A stretch of 64,000 nt of DNA, taken from NCBI RefSeq assembly GCF_038025025.1, contig NW_027117345.1, positions 1,984,001 to 2,048,000 on the forward strand. Direction: 5' to 3'. This document shows positions 1-64,000 of this stretch, in pieces (position 1 is the stretch's first letter; every line of letters starts with the position of its first letter). Below the pieces are notes generated by a model that ran no database searches, was not told the origin of the DNA, and worked only from the letters and a program-made list of their open reading frames with translations. The stretch is from Phyllosticta citribraziliensis (lineage: Eukaryota). Made by a program: the position numbers and the translations under genes.

Positions 1-1761
1 GTCATCTTATCCGCAATTGACCCCAGGAAAAAGTTGATGTCTTTCGGCGTGGCCGTGGGGTTCTGAGGATTTGCTGGAGGGCTGAGAAGCCAAGAAACGC
101 AGTCGACAAGATCCTTGCTATAACCTCGAGCCAAAAGGTCTAAAGCTTTGGGAGCGTTGACTGGACTGACTGTGTTGTTACCCGCTATCGTGACTACGAG
201 ACGTCCGAGTTGGCTCAAGTCTTCTTGCTGAAGCTCAGGCAGCGGACGAATCGTGTCAAAATGAACCAGATCGAGAATGGCACAGCTGTTGAGTCGTATC
301 CGATTCTTGGATGTGAGCAGGATTTTGGAAGGGTGTATCAGTCTCGCCGCCAAGTTGTGGCTGTGAATCGCTTTCAGCGCAGAGGCAATCTGAACAATGT
401 AGCTCCAGAGCACGGATTCAGAAACCGTTTGCGGGTTGGCTCTGCCATGAAAGCCCCTAGCAGTCTGCAAATGCTGTTCTGAAAGAGTCTTTGAAAGTGG
501 GTGATAGTCGGTCACGAAAATCAGCGAACTATCTCCAAAAGCCCGGGTGGTAAAGGCATCGTGAATGGCGACAATGCTTCCACTATCGACACGCTTCCAG
601 GGCCGAACGGAGAAGATGGCTTGTTCGCTGGTCAAACGGTATCCCTCCAGTCTACGAAGGGTATAGGTAAGACCATCTTTGCCCGAGACTGCCTTGTAGA
701 CCCAAGTGTGGTATCCAAAAAGGGTTGAATTCTTTTGATTGTTGGTGTCCAATGGTACCAGAGAATGAAAGTGATCGACGGCACTCGGGAGTGTCGAGTT
801 GGGGAGGATTTGGCGAGTGGCTTCTGACTTGCGCTGCAAGTCTTCGCGCAAATGATCAGGGATAAAAAAATCATGCGACGTTTTCTGATAACCCAGGAGG
901 TTCTCTGGATGGGGACCCATTGGCGCATATAGATGATATTGGATTGGCTGCGGGAAGCCGCCCACGGCGTTTTGGAAAAAGGCGGCGCCGCCCATTGTCG
1001 CCGCATCTTGGGTGTATGGATTCAACTGAGCCGCATGGTTTGCGGGACTCATGCCGCTCATGGCGGCAGGAGTGAAGTTGTCATATGGGTTGAGGGCCGC
1101 CGAAACGGCGCTTTCCCCCTAGAAGATGTTAGATCAGACCAGAGGTACATCGAGTCGAGCAGAAGGGAGAAACAAGTAGGCCATGATGGTGACCACGTCA
1201 AACAATTACGAGGCAGCAAACTGCCGTCTTTCCAAACGCGACCTGAAACCAAACGTACCTGAACGTCGAATCCCTGTGGCACAAACTCCTGAAACTCGTG
1301 CCCATGCCATTCGGGCGCGGGTTCTTTGGTATGGACAGGCGTGATTACGGTAGACTTGACATTGGATTTGGGAGTGAAGACGGCTGCATTGGCGGCCTTT
1401 GGAGATATGGTTGTAGCTCTCGGCGAGGATGCGGCGCCATTCGGGGCGGGTTGGAGGGGGGTGAAGGAGGGCGAGTCGACGTTGAAGCGCTTTTTGACGT
1501 TTTCGGATTGGGCAGACGCGATCTTGGACGGGTCGTGCTGGAAGACGCAGCCGTTGTGTTCGTGACGGCAGTGGCCATATATGGTGACGTTCCGACACAG
1601 TATGTTGCTTTTGGGGTTGTAGTCTGCGGGGCGACAGAGGTTAGCATGGGGTGGCAGCGATGGCGGACGTCGAGGCCATGATACCCACCGCGTCCCTTGT
1701 TTGGCCTGGGAGAAGCGACAGCCCGGCGGCTTTCACCCGGGCTTCCTCCAATTGCTGCCAT
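1..1761 (-). CDS. PAN3: PAN2-PAN3 deadenylation complex subunit PAN3 (3' part outside window)
   Basis: ATG 1761 (MAAIGGSPGESRRAVASPRPNKGR); intron 1624-1688 (GTGGGT..GCTAAC..CAG); CCCH finger LCRNVTIYGHCRHEHNGCVFQH; PAM2-like KKRFNVDSPSFTP; second intron about 1118-1258; conserved YHLYAPMGPH..LLGYQKTSHDFFIPDHLREDLQRKSEAT, then pseudokinase region running off position 1. Confidence 0.93.
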
Positions 1762-2314
1762 CAGCGCTGAGAAGCTTCATGCAGCATGGTCAGCGGGCGT
1801 CGCGGGGAAGGCTAGGCGCGGAGGAGGGCGGCCGTGATGTCGCGGGTGCTGGGGCCGCCTGAGTCGGCGGTCGAGGTTTCGGAGCGGAGCAGCTGGAGAC
1901 GGCGTCGAGGAGGAGGAGGCGGCGGGGCGGACGAACAAAGCCCATCCATCAGGGGAGAGACGACAGCGTGCAGCAGAGCAGAGAAGAGCAGAGCAGAGGT
2001 AACGTCGATAGCTTTCAGCTGGAGCTGGAGCGGGAGCGGGCGACGACAAGCAGCTCCCGTCGGGACTTGGGACCTGCCCTGCCCTGGACCGGAGACTCGA
2101 CCACGGGCGGCCACCACTTACATGTAGCTTGCAACGCCGCCGCCCACGCCTGCGCTGCGTCATTGCCGACCAAACACCTACCCGACCCGACCTCACTGTA
2201 TCTCGCGACGCCCATCTTCAACCATCGCTAACATCCGCTTCTCGACGTCCTCCAGGCCGACCTGCGCCACTCTGCCTCCCGGCACCCCTCTCCAGCTGCC
2301 GCCGGGCTTGCGCC

Positions 2315-3908
2315 ATGACTTCGTCTGCCGACCCCGTCGACATTGGCCAGCTATCCGACGACCAGCAAACGGCCCTCCAGCAATTCACCGCCGTCACCGA
2401 CCAGTCGGTCGAAACCGCAGTCCCCTTGCTGCAGAGATGCCAGTGGAACGTCCAAGTCTGCCTCCCCCATCGTTGCTCCATCTCGGCCTTGTTCTAACCC
2501 ACTAAAGATTGCCATATCGAGGCATTTCGACGGTGAGCCCGCTGAGCCCGCGATACCAGAGGAACCGGTCCCCGTCCCCCAGGACACCCGCCGGAGAGAA
2601 ACCCTGGCAAACGGCTTTGGCCGCTCAACTGCCATCGGCCGCCGCAATCTGGAGCCCGCGCCGCGCGTCGTCCCCCAGCCCGAGCATCAAGTTACACAGC
2701 AAGCTCCATTGATACTGTCCCTGGCTCTCTTCCCCTTTCGATTCGCCTACAACATTATATCCAAGCTCTTCAATTTCTTCTCCTACCTATTCCCGTTCCT
2801 CCCCCGCCTCATCGGGACGCGGACTGCTCCGACCGCACGCCGGAGAGACACGAGTGGGCGGCGGCCCTTAAATCCGCGAGACACGGCTGCGAGATTCATC
2901 AGGGAGTTTGAGGAGGAGTATGGTGCCCACGAGATCCCTTTCTTCGAGGGAGGCTATGCGCAGGCATTCGATTTGGCAAAAAAGGAGCTCAAGTTTTTGC
3001 TGGTGGTATTGGTGTCTCCCGAGCACGACGACACCACATCCTTCGTCCGCGAGACACTGCTGTCTCCCGAGGTCGTAGCTTTCATAAAAAAACCCGCAAA
3101 CAACATGGTCGTCTGGGCGGGCAACGTACAAGATTCAGAGGCCTACCAGGTATCCAACGCGCTCAACTGCACGAAATTCCCGTTTGCAGCCCTCATCGTG
3201 CACACGCCGTCCGTCTCCTCCACGGCCATGTCCACGGTCGCACGCATAGTCGGCCCAACGCCACCAACGACCTTCATGTCGCGCCTCCAAACCGCCATGG
3301 CACAAAACTCGGAGCCCCTCAACCGGGCACGCGCCACTCGCGCCGAGCAACAAGCCGCGCGCAACATCCGCCAAGCACAAGACACGGCGTACGAGCGGTC
3401 ACTGGCACAAGACCGCGAGCGGGCGCGGCGGCGTCGCGAGGAAGAAGAGGCGCGGCGACGCGCAGAGCAAGAGGAGCGCGAGAAGCAAGAAGCCAAGGAG
3501 CGCGAGGCGCGCAACCTGGCGGCGTGGCGAGCATGGAGGGCGCGCTCCATCGCCAACGAGCCGGGACCAGACGTCAAGGACGCGGTGCGAATTAGTCTGC
3601 GCATGCCCTCGGGCGACCGCGTCGTGCGCCGCTTTGCCCCCGACGCCGACATGGAGGAGCTGTACGCGTTTGTCGAGTGCTACGATGTCCTGCAACAGCA
3701 GCAGGAGGCGTCGCTCGACGGCGCAGAGAAGCCCGAGGCGTACGCGCACGAGTACAAGTTCGTCCTGGTCTCACCCATGCCGCGCGAGGAGTTCGACCTG
3801 CACAAGGGCGGCTCCATCAAGCAGCGCATCGGGCGCAGCGGCAACCTGATTGTAGAGCGGACGGACTTGGATGACGACGAGGAAGAAGATGGAGACGCCG
3901 CCGAGTAG
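2315..3908 (+). CDS. UBX domain protein (UBA-like, UAS, coiled coil, UBX; FAF2/Ubx2-type Cdc48 cofactor)
   Basis: ATG 2315; UBA-like LQQFTAVTDQSVETAVPLLQRCQWNVQ; intron 2456-2507; hydrophobic segment LILSLALFPFRFAYNIISKLFNFFSYLFPF; UAS-like FFEGGYAQAFDLAKKELKFLLV; UBX VRISLRMPSGDRVVRRF. Confidence 0.9.
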
Positions 3909-4712
3909 AGTGGCATGTTGGCGCTGCCGGCTTTTGCTGTACCTTGTCTGTCTGTTTGTTTAAACCTACATACCTTGCCTACCGTACCCACTTACCTACC
4001 TTACCTACGCTTCTCCTACTCTGCTTTTGTCGCAACCTCTTGGGTTAGGGTCGTCGGCGGAATAGCGTCGAGTCTGTCTGTCTGTCTGTCTGTCTGCAAA
4101 GGGAGGTGAGGAAGAAGAAGAAGAAGCCATGGGCGCAAGCATCGGGCAGGCGTTTTGTTTTCCCCGGAGTCAAAGGAATCGGCCCACCTTCTCGTTCAAC
4201 GGTCGTCGTCGTCATTATTGTCGTCATCGATCACAAGGAGCTGTCCGTGTCTGTTGTGCTTTGACCGGCACCTACCTCTTCTGGTTTCTAAATCACAGCG
4301 CTCCCCCTATCCTGAGGCGTCGTTGAACGCGGGCGCGAGAGCTGGAAAATGCCGAGGAAAATGGTAGTCTCTTTTTTTCTTGTTAATTTCGTGCTCTGGA
4401 CGGGCGCGGTGCTGAACAAAAGCCCCGCTCTCTACCTAACGGTACTTTGCCAAACTTCCATTTCCTCTCCCATCATCCGACGCTTGGATGCTGTCCGCCC
4501 CGTTTCATCGTGAAGTTGATTCATAGGCTCCCAGAAGAGGGAAAGCCATAGTAGTAGTAGTCGTCATAGCCCAGGTTGAAAAAGAGGGCCTCGCGCTAAA
4601 TGAACCCAAACCGTTTTGCAAAGAAACCCCCGATTTTTTGTGCTTGAATTTCTCATCAATGCGACTCCTCCGCACGCACCATTGACATGGCAGCGGGGCC
4701 ACGATGCCACGC

Positions 4713-6105
4713 TTAGGCAGACTTGCCCGGGTACGACTGCTTGGGGGAGGGGTACGAGGGGCCCAGCTCCTGGATGCTGAGCTTGGCGAGCCACTGGCCC
4801 ATGTCGATGGCAGTGTCAAAGTCCTTGCCCTCGACGATGCCAGCCAGGAAACCGCCGGCGAAGGCGTCGCCCGCGCCGTTGGTGTCGTTGATCTGGCTCT
4901 TGTCGATGGCGTGGACGGGGAACTCCTTGAGGTCGACGGAGCCGCCGTCCTTGGCGACGGCAACGACGGTCGGGTCGGTGCCCTGCGTGATGATGACGGT
5001 GCGCGGGCGCGCCGTGTTCTTCTTGGGAAGCTTGGCCATGGCCGTCGCGATGGTGGGGATGTCCTCCGTGTTGAGGTCGTGCGCCGCCGCCCACGCCCGC
5101 GCTTCCGTCTCGTTGCCAATCACGTAGTCCCAGTACGGCGCGGTGCTGTCGAGCTGCTCCTTGAAGAATTGCGGGATAAAGGGGGCGGAGAGGGAGAGGG
5201 CGAAGATCTGGCGCTCGTTAGCTCGTCTGTCTGCTATCCTCACAGAGTCGGTCTGGAGAAACTCGCCTTGTTCTTCGCGGCCGCCTCTTCCGCCAGCGCC
5301 AGAATGGCCGGCACGCACACGGTCAAGTGGTAGCCGCCGACGTAGAAGACCTTGGCGTTCTCAACGAGCTTCCAGATCTCGGGCTGCTTCAAGTGGTCGA
5401 GCTTGTAGCAGTTGGCAGCGGCAAGGTCGGTGCACAAGCTGCGGTTGTTGCCGGTGATGACCACGCCGCAGCGGCCGGTGGGCTGCTCCTCGTCGACGCG
5501 GTACTCGACGCGGAGACCGGCCTTCTTGACGGCATCCCTCAGAATGTCGGCGTACTTGTCCTTGCCAACGCATCCAATGTAGACGGTCGTGTTGGGGGGG
5601 AGGATGTACTGTGAACGCAGTCGTGTTAGAGAACCACCCGAAGACTAAAAAGTCGCCGATGACGGTCGAGATGCGTACCTGAGCACCTCTGGCGCTGTTC
5701 TGAGCGGCACCAGCAGCGATGAGCTTAGCATCGTAGTTGTTCAGCAGCTCCTCGCAGATACCCAAGTGCTTCTCCTCGGCGAGGATGGCGTCGTTGGCCT
5801 TGAGACCGTACTTATTGAGCAGAGCCTCGTCTCTGTTTTGTTTTAGCCATTGTCCAGCCGATTCATGGTTTGATGTCTTACCCGACAGCCTGAATGTCGA
5901 GGAGAGGGTTCTCGAGGCAGAGGAGCTCGTAGTTTCCGGTGGAGGACATGGTTGCGTGTAGGCGGGTATGATGCGGGATACTGGAGGTGGTGGGGTTGAG
6001 AAAACGGAAGCGTGGAGGGGTTACTCGCCGCAGAGTCAGTGCGCTAGGTCGAGCTACCGGCGCTAGTCGACTTAGGCCCATGCGGAGCGGAATTGCCGAT
6101 GCCAT
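4713..6105 (-). CDS. ADO1: Adenosine kinase (PfkB family); conserved start 5949, in-frame upstream ATGs at 6105 and 6123
   Basis: YELLCLENPLLDIQ N-terminus, AAGAAQNSARGAQ, PfkB signature DTNGAGDAFAGGF; three introns, one of them GC-AG at 5208-5266. Confidence 0.93.
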
Positions 6106-6682
6106 GATGGTGCTGTAGGTCATTCAGGCCTTCAAAAACGATGTTTTCGTCTTTAATCGAGTCACTGTGAGACTGGCATTGCAGCTGTTCAAGATGTTGT
6201 TCCTCGCAGACAGAAGTCACCCCACAGGCTCGTGACTGCCTTTGCAACACTCGGCTCAGGAGACACATCAAACCACGAGGTCCAAAAACGACTCTCAATT
6301 CAGCAGATAGCCTAATGATTGTAAGAGCCCGAGACCGGGCAAAGCATTCCAAATCACAATTTCAATCTGTTCATCTTCCTCCATCTCCAACTGGCGCGAC
6401 TGTTCCTCCTTGCAATATCCCAAATCGGGCCCAAAGGTATGAACGACGGCCTCTCACAGGTACTCTGCTGCAACGGCGAGCATTTTGGCGCTAGCGTTGG
6501 CGGTGCTGAAGTCTTGCAGCGAATGCCAATTAAGCCGAGAAAACTCGATAGGGGCGCGGATCCCTCCATTGCAGACCTCGGGATCCATCGAACTGGCGCG
6601 GAATCCACATCGTCCGTGGGCAGAAGACCGGCGGAGAAGGCTTTGAATAATCGGTTGTAGGCTTGCCAGCCAATCTTCCGCA

Positions 6683-9452
6683 TCAACCGCCTTGGCCGTT
6701 GGGAGGTGTGTCGACGTAGGAGCCACGGTGGCGGCTCGCACTCCAGCCAGCACCATCAGCGCCCCAGGCGCCTTGACCGAAGGCCATGGGGCCTCTCATT
6801 TCGTGAGAAGCTTGAAGCTGCTGTCCGACAAGGTGACCACTGGCTGCATTGCCAATGTTTCCGTAAACCTGAGAGATCCCTGGAAGAGTCACGTCATAGG
6901 AAGAACTGGTCCCATGAGGTGGAGAGCTTTTGCGAACTTGACCATTGGGCATGGAGCTCCAGGACGCGTTCAAAGACCCATTCCTCGAGTGCCCAGCGCT
7001 GGAACCGACATTCAGACCAGGAGGTACAGCTGGGGTGTTGTGTGACGTCATGGAATAGTTCTTATTCCAGATCCCAGAATGATCGGGCAAAGAAGGCAAC
7101 GACGGGAAGTGCTGGACAGCTGGGGAAGCTGTCGAGTTGCGATGCATACGGTCCGGTGTGCAAGACGCTTGGCTATAATTTCTAACCATGTTGACATAGT
7201 CTGTGGCAGTCAGAGGAGTGATGCCGTAGGATCCATCGTTGATGAGCGCTGTATCTTCAAAAGTCTGCTCCGGGGGCGTTGGCGGGATATTTTCGTCCTC
7301 TTCGGGCAGAGGCTCCAATCCGTCCTCGGGACCGAGCAAGTCGTCGACCATTCGATTCATTGCAGCATCCTTGGACATGGCATTGGAGGCAGTCTCGGAG
7401 GGAGCCGCGTGAGAAGCTTGATCGTCATTTACTGGTCCGGCACCTCTTGGAATATCGATTTGAGGGGATTCGATTGGCACAGCCGTCTCTGCATTGTTCG
7501 ATGGGCTAGCCAAGAGCTGCGATGGGATACCGTCTTCCTGGTACACAAAGCGTAGGCAGTCCAAAACGATTGGCGACTCCTAAGTCGAAGTTAGAGGGGG
7601 TTTTCAGGTTTTGCACGGCTCTTACCTTGTCCTGCACAAGCTCGAGGCCGTCGACCAACAAGTCACGAATGCGCATGAGCATTTCATCATTCGGATGGTT
7701 CCTCTTGACGTCTTCATCCGACCACTTGGCTTTGGGCGCAGACCCGTCAAACCAACGCCTTTTGGTATTGTCGGCGAGCAGGGGCTGAAATCCAAGCGTC
7801 TCCACATCTTCCTCCAGCAAGTATTGCTCCATTGGCAAAAGCGAAACATGGAACGCAGAGGCAAGAAGCGTCAAGGTTTCGGCGTAGGCCTTCCACAATT
7901 CTTGGGCGTCGACCTTGGAATGCGCGGAACCCTCGAGGTCGGCAGAGAGGACACTCCAGTTCTTCATGAACCAGGTGCTGTAAAGACGAATTCCGGGAAG
8001 GACACGTCGAGCAACCGCCGTGACCTTTTCTGACAGTGGCTGAGAGTCGGATCCATCAAAGTCTTCGCCCGTCAAACGTTCGAGTTCGGCTTGAAGTATT
8101 TGCAGGAGAATATTGAAGGTTTTGATGTTGAAACGGAGGAAGAAAAAGTAAGCTCGGATGCGCTCGCGAGTGGTTTCCCCGGCTGCTACTGATTAGCGGG
8201 CATCCTCCTAATATGTCTACAACATACCTTGAAGCTTGACAAATGCGTAATACTCAGCAGCCGTGTTGACGAGCACAAACTTTTGAAGAAGACCTTCCAA
8301 AGAGCGCTCTTTGAGTTCCACTGCCAGTTGACTCAAGACCTCGTTTTCAAGTTCGTCGTGCCCGGCAAAGTCTTCTCCACGATAGCATTTGCTGTGCAGG
8401 CGGACAAACCAAGCCTTGAGAGCTCGGTACGCCCCGTTTCCCTGCCCACTCGTCTGTCTTCCAATGAGCTCACCCCTATCCCAAGCGGTAATGACCTTTT
8501 TGAATTCCAATTCTAAATTGCCCTTGGCCATGGGATGGGGCTCCTTCGCCGCAAGAGACCGGTATAGGTTATACACAGCCCGGAAATGGTCCCCATCCGC
8601 AAGCGCTACCACGGCCAGCTGATTGTGGGATATGCCAGAGTCGGGGTTGATTTTGAAAGCCAAGCTGTAGTATCCAATTGCGTAGCTCCAGTTGCGCTGG
8701 GATTCGCTTCGCTGGAGTTCGCGGTAGCGCGAGAGATCGCCGAGCTGGATGACGGCCTGGTATATGGACGGTCTAATCAGTGCTTGTAATTCGGGGGAAA
8801 GCGCTTGAGTCGGTTCGGCTTGCGGCACTTTTTTCAGTCAGCTTCGCAAGGGCATTGGCCGGAGGAAAACACACAATCGCTCTTCCACTTCTTCGCGAGC
8901 TCACGGAGCTCCGGTGTTCCGCCAAAAGCTTTGTCCAGGTAGAGAATGTATTGCCGGTAGAAGCGCTGGCTGGACTTGATGAATTCGAGATATTGTTTTT
9001 GTACAATGCGCGTCTCGACAGCCTTGGTGCGGCCGTCTTTGTTCAGCTAGGGTAGGCCTGTAAGCTGTTCTGCCCCAAGAACAAGTCGTCCGCATCCCCA
9101 CACATACCACACTCAGTTGTTTTCTGAAATACGTATTGACTTTGCCGTGAGCATCCCACAAGTGGGGCTCGACATGGTGTTCAAAGGCATGTCCAAAATC
9201 GGCATGGACAATCCTTTCGCACTCGTTGCGGTATCTGGCAAATATTAGCGGGAGCGGGAGCGGGAGCGGCGGCAAGGTCGAGCTCACTCTTGAAGGAGAG
9301 ACAAGATGGCAGCGTTGGCGGCACGCTGGTCGGTGGACTTTGATTTGAGCTGCTGCTCAAGTTTGCGAGCGAGCCTGTGCATGTTAGCGATGCGGGCGGC
9401 GGCATGAAAAGATTGGGGCGCACTTTTCAGCTGGCTCGGCGGAGATGGCCAT
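6683..9452 (-). CDS. Est1/SMG5-7-like TPR (14-3-3-like) RNA/DNA-binding protein
   Basis: QLGDLSRYRE..WSYAIGYYSLAFKINPDSGISHNQLAVVAL..RAVYNLYRSL matches the EST1 DNA/RNA-binding domain; about six introns; probable first exon MAISAEPAEK (ATG 9452, less certain); low-complexity C-terminus ending PPNGQGG. Confidence 0.82.
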
Positions 9453-9922
9453 GGGGAGGGATTGTATGAAGGTTCATACAAGGCCAGGCCGGGTCAGATT
9501 TCAAATGGAGCGGGCTGCGGGCTGGCTGCGGTGTCGTCGCGATCCATGGAAGGCGGCCGTTTTCCCCAACAGAAGAGCGCCAGGCGGAGCGGCGGATACG
9601 AAGGGAGGAGTCGGACGGCGGGCTGGTCGGACAGAGAACCAGCAGCGGCAACGAGGTGAGAGGTGGGAGAGGCCCGCGTTGCGGATGAGGTGAAAGCGGA
9701 CGCTGAGCAAGCCCAGGGCACTCGAGACGCACGATCCACTCCCTCAACGGCACCGCCACCGGACGGCACGCGTGCGCCACCACATCCAGAGCCTTGGGTT
9801 CCTACCACAGTGCTACCTACCGTACAGCTCGACCTTGCACCAACACAACAACATAATCCAACGTCGACCCTCTGGATTCCTACTACCAGACGACCTCGAG
9901 TAAATCTCTCTTCGTCGTCATC

Positions 9923-10929
9923 ATGGCAAAACGCTCACGAGCAGAATCTGCGTCGCCCACTCCAGAAGCCAACGACGACGCCCCCAGCCCATCGGCCGCC
10001 GTCAAATATGTCCACGTCGACGATTCTGTCGAGGCTCCCGCCGTCATTAGCTGCTCTCTTCCGGCGCATCCCCTGCTCAGCTTCGCCTCTTATGCGGACT
10101 ATGACGTCCACTACCAAAAGTACCACGTGAACCGCTGCTCCGCCTGCCGCGTAAACTTTCCCTCGGACCAATTTCTCAACCTGCATTTCGACGAGTATCA
10201 CGATCCAATCAAGCAAGCTTCTCGGGAACGGGGAGACAAGATTGTGAGTTGAAGCTTGCCCCACAAAAAGACGCACCGCTGACTGAGCAGTTTGCATGCT
10301 TTTTCGAAGGGTGTGACGTTATGTGCAAGACCCCCAAGATGCGGCGAGAGCACATGGTCGCCAAACACGCTTATCCAAAGAACTACAACTTTACCGTTCT
10401 CAAGTATGGCATCGATGGACTCAATTCCATGCTTATCGAGAACAACCCGTCCAGATCCTCTCGTCCACATCGCGTAAAGGAGCAAAAGCCACCCAAACGG
10501 CATGCGGAGGTAGCGCCTGTCCCTAAGCGAATCGTCTTTGATGAAGATGGCAAGGCGCCTCAAGATTCGACAATGACGTCCAAAGCCGATCCCGAGCCAA
10601 TGGATGTCGGTGCCGACAACTCGGAGGCCATCCTTGACGTGCCCAACAACAAAAACGCGAATGACCTCAAAACGCCTTCCAAACTGCCAACTTCACAGCA
10701 TCAACCCGAGTCAAATGCGATGGATGTAGTTGAAAGTGAGGAGAGGGGTGGCGCTTCATCCGCGGCCAGCGCAGCCAACACTTCCAAGTCGACTCCTAAT
10801 TGCTCTAATCCGGATGAAACCATGGAGGATGTAACAAAATCTGTGGCAGCCCTCAGGTTCATCCCCCCGAGTGTTCGCTTTGGTCGCACCGGTCGTGGAA
10901 GAGGTAGAGGTGGCTTCGCCAAGTCTTGA
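9923..10929 (+). CDS. C2H2 zinc finger protein (ZNF511-like)
   Basis: CSACRVNFPSDQFLNLHFDEYHDP, intron 10244-10290, then FACFFEGCDVMCKTPKMRREHMVAKHAYPKNYNF; C-terminal PPSVRFGR..RGG tail. Confidence 0.85.
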
Positions 10930-11109
10930 GGGCTGTATCTGAGCAATCGGTCACGGAAAAAACAATCTCTGGCCGAACACTGGACTCATCGATGTAGAAG
11001 ATTTGATATGAATGTTTCACCAAGTCCGGTCATAAGAGCAACGCTACTCCACCTGTGAAGGCATAATCAGCATCACTTCGCAAGAAAGATGAGGGCTCGC
11101 ATACGGGTG

Positions 11110-12261
11110 TTAGAAGATCCCGTGGCAATCGAGTGACTCAGAAGCCACCCGGAGAACGATGCGCATGAGATTCTCATCATGCGCAATTTCTAAAGGGCTG
11201 TGCTTGTCGCCCCATTCAGGTGGCTCGTAGATTCCTCCGTAGAATTCTTCGAACTCACGGTGCGCTCCTTCCATTGTCTTCACGAAATTGACTCTAAGTG
11301 GAATCAAAGATTGCCGGACGTCGGCGGCGTTGTAAGTCGCTCTCAAAAAGAGAACCCAATTTTTGATGTTGTCAGACCACCACCAACTTGGCCCGTCCGG
11401 AGCGTGGTCGCATGCGGACATGGCACAAAGGAACGCGCAAAGCCTTGCGTCGTGTATGTTGCAGATAATTGGAAAAAGATCATTCCGCAACAATTCGCGG
11501 ACTATCTCCACGTTGTTGTTCAAGACTGCAATTTCAATCGGGTACCATGCAAGCAGACTTCTCTCGTTAGGGTCGGCGCCATTTTGTAACAGCGATCGGA
11601 CAAGCGAGAGGTCGCCAGCCGCGCAAGCAGCATGCAGAGGCGTCCCGAAGAATTCGCTCTTCATGTTTGATTGGAGCAGTATCAAGAGATGATCTTTGAC
11701 GTATTGCTCTTTCTTCAGGTAGATGGCGGCGATTGCGAGATGAAACTTCACATCTTTACATCGCTCTTCTGGCAGTTGATAAAAGGGGAAGTAGACGTCG
11801 CAGATTTGATGGAAAGTCTCGCCTGCCTGCTGATGAGCGATGTTGCAGAGCTGATAAGCGAGTTCGTAGCGGGTATATTTTGATTCGTTTCTCGGAGGCA
11901 ACCACTCGTCCAGACACAGCTTCAGGAACGATGCGAAAGTGTGGCGGGATTTTTGGTCTTCCGTTTCAGACAGGTGGCATAGGAAGCGAGAAACAAAGCG
12001 TGGGGACATCAGCTCCCAGAGACTGTAAGGTGCATCGCGCGGGCGCAGAATCTCGTGCATGCGGATCGCATCTAGCACTTCCCAACTGAAGGTTTCTACC
12101 AGCGGTATCCGTCAGGAGTCTATCGCAAGAGGGCAAATCCAGGGCACATTACTAGGGATCAATCTACAACGGAGCGCATTGTAGAGGCCATTGTCCGGTT
12201 CCAACACAATCTCTTCGACAATGTAGCGGACTATCTCAGTGGGGAGGTCAGTGAATGACAT
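11110..12261 (-). CDS. Ankyrin-repeat protein with N-terminal F-box-like motif
   Basis: ATG 12261 gives MSFTDLPTEIVRYIVEEIV; intron about 12096-12152 joins to ORF 11110-12078 with ankyrin repeats GTPLHAACAAGDLSLVRSLLQNGADPN and YPIEIAVLNNNVEIVRELL. Confidence 0.7.
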
Positions 12262-12809
12262 TCGTGTCGGTGGAGGCCAAGATTCCGGATATATCTAGCG
12301 TGAGTGGTGTTGATGATTGGGTGGGTGGAAAGGCTCGTTGGTGTCGTCCGGCGAAGCCGATCTGGGGCCGGCTGACTCATCCCGGGTTCCTGGTGCAGAT
12401 CTTCCGCGAGCATGTGTTCCTGGATTTCTTTTACGCAATCACTACCACGTCTTTCTTGGGTCACCTAACCGTCATGATGTCACCTCTCCCGCCTTCTTCG
12501 ACAAACTTTACTCCGCTAACAGCCTGTATCTGGCACGATCGAGCAGGCTGGCGATGCTCTGGATCCGCTACGCCTCAAGAGTCGGAACGAAAACAGTCGA
12601 AACTGCTCCAACAGGCCAGTCGCCTTCTCGAGCGAGAAGTCATGACAGATGGAGATCTCTCTTGGCTTGACACCGCCAGGTGGCCAGGGCAAGACCCTTA
12701 AGAACCCGGTCAGCTCTCTGCCCGGGCTTTTTCTCGCCTTTCTTGGGTCGTCCCTCGGTCATCCAAGCAGCACTCGTCCTGCCTGGGACAACACCTAAGA
12801 CGAGCCACA

Positions 12810-14449
12810 ATGATACTGGAACCCCTCCGCAATCCTCTACCAGACACGGCTTCGGAGCGTCATCACGCCAAAGACGCGATGCCGAGGGAGGGCGAGGCTG
12901 AAAAATACGACTCTGATGCAAGTGATTTCGAGAAGCAAGCGCCGCTCACATGGGATGATGATCCCCGAAATCCGTACGTTGATTTCCACAGCCATTTGAA
13001 CCCTGCTCGACTCGCTCACGCCTCCAAAGTTACAATTGGCCACATTCGAAGAAATGGCGCGTGACCGTCCTGTCTTGCTTCATCACATTCATCGTCGGCA
13101 TCAACGGGACTGCCATGACCGCGGCGGCGGACGACATCAATTCCCAATTTGGCCTGAGCGATGAACATTTCCCCAACTCTTTTTGGCCTGTCTTTTCTTG
13201 GACGCTGGCCGCCGGGATTGTGCCCTTGGCTGTCCTGCCACTTATGGAGACATTTGGAGTTCGAAAAGCCTATCTGCTGGTTTACCTGCTTTTCGTGGTG
13301 TTCATTGTTCCTCAAGCGCGGGCCCAGAACTTTGCGACTCTCATCGTCACCCGCGTAATCACTGGCGGATGCGCTGGAATTTTGGAAAATGTGACCAGCG
13401 GCATATGCGGCGACCTCTGGAGCGACGCGATTGAAAGGAGTCTGCCCATTAACTTGTATATCTTCAGTCTGCTGGCCGGCACCACAATCGGGCCTGTCAT
13501 CGGAGGAGCTATTATGACGACACTCGACTGGCGCTGGGTTTTCTACGTCCAGATCATCCTTTATGTTTCGATATTTCCTTTTGTTTTCTTTTTGCTCCCC
13601 GAAACTCGCAGAGAGATTTTGGAACATTCTCAAGATTATCAGCATTCTCGAGATGAGGAGCGTTCTCAAGATGAGCAAAAAGCTTTCTCTAACCGCACTG
13701 CCGGTCATGTCAGCCCAACGGAACTGTTCAAGACCGCCATTGCCCGCCCTCTCCGCATGCTCACCACCGAGCCGCTGGTTCTATGTGCCACTTTGTGGTC
13801 ATCCTTCTGCTTTGGCAACGCTCTCATCTTCACGCAAAGCATTCCTCTGGTCTATCGCAGCCTGTACGATTTTTCCGCTTCAGGCACTGGTCTTGTGCAA
13901 GCTGCTCTCGTCATCGGCATCGCCATCGGGTTGCTCATTTCGCCGCTCCAGGATCGCCTCTACGCTTCGAGTGGTGACAAGACCCGCCCAGACGCCCAGC
14001 AGCCCGAGGCCCGCCTGTATCTCGCCATTCCTGCGTCCTTCTTGGGCCTTGCTGGTGGTCTCTTTCTCTACGCCTTCACGACTTCTGAATCGCACCCACA
14101 GCCCTGGATCGCGCCGACCATTGGCATCGCACTCGTTGGTGTTGGCATTCAGACCGTCATGACTGCCGCTTCGCATTATGTCGAGGATGCCTACCCAACT
14201 TATGCCGCCTCTGCGATTGCGGGAGTCGCAGCAGGCGAGAATATTGTCGGTGCTTGTCTCCCGCTGGCGTCGACTGCGCTGTATACGCAGAGCGGGCTGG
14301 GCTTTGTTGGCGGAAGCGCAGTTTTGGCTGGAATCGGGTGTGGTGTCAGTTTTGTGCCGGTCGCCTTTGTGGTTTTTGGGCCATGGATCAGATCGAAAAG
14401 TCGGTTGGCAGCCACTTCGGGGCGTCAGCCTGGCGTTGGAATGGCCTGA
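12810..14449 (+). CDS. MFS transporter, DHA1 (drug:H+ antiporter) family
   Basis: WDDDPRNP|YNWPHSKKW across intron 12974-13029; about 12 hydrophobic segments; GTTIGPVIGG, LPETR, PEARL motifs. Start 12810 or 12879. Confidence 0.9.
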
Positions 14450-14904
14450 ATACATGTATCCTGGGGAAGGAACCGACACGAGAACTAAATTGACCGGCTC
14501 GATTAATGGAAGCGCTCCGGTCGTTGCTACCTTTAAGAGCACACAAATCTCACGACCCACGAACGCTTCCTTCATCCACGACAACCTACTCGTACCACCG
14601 TTCCGAAGTCTGGCGGGTGTACCTAGCTAGCTGCGCGACACAGGCTCAATTCCGAGAGGCGGGCTGAGCGCAACGGCGACGGCCACGCCTGCCCAAGTGG
14701 GAAAGGAGTTACGCAAGTAGGATATCGATGTTGCGCACGATGCCAACGTTGCGACTTGGAACGGTAAATGGCCGCCTAAGCCCCGCAAAGCGACCAAGAA
14801 GCAGAAAAAGCGAACGGACATCCGAGGGCATGGGCGGGGTGCCTTTACGATATAATGTGTCGCAACCGCTACTGCACCATACTGCACAATACCCAAACGT
14901 TTAT

Positions 14905-14987
14905 GGATTGGTGGCGTAGTGGTAACGCATGCTGTGGTTAAACATCACATCCACAGTAAGTCCTAGGTTCAAGTCCTGGCTGATCTG
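14905..14987 (+). tRNA. tRNA-like gene with atypical anticodon arm (Asn-GTT if a canonical 12-nt intron is assumed; otherwise undetermined or pseudo)
   Basis: Acceptor GGATTGG/CTGATCT, D arm GCGT-AGTGGTA-ACGC, anticodon stem TGCTG/CAGTA, T arm CTAGG-TTCAAGT-CCTGG; A box TGGCGTAGTGG and B box GGTTCAAGTCC; T-runs from 14999 as a Pol III terminator. Confidence 0.75.
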
Positions 14988-15030
14988 ACCTGTACTCCTT
15001 TTGCTCTTTTCTTTTGCCTTTCCGTTTTGC

Positions 15031-15056
15031 CTGCTGCTGCTGCTGCTGCTGCTGCT
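15031..15056 (+). repeat. (CTG)8+ microsatellite
   Basis: ctgctgctgctgctgctgctgctgct directly visible downstream of the tRNA-like gene. Confidence 0.9.
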
Positions 15057-15281
15057 AGTGGTGGCGTCGAGTGGTAGCGAGGGTCTGGGCGAACCATGGC
15101 GGGTGTCGAGGGGGGTTGAGAGGGGAGGAGGGGTCGGGGGTTCAAAAGGGCGTCAGGGGATCACAACTGGCTTCACTGGAGTCGAACAGACCGACAAGAC
15201 TGAACTGAATACGGTTTAGGCTATTGAGCCTGGCGACATTTGAATATCCAAAAGTTATATCGAGAATGGGAAATGTGATGG

Positions 15282-17420
15282 CTACTGCTCGTGGTACTTC
15301 TTGAACACATCGGCGAAGTGGAAGAAACTGGCCTTATAGTACCGCTCTTGTGTCGTGTAGTTGACGTACTGCGCATTGTCGGGTCAGCCAATACCTCCTG
15401 AAAAAAGGGGCACTCACCTGCAACCCAAACTTGACACTATTCCCACTCGTCCACTCCAGGTTATCAATCAGACTCCACGCCAACGCGCCAACGACATTCG
15501 TGCCCTCAGCAATCGCGATCAAAAGGCCCTCCATAAAGCCCTTGAAATACGCCGACCGCTGCTGGTCAAGCAGAATGTCGGGAAGCAGCGTCTTCTGCGC
15601 CTCAAACGGCTCTGCGAAGCCAAACTCGGTGACCAAGATGCCGCCACGCGGCTTCCATGTGTCCTGGATGTAGCGCATCAGCGCGGGGACCCACTCGGTC
15701 GCCTTGTGCAGCCAGGGCACGAGCGGGTCGGCCGCCGGGCCCAGTGCCCATCCGCCGCTCGCCGCCGGGTACGCCCACGTCTCGTTGACGCACTTGGGGA
15801 ACAGCGGGTGCGACGAGTTGGCGACGCAGGCGTCGGTGCCCGTGTCCGGCGCCGAGTAGAAATGCGACGTGTACGCGTCGTGGGCGAAGAGGTCGGCGCT
15901 GCCGTTCAGCGCTGCCTTTTGCTCGGCCGTCAGCTCCGGCAGGAACTTGGAGACGTACGATTTGACCGAGGTGGGATAGTCGCCGTCCAGGAAGATGGGT
16001 TTGGCCCATAGGCCCTCATTCCAGTCCCATGCCCGCTGCACCGCTTCCAAGTCGGCCGTGGAGTTGGTGAGGGGGATTTTGTAGCCACCGTTGAGTTTGA
16101 GCGTGATTTGCGCCGTGAGGTTTAGCGACTTGGCGAGATGGTACGCCTGGCTGTGGGCAATGAGGAGGTTTTGGCCGCAGTAGTATGGCTGTTGCTGCTT
16201 GGGGATGTTTGAGGCTTTGAAGTATCCTTCCGGTAGCGGATAAAAGCCGCAGACCACGGTAGGCTCATTGAACGTGATGAAGTGATCGACCTTGTCGCCG
16301 AAGCGGGTGAAAATCGTGCGGGCGTATTCAAGAAAGTCGGGGATGAACTTGGGAGACAGCAGACCCCCGTACGAGTTTTGCAACGCTAGAGGCAAATCCC
16401 AGTGGAATAGAGTAATCGCAGGCTCGACTCCGTACTCCAAACATGTGTCAATCACATCTTGGTAGTGCGCGAGGCCCTGTTCATTCACTTGGCCAGATCC
16501 AAAAGGAAAGATGCGAGCCCAAGAAATAGAAAAGGAGTAGACCTTGACTCCCATGGCGGCGATTCGTGCGATGTCTGTCGAATGTCAGAGGCGGTCGGGA
16601 GGGCTAAGAAGCGAGGCTTGATTCAAAAGTCGCAGCACACTCGAGAGTTTGGAGTTGTATTATCGTATGCTCCACCTATGCGGACCCTTCTTGAAGTTGC
16701 GGTATTCCACGATTACTTCTGAAGCCCATAGACTCTCGAATTTCCTCGCCGTCTTATTCTCGTGGGTGACGGCTTGATGCTGATATCAGATCACTCACCT
16801 TGCTTATACAAATAGTACTGATTGTTTGCAATGTCGCCGGTCTCGTTTGTCGTGATGTACCCGGGTACGCGGTGGGACAAAACATCCCAGATGGAGGGGC
16901 CTTTGCCTTCATCTTTCGCTGCGCCTTCAACCTGGTATGCAGCGCTCGACACACCGAATTTGAAGTCTTTGGGAAAGGCCCAAGATTCGTTTTTCGCCTG
17001 CAAAGGGGCCTCGTGACCAGTTGGAAACGGCGGGTAGTAAAGACCGGGAGGCGGGATGAGAGATTCCGTCGGGACCGGAGTTGCCTCTACGGTCGTATTT
17101 ATGGATGCTTGCTCGATCGGGCCGACGTAAAGGCTCCAATAGTCTTTGGATTGTACAAGAGTTAGCTACTTCGGATCTTCCCGACAAAATCCCTGCTTGG
17201 CAAGCGGGCTCTCGGAACCCTTCCCTTTAGTACAAAGGGGCAGGGGAAGTGATTGGTCGATTTCTGTGCTGTAGAATGTTTGGTTCTATAGTGAAAACTA
17301 GTGGAAAAACGACTGACCTTCAAGCGAAAGAGTGACAGATGCTGTGAAATTCTGTCCTACAGCAGTACCGACGACCGAATAGGCAGCCAGGGCCGCACAG
17401 AAGCCAGGGGACGACCTCAT
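15282..17420 (-). CDS. Glycoside hydrolase family 1 beta-glucosidase, with predicted signal peptide
   Basis: MRSSPGFCAALAAYSVVGTAVG; FPKDFKFGVSSAAYQVEGA; acid/base TFNEP; nucleophile VTEFG; WSLIDNLEW; introns 17144-17317, 16575-16798 and about 15369-15418; stop 15282. Confidence 0.93.
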
Positions 17421-18216
17421 CTTGACAAGCAGAAGCTGGGGGAAGTTCCGTCGCCGCAGCCTGCCTGCAAAAATCGCATGCGCCAGAGTCGTTCTTATAG
17501 TCTTGGAGTCTTCGTACCAAAGATACACCGACAAATCCACCACGGCTCTGAGCTCGTGATGAGCCCCGTCGGGTTACGGCCGTCAGCGTTAGGTACCCCG
17601 GGTTGCGGGGACAATGGATGTGGAGCCGTATTTGGTCAGCCATCTTTTCAACTCCGCAATCTGCATCAGTTGGTACCGGCGCGGATTCGCGGGCACGCGG
17701 GGTAAAATGTGACCGGACAGCTTCCTAAAGAGGTTGGATAGCTCGAATAGTTTCGATAACACGTTCTGTCCATCATCTTGGCATGCCAGGAACTTTGGAC
17801 ACTGCTCTAAGGACAAGGCTTGACATAAAGTTATATGCTTAGTGATTTGGCGATTTTCAGTGTTGCCGTAAAGCTCGTACAGATTTGGGGTCGAAGAGGC
17901 GGCGGAAATCGCCGAGTTCTGAATAATGATGTCAGTGGTGTTTTCTTTCGCTTACGCTTGGTTGGAAAATGACTAGTGGCTTACACGGAATTTCCGAGCA
18001 AGTCGTGAAATAGACCGACGTACCACTCTGAGGTTCGTTCAAGTGCCGGCTAGTTGAACCGAACAAAATTCAGGTGCTTGGCATAAAATGTTGGCATACT
18101 CAACACCGAATGTACGAGTACCGGGGGAATCCTCATGGACTTGAAGGATTCGAGCTTTGTCAAGAAGTCATGAATTGCCATCTGGTACTCTGCAGTCGTG
18201 ATCATTGTCGAAAATC

Positions 18217-19085
18217 CTACTTGATCTTCATGCTTTCAAGATAGAAATTCGCGACATCTGTACCCTTTTCGCCATGAGATTTGAGCCTCTCAGCGATGTC
18301 ACCGAGACCATGGACCTCCTGAATGCCTTTCGTTCCTGAAGACACCAGAGTCAAGGCTGACATGGAGCAACTTTCGGAAGCCCTTTCTTGTATAGCTTGC
18401 CAGCGCATTGTCTAATATCCGTCAGCATTCAACGAGATGGACGACAAAATCAAACATAACCCACTTTTAGCTCATCCACGAAGGACCTCACGTCGTCTGC
18501 TTCGCCCTCGACATAGACAGAGCCTGGGTATCCTGGCCGCGAGAAACCGGAGAGGCCAGATTCTCTTGACATTTGTACAATGGCACGTCGCTTACTCGTA
18601 GCGAGAAGATGATGCATCCACAAAACTACTCTCAGACCTTGCGGCTCATGCGTGTTTGGACCGTCATCGGATTGCTGCGAGGCGGATTTGAGAGCATCAT
18701 TGCTCGCAACCTTGACGTCTTCCAATGCCAGTCTCAAATCTCCAATGATCAGGTCCACGCATTCAATTCCAAGCTCTTGTTTTTGAACGATGTCTCTCAA
18801 GGCAGAACGGAGATGCCTCCTCTCATCGTTTCGGATTGCCTCGCCAAAAGAGAGAAAGACTTGCGGGAGGGATGCCTCAGGATAAGCTGTAGGCAGGACG
18901 AAAGAGAGCGTGTGAGATTCGTCGACTTGGATTTCAAACTCGATATCTTCGTCGGGCGATTGTGTGTCTCTGACCAAGGAAAACTCTTCGGGGTACATGC
19001 TCTCAAGCAGGGCGATTTCATTGTGTTGTCGTTCGCAGTTTTCCGAGGCATCCAAAATGTGGCCATCTTGCGCATGCGATGCCAT
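18217..19085 (-). CDS. RWD domain protein (RWDD2/DUF1115-like)
   Basis: EIALLESMYPEE, LPTAYP RWD motif, LWMHHLLATSKR, GFSRPGYPGSVYVEG; intron 18412-18464; last exon TMRWQAIQER. Confidence 0.85.
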
Positions 19086-19217
19086 CGCACCACGGGCTAT
19101 AATTGGAATTCACAGAAGATGCCAGTTGATCGCAGGAAGTGTAGCGGGATGAGGTCGAAAGTGGGTTTGGCGCGGATGATGACGTGGTGGGTAGGAGCTT
19201 TCCCGAATACGTCGGAA

Positions 19218-19244
19218 ACGCGTCTACCCCAATACACGACGCGT
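19218..19244. promoter_or_regulatory. Two MCB (MluI cell-cycle box, ACGCGT) elements upstream of RDH54
   Basis: ACGCGT at 19218-19223 and 19239-19244, 44-70 nt before the RDH54 ATG, within a 200-bp divergent intergenic region. Confidence 0.55.
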
Positions 19245-19287
19245 TCCTGACAACCAACGCCACGCAACTCATCCTCTTGTTGTGACC

Positions 19288-22200
19288 ATGCTCAACAACA
19301 AGCCCTTCAAATCTCCTTTGCTTTCGCGAAAACCTCCATCAGACGCGCTCGAACGTTCCCAGCCCTTAGAATCGACCGGTCCGCCCCAGAAGAAACGACG
19401 CGTCTCCGAAAACAGCCACGACCCGTCGCACGCCCAACCAAGGCCGTCGCAGACCTCGAGTACCTTTCGAAAGCCCCTGCTCTCAATCGTGAACCCTGCG
19501 GCCAAAGAACCAAATACGCCCTCAAGCGATGACGGAAACGAGGCATACTACATGGTGCTCTGGAGGAAGTTTACTACCAAAAAGAACAAGACCTGGGACG
19601 GAGACGGCGTGCTCTCTGTCAGAAATGGCTATGCGTTCCTTCAGGATATAGACGGCCGTGAAATGGGCAAGACAAACTGCAGCATGCCGCTGCTTCCTGG
19701 CTCGACGATGTCGGTTGGAGGCAAGGAGATTGAAGTCGATTCTATCGTTTCGAAGAAGGACTACCTTTCCGGCAAGCCATTTCTGAACGCTAGGCCTGCT
19801 CCGATAATCAAACCATCAGAGCCCCAAGAACGGAATGTTGAGACAAAGCCGCTCCTCAGTCTGAAAGCTCGCACCAAACAGGAAAAGGTGGAAGCCAAAC
19901 AGGTCGACAACGTGAACCTGGCCGCTGTGAGAAGCAGCCAGGCTACAAATGGAAAATTCAAGAATCCTTTGTTGGACAAGACCGGCATGCCAAAGTTGAC
20001 CAACACAGTGGTGCCTCAACCGCGACACGATCCCAGAGCTACTGGTGCCCTAGTCATGAAGAGGCCCCCATCCGCCAATGTGCCCAAGGGGAAGCAAGTG
20101 GTCGACGTTGTCGTTGATCCGATACTGTCCAAGCATCTTCGGGATCATCAGCGAGAAGGTGTCTCATTCCTCTACGATTGTGTCATGGGTATGGGTTTGA
20201 GCGGACACGGTGCTATCCTTGCCGATGAGATGGGACTCGGCAAAACTCTGCAGTCAATCACCCTGATATGGACGCTCATGAAACAGAATCCGATTCACGA
20301 GGAGCCGCCAGTGGTAAAGAAGACTCTGGTTGTCGCCCCGGCCGGAACGGTTCAGAACTGGTGCAAAGAATTTCGCAAATGGTTGGGAAGAGAGAGAATC
20401 GGCGTGTTCGTTGCCGATGATACAAAAAAACGCCTGAGAGACTTTACCAAAGGGAGGTGCTATCATGTCTGCATCATTGGCTTTGAAAAGCTGCAGAAAT
20501 GCTACCAAGAGATCAGCAAAGATTGTCAAATCGACATGATCATCATTGACGAGAGCCACAGGCTCAAGACAGCAAAGAACAAGTCATCGGCTGCCATCCG
20601 TTCGCTCAATTGTGACAGGATCGTCTCACTCTCGGGCACGCCCTTCTCGTAAGTCATATGAAGAGCTTGGTTATCATACTCATCTAACCTACAACCAAGT
20701 AACAATCTTCTGGAATTCCACGCCGTAGCCGATTTGGTGAACCCAGGTTGTCTCGGCAAGCTCTCGACGTTCAAGAGAGAGTTTGAGAATCCAATTGTGA
20801 AGGCTTCGCAGCCTGAGGCGACTGCCCATGACAGAGAGAAGGGAGCCTCCCGACAGGAGGAGCTGGACAGGTGAGTGGAAGCATTCATGCTCCGGCGCAA
20901 GGCAGACGTCCTCTTCAAGTGCTTGCCCTCTAATACGGAACACAGATTAGTGGAAGCATTCATGCTCCGACGCAAGGCAGACGTCCTCTCCAAGTACTTG
21001 CCTCCCAAGACGGAACACATCTTACTTTGTCAACCCACCAAGAACCAGGCAGAGATATACCGCTACGTCCTTGCGTCGCCGGTATTCAAGGGCGCTCTAG
21101 GCAACGGCAACGAAAACGCCTTTCAGCTCATCAATATTCTAAAGCAGGTCTGCAACGGGCCCAAACTCCTGAGCGATCCAAAATCCATTATCTCGCCAAA
21201 CGACACGCCTGAACCAGATACAAAAATCAGCACCACCCAAGCTGTCTTGGAGGCTGTCCCGGCGAAGCTCCTCAAGAATCCTGGTATAAGCGCCAAAATG
21301 CATGTGCTCGACACTCTGCTGTATCAGATCCACACGTTCACGGAAGAAAAAGTTGTCATTGTCTCGCATTATACGACCACGCTGGACATGATAGGAGCCC
21401 TTCTCGTTTCTCTCTCATATCCTTACCTACGCATCGACGGTTCAGTGGCAGCCAACAAGCGACAGGACCTGATCAATAAATTCAACAATAACGACGCCTC
21501 TTCGACCTTTGTCTTTCTGCTGTCCACTAAGGCGGGTGGCGTTGGAATCAATCTGATCGGAGCGTCTCGTCTCATTCTGTTTGACGTCGACTGGAATCCG
21601 GCGCATGAATTGCAGGCCATGGCTCGCATACACCGCGACGGACAGAAGCGACCGTGTAAGATCTATCGACTCCTGACAATGGGTGCTCTTGATGAGAAAA
21701 TCTATCAACGCCAGTTGAGCAAGCAGAGCCTGGCCGACAGCGTCATCGACAACAAGAGCGCGGGATCCAGCTTCACCAAGGAGGACCTCCGCAACCTGTT
21801 TACTCTCGACGAGAGCGGAATATGCCAGACGCACGAACTGATTGCCTGTCCTTGCGAAGGCAGAGGAAATGGTGGTGGCCTGGTCCCCTCGAGCAACACT
21901 GAGGAGCGAGCTATTCAAAGCACGGACATCGAGGACGAGGACGACGAGGATGACTTGCCTGATCTTCCCGTCTTGCTCAAGGCCAGCCAAGTCGATGTGT
22001 CGGCGCAGGAACAGGAGATCAAGATCAAGAAGAAGTCAAAGGGCGGCGACATGATGGCTTTGATGCAGTACGCGCACATTGACGCGTCTTTGTTGAAGCA
22101 GGCGCCGAAGCGGGCCGTCGCGCGACTCGAAATGGACGATGATGACGAGAACGACGACGAAGGCTCAGATGAGACCGTCGCCCAGGATGTTGTTGACTAC

Positions 22201-22290
22201 GAGGCCATGATTGACGACCAACCGTTGCTACAGGTGTTGAAAGAGAAGGACTCTTTGGTCAAGTTTGTCTTTTCCAAGACCACGTCTTGA
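19288..22290 (+). CDS. RDH54: DNA repair/recombination SNF2-family translocase Rdh54/Rad54B
   Basis: N-terminal YYMVLWRKFTTKKNKTWDGDGVL; LRDHQREGV, ILADEMGLGKT, IIDESHRLK, FLLSTKAGGVGINL, QAMARIHRDGQKR; introns 20649-20699 and 20871-20945. Confidence 0.93.
20867..21020 (+). repeat. 75-bp tandem duplication; first copy is RDH54 intron 2
   Basis: 20871-20945 vs 20946-21020 align ungapped with 65/75 identities; ACAG precedes both copies. Confidence 0.95.
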
Positions 22291-23425
22291 GCACGTGTGC
22301 TTTACATCCGCAATCCGCCTTCTCCTTTCTCTCCTTTTTGTCAACCCCACTTCGAAGCATCGTCATGTCAAGCAGCCATCGCCCCAGGGTTCCAGCATCT
22401 TTCAAAAAGGACAAGCACTGCAGAGCATGTACACGTGCAGCAACATCTCCAACGATCCAATCACGACACCTCGCTTCCACCCACGTCACTTTGCATCTTC
22501 CAACCTCTACAGCTGCGTGCCCCGTCGCATTTTTAGACCAAAATGGCATGGTGTAACAACAGGCAGAAAGCTAGTCCCTAGATTTAAGCTCGCACGCGTG
22601 GCGCAAATACATTAGGGTTGACGAGCCCTCGGGTCTCTTGCCGCGTGCCGCAATGCTTAACACTGAAGCAACAGGATACGTGCACGACTAGGTTGTTTGG
22701 ATCTATTGGATTTTTACGAGGCCCGCTTGGTCGCGTGGCTAGAGCGTTTCTCTCTCGCTGTGCACTGCCTGTCTAGTTCGGTCGCGACTCGACGCCGTAT
22801 TTTCCGCGCGGATACGAACGCGAGAGAGAGAGAGGCGGTGAAACGAATGGGTGAACGGGTGAACGGACGGAAGGGCGGTATAGTTTGGGCACGGGTGGGA
22901 TGTGGCAGCACTTAGAGATAGACGGATACGAACGAACAAAAGCAGACTAACAAGACACATACTGAGCACGCCATACGGAGTACATTAAGTTAACCGAAGA
23001 ATCGAGCAGAAAAGTCCCTTGCAGACAACAGACACGATGATGCCAGACGCAAGTGCAGTGAGTAGAATTGCTCAATCAATGCTAAGCTTCGCCACTATGT
23101 ATGTTGTATATGTACAGTACAGAGCTACTGTGCAGAGTTTGGGGGCACCCCGAGTTCCGGGTACAAGACCCTGAGCAAGCTGACGTGTGGGGCCGGGAAG
23201 ACCCTTGTCCGTGGAGCTATAAACTGCCAACACCACATATCGATTTTTTGTCCAAGATGCTGATCGACGGCAAGGACTCATTAGTCTTTGCCGCCGCTTC
23301 TATTGCATGAATCGAGTGCCAAAGCGAAAGGAGCCAACGCCACAACAACACCCCTGATGCTAGATGCAAGATGGAGAAGAGACGCAAAGGCAGAGGCAGC
23401 AGCAGTAGCGAGCAACAGCGACAAT

Positions 23426-24406
23426 TTACGAGATGAAGGTCTTGTCGGCCCAGCTGGAGTAGTCGGAGATGACGTCAGAGATGGAGACGGCGGCGCTGAG
23501 CTGCTTGGAGAAGGAGGCGCGCGAGGAGGTCGAGGCGCCGTCGCCCGTGTTGCCGTACTCGCCAAAGGAGACGCCCGAGGTCCTGGGCTCGTCGGTGTTC
23601 CACACGGACCAGCCGGCTGCGTTGATGACGTCGCTGAGCTCGCTGTTCTGGAAGACGACCTGAGCGTACTCGCCCCAGGGACGGCCGAGGTAGTACGCGC
23701 CCGACGAGACAGACTGTCCAGACGCAGCTTGCACCTTGCTCTTGTTGATGACGTAGTAGGATGCGCCGGACGACTTGGCTCCGTTGGCAGTCACGTAGCC
23801 CTTTGAGGCGGCGAGCACGCCGATGGTGCAGTCCTCGAACCAGGCAGTGGCGAGCTGGCCGAAGATGAAGTCGGTCGCGCCCTCAATGTACGACTTGGCG
23901 TAGATCTGGTTGCCCTCCTGGGCCAAGAGCGTGTCCTGGTAGCCGGTGAATTGGCAGGCGTAGAAGCCCATGTTGCCCTCGGCGTAGGCCGACAGGGCGA
24001 CGGCTTGGCTGCCCTCGCCGTGCGTGTTGGCGACGTTCACGTTGTACATGAAGAAGTTGCCGGTGTGGACGGCGAGGGTGGCAGTGCCGTCATTGTCGAG
24101 GCCGTCGTCCTGGCTTTTGGCAGCCGTGATGGTGACGGCGTTGGAGCTGTAGTCCGTCTCGCTGTCGGAGTAGCCGTAGACGGTTAGGGAACCTGAGAGC
24201 TCAGGGACGATAACCTGCTCCTTGTAATCGCCAGAGTAGATAAAGATGGTCTGGTCGGAGCTGGAGCTAGTGTCGAGAGCGTCGACGGCTTCCTGAATGG
24301 TCGAGTATTTGCCGCTCGAACCGACAGTGAGAGCACCCGAGGGAGGAGAAGTGAGTGCAAGAGCACTGCCAACCAGGGCAGATGCAATGGTGAAAAGTTT
24401 GTACAT
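23426..24406 (-). CDS. Secreted pectin methylesterase (CE8)
   Basis: Signal peptide MYKLFTIASALVGSALA; YSTIQEAV, GSQAVAL, GYQDTL, IEGATDFIFG, YLGRPW motifs; intronless. Confidence 0.96.
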   Translation of the reverse strand: MYKLFTIASALVGSALALTSPPSGALTVGSSGKYSTIQEAVDALDTSSSSDQTIFIYSGDYKEQVIVPELSGSLTVYGYSDSETDYSSNAVTITAAKSQDDGLDNDGTATLAVHTGNFFMYNVNVANTHGEGSQAVALSAYAEGNMGFYACQFTGYQDTLLAQEGNQIYAKSYIEGATDFIFGQLATAWFEDCTIGVLAASKGYVTANGAKSSGASYYVINKSKVQAASGQSVSSGAYYLGRPWGEYAQVVFQNSELSDVINAAGWSVWNTDEPRTSGVSFGEYGNTGDGASTSSRASFSKQLSAAVSISDVISDYSSWADKTFIS

Positions 24407-24509
24407 GATTGAAAATCAACGATTGACTGAATAGTAGCTTAAAAGACGGGTGTTGTGTAGGCGGGCGAGGGGTCTCCTGTCGAGAGAGCAGGGGACGGGG
24501 ACGTTTTGG

Positions 24510-24516
24510 TTTTATA
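24510..24516 (-). promoter_or_regulatory. TATA box of the pectin methylesterase gene
   Basis: TATAAAA on the minus strand about 104 nt upstream of the ATG. Confidence 0.55.
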
Positions 24517-24829
24517 GATTCGAGGCAGACACGTTGGTACTCGGAATAACAGCCCTGGTTCATGCACAGACTCAGCTGTCCTATAACCAGAGGCAGGGGC
24601 AGTCGACAGATTACGGGCCGTCCAGCATTGCAGGAGAGCGACAGATCGGATCAGTCACCGCAGGCGGGCAAGGATGGAACGGGCGGGCATTTGAAACCTG
24701 GTCGTGGAAAACATGCGGCTCTTTGGACCGGACTCGAGAATACGTGCAAGCATTCGCGGGGGCGCAGGTTACCTTCGGGGCGGGCTCTTCCGTTGCTTGA
24801 ACAGTTTGTTTGGAAGCTTCGCCCATTGT

Positions 24830-24837
24830 TTGGCGGA
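24830..24837 (-). promoter_or_regulatory. Putative galacturonic-acid response element (GARE, GaaR site)
   Basis: TCCGCCAA on the minus strand matches TCCNCCAA, about 425 nt upstream of a pectinase; the motif is short, so a chance match is possible. Confidence 0.4.
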
Positions 24838-26930
24838 AAATCCAGCCCCAGGCAGACCTTGCCAAGCGGTCTGCGAAACGTCAGCGTCTGTTGAAACGAG
24901 ACATCCGGCAATGAATGGTTTTGCAAAAGCACACGCGGCCTCGCGACTGGTTGCATGGAATCACGGTGAAGTCTCAACGGTGGAGCCATTGGAGCGTTTC
25001 ACCTGGGTTGATGCCGGGCGGCCTTCCTTCGCTTGCACGGAGCATGTCTCCTTTGCATAGTACGGCCCGACGTTCCAAGTTGGTGGCCAGCAACGTCGAG
25101 TTGCAATAAAAGCGTCGGCGAGTTGAGTCAACTGATGAAGTCCTGGAGAAGAAGGTCGAGCAAGCAGGTGGTGATCATCTTGGCTCCCCGCGAGTTGGAG
25201 GGGCGCTATACGATGGTTCTGTGGGTATTTCAGGACAGATGCGGTAGGTGATGTGGTGTCTCCACCGAGCGTCAAACAGCTCTCAGGCCCGTGTTGTCAA
25301 CTGGTCAGCATCAGCAGAGCAGAGGCAACGGTAAGGATTGACATTGGAGCAGCTGAGTTGACGCGTGGGCACGCCAAGCTGTTTGTCAAGGCAGAGGTCT
25401 TGACATGTCCAAGCTGATCGCCGTCACGATGGAAAGATGGGGATGGCGATGTAATTGCGAGTGGAGTTGGGCGGAAGGCTGCGGCGTCCAGTTAGAGCCA
25501 TCTCGCTTCCAAGCGGAGGGCCAGGTACGGCTTAGCGCCCTTGCAGTGCCAAGACCTCTCCACAGTCCACCCACCGACCACCGTCGCACGCTCCATGACT
25601 CTTCTGCCACAACATCATCGCCGTCTTCTGCGTGCGCTTCTTCCATGTCGCCCATGGCCGAGCTGCCTCCGTCGTCGGTATGGCTCCGACATGGACTCCA
25701 GCCCCACATCCATTCGAGCCCGCCTGGGTATCAGCGATCCGGCGAGCGGCACCTGATGGCACTCCATGATTCATCCTCTCATCGCCCAAGGCCGACTCGC
25801 TCATTGACGCGATGCCTTCAGCGCCCGTACAGTGCCTCTTGCCGGTTGGCGGTTGACTGCAATGCTACCCGACCGCACCGCTCCTGACTCTTGTCAAGTT
25901 GCTCGCAATCCATGTTGAACCCTCCAGTAGCACCAACTCACAGGCAATCAACAACATTCCCGCTGGCTTTTCAATCGCATCATCATGCAGCCCACTCTCG
26001 ACATCGGCTTGTGTCTTGTTTCTATACCACCTTCTCGACTTCAGAACCCGACGCGGATACCACACATGCCGTAGAAGCTTTTCACAAGAACGCAACGATG
26101 AGAGTCACAAAAAAGAAGAGCACTTGGCGACTTGCTCCGCATCACTTGATTGGACATCCTGCGCGCCATTCCGCTCTCGCCCAATCTTGATCTACGTTCA
26201 ACCTTATTTCCACCCAACTCCCGGAATGTTCAAACTCAATGGCTGCACGCTATCGGCAGTTGTGCCACGAATATCCCAGTCTATACAGGCCTAGAAAGCG
26301 GATTGGGGCGATGCAAGCCATGGACTTTAGCCATGCAGTATGCGACCGCGGCACGTGCAAGTGGAGGCCCGCCAAACGACTTTTGCGACAGAGCTGAGTC
26401 TGACGCAGAACGAGGCGCCAAATGGATATAATAATCTGGCCAGTTATGAGCAGAGCTAACGAGAAAACAGAGACGGACCGGGGATGTCCGACTTGTCCAC
26501 GAGGTCTAGGCGATCCTAGTGGCGCTTCAGGTTGTCCTGTTACAGGGTCTGGCACTATGCGCCGCCCTACGACTACCGGTAGCATGAACCATACATTCCC
26601 ATGGCTTTACGAACAACCTCAGTCAGCGCAATCTTCAGCTTTGGGCGTGAAAAGCAAAGTCATGATGTGAAGTGGCGGGTCAGCCTAGAACAAGCCAAGC
26701 TGAGTTTCAATCTTGGGTTTTGCTTCTGGGGACGTTGCCGCCAAGGCAAAACCTACTTAATCTATGTTCCGTCCGGAACACTACGGCTCATTGTCCACTG
26801 AAGTCGACAATTCCTGGAAGGTGACTTTAAATACTTGCGTCTCTCCATCCGCCTATTTTTCGTCTAACCTTCGTGTCCCATGTACCCTAAAGTCAGCATC
26901 TTTGGACCCCCTGAGCATTGACTTGACAAA

Positions 26931-29315
26931 ATGGACTCAGCAGAGCGTGTGGATATGGTGATTGTCGGGGCAGGTATGAAGATTCAAAGAAAACCAGACG
27001 CCTAGTTCCTAACTTATTTTGCAGGCTTTCACGGCCTTGCCATGGCCCGAACTTATCTTTCCGTATACCCAGAGGCCTCTCTGATCATTCTCGAAGCCGG
27101 TACTTCCATCGGCGGCGTCTGGGCTCGCGATCGACTATACCCACACCTGAAGACAAACTCGGTTATGGGCTACTTTGAATTCAGCGACTTTCCCATGACA
27201 CCAGAGATATACGGTGTGCCACTGGGAAGTCACATTCCAGGGGATGCTGTCCGGCGCTATTTGGAGGACTACGCGAACCACTTCGACCTGGCCCGTCGGT
27301 GTCGCTTCAATTCGAAGCTCGAGGAAGCAGAAGATCTCCAAGAAGAGGGCTGGCTACTCAAGGTCGATGTAGGACCGTCGGATTCTACCACGAAAGAGAC
27401 CAATTTCATTCATGCCGCAAGAATGACAGTCTGCATAGGCGTCACCTCGGAGCCGAAACTGCCCACATTCCCTGGACAGGAAAACTACACTGGAAATCTA
27501 TTTCACAGCCGGGATTTCGGCCCCCAACGACACATACTCAACAAAGAGAAGACGAGGTCGGTTGCTGTCTTCGCGGGCAACAAGTCGGCATATGATGTCG
27601 TTTGGGCTTGCGCTAACGCTGGAATCAAGGTGGAATGGATATTGAGGGAGAGTGGCCACGGAGCTTGCTGGATGGGCCCTACAAGAATGACGCCGCTCAA
27701 GGTACTGGCCGAGAGTCTCGTCATGACCCGCATGATAACCTGGATGTTTCCTTGCATCTGGGGAGATGCAGACGGCTGGAACGGACCAAGACATTTTCTT
27801 CAACAGACGGATAGAGGTCGCCGATTTGTTCAGTGGTTCGCAAAGAATGTCATGCAGCACACCCTGGAGAAGAACTCCCGTTTCGAGGACCACGACGAGA
27901 CGGCCAAGTTGAGACCGTGGTACCCGCTGTTCTGGGTCGCGACCGGAAGGGGCCTGTTGAACTACGATTCGAATGTCTACGACTTTATCCGCCAGGGCAT
28001 GGTCAACGTACACATTGCCGACGTGGATGAGCTGGCAGACCGGGAAATCCACCTCTCGAACGGCACCGTCCTGGAAAACATCGACGCAATCGTCTGTTGT
28101 AGTGGATGGCAACACGGGCCCACGATGAAATTCACTCGCGGTGGCAAGGACATCAGCGCGGAGCTCGGTCTCCCACATACGCTCAGCGCCAAAGAAAACG
28201 AGGTCTACAAGCCCATGGTGGCAGAAGCCGATGCCCAGATCAAGAGCAAATTGCCCTGCCTCGTGGACCAGCCACCCGCGGCTGTCCCGCCGCACCAGGC
28301 ACAACAACAAGCCCGGGATCCCATCGACCCGTCGACAGGAACGCTCGATCATGCCTACCTTCTCCATCGCTTCATGGCACCGCCGCAGCGCGTGACGCGC
28401 AACCGCACCATCGCCTTCTCGGGCGCCACGCGCACGCCCATCACTTCCTTGCTAGCCCAGGTCCAGGCGCTCTGGATCACGGCCTTCTTCGAGCACAGCA
28501 TCGAGTCGCTAGAACCTGGCAGCAGTGCTGCCGATCTCCCGCTGACAACGCCCGACCGCACGCCGCCGGGCTCCCCAACGCGTACGACGTCGACGTCTGG
28601 CGGCTCGCCGTCGTCGTCGCGCATCTCGTCGTCCGGGACGTACGAGCTGGAGCGCGTGCATACGCCCGACAGCGCCGTCGCCTTCTCCTTCCCGTCGCCG
28701 GCCAGCCGCAAAACGTCGTCGTACCTGCAAGACCTCAAGGAAGACGAAGAAGCCACCACAGCCGCCGACAACGCAGAATCCAACTCCAGCCTCGCGCGCA
28801 ACGCCAACGACCCCATCCAAGCGCGCGCCACGTTCGAAACCATCCTGCACGCGCGCTACGGCCGCTGGCGCTACCCGCACGGCTTCGGCGCCGTCATGGC
28901 CGACCTCTTCTTCGACTGCCTGCCGCTGCTGGACCTGCTGCTGCGCGACCTGGGCCTGTCGCCGGCGCGCAAGGGCGGCGGCTGGCTGCGCGAGGCCACG
29001 TCGCACTACAGCGTCCACGACTACGCCGGCCTCGCCGACGAGTGGATGGCGGCGCAGGCGCGCAGGGACCGCGAGCTGTGGGAGACGTGTCGTGGGGTTG
29101 TTGGTGGGCGGGGGCGTAGGGGGGATGCTGATGAAAATGAAGAGGAAGAGGAGGATGTGGATGGAGATGAGGCACAGGAATATGACGGCCGCATACGCGT
29201 CGAGTTGTCGCCGCGCCAGAAGACGGCCGTCCAGCGCGCCATGGTCGGCGTTGGCCTGGCCATGGGCGGACTCACGCTGTCGCTCGGCATTGGCGTCGCT
29301 GTTGCTTTGATGTGA
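26931..29315 (+). CDS. Flavin-containing monooxygenase (FMO-like) with C-terminal hydrophobic tail
   Basis: MDSAERVDMVIVGAG|FHGL (intron 26974-27024) FAD motif; IGGVW; FPGQENYTGNLFHSRDF (FxGxxxHS-like); AGNKSAYD; DAIVCCSGW. Confidence 0.9.
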
Positions 29316-29841
29316 GAAGACGAAGCGTAAGTAACCGAAAGTTTGTTCTTTTCGCCGCTGTCTATTTTGTCTATCTGCTTTGCTTTCCTTGTTTACTACT
29401 TATCTAGACGGTCCGGCGTCTTGTCGTTGTGCTGAGCTGCTGCTGTCTGTCAAAATTTGTGGATCCGCGTATAATAGGCGGTTGTGGATATGTATATCAG
29501 ATTGATCGAAATATTTGGGACTTGGGATTTGCGATTTGGTAATCTGGGGGTTCAAGCTTGTTTTCACGATATACCTATTTCAGTGGACAAGACTCGCAAT
29601 TCCAAGGTTTACCTTGAGCGGAGTGAGTCAAGAATATCAAGTGAAAAAGGAGTAGAAGGTGAATGCAAAAGCGATAACAAAGTACAATTGTGCTACAGAA
29701 GCCACATGGGTGCCACGCGATGCCATGCCCATGCCCAGACCGCACCGCAACAACGCTCATCAGGGGAAAAAGGAAAAAGTGGCAAAGAGCGGGAATCTCT
29801 ATGAATGCAGCAGCGCCGAATGAATCAGGAGAGGTAGGAGG

Positions 29842-31026
29842 TCACAGCAAGACGCAGCTGGACTTCTGCTCGGGCTGCGAAGGCGGCGGCGCCTCGCCAG
29901 TCCCGTCCCGCGTGCCCGACGGGTCCCCAGCCACCAAGGCATCAAGCCTCTCGTACAACTCGGCCGGCTCATCAAAAACATGCCACAGGCCGCGATCGAT
30001 GCCTTCAAAGGCCTTTTCGAAGCGCTCGGGCGCCGTCTTGCTGCCATCGGAGCCGCCGGGGACCCTGCGGATGTAGATGGCGCGGATCCAGCCGGGGAAC
30101 TCTCTGCAGGTTTGGGCGTAGGCCTCGGGGTCGCGCTGGGTGCTGTCGCCGATGCAGACGAAGCGGCGGTCGGGGAAGTTGCGGTGCAGCTCGCGCATCT
30201 TGTCGCACTTGTAGCGCTCGGGCTCCTTGGTGAGGGCCAGCACGAAGGCCGACACGTCCATCCACGATGCGTTCCACAGCAGCAGCGGGCCCGGCGGGTA
30301 GTGGGCGTTGCGGAAGGCGTGCAGGAAGGGGTACAGGTTGTAGGGCGAGGCTGACAGGTACCAGACGGGCGCCTTGTCGAGCGTCTTGTGCATGTGGGCG
30401 TAGAAGGCGGGCATGCCGTCGACAGGCGTCGGCTCGTCGACAAAGGTGCTGCGCATGACGGCTCCAATGTCGCCCGTGCCTGTGATCTTGATCGTGTCGT
30501 CAATGTCCGAGATGACGGCCCAGCCCTTTGCTTCGACGTAGGTCGTCGTCATTGGATGCGTGTCGACTCCGACTGCGTGCGAGTCGACCGTGTCGCCATC
30601 TTCGGCCTTGTCAGCCTCCATAGGAATCACATTTTTGCTGACGCCGCTGCGGTCCCCTGGTCCCAGTTTCGCGTCGTGCGTGCCGCCAATGTTGATGCGG
30701 ACCGTATGGCCAGGCAGGATCTCAGTCGTCCACGGCTCGAGGCGCTTCGCAATGGTCTCTTCCGACTCGTCTCCTTGGGCCAGGTCGAGCTGGTCGGCAA
30801 TGCTGGCCACCATCTTGGTCAAGGCGCGGCGGTTGGGGTCCTTGACAAAAAACGCAGCAACGAACTCGGCCTCCCAGGTGCTGCCATCGCCGCCCTTGGG
30901 CCTGTAGGCCGTGTTGTCTTGCAACCACACGGTATGCTCGTTGGGATCCATGGGCTGCGGAAAGGGATTCCTGTTTCCAAGGTATTTGGTGGCCCTGGAC
31001 AAGGCTGAGGAGACGAGGCGTTTCAT
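29842..31026 (-). CDS. APP1-like phosphatidate phosphatase (DUF2183)
   Basis: VISDIDDTIK (DxDxT), YLSASPYNLYPFL, IGDSTQRDPEAY, IRAIYIR; C-terminal CVLL. Confidence 0.88.
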   Translation of the reverse strand: MKRLVSSALSRATKYLGNRNPFPQPMDPNEHTVWLQDNTAYRPKGGDGSTWEAEFVAAFFVKDPNRRALTKMVASIADQLDLAQGDESEETIAKRLEPWTTEILPGHTVRINIGGTHDAKLGPGDRSGVSKNVIPMEADKAEDGDTVDSHAVGVDTHPMTTTYVEAKGWAVISDIDDTIKITGTGDIGAVMRSTFVDEPTPVDGMPAFYAHMHKTLDKAPVWYLSASPYNLYPFLHAFRNAHYPPGPLLLWNASWMDVSAFVLALTKEPERYKCDKMRELHRNFPDRRFVCIGDSTQRDPEAYAQTCREFPGWIRAIYIRRVPGGSDGSKTAPERFEKAFEGIDRGLWHVFDEPAELYERLDALVAGDPSGTRDGTGEAPPPSQPEQKSSCVLL

Positions 31027-32029
31027 AGCTTTTTTCGCGTTTCACGAGACCGTCGATCTCTCTGTTCTGGCCGTCGGCTGTTTGCTTTTCTTCTCGAGCG
31101 ATGTAGGACAGGGTGGAATTCAACAGCGCGGCGGCCAGGCCACCGAGGGCGGAGATATATTGTTAAAGAGTCCATCACGTCGCTGGAGTCAGATGGCACC
31201 TTTGACAGCTGAGGCAGGCGCAGGCGCAGGCTGGGGCGATGGGAAGGAGCCGCACGCGCTGAGGTCTCTGGCGTTTATTGAGCTGGGCAAAAAGCCGACC
31301 TCAGTCGGAGAGCATGGCGAGTGAGCAGGTCTGGGTGCCATGTGAGGTCGTGATGGAAGAGGCTCTCGGTGGCTCTGGCTTGGCCGAGTCTGCACGACGC
31401 GAGGGAACCAACCGCGAGACGGAGCACGGCGCCACAACAAGGTGATGATGGCGGGAGTGTGAGATGGTCAGCGGGTGCTCGCAGGGCGAAGTGTCCCGTG
31501 ACAGGCGGTAGTCTTGGAGTCTTGGAGTCTTGGAAAGGTTCCTGGATCCTGACATAAGCCGAGTGAACCCTGGAGCTAGTCATCTAGTGCCACGTTGGTT
31601 GGTTGGTGAACCTGTTCCGTGCCTTTACGAAATCAAAGCTACATCTACTACCGACGATGCTACCAAAGGACCGACTGGCGCGCAAACACGGATTCGGTCT
31701 AGCAATGGCCGTGTCCCCCGCACGGTCGAGGGTGAGCCCCTCTCCGTCTCCCACTCTTCGCGCCCATCACGACTGTTTATCTTCCTCGCGTGCCGTCAAG
31801 AGGCGCATTAGCATTTCCAAAGGGTAGCATCCGGTGACGGTGCCGCCCACCGAGATCCCCTGGAATGTCACCTCTCAATCAATCAATCACACCGTACCTT
31901 TCCTTTCCATTGCCATGCCTCAACATATATGCTGATTCGGCCATTGTCTAGCGCCGGCCGGCACGCCGCGTCGAGCTGTGCGTTACTCTCAATTGCTCTG
32001 CCAGCCCTAGTCCCCTTGCCTGTTTGATC

Positions 32030-33958
32030 ATGGCATCTCTCTTAGCCCTCGCTTACTTGACGTTTGATTTTCTATTTCTCTTTGACCTGCCCGTCGCCAA
32101 CGCCGCTGATGCCCTGTTTAATGCGCCCCCAGGAGTCGACAGTGCGTGATCCCTTCTCCATCCAAGACCAATGCGTCTAATCGAGTAATCCAGTATGGTG
32201 TGGCAAGGCCTACCGTCCAGCGTATGACGTCTGCAAGCCTGAATCCGTGGGGCCTTCATGGTTGACCGCCCTCCAGCAACGCCTCGTTCGAGCCGGGTGG
32301 GTGGCTCTACGAGCCGGCCCGCTCAGCTGAACCACGCCTGGACGTCCAGGTGTACCCGCGGATGAACCTCTACGTCGAGACCGACACGACGGCCAGCTTC
32401 ATCGTCGACGCCAGACTGTCCCTTGTCACGGGCGAGCCGTACTACAACGGCGTGTACCACAAGGACACCAAGGAGACGACGCCCTTCGACCACCTGTACA
32501 TTGACATTTCCCTCTCAGACAGCGGCCGCTCCCTCGTGGCCGACAAGAACGTCTCGGTCAACTCGACGGCCAACGAGTTCCAGTTCTCGCTCGCCGGCAT
32601 CAAGGCCCAGCTCGAGCCGTACAACGTCACGCTCGTCGGCGCCTCGCGCGACGGCAACCAGTCGTACACGGCCACGACGCAGCTGTTCAAGCTGCCGGCC
32701 CGCACCGACGGCGGCAGCGTCGTCAAGCTGGACCGCCTGTACAACGGCCTGCAGGTGCAAGACTACCTCTCCAACAGCGACGCGTGGAGCTCCCTCTTCC
32801 CGTACTCGTTCTACGGCTCGTGGGACGGCTACTTCCAGCGCGCCATCGTCGACAATGCCAAGGCGTACAAGGAGTACGGCTACAATATCGTGCATGTAGT
32901 GCCCAATGCGGGCCTCGCCAATGAGGCCTTCAACTTCACCGAGTTCGATCTGTTCATGGATACGTGCGACGAGCTTGGGCTGTGGGTCATGTACGACATG
33001 CGGTGGACGTATAAGAACCTGTCGAGCGTCACGGAGCAGGTGAATCGGTACAAGGCGCGCAAGTCGCTGCTCCTGTGGTACACGGTAAGCCCTCCTCTCC
33101 CTGGCAGACTGTGAACGAACGACTTACCACGACGACCATCAGGCCGATGAGCCCGACGGCCAAAGCGACACGCTCAACGCCACCGTCGACACATACACGC
33201 ACATCAAATCGCTCGACGCCTACCACCCCATCTCGCTGTGCCTCAACTGCCTCAACTTCCACTACGACGCCTACTCCTCGGGCGCCGACATCATCCTCTC
33301 GGACGTGTACCCCATCGCCGTAAACACATCCTACAGCGACGTGTACGGCACGCCGTGCAACACGACCTACGGCTGCTGCGGCTGCGACGACTGCACCGGC
33401 GCCTTCGAAGACGTCTCGACGCGCCTCGACCTCTTCGCCACGTACCAGACGTGGCTGCGCCAGGAGCCCAAGGCCTTCTGGGGCGTGCCGCAGGCCTTTG
33501 GCAACGAGACGTTCTGGAGCCGCTACCCGACCGACGCCGAGGAGGCCGTCATGGCGCTGCTCAGCGTCAACCATGGCGCGACTGGCATCGTGGCGTGGGA
33601 CTGGCCTACCCAGCCCGACATCGTGACTGTCACGGCCGGCCTGGCGAAGGCGCTGACCGCCGCCGATGTCGCCGACTTGCTGCTCGCCGCGCGGGCGGCG
33701 CCGTTGGTGGTGACGGGCCGCGAGCGCGTCGACGCGGCTGCGTGGCGCGTTGGCGGGAAGATGCTGGTCAGCGTCGTCAGTTTGGAGTACGAGGACACGC
33801 CCGAGAGCGTCAGCATCGCGCTGCCGGTTGCGGCGAGCGGGAGCAGCACCAAGTGGGGGCCGGGCGGGTGGACGGTGAGCGGGTCGACTTTGTCGAAGCA
33901 GGGGCTGCAGGCATTGGAGGTGGACGTGCTCGTGTTGGATGTCGTTGCTGGCGCGTAG
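32030..33958 (+). CDS. Uncharacterised secreted protein with glycoside hydrolase-like catalytic region
   Basis: Exons 32030-32141, 32194-32221, 32277-33084, 33143-33958 splice in frame; hydrophobic leader; WCGKAY; LWVMYDMR; LWYTADEPDG; Cys cluster PCNTTYGCCGCDDC; many N-x-S/T sites. The GH assignment is by resemblance only. Confidence 0.75.
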
Positions 33959-34589
33959 GTAGTCGATGAGATGAGATAGCATCCAGCCGTAAGTGAGCGA
34001 GCGAGCAGAGAAGGAAAGCATGCGGGCTCTGCTGTTGCGAGACTCTGTCTGGTTTGGATATATTAGTTTGAGGCCGTGTACTGTATCTCACTGTGTAGAT
34101 CGTATCAACTGTACACACGTCTTGACAGAAATTCATTTGAATCACACCCAAAACCCGCTTCATCTCACTTGCGCATAACAGCACCCCAAAAATGCAGTCA
34201 GACTCCTTTTTCGTCAAACTCTCTTCTAAGCCTGCCTACCAGCCCGGCGCGCGAATACAAGGAGAAAACCAAGAAACTGCTCGTTGCCATCTTCGTCTTA
34301 TTTGTTGTCGTTACAATAGAGCGAAAGCTCTGCAATCCAAGGAAAGAAAGCGGGTTTCCAAAAGGCCAGAACCAACATCGGCAGTAAGTGTTGTAGCTGT
34401 ATCTGTTGCTTGGAATAGAGCAAAATATTTGTCTGTGAGGCCGAGCGGGTTGTACGGATTCGAAGTTCGAAGGCGTCTGTATGCCGGTCTGGCCAGGGCG
34501 CGGCGGTTATTCATGTTGCTGTAAAGGACATCTCTCATCTCTCATCTCCGCTTTCTTCTCGCCAGGGACCCAAAAGAAATCGTCATCGT

Positions 34590-37424
34590 CTAATCAACAT
34601 CAATCACCCAGCGGAGATGGTCGTAATTCCGCGCCTGTCTCTCCTTCTCTCTCTTCATAATCTCAGACGGCCTGTGTTCAAACGGTCAGACGACGGTCAG
34701 AGGAAGAGAATATACCCCAAAAGAAGCCTGCTGCGCCCCACCACCACAGTAGGGGTCGTCAGTCTTACCATGCAGGACCAGGCGGGCTCTGCCGCCGCCT
34801 CTCGGCTCCCCCCCTCGCCGTGTTCCTGGTGTTGATCTTCTGCGGGGCAGCGCTGCTGTCGCCCCAGTCGTCGGCAAAGTCTGGCGGAGGCGCATTGGCG
34901 TCCGCCTTGCCCCAGTCATCCGCAAAGTCCGGCGGTGCGGCGGCGCCCGCGTCGCTCGGCTGACCCCAGTCGTCGGTGAAGTCGGCCGGCGGCGCCGCGG
35001 CCGCAGACGTGTCGGCTTCGACCTCGGGGGCGAGGCTGCCAATCGGAGAGGGATCCTCGCGGACGTCCTCGACGTTCTCGCTGAGCTTGATCAAGTCGTC
35101 CTCAGCATCGACATCATCGGCGCCAATGTCGAAACCCTCCTTGGTCGTCATGTCCTCGGCGCTGATTACGATGACTTCCTTCTCCGGTGCTTCCAGGTCG
35201 CTGTCCAAGCCGTCTCCTGGCCCATCATTGCCGTTTGCTCCGTTGAGCTCGTCGGCTGCCTGGGGCTCCCACTCCCCGGATGCTGTTGCGTTGAGATCTG
35301 ACTGCAACTCTAACATATCCTCATCCTGCCACAGCAGCGGTTGGTCGTCACCTTCACTTGTGGGCTTGACCCACTTGGCAGCGTTCAAGTCGAGCTTGAA
35401 TGGATGCTGTTGGGGCTTGTACCTGCAGCCTTTGCCTTGGCAACTTGGACGCTGGCAGACGTGCCCGTATAAGCATTGTGCAATTCGACATGCTGGGCCA
35501 AAAGAACATGGTTGGGCCGAGACGATGTACTTGAGAATATGAAAAAACTCCTGTTTCAAAGGGGCGTGGTCGTATGCGCACTCTTTGCCAGCGGCAGTGT
35601 TGGAACATTCGCCCCTGAGTTGATACTCGTTGCAGTGCTTTTTGCCAGATGCGTTGATAGAATCCCGATATTGCTGCAGCTCGATATGGGAGGGTCGAGG
35701 CAGGTAGAAATCCAGGCGGCAGCCATCCTTGTTCAATGGAATCAAGCCATCAGTCTCAGGTGACGGACGAGGCAAGTGAGCAGCAGTGTTGAATGCGCCA
35801 TTGACGGGTGGTTCTTCACCCGCTGGTCTGAACTGGATGGTGTTCACCTGTGAGGCCCAGCTGCTGGTCGCGAGTCCCATTGACGGCTTGCTGCGAGCAG
35901 CACGCGGCGTGCTGTCCCAGTCTTGGGCCCAGGATGAGGTAGAGGCAGATCCCTTGTGGGTGCTGCTGGACCGATCGCTTGAATGGTTGGCCCTTTGGTT
36001 AGAAGTCTGCGGCTTAGACGGAGCTGATGCCCAATCATCGGCAAAATTGGGTTGAGCGTTTGAGGGAGCAGAGTCCCAATCATCTGCAAAGGTTGGTTTG
36101 GAATTGGTAGGAGCGGCACCCCAGTCATCAGCAAATGCTGGCGCGGTCGAGCCATTGTTGTTCCAGTCGTTTGCGAATGCAGCTTGCGCAGTCTTTCGTT
36201 GGTTCTTTGCAGGGCCTAGGTTCTTGGCCAGTTTGCTTTGAGGATTCCGGGCTCCGCTCCATGTGGCGAATTTTTGGTCAGAGGCAGACGACTGAGGAGC
36301 AGCGCTTCCCCAATCACCAGCAGCATTACCTTCAGGACCACCGCTGTCTCTTCTAGGATGCGTGTATTTGCATTTGGTACCGTATTTGCAATTACCCTTT
36401 TCATGGTCAGCAATGGCAAATAATGAGGCAGGGCCGCATGCCATACCTTTTGCACGAAACGAGTGCATACGCCTTGCTGAGGCTCAAAATTGTCGCCTGC
36501 AATGCTGGTAGTAGTGCTTGTTATAGCTGTGCTGCTGATTGCTAGAGGTGTTGCAGTAGTCGTTGTAGGACGGCTGGCGCTGCTCGAGGATTGCGTCCTC
36601 TTGTTTGCAGCGCCCTTGATGGTCAAAGAGTCGTCGATGGGCACGGAGATGCCGCCGCGGAAAATGGGCCCCAGCTCAACTTGTGCAAGGCCGAGGGATT
36701 GGTACTCTGAAGCAGACTTGCCTGCTGTGAGCAGGGTGACTCGGTCAGATCTGCCAAGATGAGGGCTCAGAAGAGGCATATAGCGCGCATCGTGGCATCC
36801 AGCAAACAATATGTGCCTGCACTGGGTACTCTCGGCGAACAAGAAGAAGGTTTCTACAAAGTGAGCTTGTCTCCGGTCTGGAGAGATTCAGGGCTCACCT
36901 TCGACTTTTCGAGAGGCACTTTCGCTGGTGCCGTCGTAGACATCAACAAACTCGAAAAAGGGCTCGGCACCGTTGAATGCAGACATGAAGGGCGTGATTT
37001 GGGCAGCTCCCTCACCCAATGCACCGAATAAGCCGTCGGCATTACAGTAGATGCGGACAAGTACTTCGCACTCTTCGGGTTGGCCGATTTTGGTCACGAT
37101 TTTGGTGAGTTCAGCCCTGAGCAGGTGGGCAGCCTGGGCACCTCCTTGGGCACCGGCTGATAGCAGGTCGTTTGAAAAAATGTAGTCGTCGCCATCGATC
37201 AAGACCAGAGCAAAAGGATTCTTTTCGTGGCCACGGGCTTGCTTCTTGTACCTTTCGCGACCATCTCTTTCTTCTTCATAGTCGCTCTTTAAGCGGCGGT
37301 AGTCTTCGACGAGGACCTCGTACTTTCGCAGGACTTCTTGCAGGGACTCGTGGTGCTGCGTGTTTGCCATGCGAAAAGAACGCACCTGGTGCTCCATGGC
37401 GTCCAGTGCCAAGTCTCCGATCAT
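34590..37424 (-). CDS. CCCH zinc finger protein with N-terminal coiled coil and NYN/PIN-like domain
   Basis: NPFALVLIDGDDYIF, CRHILFAGCHDARY; CCCH fingers CTRFVQK|GNCKYGTKCKYTH and CNEYQLRGECSN..CAYDH; introns about 36853-36898 and 36397-36446. Ends at 34765 if unspliced, or at 34590 via a terminal GTAAGA..CTGAC..CAG intron. Confidence 0.8.
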
Positions 37425-37738
37425 GTTGACGGGAGTGATTGGCGTACGACCGTGGCTCTGAGACAAGGCCGGTGGACGCGGAGAACGAGGCAAGCGGTCG
37501 AAGCAACGGCCAATGGATGCTGAGGAGCAGGAGAAGATGTCTTGGGCTGGTTTGACAGAGATGGAGCCAAGTCAGTGGGGAGAGGTGCAAGCGGGGAGCG
37601 AATTCCTTTGCAAACAGAACGCAGAGGCCAGAGGCTGGCCGGGCTTGGCATGACTCGTGCTGCCGCGAACGCGTCGCGCCTAATTCCTAGTACTACCGTG
37701 CTGCTTCTGCGGTTGTCCCTTGCTCTGCTACCTCACTT

Positions 37739-40431
37739 TTACAAACCCTTCCACCATGTCGTCTTTGCCACGCCAAAACGCGCCCTTAGCGGCGTCGACA
37801 CGCTGCTGTCTCCAACCAGGATCTCGTACTCGTCCGCCTCGCTAATCCACGCCTCAGCCTCCTCGTCCCAGAAGCTCGTCGCGTACTTCTTGTCCAATTC
37901 AACTCTCGCCTCGCTCTGCTCGCCCGGCTCCAGCCAGACCTTGGAAAAGCCCTTGAGCTCTTTCTTTGGGCGCCCGATTGATGGTGCCCCTTGCGAAACA
38001 TATACCTGGACCACCTGCGCTCCCCGCTTCGATCCAGTGTTTTTGACGTCGACCCTGGCAACCAGCTTTCCATCCGTGCTCTCGTCCTCTACCCGCAGGT
38101 TGCTCAGGTCAAACGTCGTGTAACTCAACCCCCATCCGAATGGGAACAGAACCTCTCTCTGCACCTTTTCGTAGTACCTGTACCCCACATACACGTCCTC
38201 GCCGTACAGAGTCCGTCCTCTCTCGCTTCGATAATTCAAGAATGCCGGGTTGTCCTCGTTCTTGACAGGGAACGACAGAGGCAGCTTGCCGCTCGGACTT
38301 ACTTTGCCAAAGAGCACATCGGCTACAGCATTGCCTGTTTCGTTGCCTCCGTACCTACTTGCATTAGCACTTGTCGTTTTCAATTTCGTTGCATAGGTAC
38401 ATACCAAGCTTGGACGATGGCAGGGACCGAGGAGATCCAGGGCATGCTGACGGGAGTGCCGGATTGCAAGAACACGGCCGTGTTGGGGTTAGCCGCTGCA
38501 ACGGCTGCAATCAACTTGTTTGATGCACCAGGCAGCTCCATTGTTTTCCGATCATAGCCTTCAGACTCCCAGTCGGCCTGACGCTGTCAGTTTCGGCATC
38601 CGCGGAGATTCGACCACTACTTACACTGAGCCCGGCAATGACAACAACCTGATCAACCTCCTTAGCCAGTTTCACCGCCTTGTCGATTTCTTCCCGTGCT
38701 TCGGTCTTGACTGCGCCTCCAACTCGGACGCCACCGCCAGCCATGACGGTTGTACCCGTAGGCCTGAGATTCGACGTTGCGCTGGATCCGAACTGGACCA
38801 AGACGTCGTACGTCTTGCCCGCTTCCAAGTAAATACTTCCAAATTCCTCAATGGTTCCCGAACCAAAGAAGGAATCCCCCTGCTTCTGGTTCTCGGTGTT
38901 GTCGACCACCAGTTTTCCGCCAATCCAAAGGTTCGCAGTTCCGCTGACGCACACACCAAAGAGCCACTCTCTCGACTCGTCTGGAGTCAGTTTGCCTTCC
39001 AAATCTACCCAAAAGTATGGACTGGTGATTTCTGGGTTCTTGTAATCCGCGAGCAGGATATCTGAGGTCTCGACATGGACTGTATCGACCTGCTTCCTCT
39101 CTTTTGCTGAAGGCGGGTCGATGAAGAATTTGGCAGTCAATCCAGACTTGGTTCCGTCGGCGGTCTTCACTGTGCGTCCCAGATCGGGCAGTCTCCTGTG
39201 GCCAGCTGCCCCGAGGGCATATTTCACGTCACCCTCCCCTTGGGCCTTGATACCCTCGAAAGGAGTCACGGCGTAGTACGGACGCAAGTTGGCGGACCCG
39301 CCTCCAGCGTAGCACGCTATCTGTGCGTTTGGTCCGATGACGGCCACGCTCTTGTCTCTTTTGAAAGGCAAAACTTGCCCTTCGTTCTTCAGCAACACGT
39401 GGCTGCTCGCTCCGATGTATCTCAACGCTTCCGAGGTTTCCTTGGAGTCTACGGTGCTCTCTGCGGCGTTCTCGGGTATGTTGAGTTTATCAACCTTGTT
39501 GATTAATTCCAGCAGTTTGCGCACACGCTCGTCAATGGTGCGCTCTTGGATCTTGCGAAGACCAACATCAATCGCAGTCTGGTTTCCTCTCACGCGCGGT
39601 GGCCCTGGCATTTCCAGATCCAGTCCAGCATTGATCGAGTCTGCAGAGGTATACGTGCCAAACCTGTCCTGGTCAGTTTGGCCTCGATGCAGTGCTTCTG
39701 GAACTCACCAGTCACTCATCACTAGCCCATCAAATCCCCATTCATCCCGTAAGATTTCCCGAAGTATCCTCTTGTGGTCGCTCATGTGGGTGCCGTTGAC
39801 CCTGTTGTAGGCCGTCATGTAAGCCATTGGCTTTGCATCCCTCTGTGCGATTTGAAACGGCATCAGATAAATCTCTCGCAGAGCTCTCTGGCTTAAAACT
39901 GCATCCATGGCCTGTCGCTCATGCTCTTGATCATTGCAGACAAAATGCTTGATGGTGGCCGCAACTCCGGTATCTTGGATCCCGCTGACCACGGCTGCTC
40001 CCATGACACCTGCGAGGTAGGGGTCTTCGCTGAAAGACTCGAAACCGCGGCCGCCCAATGGCGATCTCTGCATGTTCACCGTTGGACCCAAAATCACGTG
40101 GGCACCTTTGGCAATGGCTTCACGCCCCATCAAACGGCCGCCATCTTTGATCAGAGATTGGTCCCACGTTGCTGCAAGACCAGTGCCACATGGGAAACAA
40201 GCAGCAGGAACACCGTTGAAGAATTGAGTGCCGCGAACACCATTGGGACCATCGGACGTCCGAATTGATGGAATTCCTAGGCGTTTGACTGGTGCCGTGT
40301 GCCAGAAATCGATGCCTTGTCTCATCAGCCAGATTCAAGAAGTCGACTCTTTTCAACATACCAGAAAGCAAACTGATCTTCTCATTGAGGTCAAGCTCAG
40401 CAAGGACCTTGTCAACGTCCAGAGGTGCCAT
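37739..40431 (-). CDS. Glycoside hydrolase family 3 beta-glucosidase (no signal peptide, PA14 insertion, fn3-like C-terminus)
   Basis: [31 protein letters not shown], nucleophile [29 protein letters not shown]; four introns. Confidence 0.95.
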
Positions 40432-41068
40432 GTTCCCAGCTCTTGTGCGTGTAACGAATTATCTCAAGTCTGATCAAACAATGGGCAATTCCTCAAAACA
40501 GGACAGAGAAGAGGACGAAACAAATATGGTGGACAAGGCTGACTGACGTCTTATCTGGCGACTTCGCAGCAACAACGGCTGCCGCAGAATAGCCGCCTGG
40601 AGGAGCCATCAGGCAGCCTGCGACATGGAGCAAGGGCAGGTTTTGAAGATCTTCGTTCGTGTCGGGGCATCCTCGCGACATGCATGCTCCATAGCGGAGC
40701 CGCCGACGTCGAAACCTTGTTGGCTCGCTCCCAAAACACCACCATTCTACAGATTAGATGGCCGCGGGAACTCCGCTGGCGGGGTAACATCGGGCGTCGA
40801 TCCGGCAGACACGTCCTCCCCCTGCCCTGACCTTGCATCCTCTGCAGCAACTCGTCATTGGCAGCCAGTATCTCGTCTTACATAGGTTGCTCTCAGCCGC
40901 GGCCCGTCCCTGCCGACTGCCCGTTGTCCCGTTCATGCTACGAGCCCGACGTGTTCGTCATCATTGCACGTGTTCTGGCCGTGGGTCTTCTCCTCGTACT
41001 GACAGTTGGCACGTCTTGATTTCTCCATCGCTAAGGTTCACATTCTTCGACATGGACTGGACCAGCAG

Positions 41069-42419
41069 TTACGCCGTTGCCTGCCCTGTTTGGATATTGA
41101 AAAATCCAAGGAAATCGCCCGTCTTTGGGAAAAGAGCATAACCTTCTTCCAGTTGTGGACCACAATTCCACCTCATGGAGTAGAGAAGCCAGGCCGCCGT
41201 CCACACATAGCCGACGCGTTTCCAGACGGGGCGCTCTTTGAATCCCAACCTACGCCCGGCCTCGATCACATGGTCCTCGATCAAGATGGCGACTGGCTGC
41301 GCCATGAAATATTTCATGTCGCCAGTATCATGCCCGCACGTGTATATGGCACCGCCACAATGGATGATGGCACTACAGCAGTTAGCTGAGAGAACCGAGC
41401 AGACAATGGCCACTCACCTGGCGAAAAAGCCGACAAACAGTTGCGTGTACTTTGATGCAAAGGTTCCCTTTTTCAGACGAAGGACGTCCTTGGCCACAAA
41501 GCTGCCGCTCGTGTTGGTGATCCTCCTCAAACACTGATGCCATACCGTCCCCCACAGCTTCCTGACAGTGTAGCTGTCGCTCCACGAGCCCCATATCGGC
41601 GGACAATCCTCTGGGCGCCAGATCCCGAGAGCTACGCCCACAGAATAAGCAGTGGAGGCCAGCAAAATGAAGGGCGCGCAGATCAAGCAGAGGGTGCAGA
41701 AACTCATCGAGAGTTGGTACCACAGGGGCTCAGAGAAGAAATAGCTGCGGGCAAGCGGGTCACTGTTTCCAAAACGCGACGACGACACGTACGCTTTGCC
41801 TGCTTTGATGATCAAAGTCGACAAGCACGCCAGGCTGATCTGCTGCGCGACAAAGTTCCAGCGAGAGTAGGGTTTGGAGTGCGGCGGGACTCCTTTGACT
41901 TCATGTGTCCATCCAACACCGCGGTGGTACACCATCACCAGCTTAAAGGCCCACAGGAATCGCTGGCGAAAAGTGCGTGGAAACGTCGACAAGGGCGGCG
42001 GCGGAGACCCGATTCCGGTGGCCGGGGAACCAAATTTGGGCCGAATCTTTTCACGGTCGGCATTTCCGAGCAAGACGAAGTCGACGTATTTGAAGAGGAC
42101 GGTTATGAAGAAGCAAGCCCACGGGTATCGATCGGGGAAGTTGGCTCCGAACGTATACTGGCCGTACTTCCACGCCATAAAAGCGACGACGGGCAGCGAA
42201 AAAGCCGTCCTCAGGAGACCTTGCGGATGAGGTCAGTTTGACAAACTCAGGGGAGACTGGAGCAGCCTTACCTCGGGGAGCCGCAATTGACAGCAAGACG
42301 ACGAAGACGAAGCAAGGGAGGTACCACACGGGCAGCGTGGCTCGCTGCTCCAAGGCAGGGAACACCGTCACCTGGCCCAGTCGCGCCAGAAGCGAATGGA
42401 GACGCAACAACAAGTCCAT
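41069..42419 (-). CDS. Membrane-bound O-acyltransferase (wax synthase/TRI7-like)
   Basis: RGVGWTHEV, PPIWGSWSDSYTVRKLWGTVWHQCLRR, FFA|SAIIH (conserved His), YFMAQPVAILIED; introns 42220-42271 and about 41374-41418. Confidence 0.87.
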
Positions 42420-42889
42420 TATCAACAACAAGAACCACTCGGGAGGGGGGAAAGGACCGCTGGGTTACGCGACGGAAATCACAGCCGGGATCCTTTTATA
42501 CAACAATTCAAAGAGCAGCAGCAGCATTGTTATGTCGTTCAAGGAACTTGCCTTCTTGGTTTCAACCGTTTGTGTTCGGAACGCGTGCACCGGCTGCTGG
42601 TCGACGACATTCCTTCTTGACTATGTGGCACCACGACCCAATGGGATCTGGGCCCTTGGAGCATCGACGTTCTGCTCCTGGCATTCTCCAACAAAGGCCG
42701 CCCGCGGTGATTGGAATTGCTGTGTGCGATCCTTCATTCCTGATGCCATTGGCCCTGTTGCGTCCTCAACTGATCTTCTTCGCTGGCAGCGCGGGATGTT
42801 GGCGCTTCTCCGACTGGTATCGTGTTGCTTGGCTCCTCATTGTTTGCCAGCGACTTGGCGTTGACTTTGCATGCCATGCCGTGAGGACT

Positions 42890-42942
42890 GACAGTTTGCT
42901 AGATGTCGGGGACAGTTTGCCAGATGTCGGGGACAGTTTGCC
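42890..42942 (+). repeat. 21-bp tandem repeat, about 2.5 copies
   Basis: gacagtttgctagatgtcggg gacagtttgccagatgtcggg gacagtttgcc. Confidence 0.9.
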
Positions 42943-45019
42943 GCCGCGGGCTCAATGATGGCTGTCGATTTTTCCAGGGTGGAAACTCGTTCTCACTCGG
43001 AATCCCTACCGGACGCAACACATGGCATTGCCAACTATATGCTAGTCCGTTGGACCACCCTTTGAGGCTCTGTTCGGACAGCTCTGATCACCAGGTCAGC
43101 GACGGAAAGGCTTTGAAGCGAGAAGCCATGGTCTATGAAACCATTCGAGCGAGACGGAAAGAGTCCAACTTCACTGTGACGGCCACATGGACGAGCGGCG
43201 TTCAAAGTGTCGGGAATCAGGCAGTGCCGGGAGCCTTCAACGACTCACATCCACAGACGCGGTCGTAGTATCAACCTTCACAGTGGCACCAAGCCTCCGA
43301 CGCCAAAATGCCCATGTTTCTTAGACTTTCTCACTGACCGGCAGTCACGCTCCTGCGACGCATGACACCTCGGCATACAACATGCGCACTATCGATTTTC
43401 CTTCTCCTGTGCGGATGCAACAGACGGCAAAACGGGAGCGCGCAGCAGCCGCCCGAGCATCCGGTCGAGTCGGCTGATAGGCAATTGGGGCAACACGAAG
43501 AATGACGGTGCATGACACAGACAGAAGGAGTGCGGCCGCGATCGTGTCTGCGTCAAAGCGACTGCGGCCGTACCTGCAATAAACAGAGGCGAAGCGGCTT
43601 CCAGAAGCCGAACGGGCAGCAGAGGCAGTGCATGGCACCCAGTTTTACATAGTGCCTAGTACGCCGTATTCTCGTTGATGCTGTAAGGCTGTGCGAGAGA
43701 GGCAAGCCATCAACGTCACAGCCCTGTCGGGACAAATTACAGCGGCCAGGCAATTAAGGACTGGGCGACCTGAACAAAAAAGGGGGGGGGGCTTGGCCCT
43801 TTTCGGACGGGGCTCGCGCGCCCAAAATCGCAGCACGAATACGGGCTAGCCTGACTATTTTTGGTCGGGGCGTAGGCTACATGCTTGTCTAGGGACGGGC
43901 CGAGCATGTCACCCACCCACCCACAACCCCACACACCGCGCCTGCGGCATTTGTGGGCAGAGATCGAGTGGCACGCTGCTGCTGCTCCTTCTAGGGGTCG
44001 CGCGGTGTTCTTCTAGAAGGTTTGTGATGGCGTCGGGGACGCCGCCTGGCACCAAGCACACGAAGCATTTACACGGCCCTTGTTCGCGGAAGATGTGGAG
44101 ATGGAACCCATACCCACGTCAAAGTCAAACGGGCGAAGCTTTTGCACAGCGGCGCCAGGGAGACGGGGGGGCAGGGCAACGAGCGAGCGCCACAAGGCTC
44201 GAAAGAATAGAGTTGGATCGGACGACCGACCGCCAAGCTCGCTTCCGCTTAACCATAACGGCGTTGCTGGCCAAAATACGAGCACATGGGCCCAAACAAG
44301 GTCGGAGAGACCGCAGCAACAGGAGGCGGCGGCCAGTCGACGGAGAGATCTCCCCCAGGGCGTTTTGTGTTTTGTAAACCTGCTCCCCCCTCAATCATCA
44401 ATCATCAACCCCGCCGCCTGAAGAGGGAACACTGGCCGCGGCTGCCGAGTGGTTGTGTGTGGCGATGCGACTCAAGGCTCATCAGCCCTACCGCCAGACG
44501 CAGCCACCCCATCCTAATTTCTTACGTGCCCATCTTCGCTGTGTTCGTCTTGCGCCGGTTCTGGTGATTAAGGTAGCTTGGTTGATGGTGCCCGGTGACG
44601 CAGTATGTAGCATTTTTTATTTCTTTCCTTCTGGCGGCATCGCCACTGCGTGGTAGCACGCGGGTTGCTTGGCTCACGTCGGCGGCCGGCTCTGGTACAC
44701 AGCCAGCCAGGTGTTCTCGAATAGACTGCGCGCTGTGACGGAACCGGTGAGGCGAGAATACGAGTGGTCATGCAACAGTGCCTGGCCCAGAGCCATCGCG
44801 AGAGCGAGAGAGCGAGAGAGAGAGGAGGCACCAGCTTCTTGGGTGGTCGGGTCAGGCCCGGACCTGGGAACAGACAGACGGACGGACGGTTCCAGTCCGA
44901 CCAACGAGGCCCGCGTCGCCGCATTGTACCGTGCTTGGACGTCCGTCGAGGCCAAGAAGGGCTCGTATTGCTTGACTCCACCACCATACCAGCACCACCG
45001 CCGCCCGCTGGGTAAATCT

Positions 45020-45025
45020 TATAAA
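45020..45025 (+). promoter_or_regulatory. TATA box upstream of the phiA-like gene
   Basis: TATAAA about 150 nt before the ATG, followed by a CA-rich leader. Confidence 0.55.
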
Positions 45026-45171
45026 GGACGGGGTACAACCCAGATGATTGTGACCATCAACAAGCCAAGCCATCCAACAGCAAAAGCCATCCGCACCTTA
45101 ACCACCACCTTCTTCACCTTTTCAAATCAACAAACAACCCTCTTCTCCACCTTCAAACCACCACCATCAAC

Positions 45172-45920
45172 ATGCAGTTCAAGAACTTTGTTGCCGCCGC
45201 GGCCCTCGCCGCCTCTGCCTCTGCCCTCCCCGCTGCTCAGCAGGAGATCAAGGTTGTCGACTCGGCCGTCGGCCTCGTCGAGAGCACCGCCAACCCCAAC
45301 CAGGCCGTCGACGTTCCTGCCACGAACCTCAAGACGTTTGGCTTGATCGCCATCAGGTCCGGCTCTCCCCTCCAGAACCAGGGTCTCACGGCCCTGCAGA
45401 GCGGTCTGTCGATCGGCCGCAAGCAGGACGCCAACTGCTACGGCGAGACGTCCGACTTTGCTACCTTCCAGCTCAACGTCGAGACCGAGGAGCTGTTCCT
45501 GTTCAACACGACCGAGCTCAGCAAGCAGCAGTGTAAGTCACACCACCACCACGGTCCCGCAGAAAGAAAGAAACCAGGGGCGATTTTAGCCGCGTGGGAT
45601 GTCGCAGTAGCAGCGCTAACCCTGCCACAGTCTACACCGACCGCTCCGGCATGGGCCGCGGCGTGCTGCAGTACTCCAACGGCATCGACACGTCGTTTGG
45701 CAAGCGCTCGGAAACCAAGGGCTTCGCCATCAACGAGAACGGCTCGCTGCAGTTTGACGGCTCCGACTTCCTGGCCTGCCCCTACGGCGACTCGGAGACC
45801 GAGTGGACCGTCTCCATCGACGTCGGCAACATCGACCCCTTCTACACCGGCAAGAACTGCACCGGCTTCATCGCCAAGACGATCGAGACGACCACCCCCG
45901 TCGGCTGCTTCTACAACTAA
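45172..45920 (+). CDS. phiA: Secreted cell wall protein, PhiA-like
   Basis: Signal peptide MQFKNFVAAAALAASASA; FGLIAIRSGSPLQ; intron 45533-45630; YTDRSGMGRGVLQY, FLACP, terminal GCFYN. Confidence 0.82.
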
Positions 45921-47229
45921 GCAGAGCATGCATGCGCGCGCGCGCGCGTGTATGTGCACGTCAACAACGCGGCTCGACACGGGATGGATGGCCTGGGGAG
46001 TGGTTGGCGTGATTGGGGACAAAAGAGGGAATTTTGGCGGCTGTATTTTCTGAAAACTGTAAACTGTAAATAACTTGAAGCTCTCAAGGTTGGCGGCTGG
46101 CGGCTGCATGCGCCGGCCACCCCGCGAGGTTATTTTTTAATGCCATGACGACATTGGTCAGCACCCCCCTTCCCCCAACCGAAGGCCTCTCTTTTGGTTG
46201 AGTGATGTGATGGCTGCGTCCCGCCTGTTGCCTGGGCGCCCGAAAAAGGATTCCTGGGGCATGCATGGTTGACAGCCCGTGACGGGTGCCTCTGCAGGAG
46301 TAAATAACTAGGTGGTTGGATGGGTTTCCACGGACGGTCTCTTACTTCAAAGAGCTTGATTTCCTTGCTGCAGTTCAATCGTTCTCATTGACCGCCCTGA
46401 GCGTCGTGGTCGGCGCCACGACTTTCTTTTCGATTGGATACATCATAGACGTTTGGGCCGTTACGTCAGTGGTGTCGCAGAGGCTGTGGACCTCATGTGG
46501 TTCAGGCGAAGCTTTGCTAGACGCTTGGCTGGCTGCAAGATGGCGTCAAAGTCGAGATGGCGGCGGACGAGGTGCATATCGAGGTTTAAAAGGCTTCTGG
46601 GCTGAATTTTCGTTCAGGGTGCGAATAATGGTCGGCGCGTATCCAGGGACGAATCGTGATAGTGGCCGAGACCGAGCAAAGTCCTTTTTTGTGATTGAGA
46701 GCGAGAGATGACGGAGTTCGGGCGGTTTTGTTTCCGATGAGACGGGGTGGATGGCATGGGATGGGATTTGTGCGCCGGGTGCCACGGCCTAGCAACTTCG
46801 ATTCCTTCTGATCCGGGAGGCCGCCGTCCGCCGTCCGCACCGCACCGCACAGCAGGCCAGGCCAGCGCTTCATCACCTCTCCGGCTCTGCCCTGGGATAC
46901 GCGCTTTCCCTCCCTCCAGCACCGACGAGTCATTATTCATCACTCAGGTCAATCACCATGGCTTTCCTTCTTCTCCCTCTCCCTCTCCCTCTCCCTTTGA
47001 TACCTCTACACGATCCGCCAAGTCGCCCCAGCAGCCAGCTCAAGCCACACCCCAAACCGTGAACATCCACAACAGCGCTTGCTCACCGAGGGAGGTGATG
47101 CACTGCCCCAGCGGATCCCTCCTCGTCTACGCCGGCCCTACGCTCTGATTCGCAATTGGTGATAGCCAACGGGCTCCAGCTCAAGCTCCGTCTTCTCCGC
47201 ACCGGTGCTTCTGCTCTACCCGCGCAATC

Positions 47230-49992
47230 ATGGCTGAATCTATAACGGCACCGCTGTCCGCCCATGACCGCCGCCGAACCCATCCGACCATGCCGCACGC
47301 CCTACGGACCGATGGTGACGTTGTCGCCCCTTCTCCAGACCTCAGCACCCCCTCCGACGAGGAGTCGCCAGCCGGTCAAGACTATCCTCCCCAGGACCCT
47401 CAATCCCTCGTGGGCTTCAGCATCGGCCATGCCCAGACGCACTACGCCTCTCCGACCACGCCAGCTGCCGAGAAGGCTGCCGCCATGGAGGATTTGCCGG
47501 GGGGTCCTTTTGGTGACACGGAAATTTATGGTCTCGAGGGCACAAGAGAGCCGCAAACGGTTGGCTCGTCTGGATCTTCGACCCCAGTGACACAAGAAAC
47601 TGCGCCACCACCTCGAGACAGTGCGACGCAAAAGGACGCCGAGCCTCGAAAAGTCTCGCCCACGCGACCAAGAAGACACCAGAGATCCGAGGACCTGAAG
47701 GCGTCGTTGCGAGAAAGCTTAACTGGGCACAGACGCCGCGCGTCTTCTGGCGGCTCGACCACCAAGAAACTACTCCCGTTCAACCTGCCCTCGCTACCCA
47801 AGAGTCCCAACTTGCTCAACTTTTCCCTTCCGGGTTTCTCAAGCAGCAATGACCGCCGGACGAGCCAGGATGGAACCACGAAATCGAGCAGCCCGAGTCC
47901 GCAGAGGACGTCGTTCCCAGACCCGCCGAAGCCGTCGGTCCCCTCGCATTTGCGCCGTTCTACAGTCCACCTGGATGGATCGAGCGCGTCGAGGTACCAG
48001 AGGGCTGAGAATGCCAGCAAGAGACCGCCATCCAGCCGCCAATTGACGAGGGACAGTCTGTTGCGAAGGTCAGCTTCGGACGAATCCCTGGTGCTCTATC
48101 GGTCCCTCTCAAAAGCGTCGTCGCTCGGTGATGACACTCGATTTGAGCATGTGCAAGAGCAGGTCAACAGTCGCATCAAGGCCATCAAAGACAGTTTCCA
48201 GGACGCCAATTTTAAGATTCGCGGTATCCCCTCGATGCCGAATTTTAACAATTTGGCAATGTCTTTTACTGACCTCACTCGCGGGCGTTCAGGGGCTTTG
48301 TCGACGAAAAATTCCTCTGGGACCCCCCGCAAAGGCACGCCAAGCCCGTTGAAGATCGAAAAAACTCCTGTCGAGGGACCGAAGAGAAGCCCTAGGCACA
48401 GCGTTGCTGGAATGAGTGCCAGCAATGCTGCCCAGCATCCATTCTTCACGCAGGCAACCAGCGACTTGAAGGGGGACGTTGTCATCCTTGGCGGCTACCG
48501 CGGATCGATTCTCCGTTCCGCAGAGCCTCCGCATCGGCAGCTGTGGGTGCCGATTAAAGTTGGCCTCAACCTGCGCAAGGTTGATTTGGAAGTGGGCCTA
48601 GACCCTGAAGACGAAGAAACAATGGAAGAGCGGGTGATTCCGGGCGGCATGCTTACCCACATTGGTCCTGTAGATATCTCGCGACGTCTGTTCAAACGTC
48701 TTCGGGCCTCGGAAAACGCCCACAGTGGCGAGTTGCGCGTCCATGACTACGGCTACGACTGGAGATTGAGCCCGCATCTCCTCAGCCGCAGGCTCATAGA
48801 GTTTCTCGAGTCTCTGCCGTGCAACAAGCCCGATGCGCCGGCAGATCAAAAGGGCGCCGTTGTGATTGCTCACAGTCTGGGAGGGCTCATCACTCGCCAT
48901 GCCATCAACCAGCGGCCAGATCTTTTTTCGGGGGTCGTCTACGCTGGCGTTCCCACGACCTGCGTCAACATTCTCGGGCCCTTGCGCAACGGTGACGATG
49001 TGCTCCTGAGCTCGCGAGTGCTAACTGCCCAAGTCAACTTTTCAATTCGTACAAGCTTTGCGCTGCTTCCCCTGAGCGGCAAGTGCTTCTTTGACAAGTA
49101 CACCAAGGAGGAGTACCCGGTCGACTTTTTCGACGTCAACACATGGATCGATGGACGCTTGTCTCCATGTGTCGCTCCGCCTCTGCCGCCGCTCAAAAAT
49201 CAGCTCAACAATTCATTCGATGGGATCATGAGGTCCATGTCCAGCGTTCTTCCTACGATCGGCCGCAAGAGTTCCATTTCGAAGTCGCCCAGAAGTAGCA
49301 CGTTTTCACTTCCTGGCATGGGCAGAGACGAGGCAGCCAAGGATTCGTCTGCAGCCAAAACTGCCAAGGCCGAGGCGCAAGCAGAAGGCGGCCGGCCCAG
49401 TAGAGCAATCGGCGTGCAAATGGGCGGAAACCAAGGCGACAACCCGGCCGAGAACAACGCGTCGCAGAACAGCAACCCGGCGACGGCTGTCACGATTCCT
49501 CGCGACAAGGCGATTGAATACCTGCGGCGCACGTTGGCCGAAACCAAAAAGTTCAAGCAAGAGCTCGATTTCCGCAACGACCATGGCGACGCAAATCGCT
49601 ATCCTCCGGCCGCCGTGATTTATGGCAAGAGCATCCCGACCGTCTATGGTGCCAAGATCGTCGGAAAAGAGGGTATCAAGCACGCGGACGCCTACGACGA
49701 GCTTGCTTTTGCCAGCGGTGATGGAGTCGTTCTTGCGCGGGCCGCCATGTTGCCGCCTGGCTACGCGGTCGTGAGAGGAGGCGTCGTCAGCAGTGACCGC
49801 GGCCATGTCACGTTGCTGGGTGACCTAGAGGCCGTTGGGAGATGTCTGGCGGGAGTCGTGGCGGCGAGACAGGCTGGAGTGGGCAAAGGGCCGGAGTTTA
49901 AGAAACAGAAGAAGACGGCGACGTCCAAGGAGGAGTGTACGAATAGGCAGATGGATGGCGGTCAAGGGACGCAAGTTGGCGTTGGTTCATGA
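47230..49992 (+). CDS. Alpha/beta-hydrolase fold protein (LCAT/lipase-like, YJR098C-like) with long disordered N-terminus
   Basis: VVILGGYRGSIL, YGYDWRLS, nucleophile elbow IAHSLGG, GDGVV, RGHVTLL; single 920-aa ORF. Confidence 0.82.
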   Translation: MAESITAPLSAHDRRRTHPTMPHALRTDGDVVAPSPDLSTPSDEESPAGQDYPPQDPQSLVGFSIGHAQTHYASPTTPAAEKAAAMEDLPGGPFGDTEIYGLEGTREPQTVGSSGSSTPVTQETAPPPRDSATQKDAEPRKVSPTRPRRHQRSEDLKASLRESLTGHRRRASSGGSTTKKLLPFNLPSLPKSPNLLNFSLPGFSSSNDRRTSQDGTTKSSSPSPQRTSFPDPPKPSVPSHLRRSTVHLDGSSASRYQRAENASKRPPSSRQLTRDSLLRRSASDESLVLYRSLSKASSLGDDTRFEHVQEQVNSRIKAIKDSFQDANFKIRGIPSMPNFNNLAMSFTDLTRGRSGALSTKNSSGTPRKGTPSPLKIEKTPVEGPKRSPRHSVAGMSASNAAQHPFFTQATSDLKGDVVILGGYRGSILRSAEPPHRQLWVPIKVGLNLRKVDLEVGLDPEDEETMEERVIPGGMLTHIGPVDISRRLFKRLRASENAHSGELRVHDYGYDWRLSPHLLSRRLIEFLESLPCNKPDAPADQKGAVVIAHSLGGLITRHAINQRPDLFSGVVYAGVPTTCVNILGPLRNGDDVLLSSRVLTAQVNFSIRTSFALLPLSGKCFFDKYTKEEYPVDFFDVNTWIDGRLSPCVAPPLPPLKNQLNNSFDGIMRSMSSVLPTIGRKSSISKSPRSSTFSLPGMGRDEAAKDSSAAKTAKAEAQAEGGRPSRAIGVQMGGNQGDNPAENNASQNSNPATAVTIPRDKAIEYLRRTLAETKKFKQELDFRNDHGDANRYPPAAVIYGKSIPTVYGAKIVGKEGIKHADAYDELAFASGDGVVLARAAMLPPGYAVVRGGVVSSDRGHVTLLGDLEAVGRCLAGVVAARQAGVGKGPEFKKQKKTATSKEECTNRQMDGGQGTQVGVGS

Positions 49993-50617
49993 TCACTGCG
50001 CTTTTTTTGTTGGGTAAGACGGAAGATGGGTCATGATAGAATGGGTGTACAGCAGCATCGGCATGTCTTGGAGTCGGCGAAGCGTCGTTATGGGCCATTG
50101 TAGTCATGATAGCGGTAGCATTAACGAGTAGAGCTCTTGTGTATAGTTATATGTACCATCATCTGCAGTCTGGCCCGCGTGCCAACACAGTTCTTGTAAG
50201 GGCCTGACCATCTTGCGGCTTGCTTGACCAAACTCGCGATTGGGGACTTGGTGTTGCGCCGGGAGCCGCACATGGCGTGGGAGGGATGGCATGGCTAAGG
50301 CACGGGTGGTCTTAGCGTCGGCAGTCGGCCAACGGTCTTCGGTTGGTTGGCAGAGCACCCCCAGCTTGTACTGTACTGGCTCTACTCTACCGCACGCACC
50401 TGGCTGGCTACCTGACCCGTCATCACCTCTCAACCAACGAACACGCGATCAACCGCAGACTGCGGGCATCCCGTCAATCCCAGCAGCTTACGGCATCTTC
50501 AATCGCCAACGTCATTACAGACCGGGCCCTCTAAACTCCTTCACTCGTCACCTCTGCCCCGCCGCGCCGCCGCCGTTGCAGCAGCAGCCCAAGGAGTGCT
50601 CCTCTGCCCGCCTCAAA

Positions 50618-51957
50618 ATGCGACGCCCTCAATTATCCTCGGCGGCCTCGGCCGTGTCGGCCGCAGCAGCAATCCTCAGCCTGCCCCTTTTGGCACAGGC
50701 CGTCAACCTCAACTGCAAGGACATCGTCGTCGACGGGCAAGACTACAACCTGGAGAAGCTCGGCGGGCCGCACTCGGTGCATTGGATACAGGAACACCCG
50801 CCGTCGATTTCCAACTTTACTTTTACCGTCGACATTTGTCAGAGCCTCAAGCCGCTCAAGGGCATAGATAAGAACGACCAGTGTCCGCAGGGAACGAGAG
50901 GTACGTGTGTTCCTCCTGTCTTCTCGTCATCTTTTGCCAGGCTGGCTGGCTGGCCGGCCGGCTGCCCAGTAGTTCCCCTCAGGCGTGTCACGGCGTGCAC
51001 CGCGAGATGCAACCACCACGGCCGCCCTCTCCCCTAAGCTGAGCTGACACCGATGCCAACACCATAGTATGCGGGACCGAGTACATCACCAACACGGCCG
51101 ACGACACGACGCTCATCAACCAGGTGGTGCCGATTGCGGGCGACTACACGCTGCACCGCGGCAAAGGGCTGGACCCGAAATTCACGCGCCTCAAGAACTC
51201 CGACTCCAACTCGGACAAGGACAAGGACGGCCTCCGCATCGAGCTGCGCGGCGGCAAGTACCCGTTCAACCAGAAGAAGGGCCAGGAGCAAAAGGCGCTG
51301 ATTGAGTTTGTCTGCGACGAGTCGCGGACGGGGCTCGAGGGCCTCGACGACCCGCTCGACGAGCGCGAGACGGAGGATGGCGATGATGAGGAAAAGGGCG
51401 ACGAGGGCGCGGAGAAAAGGGATTTGCGTGTTGTGAGGAGGGCGGAGGGCGAGGACGCGCCCGAGGGAGAGGACGAGGGCGGCGATGATGGCGATGATAA
51501 AGACGACGACGACGAGAAGCGCAGTCTGCGGTTCAAGAGCTACAAGGAAGAGGGCGACATCAAGACGCTGCGGCTAGAATGGCGCACTAAGTACGCATGC
51601 GAGTCGGCAGCGGGCGGCGGCTCCGGGGGCTCCAAGTCGTCGGACCACTGGGGCTTCTTCACCTGGCTCATCATCATGTAAGTGACGTCCCTCCATCCTC
51701 CCTCTCGCCGTCGACGAGGACGACGACGATGAACCATCACTGACGCTCTGTGCCTGCGCAGCCTCTTCCTCTGCGTCGCCGCGTACCTCATCTTCGGCAG
51801 CTGGCTCAACTACACCCGCTACGGCGCCCGCGGCTGGGACCTCGTGCCCCACGGCGACACGATCCGCGACCTGCCCTATATCGCCAAGGACATTGGCCGC
51901 CGCTTCGTCAGCTCGTTCCAGGGCGGCGACTCGAGAGGCGGCTACAGCGCTGTCTGA
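50618..51957 (+). CDS. ATG27: Autophagy-related protein 27 (MRH domain, type I membrane protein)
   Basis: Signal peptide; YNLEKLGGPHSV, CPQGTRVC, LRLEWRTKYAC, WGFFTWLII, GWDLVPHGD, C-terminal YSAV sorting motif; introns 50901-51068 and about 51678-51761. Confidence 0.92.
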
Positions 51958-52570
51958 TTGCCTGCGTCGGCTGTTTCTCTTACCGCTATATACTCTTTTA
52001 CAGGTCGGGCCGCTCTCGGGCGTCTCTGCGTACGTGCTGTGGTCGCTCGCCGCTTTCGCGTCGCTCGCGTGAGCTGCCCGTGTTGTGTTGGTTGGCGCAG
52101 GCGTGGGTGAGTGAGACGAGGGAAGATTGAGTGCGTGGGACAAAGAGACGTGTAGATTATGGATCGGGTGCATCATCTCTGCTGTACCATGTCCACCCGC
52201 TGTATGTACATTGCTGGCGTCGTGGGGGTTTGATCTTCAAGTTGGTACTTTTTCGGCGGTTGGTGCAGCAGACAGACAGACAGTCAGTCGGGCCAGCGGA
52301 TGATTGTCCCTGGCCGGTGCTGGCTGGTCTGACGGATGGATGGATGGATGGACAGGACAAAGAATGGGCGACGGAGGGGGGGAAAAGTGGTTGGATTTTG
52401 GTCAGGTGAGTTGCTTCTCGCAGCAGCCGCCAGCGGCAGCAAAGCTGCCTGCGGCACCGTTGACGGAGAATATGGAATCAAGTTTCGAATCTTCACAGCT
52501 ACCAGTGCCAGGTTTTCCTTTGTTGCCTTTCCAACGCTATGCGCTTTTCCTTCCTCCCTCCCTCCCTCCC

Positions 52571-54990
52571 TCACTCGCTCTCCCCATCACTCTCCAAATC
52601 GCCCTCGTCCCAGCCCTCCTCATACTCATCCGCCAACCCCTTGAGCCCATCATACAGCGCCTCGCGCTCCTCGACGCCGCCCATGCGGCCAACCAGCAGC
52701 GCCATGCGCCGCAGGCGGCTCGACAGCTTCGACGACGTCGCCAGCGCCGTGCGGACGGCGACGCTGCTCCTGTCCGGGCCTCCTCCGTCTCCCTCCTCTG
52801 CATCGTCACCGTCGTCTTCCGGCAGGTTAAAGATCCGCGGAAAGCTGTCGAGCGCCGGGAAGAGCAGGGGCGTGGCGTAGCGGAAGGCGCGCGGCACGGC
52901 GCTGGCGAAGCGGCGGTCGCGCGTCGCGGCGTTGAGGGCGGCCATCGTCGGCGCGTCTGCTCCATCTCCGTCAGTAGTGGCAGTAGCCCACGCCCCGCGC
53001 AGCGTCTCGACGCGGCCGAAGACGTGCTCGCGGGCAGTGCGGTCCGCGGCGTCGTCGCCGTCGCGAGCAATGCCGCCCATGACGATGTCGAGCTCCTCCA
53101 GATCATCAGCGTCGGCGAGGGCGGCCGCCACGGCGTCAACGCGGGTCGACGCCGCCTCGCCGCGCGCCGTTTTTCCAGACTTGCTGCTCGCGACGCGGGC
53201 GTCGTGGCGGGCGCGCAGCTGGCGGGCGACGGCGCGGGGCGCGGCGACGCGCATGCGGGCCTCGACGACGCGGCGGTTGCCGTCGCCGTTGAAGGCGGAC
53301 TCCATGGCGGCGAGGGAGGCGGCGGCGGGGTCGTGGGCGCGCAGGCGCGAGGGCAGCGTTGCGGTTTCGAAGACGGCGGCGCGGAGCGCGCTGGTGTACC
53401 AGGGGTGGGCTGGCGAGGGGGGCAGGGCGAGGTACGAGGGGTGGTGGGGGCGTGAGGGCCGGGCGGGGAGGGGGATGTAGGTTGAGGTGATGGGGATGAG
53501 GGCGGTTAGGGAGAGGGCGCGGTTGTGGAGTTGGGCGCGCTGTTTGTCCTGCGTTTGTGTGAGTAAGGTACGCATGTCGTTGATGTGGGAGGATGGGGGG
53601 AAAGGGGAATAAGGAGGATGAGAATAGTGTAAAGTAAGTAGATTTACGCACCCGCTGCTGCTTCTCGTCGTCCTCGAGTGCCCACGTCCAGATACTCAGC
53701 TTGCCAAACTCGTCGCGCAAACGCTCGACATAACGCGCGGAGAAGCCTCCCCAGGCGTCGTCGACGCTGCTCAACACCTGTAGGCCTTGCAACTGGTCGC
53801 ACTCTTCGATAAACGGGCGGAGGTCTCTGCCATCAATCGTCAGAACGCCATCAATCTCATGAACCATCCGACCCCCAAAGAAGCAAGACGACCATCGTCT
53901 TTGACGAGTCAACTCACCGATCAAGCAAGTCATGCTCGCGATCCAAGCCCCTAAACAGCTCCTCGCCCACGCCCCACGACTCGAACGGCTGCAGCTGCGA
54001 CTGCAGTTCGAACTCGTGCAGCTGGACCAGCGAGCGCGGATGGTAGTAGACGCGGCTGTAGTCGGACCAGTAGCGGACTGTGTCGTTGGTGAGAGGCGGC
54101 GGGCTGGTACCTGCATCGAGTGCTTGAGTATATGCGCTTGGGAGGATAGGCTCGGATTTGATTGGGGTTGTGCCATTGTTCCTGGAAATGTGGGTTAGAG
54201 GTGTGTAGGATTTTGGTCTGCATGTGGAGGGTGGAATGATGTGCTTTTGAATGGGAGAAGAGGGTGTCGATGTTCGTGTTGTTGAATCAGGAGAAGAGAG
54301 AGTGAAGAGAAATAAGAGACTTGGGTTGGAGCACGGTTGGAGAACGGAGATGTACACACGAGGCCTTAGCATCAAGACGAGAATGTGAAGAGGATGCAGA
54401 AGTCCATCTGTAGGATAGTTCCGTATCTCTTGAGTGCTGAAGGCGAGAAAAGAAGCGAAATAGAGAGCAGCTTCGACAGGCAAGGAAAAAAGAAAAAGGA
54501 GAAGAGAAGAAGTTTTGGAAAAGAGGTAGTATCAGAAAACGGCAAGAAACCAACAAACCACCTACCACAGAATCTCCCTCGAGCCATCATCCTCTTCTAG
54601 CTCATACAGCGCATTCACCTTCTTCAAGCTGCCAAACGCGCCCTTGAGGTCATAAATGACGGCCCGCGGCATGAACGTGTCAGAGCCATCGACGCCCACG
54701 CCCGGCCGGAATAGGACGTCATGGTTCACCGGCGACTCATTTTCTCCATCGTCGTACGTAAAGTACGATTCCTGGGGGGTGGCATGTTAGCAGTGCAGAT
54801 GCTGGTGTGGTGGTGGACGGCGACGTCATGTGGGCGGTGGCCGTGATTGGGCGACGCGTTGCGCAGAGGTTACAAGCGGCGATGCTGCGGGTTTGGAAGA
54901 GGTATTCGAATGACTGACTTGAGTGTTCCAAAAGTGTGTGCCGAGATAGTTGGCCTGGTTGCCGAATTGGAGGGTTACGATTTCGTGCAT
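52571..54990 (-). CDS. DML1: Misato/Dml1 tubulin-like mitochondrial distribution protein
   Basis: [72 protein letters not shown]; four introns, including a 384-nt one at 54182-54565. Confidence 0.95.
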
Positions 54991-55261
54991 GGCTTGTCGT
55001 CGTGGTTGGGGTTTGTCCGCCGAGGGTTTTGCCTGCCCGCTGATCTAGCACCGTGGCGGTGTTTGGGATGTGGACGATGCTTCGAGATGAACTTGCACGG
55101 GGCAGGTCCTCAAGTTTTCATTCAAGTCTTCAGAATTATGTGCTTTACAAGTTATAATTCATTTTGGCAGTCACCAGTACATGTACAGGCAAAGGTGCTC
55201 AACGACCGGCTCGTCTAAATGTTTGTCTAGAAATTGGTTGCCGCTTTTCCACCCCACTCAA

Positions 55262-56403
55262 TCAACCCATGAGCTGCAGCTGGTCCTCCGGCGGCCATCT
55301 TGTTTGACAGAAGCTCAAGCACCTCTTGATGCTTTGCAAGTACTTTCTTGTAGTCTCGTCGCTCATAATGTGCGCAGTCGCCTTGTCGCTCTCGTGCAGC
55401 TTCTCTCGAGCCGAACGTTCGTGGATACCAACCATGGTGACACCGATGGGCCAGGCACTGTGGAACAATTAGTTTGGCTCCGGATGAAAGCGGAGTTGAA
55501 GTCAACTTACGCCTTGCCAATACTCAATCGTAGATAGCCATCATTCGCATCCACGTAGCGTCTCTCTTGGGCCGCCTTGACAATCTCTACCACCGGCTCC
55601 AGAACGCCGTCTTCAATCTCATTCTTCTCGAGCTTCCTGAAGAACGGACGCAGATTCTCTTTGGCTTGCACCATGGCATTGTATGCCTGTTTGCCCTGAT
55701 AGCTGCTCTGAACCTCGTCAGGTCGCTGCGCAAGCGCAATCTCCCACTCGCTCAGGACCATGTTGAAGTAAGACGCCAGTTGGCGCGCCAGGATCTTGCG
55801 GCCTGCTTCATCCTTGGGCAACTTTACATCCACAATCATTTCTCCGCCGCTGACTGGTTCCAGCGTTGTTGGTATGGGTCCATCTGTGAGCTTTGGCGCC
55901 AGAGCTTGTCCCGTCAATTTCTTGTAGCGCTTCAGCCGTTGCTTATGCGTCTCGCCAAACAATCGTGCTGGCTCGGCGAGTTTGCGCAACCTCTCAATCA
56001 GCTCCTCCTCTGATATATCCTCCGCGCCCTCGGGCAGTGGCGTCTGGTCCTTTTCGCTTTGCTTAGGTGGCAAGTCTGGCAATCCAAGTCGCTTTCGGCG
56101 CGCCCGTTCTTCTGCCTCTTCCTCTTCCTCTCTTAGCTTGCGCGAGTGCTCGGCCAGCCGGCGCTTCTTCTCCTGGCGCTCATGTTCACGCTCTGTCTCT
56201 TCTTCTTCGAGTTTGCGCTTTTTCTCGAGCTTCTCTATCCGCGCTTGCTCGGCTGCTTTCTGTTCGGCGAGGTAAGCAGCTTGTCGTTGTGCTTCGATCT
56301 CAGAGCGCTTGAGATACTTTTTGTTTTCGTCTGCGGCAGCGGTGGGTGGAGTTTTGGATTTGCTTTTTTCGATCTGCGCGGACATGAGCTTGGCGAAGTC
56401 CAT
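55262..56403 (-). CDS. PRP18: Pre-mRNA splicing factor Prp18
   Basis: MDFAKLMS, PRP4-like LRKLAEPARLFGE, RRYVDANDGYLRLSIGKA|AWPIGVTMVGIHERSAREK; one intron at about 55458-55510. Confidence 0.96.
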
Positions 56404-56791
56404 GTTGGCGACGTCAAACATTGGTGGGAATGGAGAGAGCAAGGGTGGCGTGGAAAGTAGAGGTTGAAGTGAGTTGCAAGGAAGGTCGAGGAAGAGCTAC
56501 CCACCCGGCGCCAGGCTGCCCGCCTCGGCCCAAGGAGGTCCGGTTCCGTTCCGTCTGGTGGACCGGAGACTGTCCAAGCTTCTCTGCCCGCGCTGCGACA
56601 CGCGACGGACGGGTTGTTTCTTCAACATCATCAACCATTGAATACCAAACTCCGCCCACTGCTCCCGATCGGCCCTCCAGAGCTTTGCAGCTGTCGCCAG
56701 TCATTCTACTCCCTCAACCTTCTCGCTCACCGAATCGTGTCCCACGCGCAACACCAGAGCCCGACCGAAAAATCCACGGTCCTTCAGAACC

Positions 56792-57589
56792 ATGGCAACT
56801 ACAACACCCGCTGCGAAGATCGACCGGCAAACAACTACACCCTTTCTCCTCAAGCTCTTCTACCGCCAAAGCGCCTTCCATCGTCTTGAGGAGTTCAGCC
56901 CCTACGCGAACAGCCCTCCTCCGCCTCACCTCCAAATTTACACCTGGCCGTCATGTACCCTGCGCGAATTGACACATCTGCTCGTCACTGCTCTGCCGTC
57001 ACTCCTTCCCTCACCCGCCATAGGAACGCGTCTCTCGTTTCGCCTCATTTTCCCCGACACAAAAGGCGCCGCCATGGCTGCCACTGGCGGTGGACGCGGC
57101 GCAGATAATGGCAATGTGCCACCAGGACGGTATCTGAGCAAAGAGCTGGGGAGCGTAATCATTGGAGGCGGTGGGCCCGGCGTGGAAGAGGATGACGTCG
57201 TGCCACCGACATCTCGCGCAGCCGCAGCTCTCGACCGACTCGAAGGCGACGCCGACAAGACGCTGGCCGACGCGCGCTTCGTCATTGGCGACTACGTGTC
57301 ATGTTGCATCTTACCTCCTGGACCTGACGGCAGCGTTGCGACAGGTCCACCTCCCGTGCCTGCAAGTCGGGGATACGGACCCCCTCCGTCGAGAGAATAT
57401 GGTGGAAGAGGCAGGGAAAACGGGTTCGGGGACAGGTACGGAGCGGGAGGCTACGGACGCAGAGGCCCAGGACCAAGGTACGACGGGGGGAGGGGCGAAA
57501 TTCCAAGAGGAGAATGGAGGAGAGGCGAGATTCCAAGAGGGGAACCAGCGCCGTATGGAAGGGGACGAGGGCGCCCGCGGCCGTATTGA
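56792..57589 (+). CDS. SAP18: Sin3-associated protein SAP18 (ASAP/EJC-associated) with RGG-rich tail
   Basis: IDRQTTTPFLLKLFY, HLQIYTWPSCTLREL, KTLADARFVIGDYVSCCI; intronless ORF. Confidence 0.92.
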   Translation: MATTTPAAKIDRQTTTPFLLKLFYRQSAFHRLEEFSPYANSPPPPHLQIYTWPSCTLRELTHLLVTALPSLLPSPAIGTRLSFRLIFPDTKGAAMAATGGGRGADNGNVPPGRYLSKELGSVIIGGGGPGVEEDDVVPPTSRAAAALDRLEGDADKTLADARFVIGDYVSCCILPPGPDGSVATGPPPVPASRGYGPPPSREYGGRGRENGFGDRYGAGGYGRRGPGPRYDGGRGEIPRGEWRRGEIPRGEPAPYGRGRGRPRPY

Positions 57590-58197
57590 AGTGCATTGCA
57601 AGACTCTGCTGCGCCGGATGGACACTACTGAGGATCGGCGCAACCATGATGAGCTTTTGGTTTCTGTTGAAATATCCGGATCTGCATGCAGGGCGTTTAG
57701 GAGCAAACTGCGGGTATGGAACCTGCCCTAACAGATCGAATTTGTCTTCCTGGTTAATCTTTACTGCCCAGCAGCAGGCATATCACAACAATCGATTCAA
57801 ATACCCTAAACAAATCTGGCTGTGTTAGCACTACGCCTATTCCAAACGATGGCTTTTCCTAGGCGTACTCATTGACAATTCCACAGTTGGAAAGAGTTCA
57901 AAGGCGACTGATGACTGCTCCTTGGAGTAAAGAAAGGTTTTGCGGCTCCCGGGTCTATGCATGTCTTGCCGACGGCGCGGCAGCATCCCCGCACGTTCTC
58001 CATGCCCCTCCGACTACAACTGCTGCGATAAGCTAAACCCCACTACTACCGCAGTCGATACCGGTCCTGAACGACCTTCATTTCTCACAATGTTTCCGAG
58101 CGAAAGACAGTACTTTCTAATTGCCATTGGCCTCCCTAGCCTCGACTCAAGATCTCAAAAGCACCATCCATTGCCTCCTCCCTTGCCGCTCTAAGCA

Positions 58198-59413
58198 ATG
58201 GCAGACCAAGTTTCTCCAATCAAGACGCAAGCTCTTGTGTCGCGAGGGCCCTTCTCCGAGGGCAAATGGGCCATTGAAGACGTGACGCTGAGAGAACCTA
58301 GGGAAGACGAGGTAGTTGTCGAGATTGTCGCTTCTGGCATCTGCCATACCGACCTCCACTGCGGCAATACTCGAGACGACCAAGGCGTGCCCGCCGTCTT
58401 CTATCCGCGCGTCCTTGGACACGAAGGTATGTTCAAAAAGCACCATTGTGACTTGAAGACTGCAGACTCACCACGATATAGGATCTGGCTACGTTACAAA
58501 AGTCGGCAGCGCCGTCACGACGGTCCGTCCAGGCGACGCCGTGCTCCTCTCCTTTGCCTATTGCGGCACCTGCCACGTCTGCCTCACCGGCCCTCCATCG
58601 CACTGCACGCGCTTCTTCGAAATCAACTTTGTCGGCGAGCCCTCCTTTTCCAAACCAGACGCCGGGGCAAATGACAGCATCCACGGGCGCTTCTTCGGGC
58701 AGAGCAGCTTCGCAAAGCACACGGTCGTATCGTCCAAAAGCGTCGTCAACGTGTCCAGCCTCAACCTCTCGCGCGCCGACCTCCAGCTCCTCGCGCCGCT
58801 CGGCTGCGGCCTGCAGACGGGCAGCGGCACCGTCATCAACGTCGCTGCCGCCGAGCCGAGCGACAGCATCGCCATTCTGGGCCTGGGCGGCGTCGGGCTG
58901 GCGGCCGTCATGGCGGCCAAGATGTGCGGCTGCGCGGCGATTGTGGGCATCGATCGCGTGGCCTCGCGGCTGGAGCTCGCGCGGTCGCTCGGCGCGACGC
59001 ACACGATAGACACGAGCGGGCTCGCGCCGGCGCAGGTGGCAGACGCGATTCGCGACGCGACCGACGGCTTGGGCGCGACCGTCTGCATCGACACGTCGGC
59101 GTCGCCCGCCCTCGTCGCCGCGCTGCTCGACGGCACGCGCTACATGGGCCGCGTGATCCAGGTTGGTACCGGCATGCCCGATGCCACGCTGAGCCTCCAC
59201 ATGCAGTCGTTCATGGTCAGCGGCAAGACGTATCGCGGCGCGGTGCAGGGACACTGCCGTACCGACGAGTCGATTCCGCAAATGGTGCGCTGGTGGCGGG
59301 ACGGCGTCTTTCCTGTCGAGCGGCTCGTGCAGTTTTGGGGCGTCAAGGAGTTTGAGAAGGCCGTGGCGGAGATGGGGAAGGGCGAGGTTGTCAAGCCTGT
59401 GTTGGTGTGGTGA
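58198..59413 (+). CDS. Zinc-dependent alcohol dehydrogenase (aryl-alcohol dehydrogenase-like, MDR family)
   Basis: GICHTD, LGHEG|SG (intron 58428-58481), CGTCHVC..C structural Zn site, PLGCGLQTG, GLGGVG. Confidence 0.93.
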
Positions 59414-60153
59414 TGAGTGGGTTGCTCGAGTCGATAGGCTGCTTACAGTTTTGAAGGCTTGCTGTCAAGTTAGTTGGCTCTGTGCCCGTCTGAACCCTTG
59501 TCTGTTGGCGAGCAGCTTGGTACGGAAAGGATGGATTCAAGTCATACACTATGGACCCTCGGACCCTGCTTTTCCCCTGGGTTGCCGGCGCAAAGTGACG
59601 CTTTATACGCATAAACGGTCCTCGTCCAGCGCGATCAACCATTACTCTCCACATCACCAATTCATTGCCAACTTCTCTATCCGCCCTCTTAACGAAGTCT
59701 CGCAGCGCCACGGTGCCAGTGACCCATCCAAAGATACACTGGCAAACACTCGTCGCTTAACCACGCTCCAGCCTTCCTGGACAATAGAAAGACTTTTTCC
59801 TGTCCCGTTTCTCCCCTGTCATCTTTCGTTTCCTCATCCCATCTTTTCCTGGATCAAGGCTGCCCGCCACGAAAGTCTGGGCGGGTGGATACTCAGGGTC
59901 GGCGGTATTCCAACCGAGAGGGAGGGCGGGCTGCCCTCCCTGGCAGTGAATCACTTTCACCGAAAGTCATATATCTGAGGATGACTGTTGACGAGTAGCA
60001 TTCGTCCTTTTAAAAAGAAGGAGATCGAGGAGCGTTCGACCACCGCCGCAGCAAAGGCGCCAAACAACTTTTCCATGCCATACGTAGCTAATCCCCCATG
60101 CAATTTTCTCCCGTTAGATCAAACCCATCCACCACCGTGTTCACTCACTCCAA

Positions 60154-61861
60154 TCAATCGCGGTGCTTCTTGTAAACAATCACTCGCGTGCCGTCGGTCA
60201 ACTTCTCGTGCACTGGCTCCAGCCTATACTTGCCCAACCACGGCAACAGCTTCCTCCACACAGCCCAATAAACGACGCTCAGCACCAGGATCGAAATACC
60301 GACGATGGGGTAAAGCCAGTACGGCAGACTGGTGTCTCCCTTGCCGCCCGGCGGCCGCAAGAAGGGGGCAATGAGCAAAAAGCACTGCGCCGCCAGGTAG
60401 AAGATGGCGACGGGCCACCACACGCGAAAGGGGCGTGGGGCGTGCGGCTCGCTGTAGCGCAGCCAGAAGAAGCCGATGACGACGAACGTGTTGATGACGC
60501 TGGATGGGTACCCCTCGACGTCGAGGATGAAGTTGTACGCGTCGCCAAAGGGGATGGCCACGATGACGATGAAGCTCGGTATGAAATGGAGGAGCAAGCC
60601 GGAGGACGGCGAGCCAAACGGCCACGAGCTCGCCCAGAAACGGGGAAAGGGGATGACGCCCTCTTTGGCGAGTTCCTGGTTGACTCGAGCTTGCGCAAAT
60701 GTCACCGTCATGACGTTGCCAAGAGCTGAGATTGCGACCAGCACGCTGAGCGCGCGTGCGCCGGCGCTGTTGAAGACTTTGGTCATGAAGTAGCTTGCAA
60801 TCGTGACCCCTGAGTTTTCCAGTTCTTCAATCGTGCCTACACTAAAGTATGCCACGTTTGCGAGCAGGTACAGCACGCCGCAGATACCGAGACCAAGCGG
60901 ACCAGCTATTTTGAGCGTGCGCACTGGATTCTTCACTTCGTTGAGAACGTTGGCTGCATTGCTCCAGCCCGTGTAGCTGTTGAGCACTTTGAAGAGCGCC
61001 GTTGCGTAGAGGTTGCCGCTTGTAGCACTGCCGGCGAAGGAGTTGTGGAAGTTGGCGTATGGGTCCGGGATTTTGGAGCTTGAGCCTCCAAGTACGGCCC
61101 ATCCAGTTACTACGATGAAGCAGAGGGTGAATATCTTGATCAGGCCAATGACGTTCATGCCTTTGACTCCGGTTCCTGGGAAGAAGGTATGGAGGACCGT
61201 TACAAAGGAGATGACGGCAATTGCGATGCCGCGTTTCTCCCATTCAGTGGCGGTGCGTCCTGCTGCGACGATGATATTGGAAGCAAAAACGATGCATCCA
61301 GATGCTGAAAAAGGGTCAGCAGGGGGAGTAAGAAACAATTGGCACAACATACCGGTAAATCCGAGCAGCACAGCTTGAGTTGCAAAGACGGTCGTAGCAA
61401 GAAGTTTTGGGTGTTTGTATGCTGCCTCAAGGTAGGGCTTTTCTCCTCCACTTCGCGGAATCATACAACCAAGCTCCAACCAGATGAAGAGGCCGGCAAA
61501 ACTGAGGAGCAAACCCAGGGTCCATAGCAGTAGTGCAGCGCCGACACTTCCGGTACTTTCGGTAATGGACGAAGGCGTCGAAAAGATGCCAGTGCCTATT
61601 ATTCGACCGATGCTGTGAAATTTGGGTCAGCTCCGCGCATTTCGTCGAAGCATTTGCCAAAACATACATGAGAAAGGTGGTCGAGAACAAACCCAAGTGA
61701 CGACCAAGCCCTCCTGCTGCCGTTTCCGACAGGGCCAACTCTCCGACGGGAGGACTGTGCTCTTCGTTTGGTATGTCAGACGAGTCCTCCGTTGAAGACG
61801 TTTCCGCCGCTGGAGTCGAGCTGGCGAATGGCCGTTTGAAAGTCTGCAAGAGGTTCGCCAT
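60154..61861 (-). CDS. APC/LAT-family amino acid permease (Mup1-like methionine permease)
   Basis: GRHLGLFSTTFL, GRIIGTGIFSTPS, PRSGGEKPYLE, EVKNPVRTL, RPFRVW; two introns at about 61614-61667 and 61304-61352. Confidence 0.9.
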
Positions 61862-63286
61862 TACTGTTTACCGCAAGAGGAAGACAAGCTTGCACGGCAA
61901 ACGGCCTTTATTAGTTTGAGTTTCGGCAGCTGCACCTAGTCAAAAGCTTGATGACCATTAGTCGGGCCAATTACTAGCTGATGGGGTGCGGTGGACCCTT
62001 GAAATGATTTGTGATGCTGGTATCAATGGTCCACGCGGCGCGCAGCGGCTCACGGCAACGCATGCAAGGGAGTGGAAAGGAAATTTCGGTACATGCTCCG
62101 CGTGAGCACGGCTTATCGCCATGTACGTTGGGGATTGCGAATATGTAGTGCAGCAATTCGGTTGCTTTTTGGCATGACGTGCTAGCTGTCGAAGCTTGCG
62201 CATCCATAGTCCTTGCGAGCCTTACCGACTCGTGACTAGCGGACGGCTGCAGCGCTGACTCTGTTGGCCATGTTTGAAACTTTGCATGAGTGGCCGAAAG
62301 TGGCTGATCTTTGAGGGTTGCATCGTCTCTGGGATGAAGAAGCCAGCGCCCGGAGACCGAGGTTGTGAACAAGAAGTGGTGGTTATCGCCGGGCACTGTC
62401 CATGCTGATGCTGATACCCTGACACCCTTGAGCTGTTGTGCCGCACGCCGACAGCACCAACAACGCAATCTCCCTTCTTTTCGGGGGGCCCAAATTCGCT
62501 TGACCTGCTCTTAGTGTTGTGGTCCAGGCTTGGTGAAAAAGTCGCGTCTGACAAGAGGTAGACCGGCGGGTGCTACGCCGCATCCATGTTGCTTGAAACT
62601 TACGCAATCGCTCGACTTAGTACCTCGAACTTTCATTTTTTTGGCCTTCATCTTCTTTCTGTAGTACAGGCTGACTTTCTCGACAGTTGTAGTTTGAGAA
62701 GCGTTTGGTTCCTAAAACGTACGCCGACCGTCGTGCTAGGAAAGACAGACATCAGCAATGACAGCGGTCGGAGAGCAAAAGCAGAAGCAAAAGAGCATTG
62801 CATCGTCACAAAATGAAGATATCGAATACTGCCGCGCGGTGTAACAAGCCAGGACAAGAGCTGCGGCGCACAAGCGTCTTGAAGAGCGCGGGCCTGATCA
62901 GGCGCAGGGGCGAAATCAGGGGTAGGGGAAGGAAATGGAAAAGCAGAAAGCTGATGTCAGGCTGGATCGAGATGTCATTGAAGATCGAGAAGCAGGAGAC
63001 GCAAAAGTTGGAATCGTGTGGCGCCATCAAACGGGTCCAACGTAGGTGAGCGGCGGGATGATGTCACCATGAGTACATGCCAAACTGAGGTGAGAGCAAA
63101 CCAACAACAACCTCTTACATCATTGCGCCTGCCTCCTGCTCACGCGGGGTACAAGAGAGCCGCAATCCTTCTCTGCTACAGCCTCCGTCATTCATCACAC
63201 CAACTCTCTCATCACACGACCTCCAACCAATCCATCTTCTCCAACAACACCAACTCTTTTCCGACCTCCAAAACTCCAACTCCAAC

Positions 63287-63958
63287 ATGTCTGTCACCAG
63301 GGACGAGAACGCAATCAAGGGTGTCTCCAACCAGCCCGGCGAGTTTCACGCGCGCGTCCCTCCTTCGGAACCTCTCGAGACTGGCGGCGTAAGTACCTCT
63401 GCTTCCCCCCTCTCACGCTGACCCCTTATCCCCTCGCCACTTTTGAAAATCAACCAAAGCTTACACCCCACCCAGCACAAGCCCGGTGTCCTAGCTTCAG
63501 AGGCCGACCGCGCACCTGAATTCCACGCAGAAGCATACCCACCGGGCTCGGCACCCACATCGAAGACGCACCAGCCCAACCCTGACCCCACCGACACGGC
63601 AACGGGCCCAGCACATGCCTCCGCCGCCGACACCATCCCCGGATCCACCAGCGCCTCTGTGCACACTGGACTGGGCCACCCCGGCTCAGGCCAGACGAGC
63701 GCTGAACTCCACCACGACGGCCAGGCGCACCGTGACCACCAGCGCGGCGGCCTGGCTGGCCTGGCACAGGGCGGCCTCGTCGGCAACAAGGGAGAGACAG
63801 TGAGCGGGAAGGTCCCCGGCTTCGAGAGCCAGAGAGGATTGGACAAGGAGCTCGGCGACGGAGCTGCGAGCGTAGGAAACAGGGGCAACGTTGGCGGTCC
63901 GGCTGCGGAGGAGAGAATTCCGGTGTCGAGCGAGCAGCTGGCTTCTGAGAGACAGTAG
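63287..63958 (+). CDS. Small hydrophilic Gly-rich fungal protein of unknown function
   Basis: ATG 63287 after a CA-rich leader (MSVTRDENAIKGVSNQPGEFHARVPPSEPLETGG); intron 63389-63475; HKPGVLAS..PEFHAEAYPPGSAP, GSTSASVHTGLGHPGSGQTS. Confidence 0.75.
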
Positions 63959-64000
63959 AACGGATGAGGCTTGAAGGGTAGTGGAAGGGAATGTCAGGAA

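Follow-up and report, generated by a model that had tools for sequence, protein, structure and literature searches.

An intron probably gained by tandem duplication of exon sequence in a Rad54B/Rdh54-type gene of a Phyllosticta species

We describe a 75-nt spliceosomal intron in a Rad54B/Rdh54-type gene of a Phyllosticta species whose sequence is a diverged copy of the exon that follows it, and we conclude, with a probability of roughly 90%, that it was gained by tandem duplication of exon sequence. According to the mechanism we propose, a 75-bp coding stretch of the gene would have been duplicated in tandem between ACA microhomologies, and the upstream copy would then have become an intron. 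Splicing runs from the GT that opens the first copy to the AG of the duplicated ACAG with which the second copy begins; exactly one repeat unit is thereby excised, and the message regains its original, conserved frame. A gain through tandem duplication is supported because the tandem copy is spliced, because the exon copy has kept the ancestral residues, and because two outgroup orthologs lack the intron. An earlier note on this DNA had arrived at a similar interpretation; the tandem copy, its splicing and the gain by duplication stand, while the order of events given there, with an in-frame duplication first and a conversion by about four substitutions afterwards, is not among the supported parts.

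The gene lies on the forward strand of a 64,000-nt stretch of genomic DNA (hereafter the window), to which all coordinates refer. From its open reading frames and from reading of the sequence we derived a gene model of 958 codons, with the following features.

19288..20648, forward strand: exon 1, with the ATG at 19288 (open reading frame 19195..20652); Pfam SNF2-rel_dom, E 5e-42; a piece of RNA contig ends at 20648.
20649..20699, forward strand: intron 1, 51 nt, GTAAGT..CTAAC..AG; skipped in contigs X1, X4 and X5, retained in the DNA contig X8.
20700..20870, forward strand: exon 2, 171 nt, ending in ..GAC AG; covered by RNA contig pieces 20700-20866 plus 4 ambiguous bases.
20871..20945, forward strand: intron 2, 75 nt, in phase 2; of the two tandem copies it is the upstream, diverged one, as seen by TRF and in RNA contigs.
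20871..20876, forward strand: donor GTGAGT, which reads ATTAGT in the exon copy and holds the in-frame TGA at 20872-20874.
20930..20934, forward strand: CTAAT, the candidate branch point, which precedes the acceptor AG by 11 nt; CCAAG in the exon copy.
20942..20945, forward strand: acceptor ACAG, identical with the first 4 bases of the second repeat unit; the same 4 bases end exon 2.
20946..21020, forward strand: exon copy of the duplication, encoding (R)LVEAFMLRRKADVLSKYLPPKTEH(I), which covers the conserved last part of ATPase lobe 1 together with the linker.
20946..22290, forward strand: exon 3, up to the stop codon (open reading frame 20875..22290); Helicase_C lobe and C-terminal tail, Pfam E 5e-21.

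The encoded protein combines an SNF2-related N-lobe (PF00176) with a Helicase_C lobe (PF00271) in Pfam, and its nearest solved structure is zebrafish Rad54 (1z3i, 'similar to RAD54-like'; E 1.2e-131), with ERCC6/Rad26 reaching only 5.8e-68. The closest database proteins come from Phyllosticta, namely P. citrichinensis (97% identity, measured over the C-terminal 447 residues), P. citriasiana (80%) and P. capitalensis (77%), and a protein database search places other Botryosphaeriales orthologs at ~60% identity. Judged by these similarities, the gene belongs to a Phyllosticta species and encodes an SNF2 ATPase of Rad54B/Rdh54 type. Many of the database matches are named RAD54B by JGI, and some are named RAD26 or helicase by NCBI; with respect to RDH54/RAD54B versus RAD54, RDH54 appears a plausible gene name. 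The name 'RAD26' is carried by the orthologs P0002, P0005, P0028 and others despite Rad54 being the best solved match, and it looks like annotation carry-over. The neighbours of the gene, both on the reverse strand, are a divergent upstream open reading frame for an RWD-domain protein (18450-19109; PF05773, E 6e-13) and a downstream one for a pectinesterase (23426-24415; PF01095, E 1e-48).

Intron 2 (20871-20945) and the next 75 nt of the exon (20946-21020) are identical at 65 of 75 positions in an ungapped, script-counted comparison, in agreement with the count in the earlier note. TRF places the array at 20867-21019, with a period of 75, 2.0 copies, 88% matches, no indels and a score of 243; in this register the units 20867-20941 and 20942-21016 share 66 of 75 positions. 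At other places in the window, period-75 self-matches reach at most 40/75 (mean 20.5, s.d. 4.5), and the maximum over 20 mononucleotide shuffles of the window was 36. Likewise, local alignment of intron 2 with the adjoining exon scores 57, compared with a shuffle maximum of 15, and beyond this exon no second copy of intron 2 was found in the 64 kb (best other score 17). Intron 1 has no similarity to its own flanks. TRF returned seven arrays for the window in all, and none of the others has a period above 36. These six short arrays, at 3422-3480, 13625-13677, 33302-33370, 42890-42942, 52869-52932 and 57485-57544, have periods of 27, 18, 36, 21, 30 and 30 nt, respectively; all are multiples of three, and the arrays may be in-frame coding repeats.

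The sequence details that the earlier note had read at the splice signals hold on rereading. The donor GTGAGT (20871-20876) faces ATTAGT (20946-20951) in the exon copy, and CTAAT (20930-20934), which we take to be a candidate branch point on the consensus CTRAY, faces CCAAG (21005-21009). The duplicated acceptor and its junctional microhomology are equally present: ACAG occupies 20867-20870 and again 20942-20945, and ACAT follows at 21017-21020, which places ACA at all three unit borders and suggests slippage or microhomology-mediated repair as the origin of the duplication. RIP was considered as the cause of the differences between the copies; the copies are only 75 bp long, and the differences, 7 transitions and 2 transversions in both directions, show no clear signal of it.

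Read through without splicing, the first copy is interrupted by the in-frame TGA (20872-20874) that the earlier note had seen in it, and the frame reads ...EELDR*VEAF.... Joining 20870 to 20946 instead yields ...EELDRLVEAFMLRRKADVLSKYLPPKTEHILLCQPT..., which is identical over that stretch to the annotated P. citrichinensis ortholog P0001. The splice sites lie one repeat period apart, and splicing restores the original coding sequence, the product being that of the ortholog; the claim that a conserved Rad54-family segment is regained is thereby confirmed.

Evidence for splicing was sought in assembled contigs, in which rare variants drop out, so that rare retained forms would go unseen and quantification is not possible. 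Four runs (X1, X4, X5 and X8) out of the 15 listed were aligned to positions 20300-21500 at 80% likeness. Both introns are skipped in X1 (organism label A; a 3654-nt record with 0 differences over 1075 bases), in X4 (also label A; 344 nt, 0 differences over 324 bases) and in X5 (label B; 3624 nt, 47 differences in 1075 bases, 95.6% identical), three runs that stem from three studies and two organism labels. Each of them lacks 20649-20699 (51 nt, GT..AG) and a further 75 nt, which the alignment places at 20867-20941 (GT..AG when the cut is moved by +4) and which, given the 4-base ACAG ambiguity, correspond to 20871-20945 with GT..AG ends. The joint between 20870 and 20946, for which the earlier note had proposed a test in RNA, is thus present in the contigs of all three runs. 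Since the ordinary intron 1 is missing from them as well, these contigs represent spliced RNA. The copy retained in X1 and X4 matches 20946-21020 with 0 differences, hence it is the exon copy that remains and the upstream copy that is removed. We conclude that these 75 nt form a true intron that is spliced out. X1 possibly derives from the assembly's own project; it is independent with respect to splicing, but perhaps not with respect to the strain.

RNA contigs alone cannot separate splicing from transcription of a single-copy template, and one might therefore suppose that the copy is never spliced, that the contigs come from single-copy strains, and that the allele in the window is a pseudogene or a misassembly. 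We regard this as very improbable. The absence of any difference over 1075 and 324 bases indicates that X1 and X4 come from the same or a nearly identical strain, and the skip lands on GT..AG. Misassembly is ruled out as the source of the copy because the two copies are not identical but differ by 12-13%; a divergence of 13% would not result from an assembly error, and the copy is also found in an independent DNA contig of a relative. This contig, X8 (organism label D, listed, with a question mark, as DNA), is 1430 nt long and covers 20300 to 21423 without a break, including both introns. It differs from the window by 71 substitutions and three one-base indels (93.4% identity), and all three indels fall inside the intron copy (+1 after 20878, -1 at 20910 and -1 at 20913), which leaves X8 with an intron 2 of 74 nt, not a multiple of three. 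Around the intron copy no indel is listed for the coding sequence of X8. As intron 2 is present both in the window and in X8, it is older than the split between the organism of the window and this ~93%-identical relative.

The differences to X5 and X8 are concentrated at third codon positions (35 of the 40 listed differences, which are those covered by the counts), also in exon 3, downstream of the TGA, where 18 of 20 fall there in a pattern that is not pseudogene-like. As judged from these counts, purifying selection acts on the gene both before and after the TGA, and such selection downstream of it implies that the 75 nt must be removed.

The comparison with orthologs bears on which of the two copies is ancestral. 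In a reference alignment of 31 orthologs, the conserved segment (...LVEAFMLRRKADVLSKYLPPKTEH... or variants thereof) is single-copy in all 31. Translation of the intron copy gives VEAFMLRRKADVLFKCLPSNTEHR (...VLFKCLPSNTEHR), which lacks the Y and the K that are invariant in 31/31, the P that is kept in 28/31, and the S/A found in 31/31; the exon copy keeps all four. Because the exon copy retains the ancestral residues, the change at these four amino-acid sites took place on the intron side. The intron copy has visibly decayed as coding sequence while its splice signals stay consensus-like. Two further differences between the copies are synonymous (CGG/CGA and CCC/CCT); there, as in the donor region, either copy may hold the ancestral state.

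The same alignment gives an indication of age. In both copies the motif V-E-A-F contains Ala, as it does in P. citrichinensis and P. citriasiana, while Gln is found at this position in P. capitalensis and in 20 of the 31 orthologs. Provided that the copies have not undergone gene conversion with each other, the duplication would have occurred within the genus, after the split of the P. capitalensis lineage and before that of the ~93%-identical relative. The event had been called recent, which holds at the scale of the genus but not at the level of strains: a relative that has diverged by 6-7% in DNA shares the intron, and 9-10 of its 75 positions differ from the source.

Furthermore, the intron is absent from distant outgroups. 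A scan of metagenomes kept 80 loci, among which no Phyllosticta DNA was found; 2 of the 80 are full-length fungal orthologs, namely L001 (53% identical over query residues 4-958) and L002 (51%, residues 5-957), and loci L001-L014 were examined further. A tblastn search with a 220-residue query from P0001, the junction at its centre, aligned unbroken and ungapped in both of these distant (~52% identical) orthologs, which have no intron at the intron 2 site. Among L001-L014, the HSP crosses the site in 12 loci and breaks there in 0; L012 ends earlier and L013 has no match. An intron of the same position and phase, for which the earlier note had suggested looking in outgroups, was therefore not encountered in L001 or L002, and the result applies to these two distant orthologs (~52% identical) only. 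Intron 1, which lies inside the SGTP..N motif, is also absent from L001 (5220-5828) and L002 (3014-3580), where coding is unbroken.

These data also speak to the idea that no intron was gained at all, and that exon sequence instead replaced a pre-existing intron here by gene conversion or unequal exchange. The comparison covers distant outgroups, and the closest ones may still have an older intron there. The intron is absent, though, from both distant orthologs (2/2), its length equals the repeat period exactly, and it starts and stops at the borders of the repeat unit, to within the 4-base ACAG overlap, which is not expected from conversion of an old intron. We thus give the replacement of an old intron very little weight and retain gain by tandem duplication as the best explanation.

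Within this explanation, two orders of events can be envisaged. At the unit border, the exon copy today reads ACAG/ATTAGT, that is AGAT and not the AGGT of the strict Rogers model, and the intron copy reads ACAG/GTGAGT. In a stepwise intronization, 25 in-frame codons would have been added first, and A>G and T>G (creating donor and TGA) as well as C>T and G>T (creating the branch point) would have followed later; this version differs from our best explanation only in the order of events. It is suggested by the present exon copy, which reads AGA TTA and contains no GT, by the exon copy being ancestral at the four amino-acid-changing sites, so that most changes lie on the intron side, and by the distribution of the differences, 4 of 9 of which fall within the 11 bases of the donor hexamer and branch pentamer (hypergeometric P = 0.023, for a motif picked post hoc). 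Alternatively, an ancestral AGG TTA would have given AG/GTTAGT upon duplication, a site that could be spliced at once; the intron would later have changed T>G and the exon copy, synonymously, G>A. The donor region requires two substitutions on either path, on the latter one per copy; the one-step birth thus needs as many changes and passes through no defective intermediate.

An insertion of 25 residues at the end of lobe 1 and the linker, where the two ATPase lobes meet as aligned to Rad54 (1z3i), would probably cripple the enzyme. Because such an insertion is probably harmful, we mildly favour birth in one step and consider the stepwise order possible, at somewhat less than even odds. No intermediate allele was seen: in a search with a 471-aa query, no open reading frame fragment of a relative starts in the intron copy or crosses the intron-less site among the 120 matches listed, the best of which is 55% identical, so that none comes from Phyllosticta and the search is uninformative for this genus. 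The clustering of differences in the donor and the candidate branch point would also fit a later tuning of splice signals. Should the stepwise order be true, the locus would show in nature how a duplicated exon acquires its splice signals bit by bit, a course of events that Hellsten et al. 2011 (PMC3265369) argue to be unlikely.

That introns are gained through tandem genomic duplication is a model that reportedly goes back to Rogers in 1989. Among the closest precedents, the vertebrate ATP2A1 intron fits the model and has been re-enacted experimentally (Hellsten et al. 2011, PMC3265369; PMC4974935); there, too, the intron is one unit of a tandem exon duplication, and the message is restored when the GT in one unit is joined by splicing with the AG in the unit that follows. 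That intron is about half a billion years old, whereas in our case the copies are still 87-88% identical, the source is visible, and the exon copy has AGAT and not AGGT. Fission yeast has genes with duplicated 24-bp AGGT units (PMC4974935), likewise a fungal, exonic tandem duplication, for which ESTs show an intron across the duplicates. In contrast to these multiple 24-bp AGGT units, the locus described here, in a filamentous Dothideomycete, has one 75-bp duplication, and its donor and candidate branch point differ from the source copy.

A potato RdRp intron arose by a lineage-specific tandem duplication and is backed by phylogeny as well as by transcripts (Ma, Lan & Niu 2016, PMC4974935), yet its duplication spans an intron-exon border and thereby inherited the branch site, polypyrimidine tract and acceptor, while the one described here is purely exonic. 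In Drosophila, novel intron positions from tandem duplication are on record (PMC2891723). In Dothideomycetes, the fungal class concerned here, new introns also stem from introner-like elements (Collemare et al. 2015, PMC4457414); these elements are multi-copy and dispersed, whereas the only detectable relative of intron 2 in the 64-kb window is the adjacent exon. The view in the earlier note that there are few clear natural examples has to be qualified. A 2012 review (PMC3443670, Table 1) tabulates 188 inferred events, including some in Cryptococcus, and calls this the only mechanism shown in vivo, but cases that bring together RNA, source sequence and phylogeny are indeed few. The event is therefore of a known kind, with a mechanism already in print for ATP2A1, fission yeast, potato and Drosophila, and reveals no new mechanism. 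The locus itself appears to be unreported in the literature that we searched on Phyllosticta intron gain and on tandem-duplication/AGGT intron gain.

Altogether, the locus adds a well-documented case from nature for a route of intron gain that is known but has rarely been proven well. The origin of new spliceosomal introns is still debated, mainly since most young introns cannot be traced to a source (PMC4974935; PMC3443670). Here, the source adjoins the intron and is still 87-88% identical to it, and splicing is visible in RNA. Given genomic DNA from other Phyllosticta, this single locus could date the gain and separate a one-step birth from stepwise intronization. It also offers a ready-made minigene case in a fungus with short introns.
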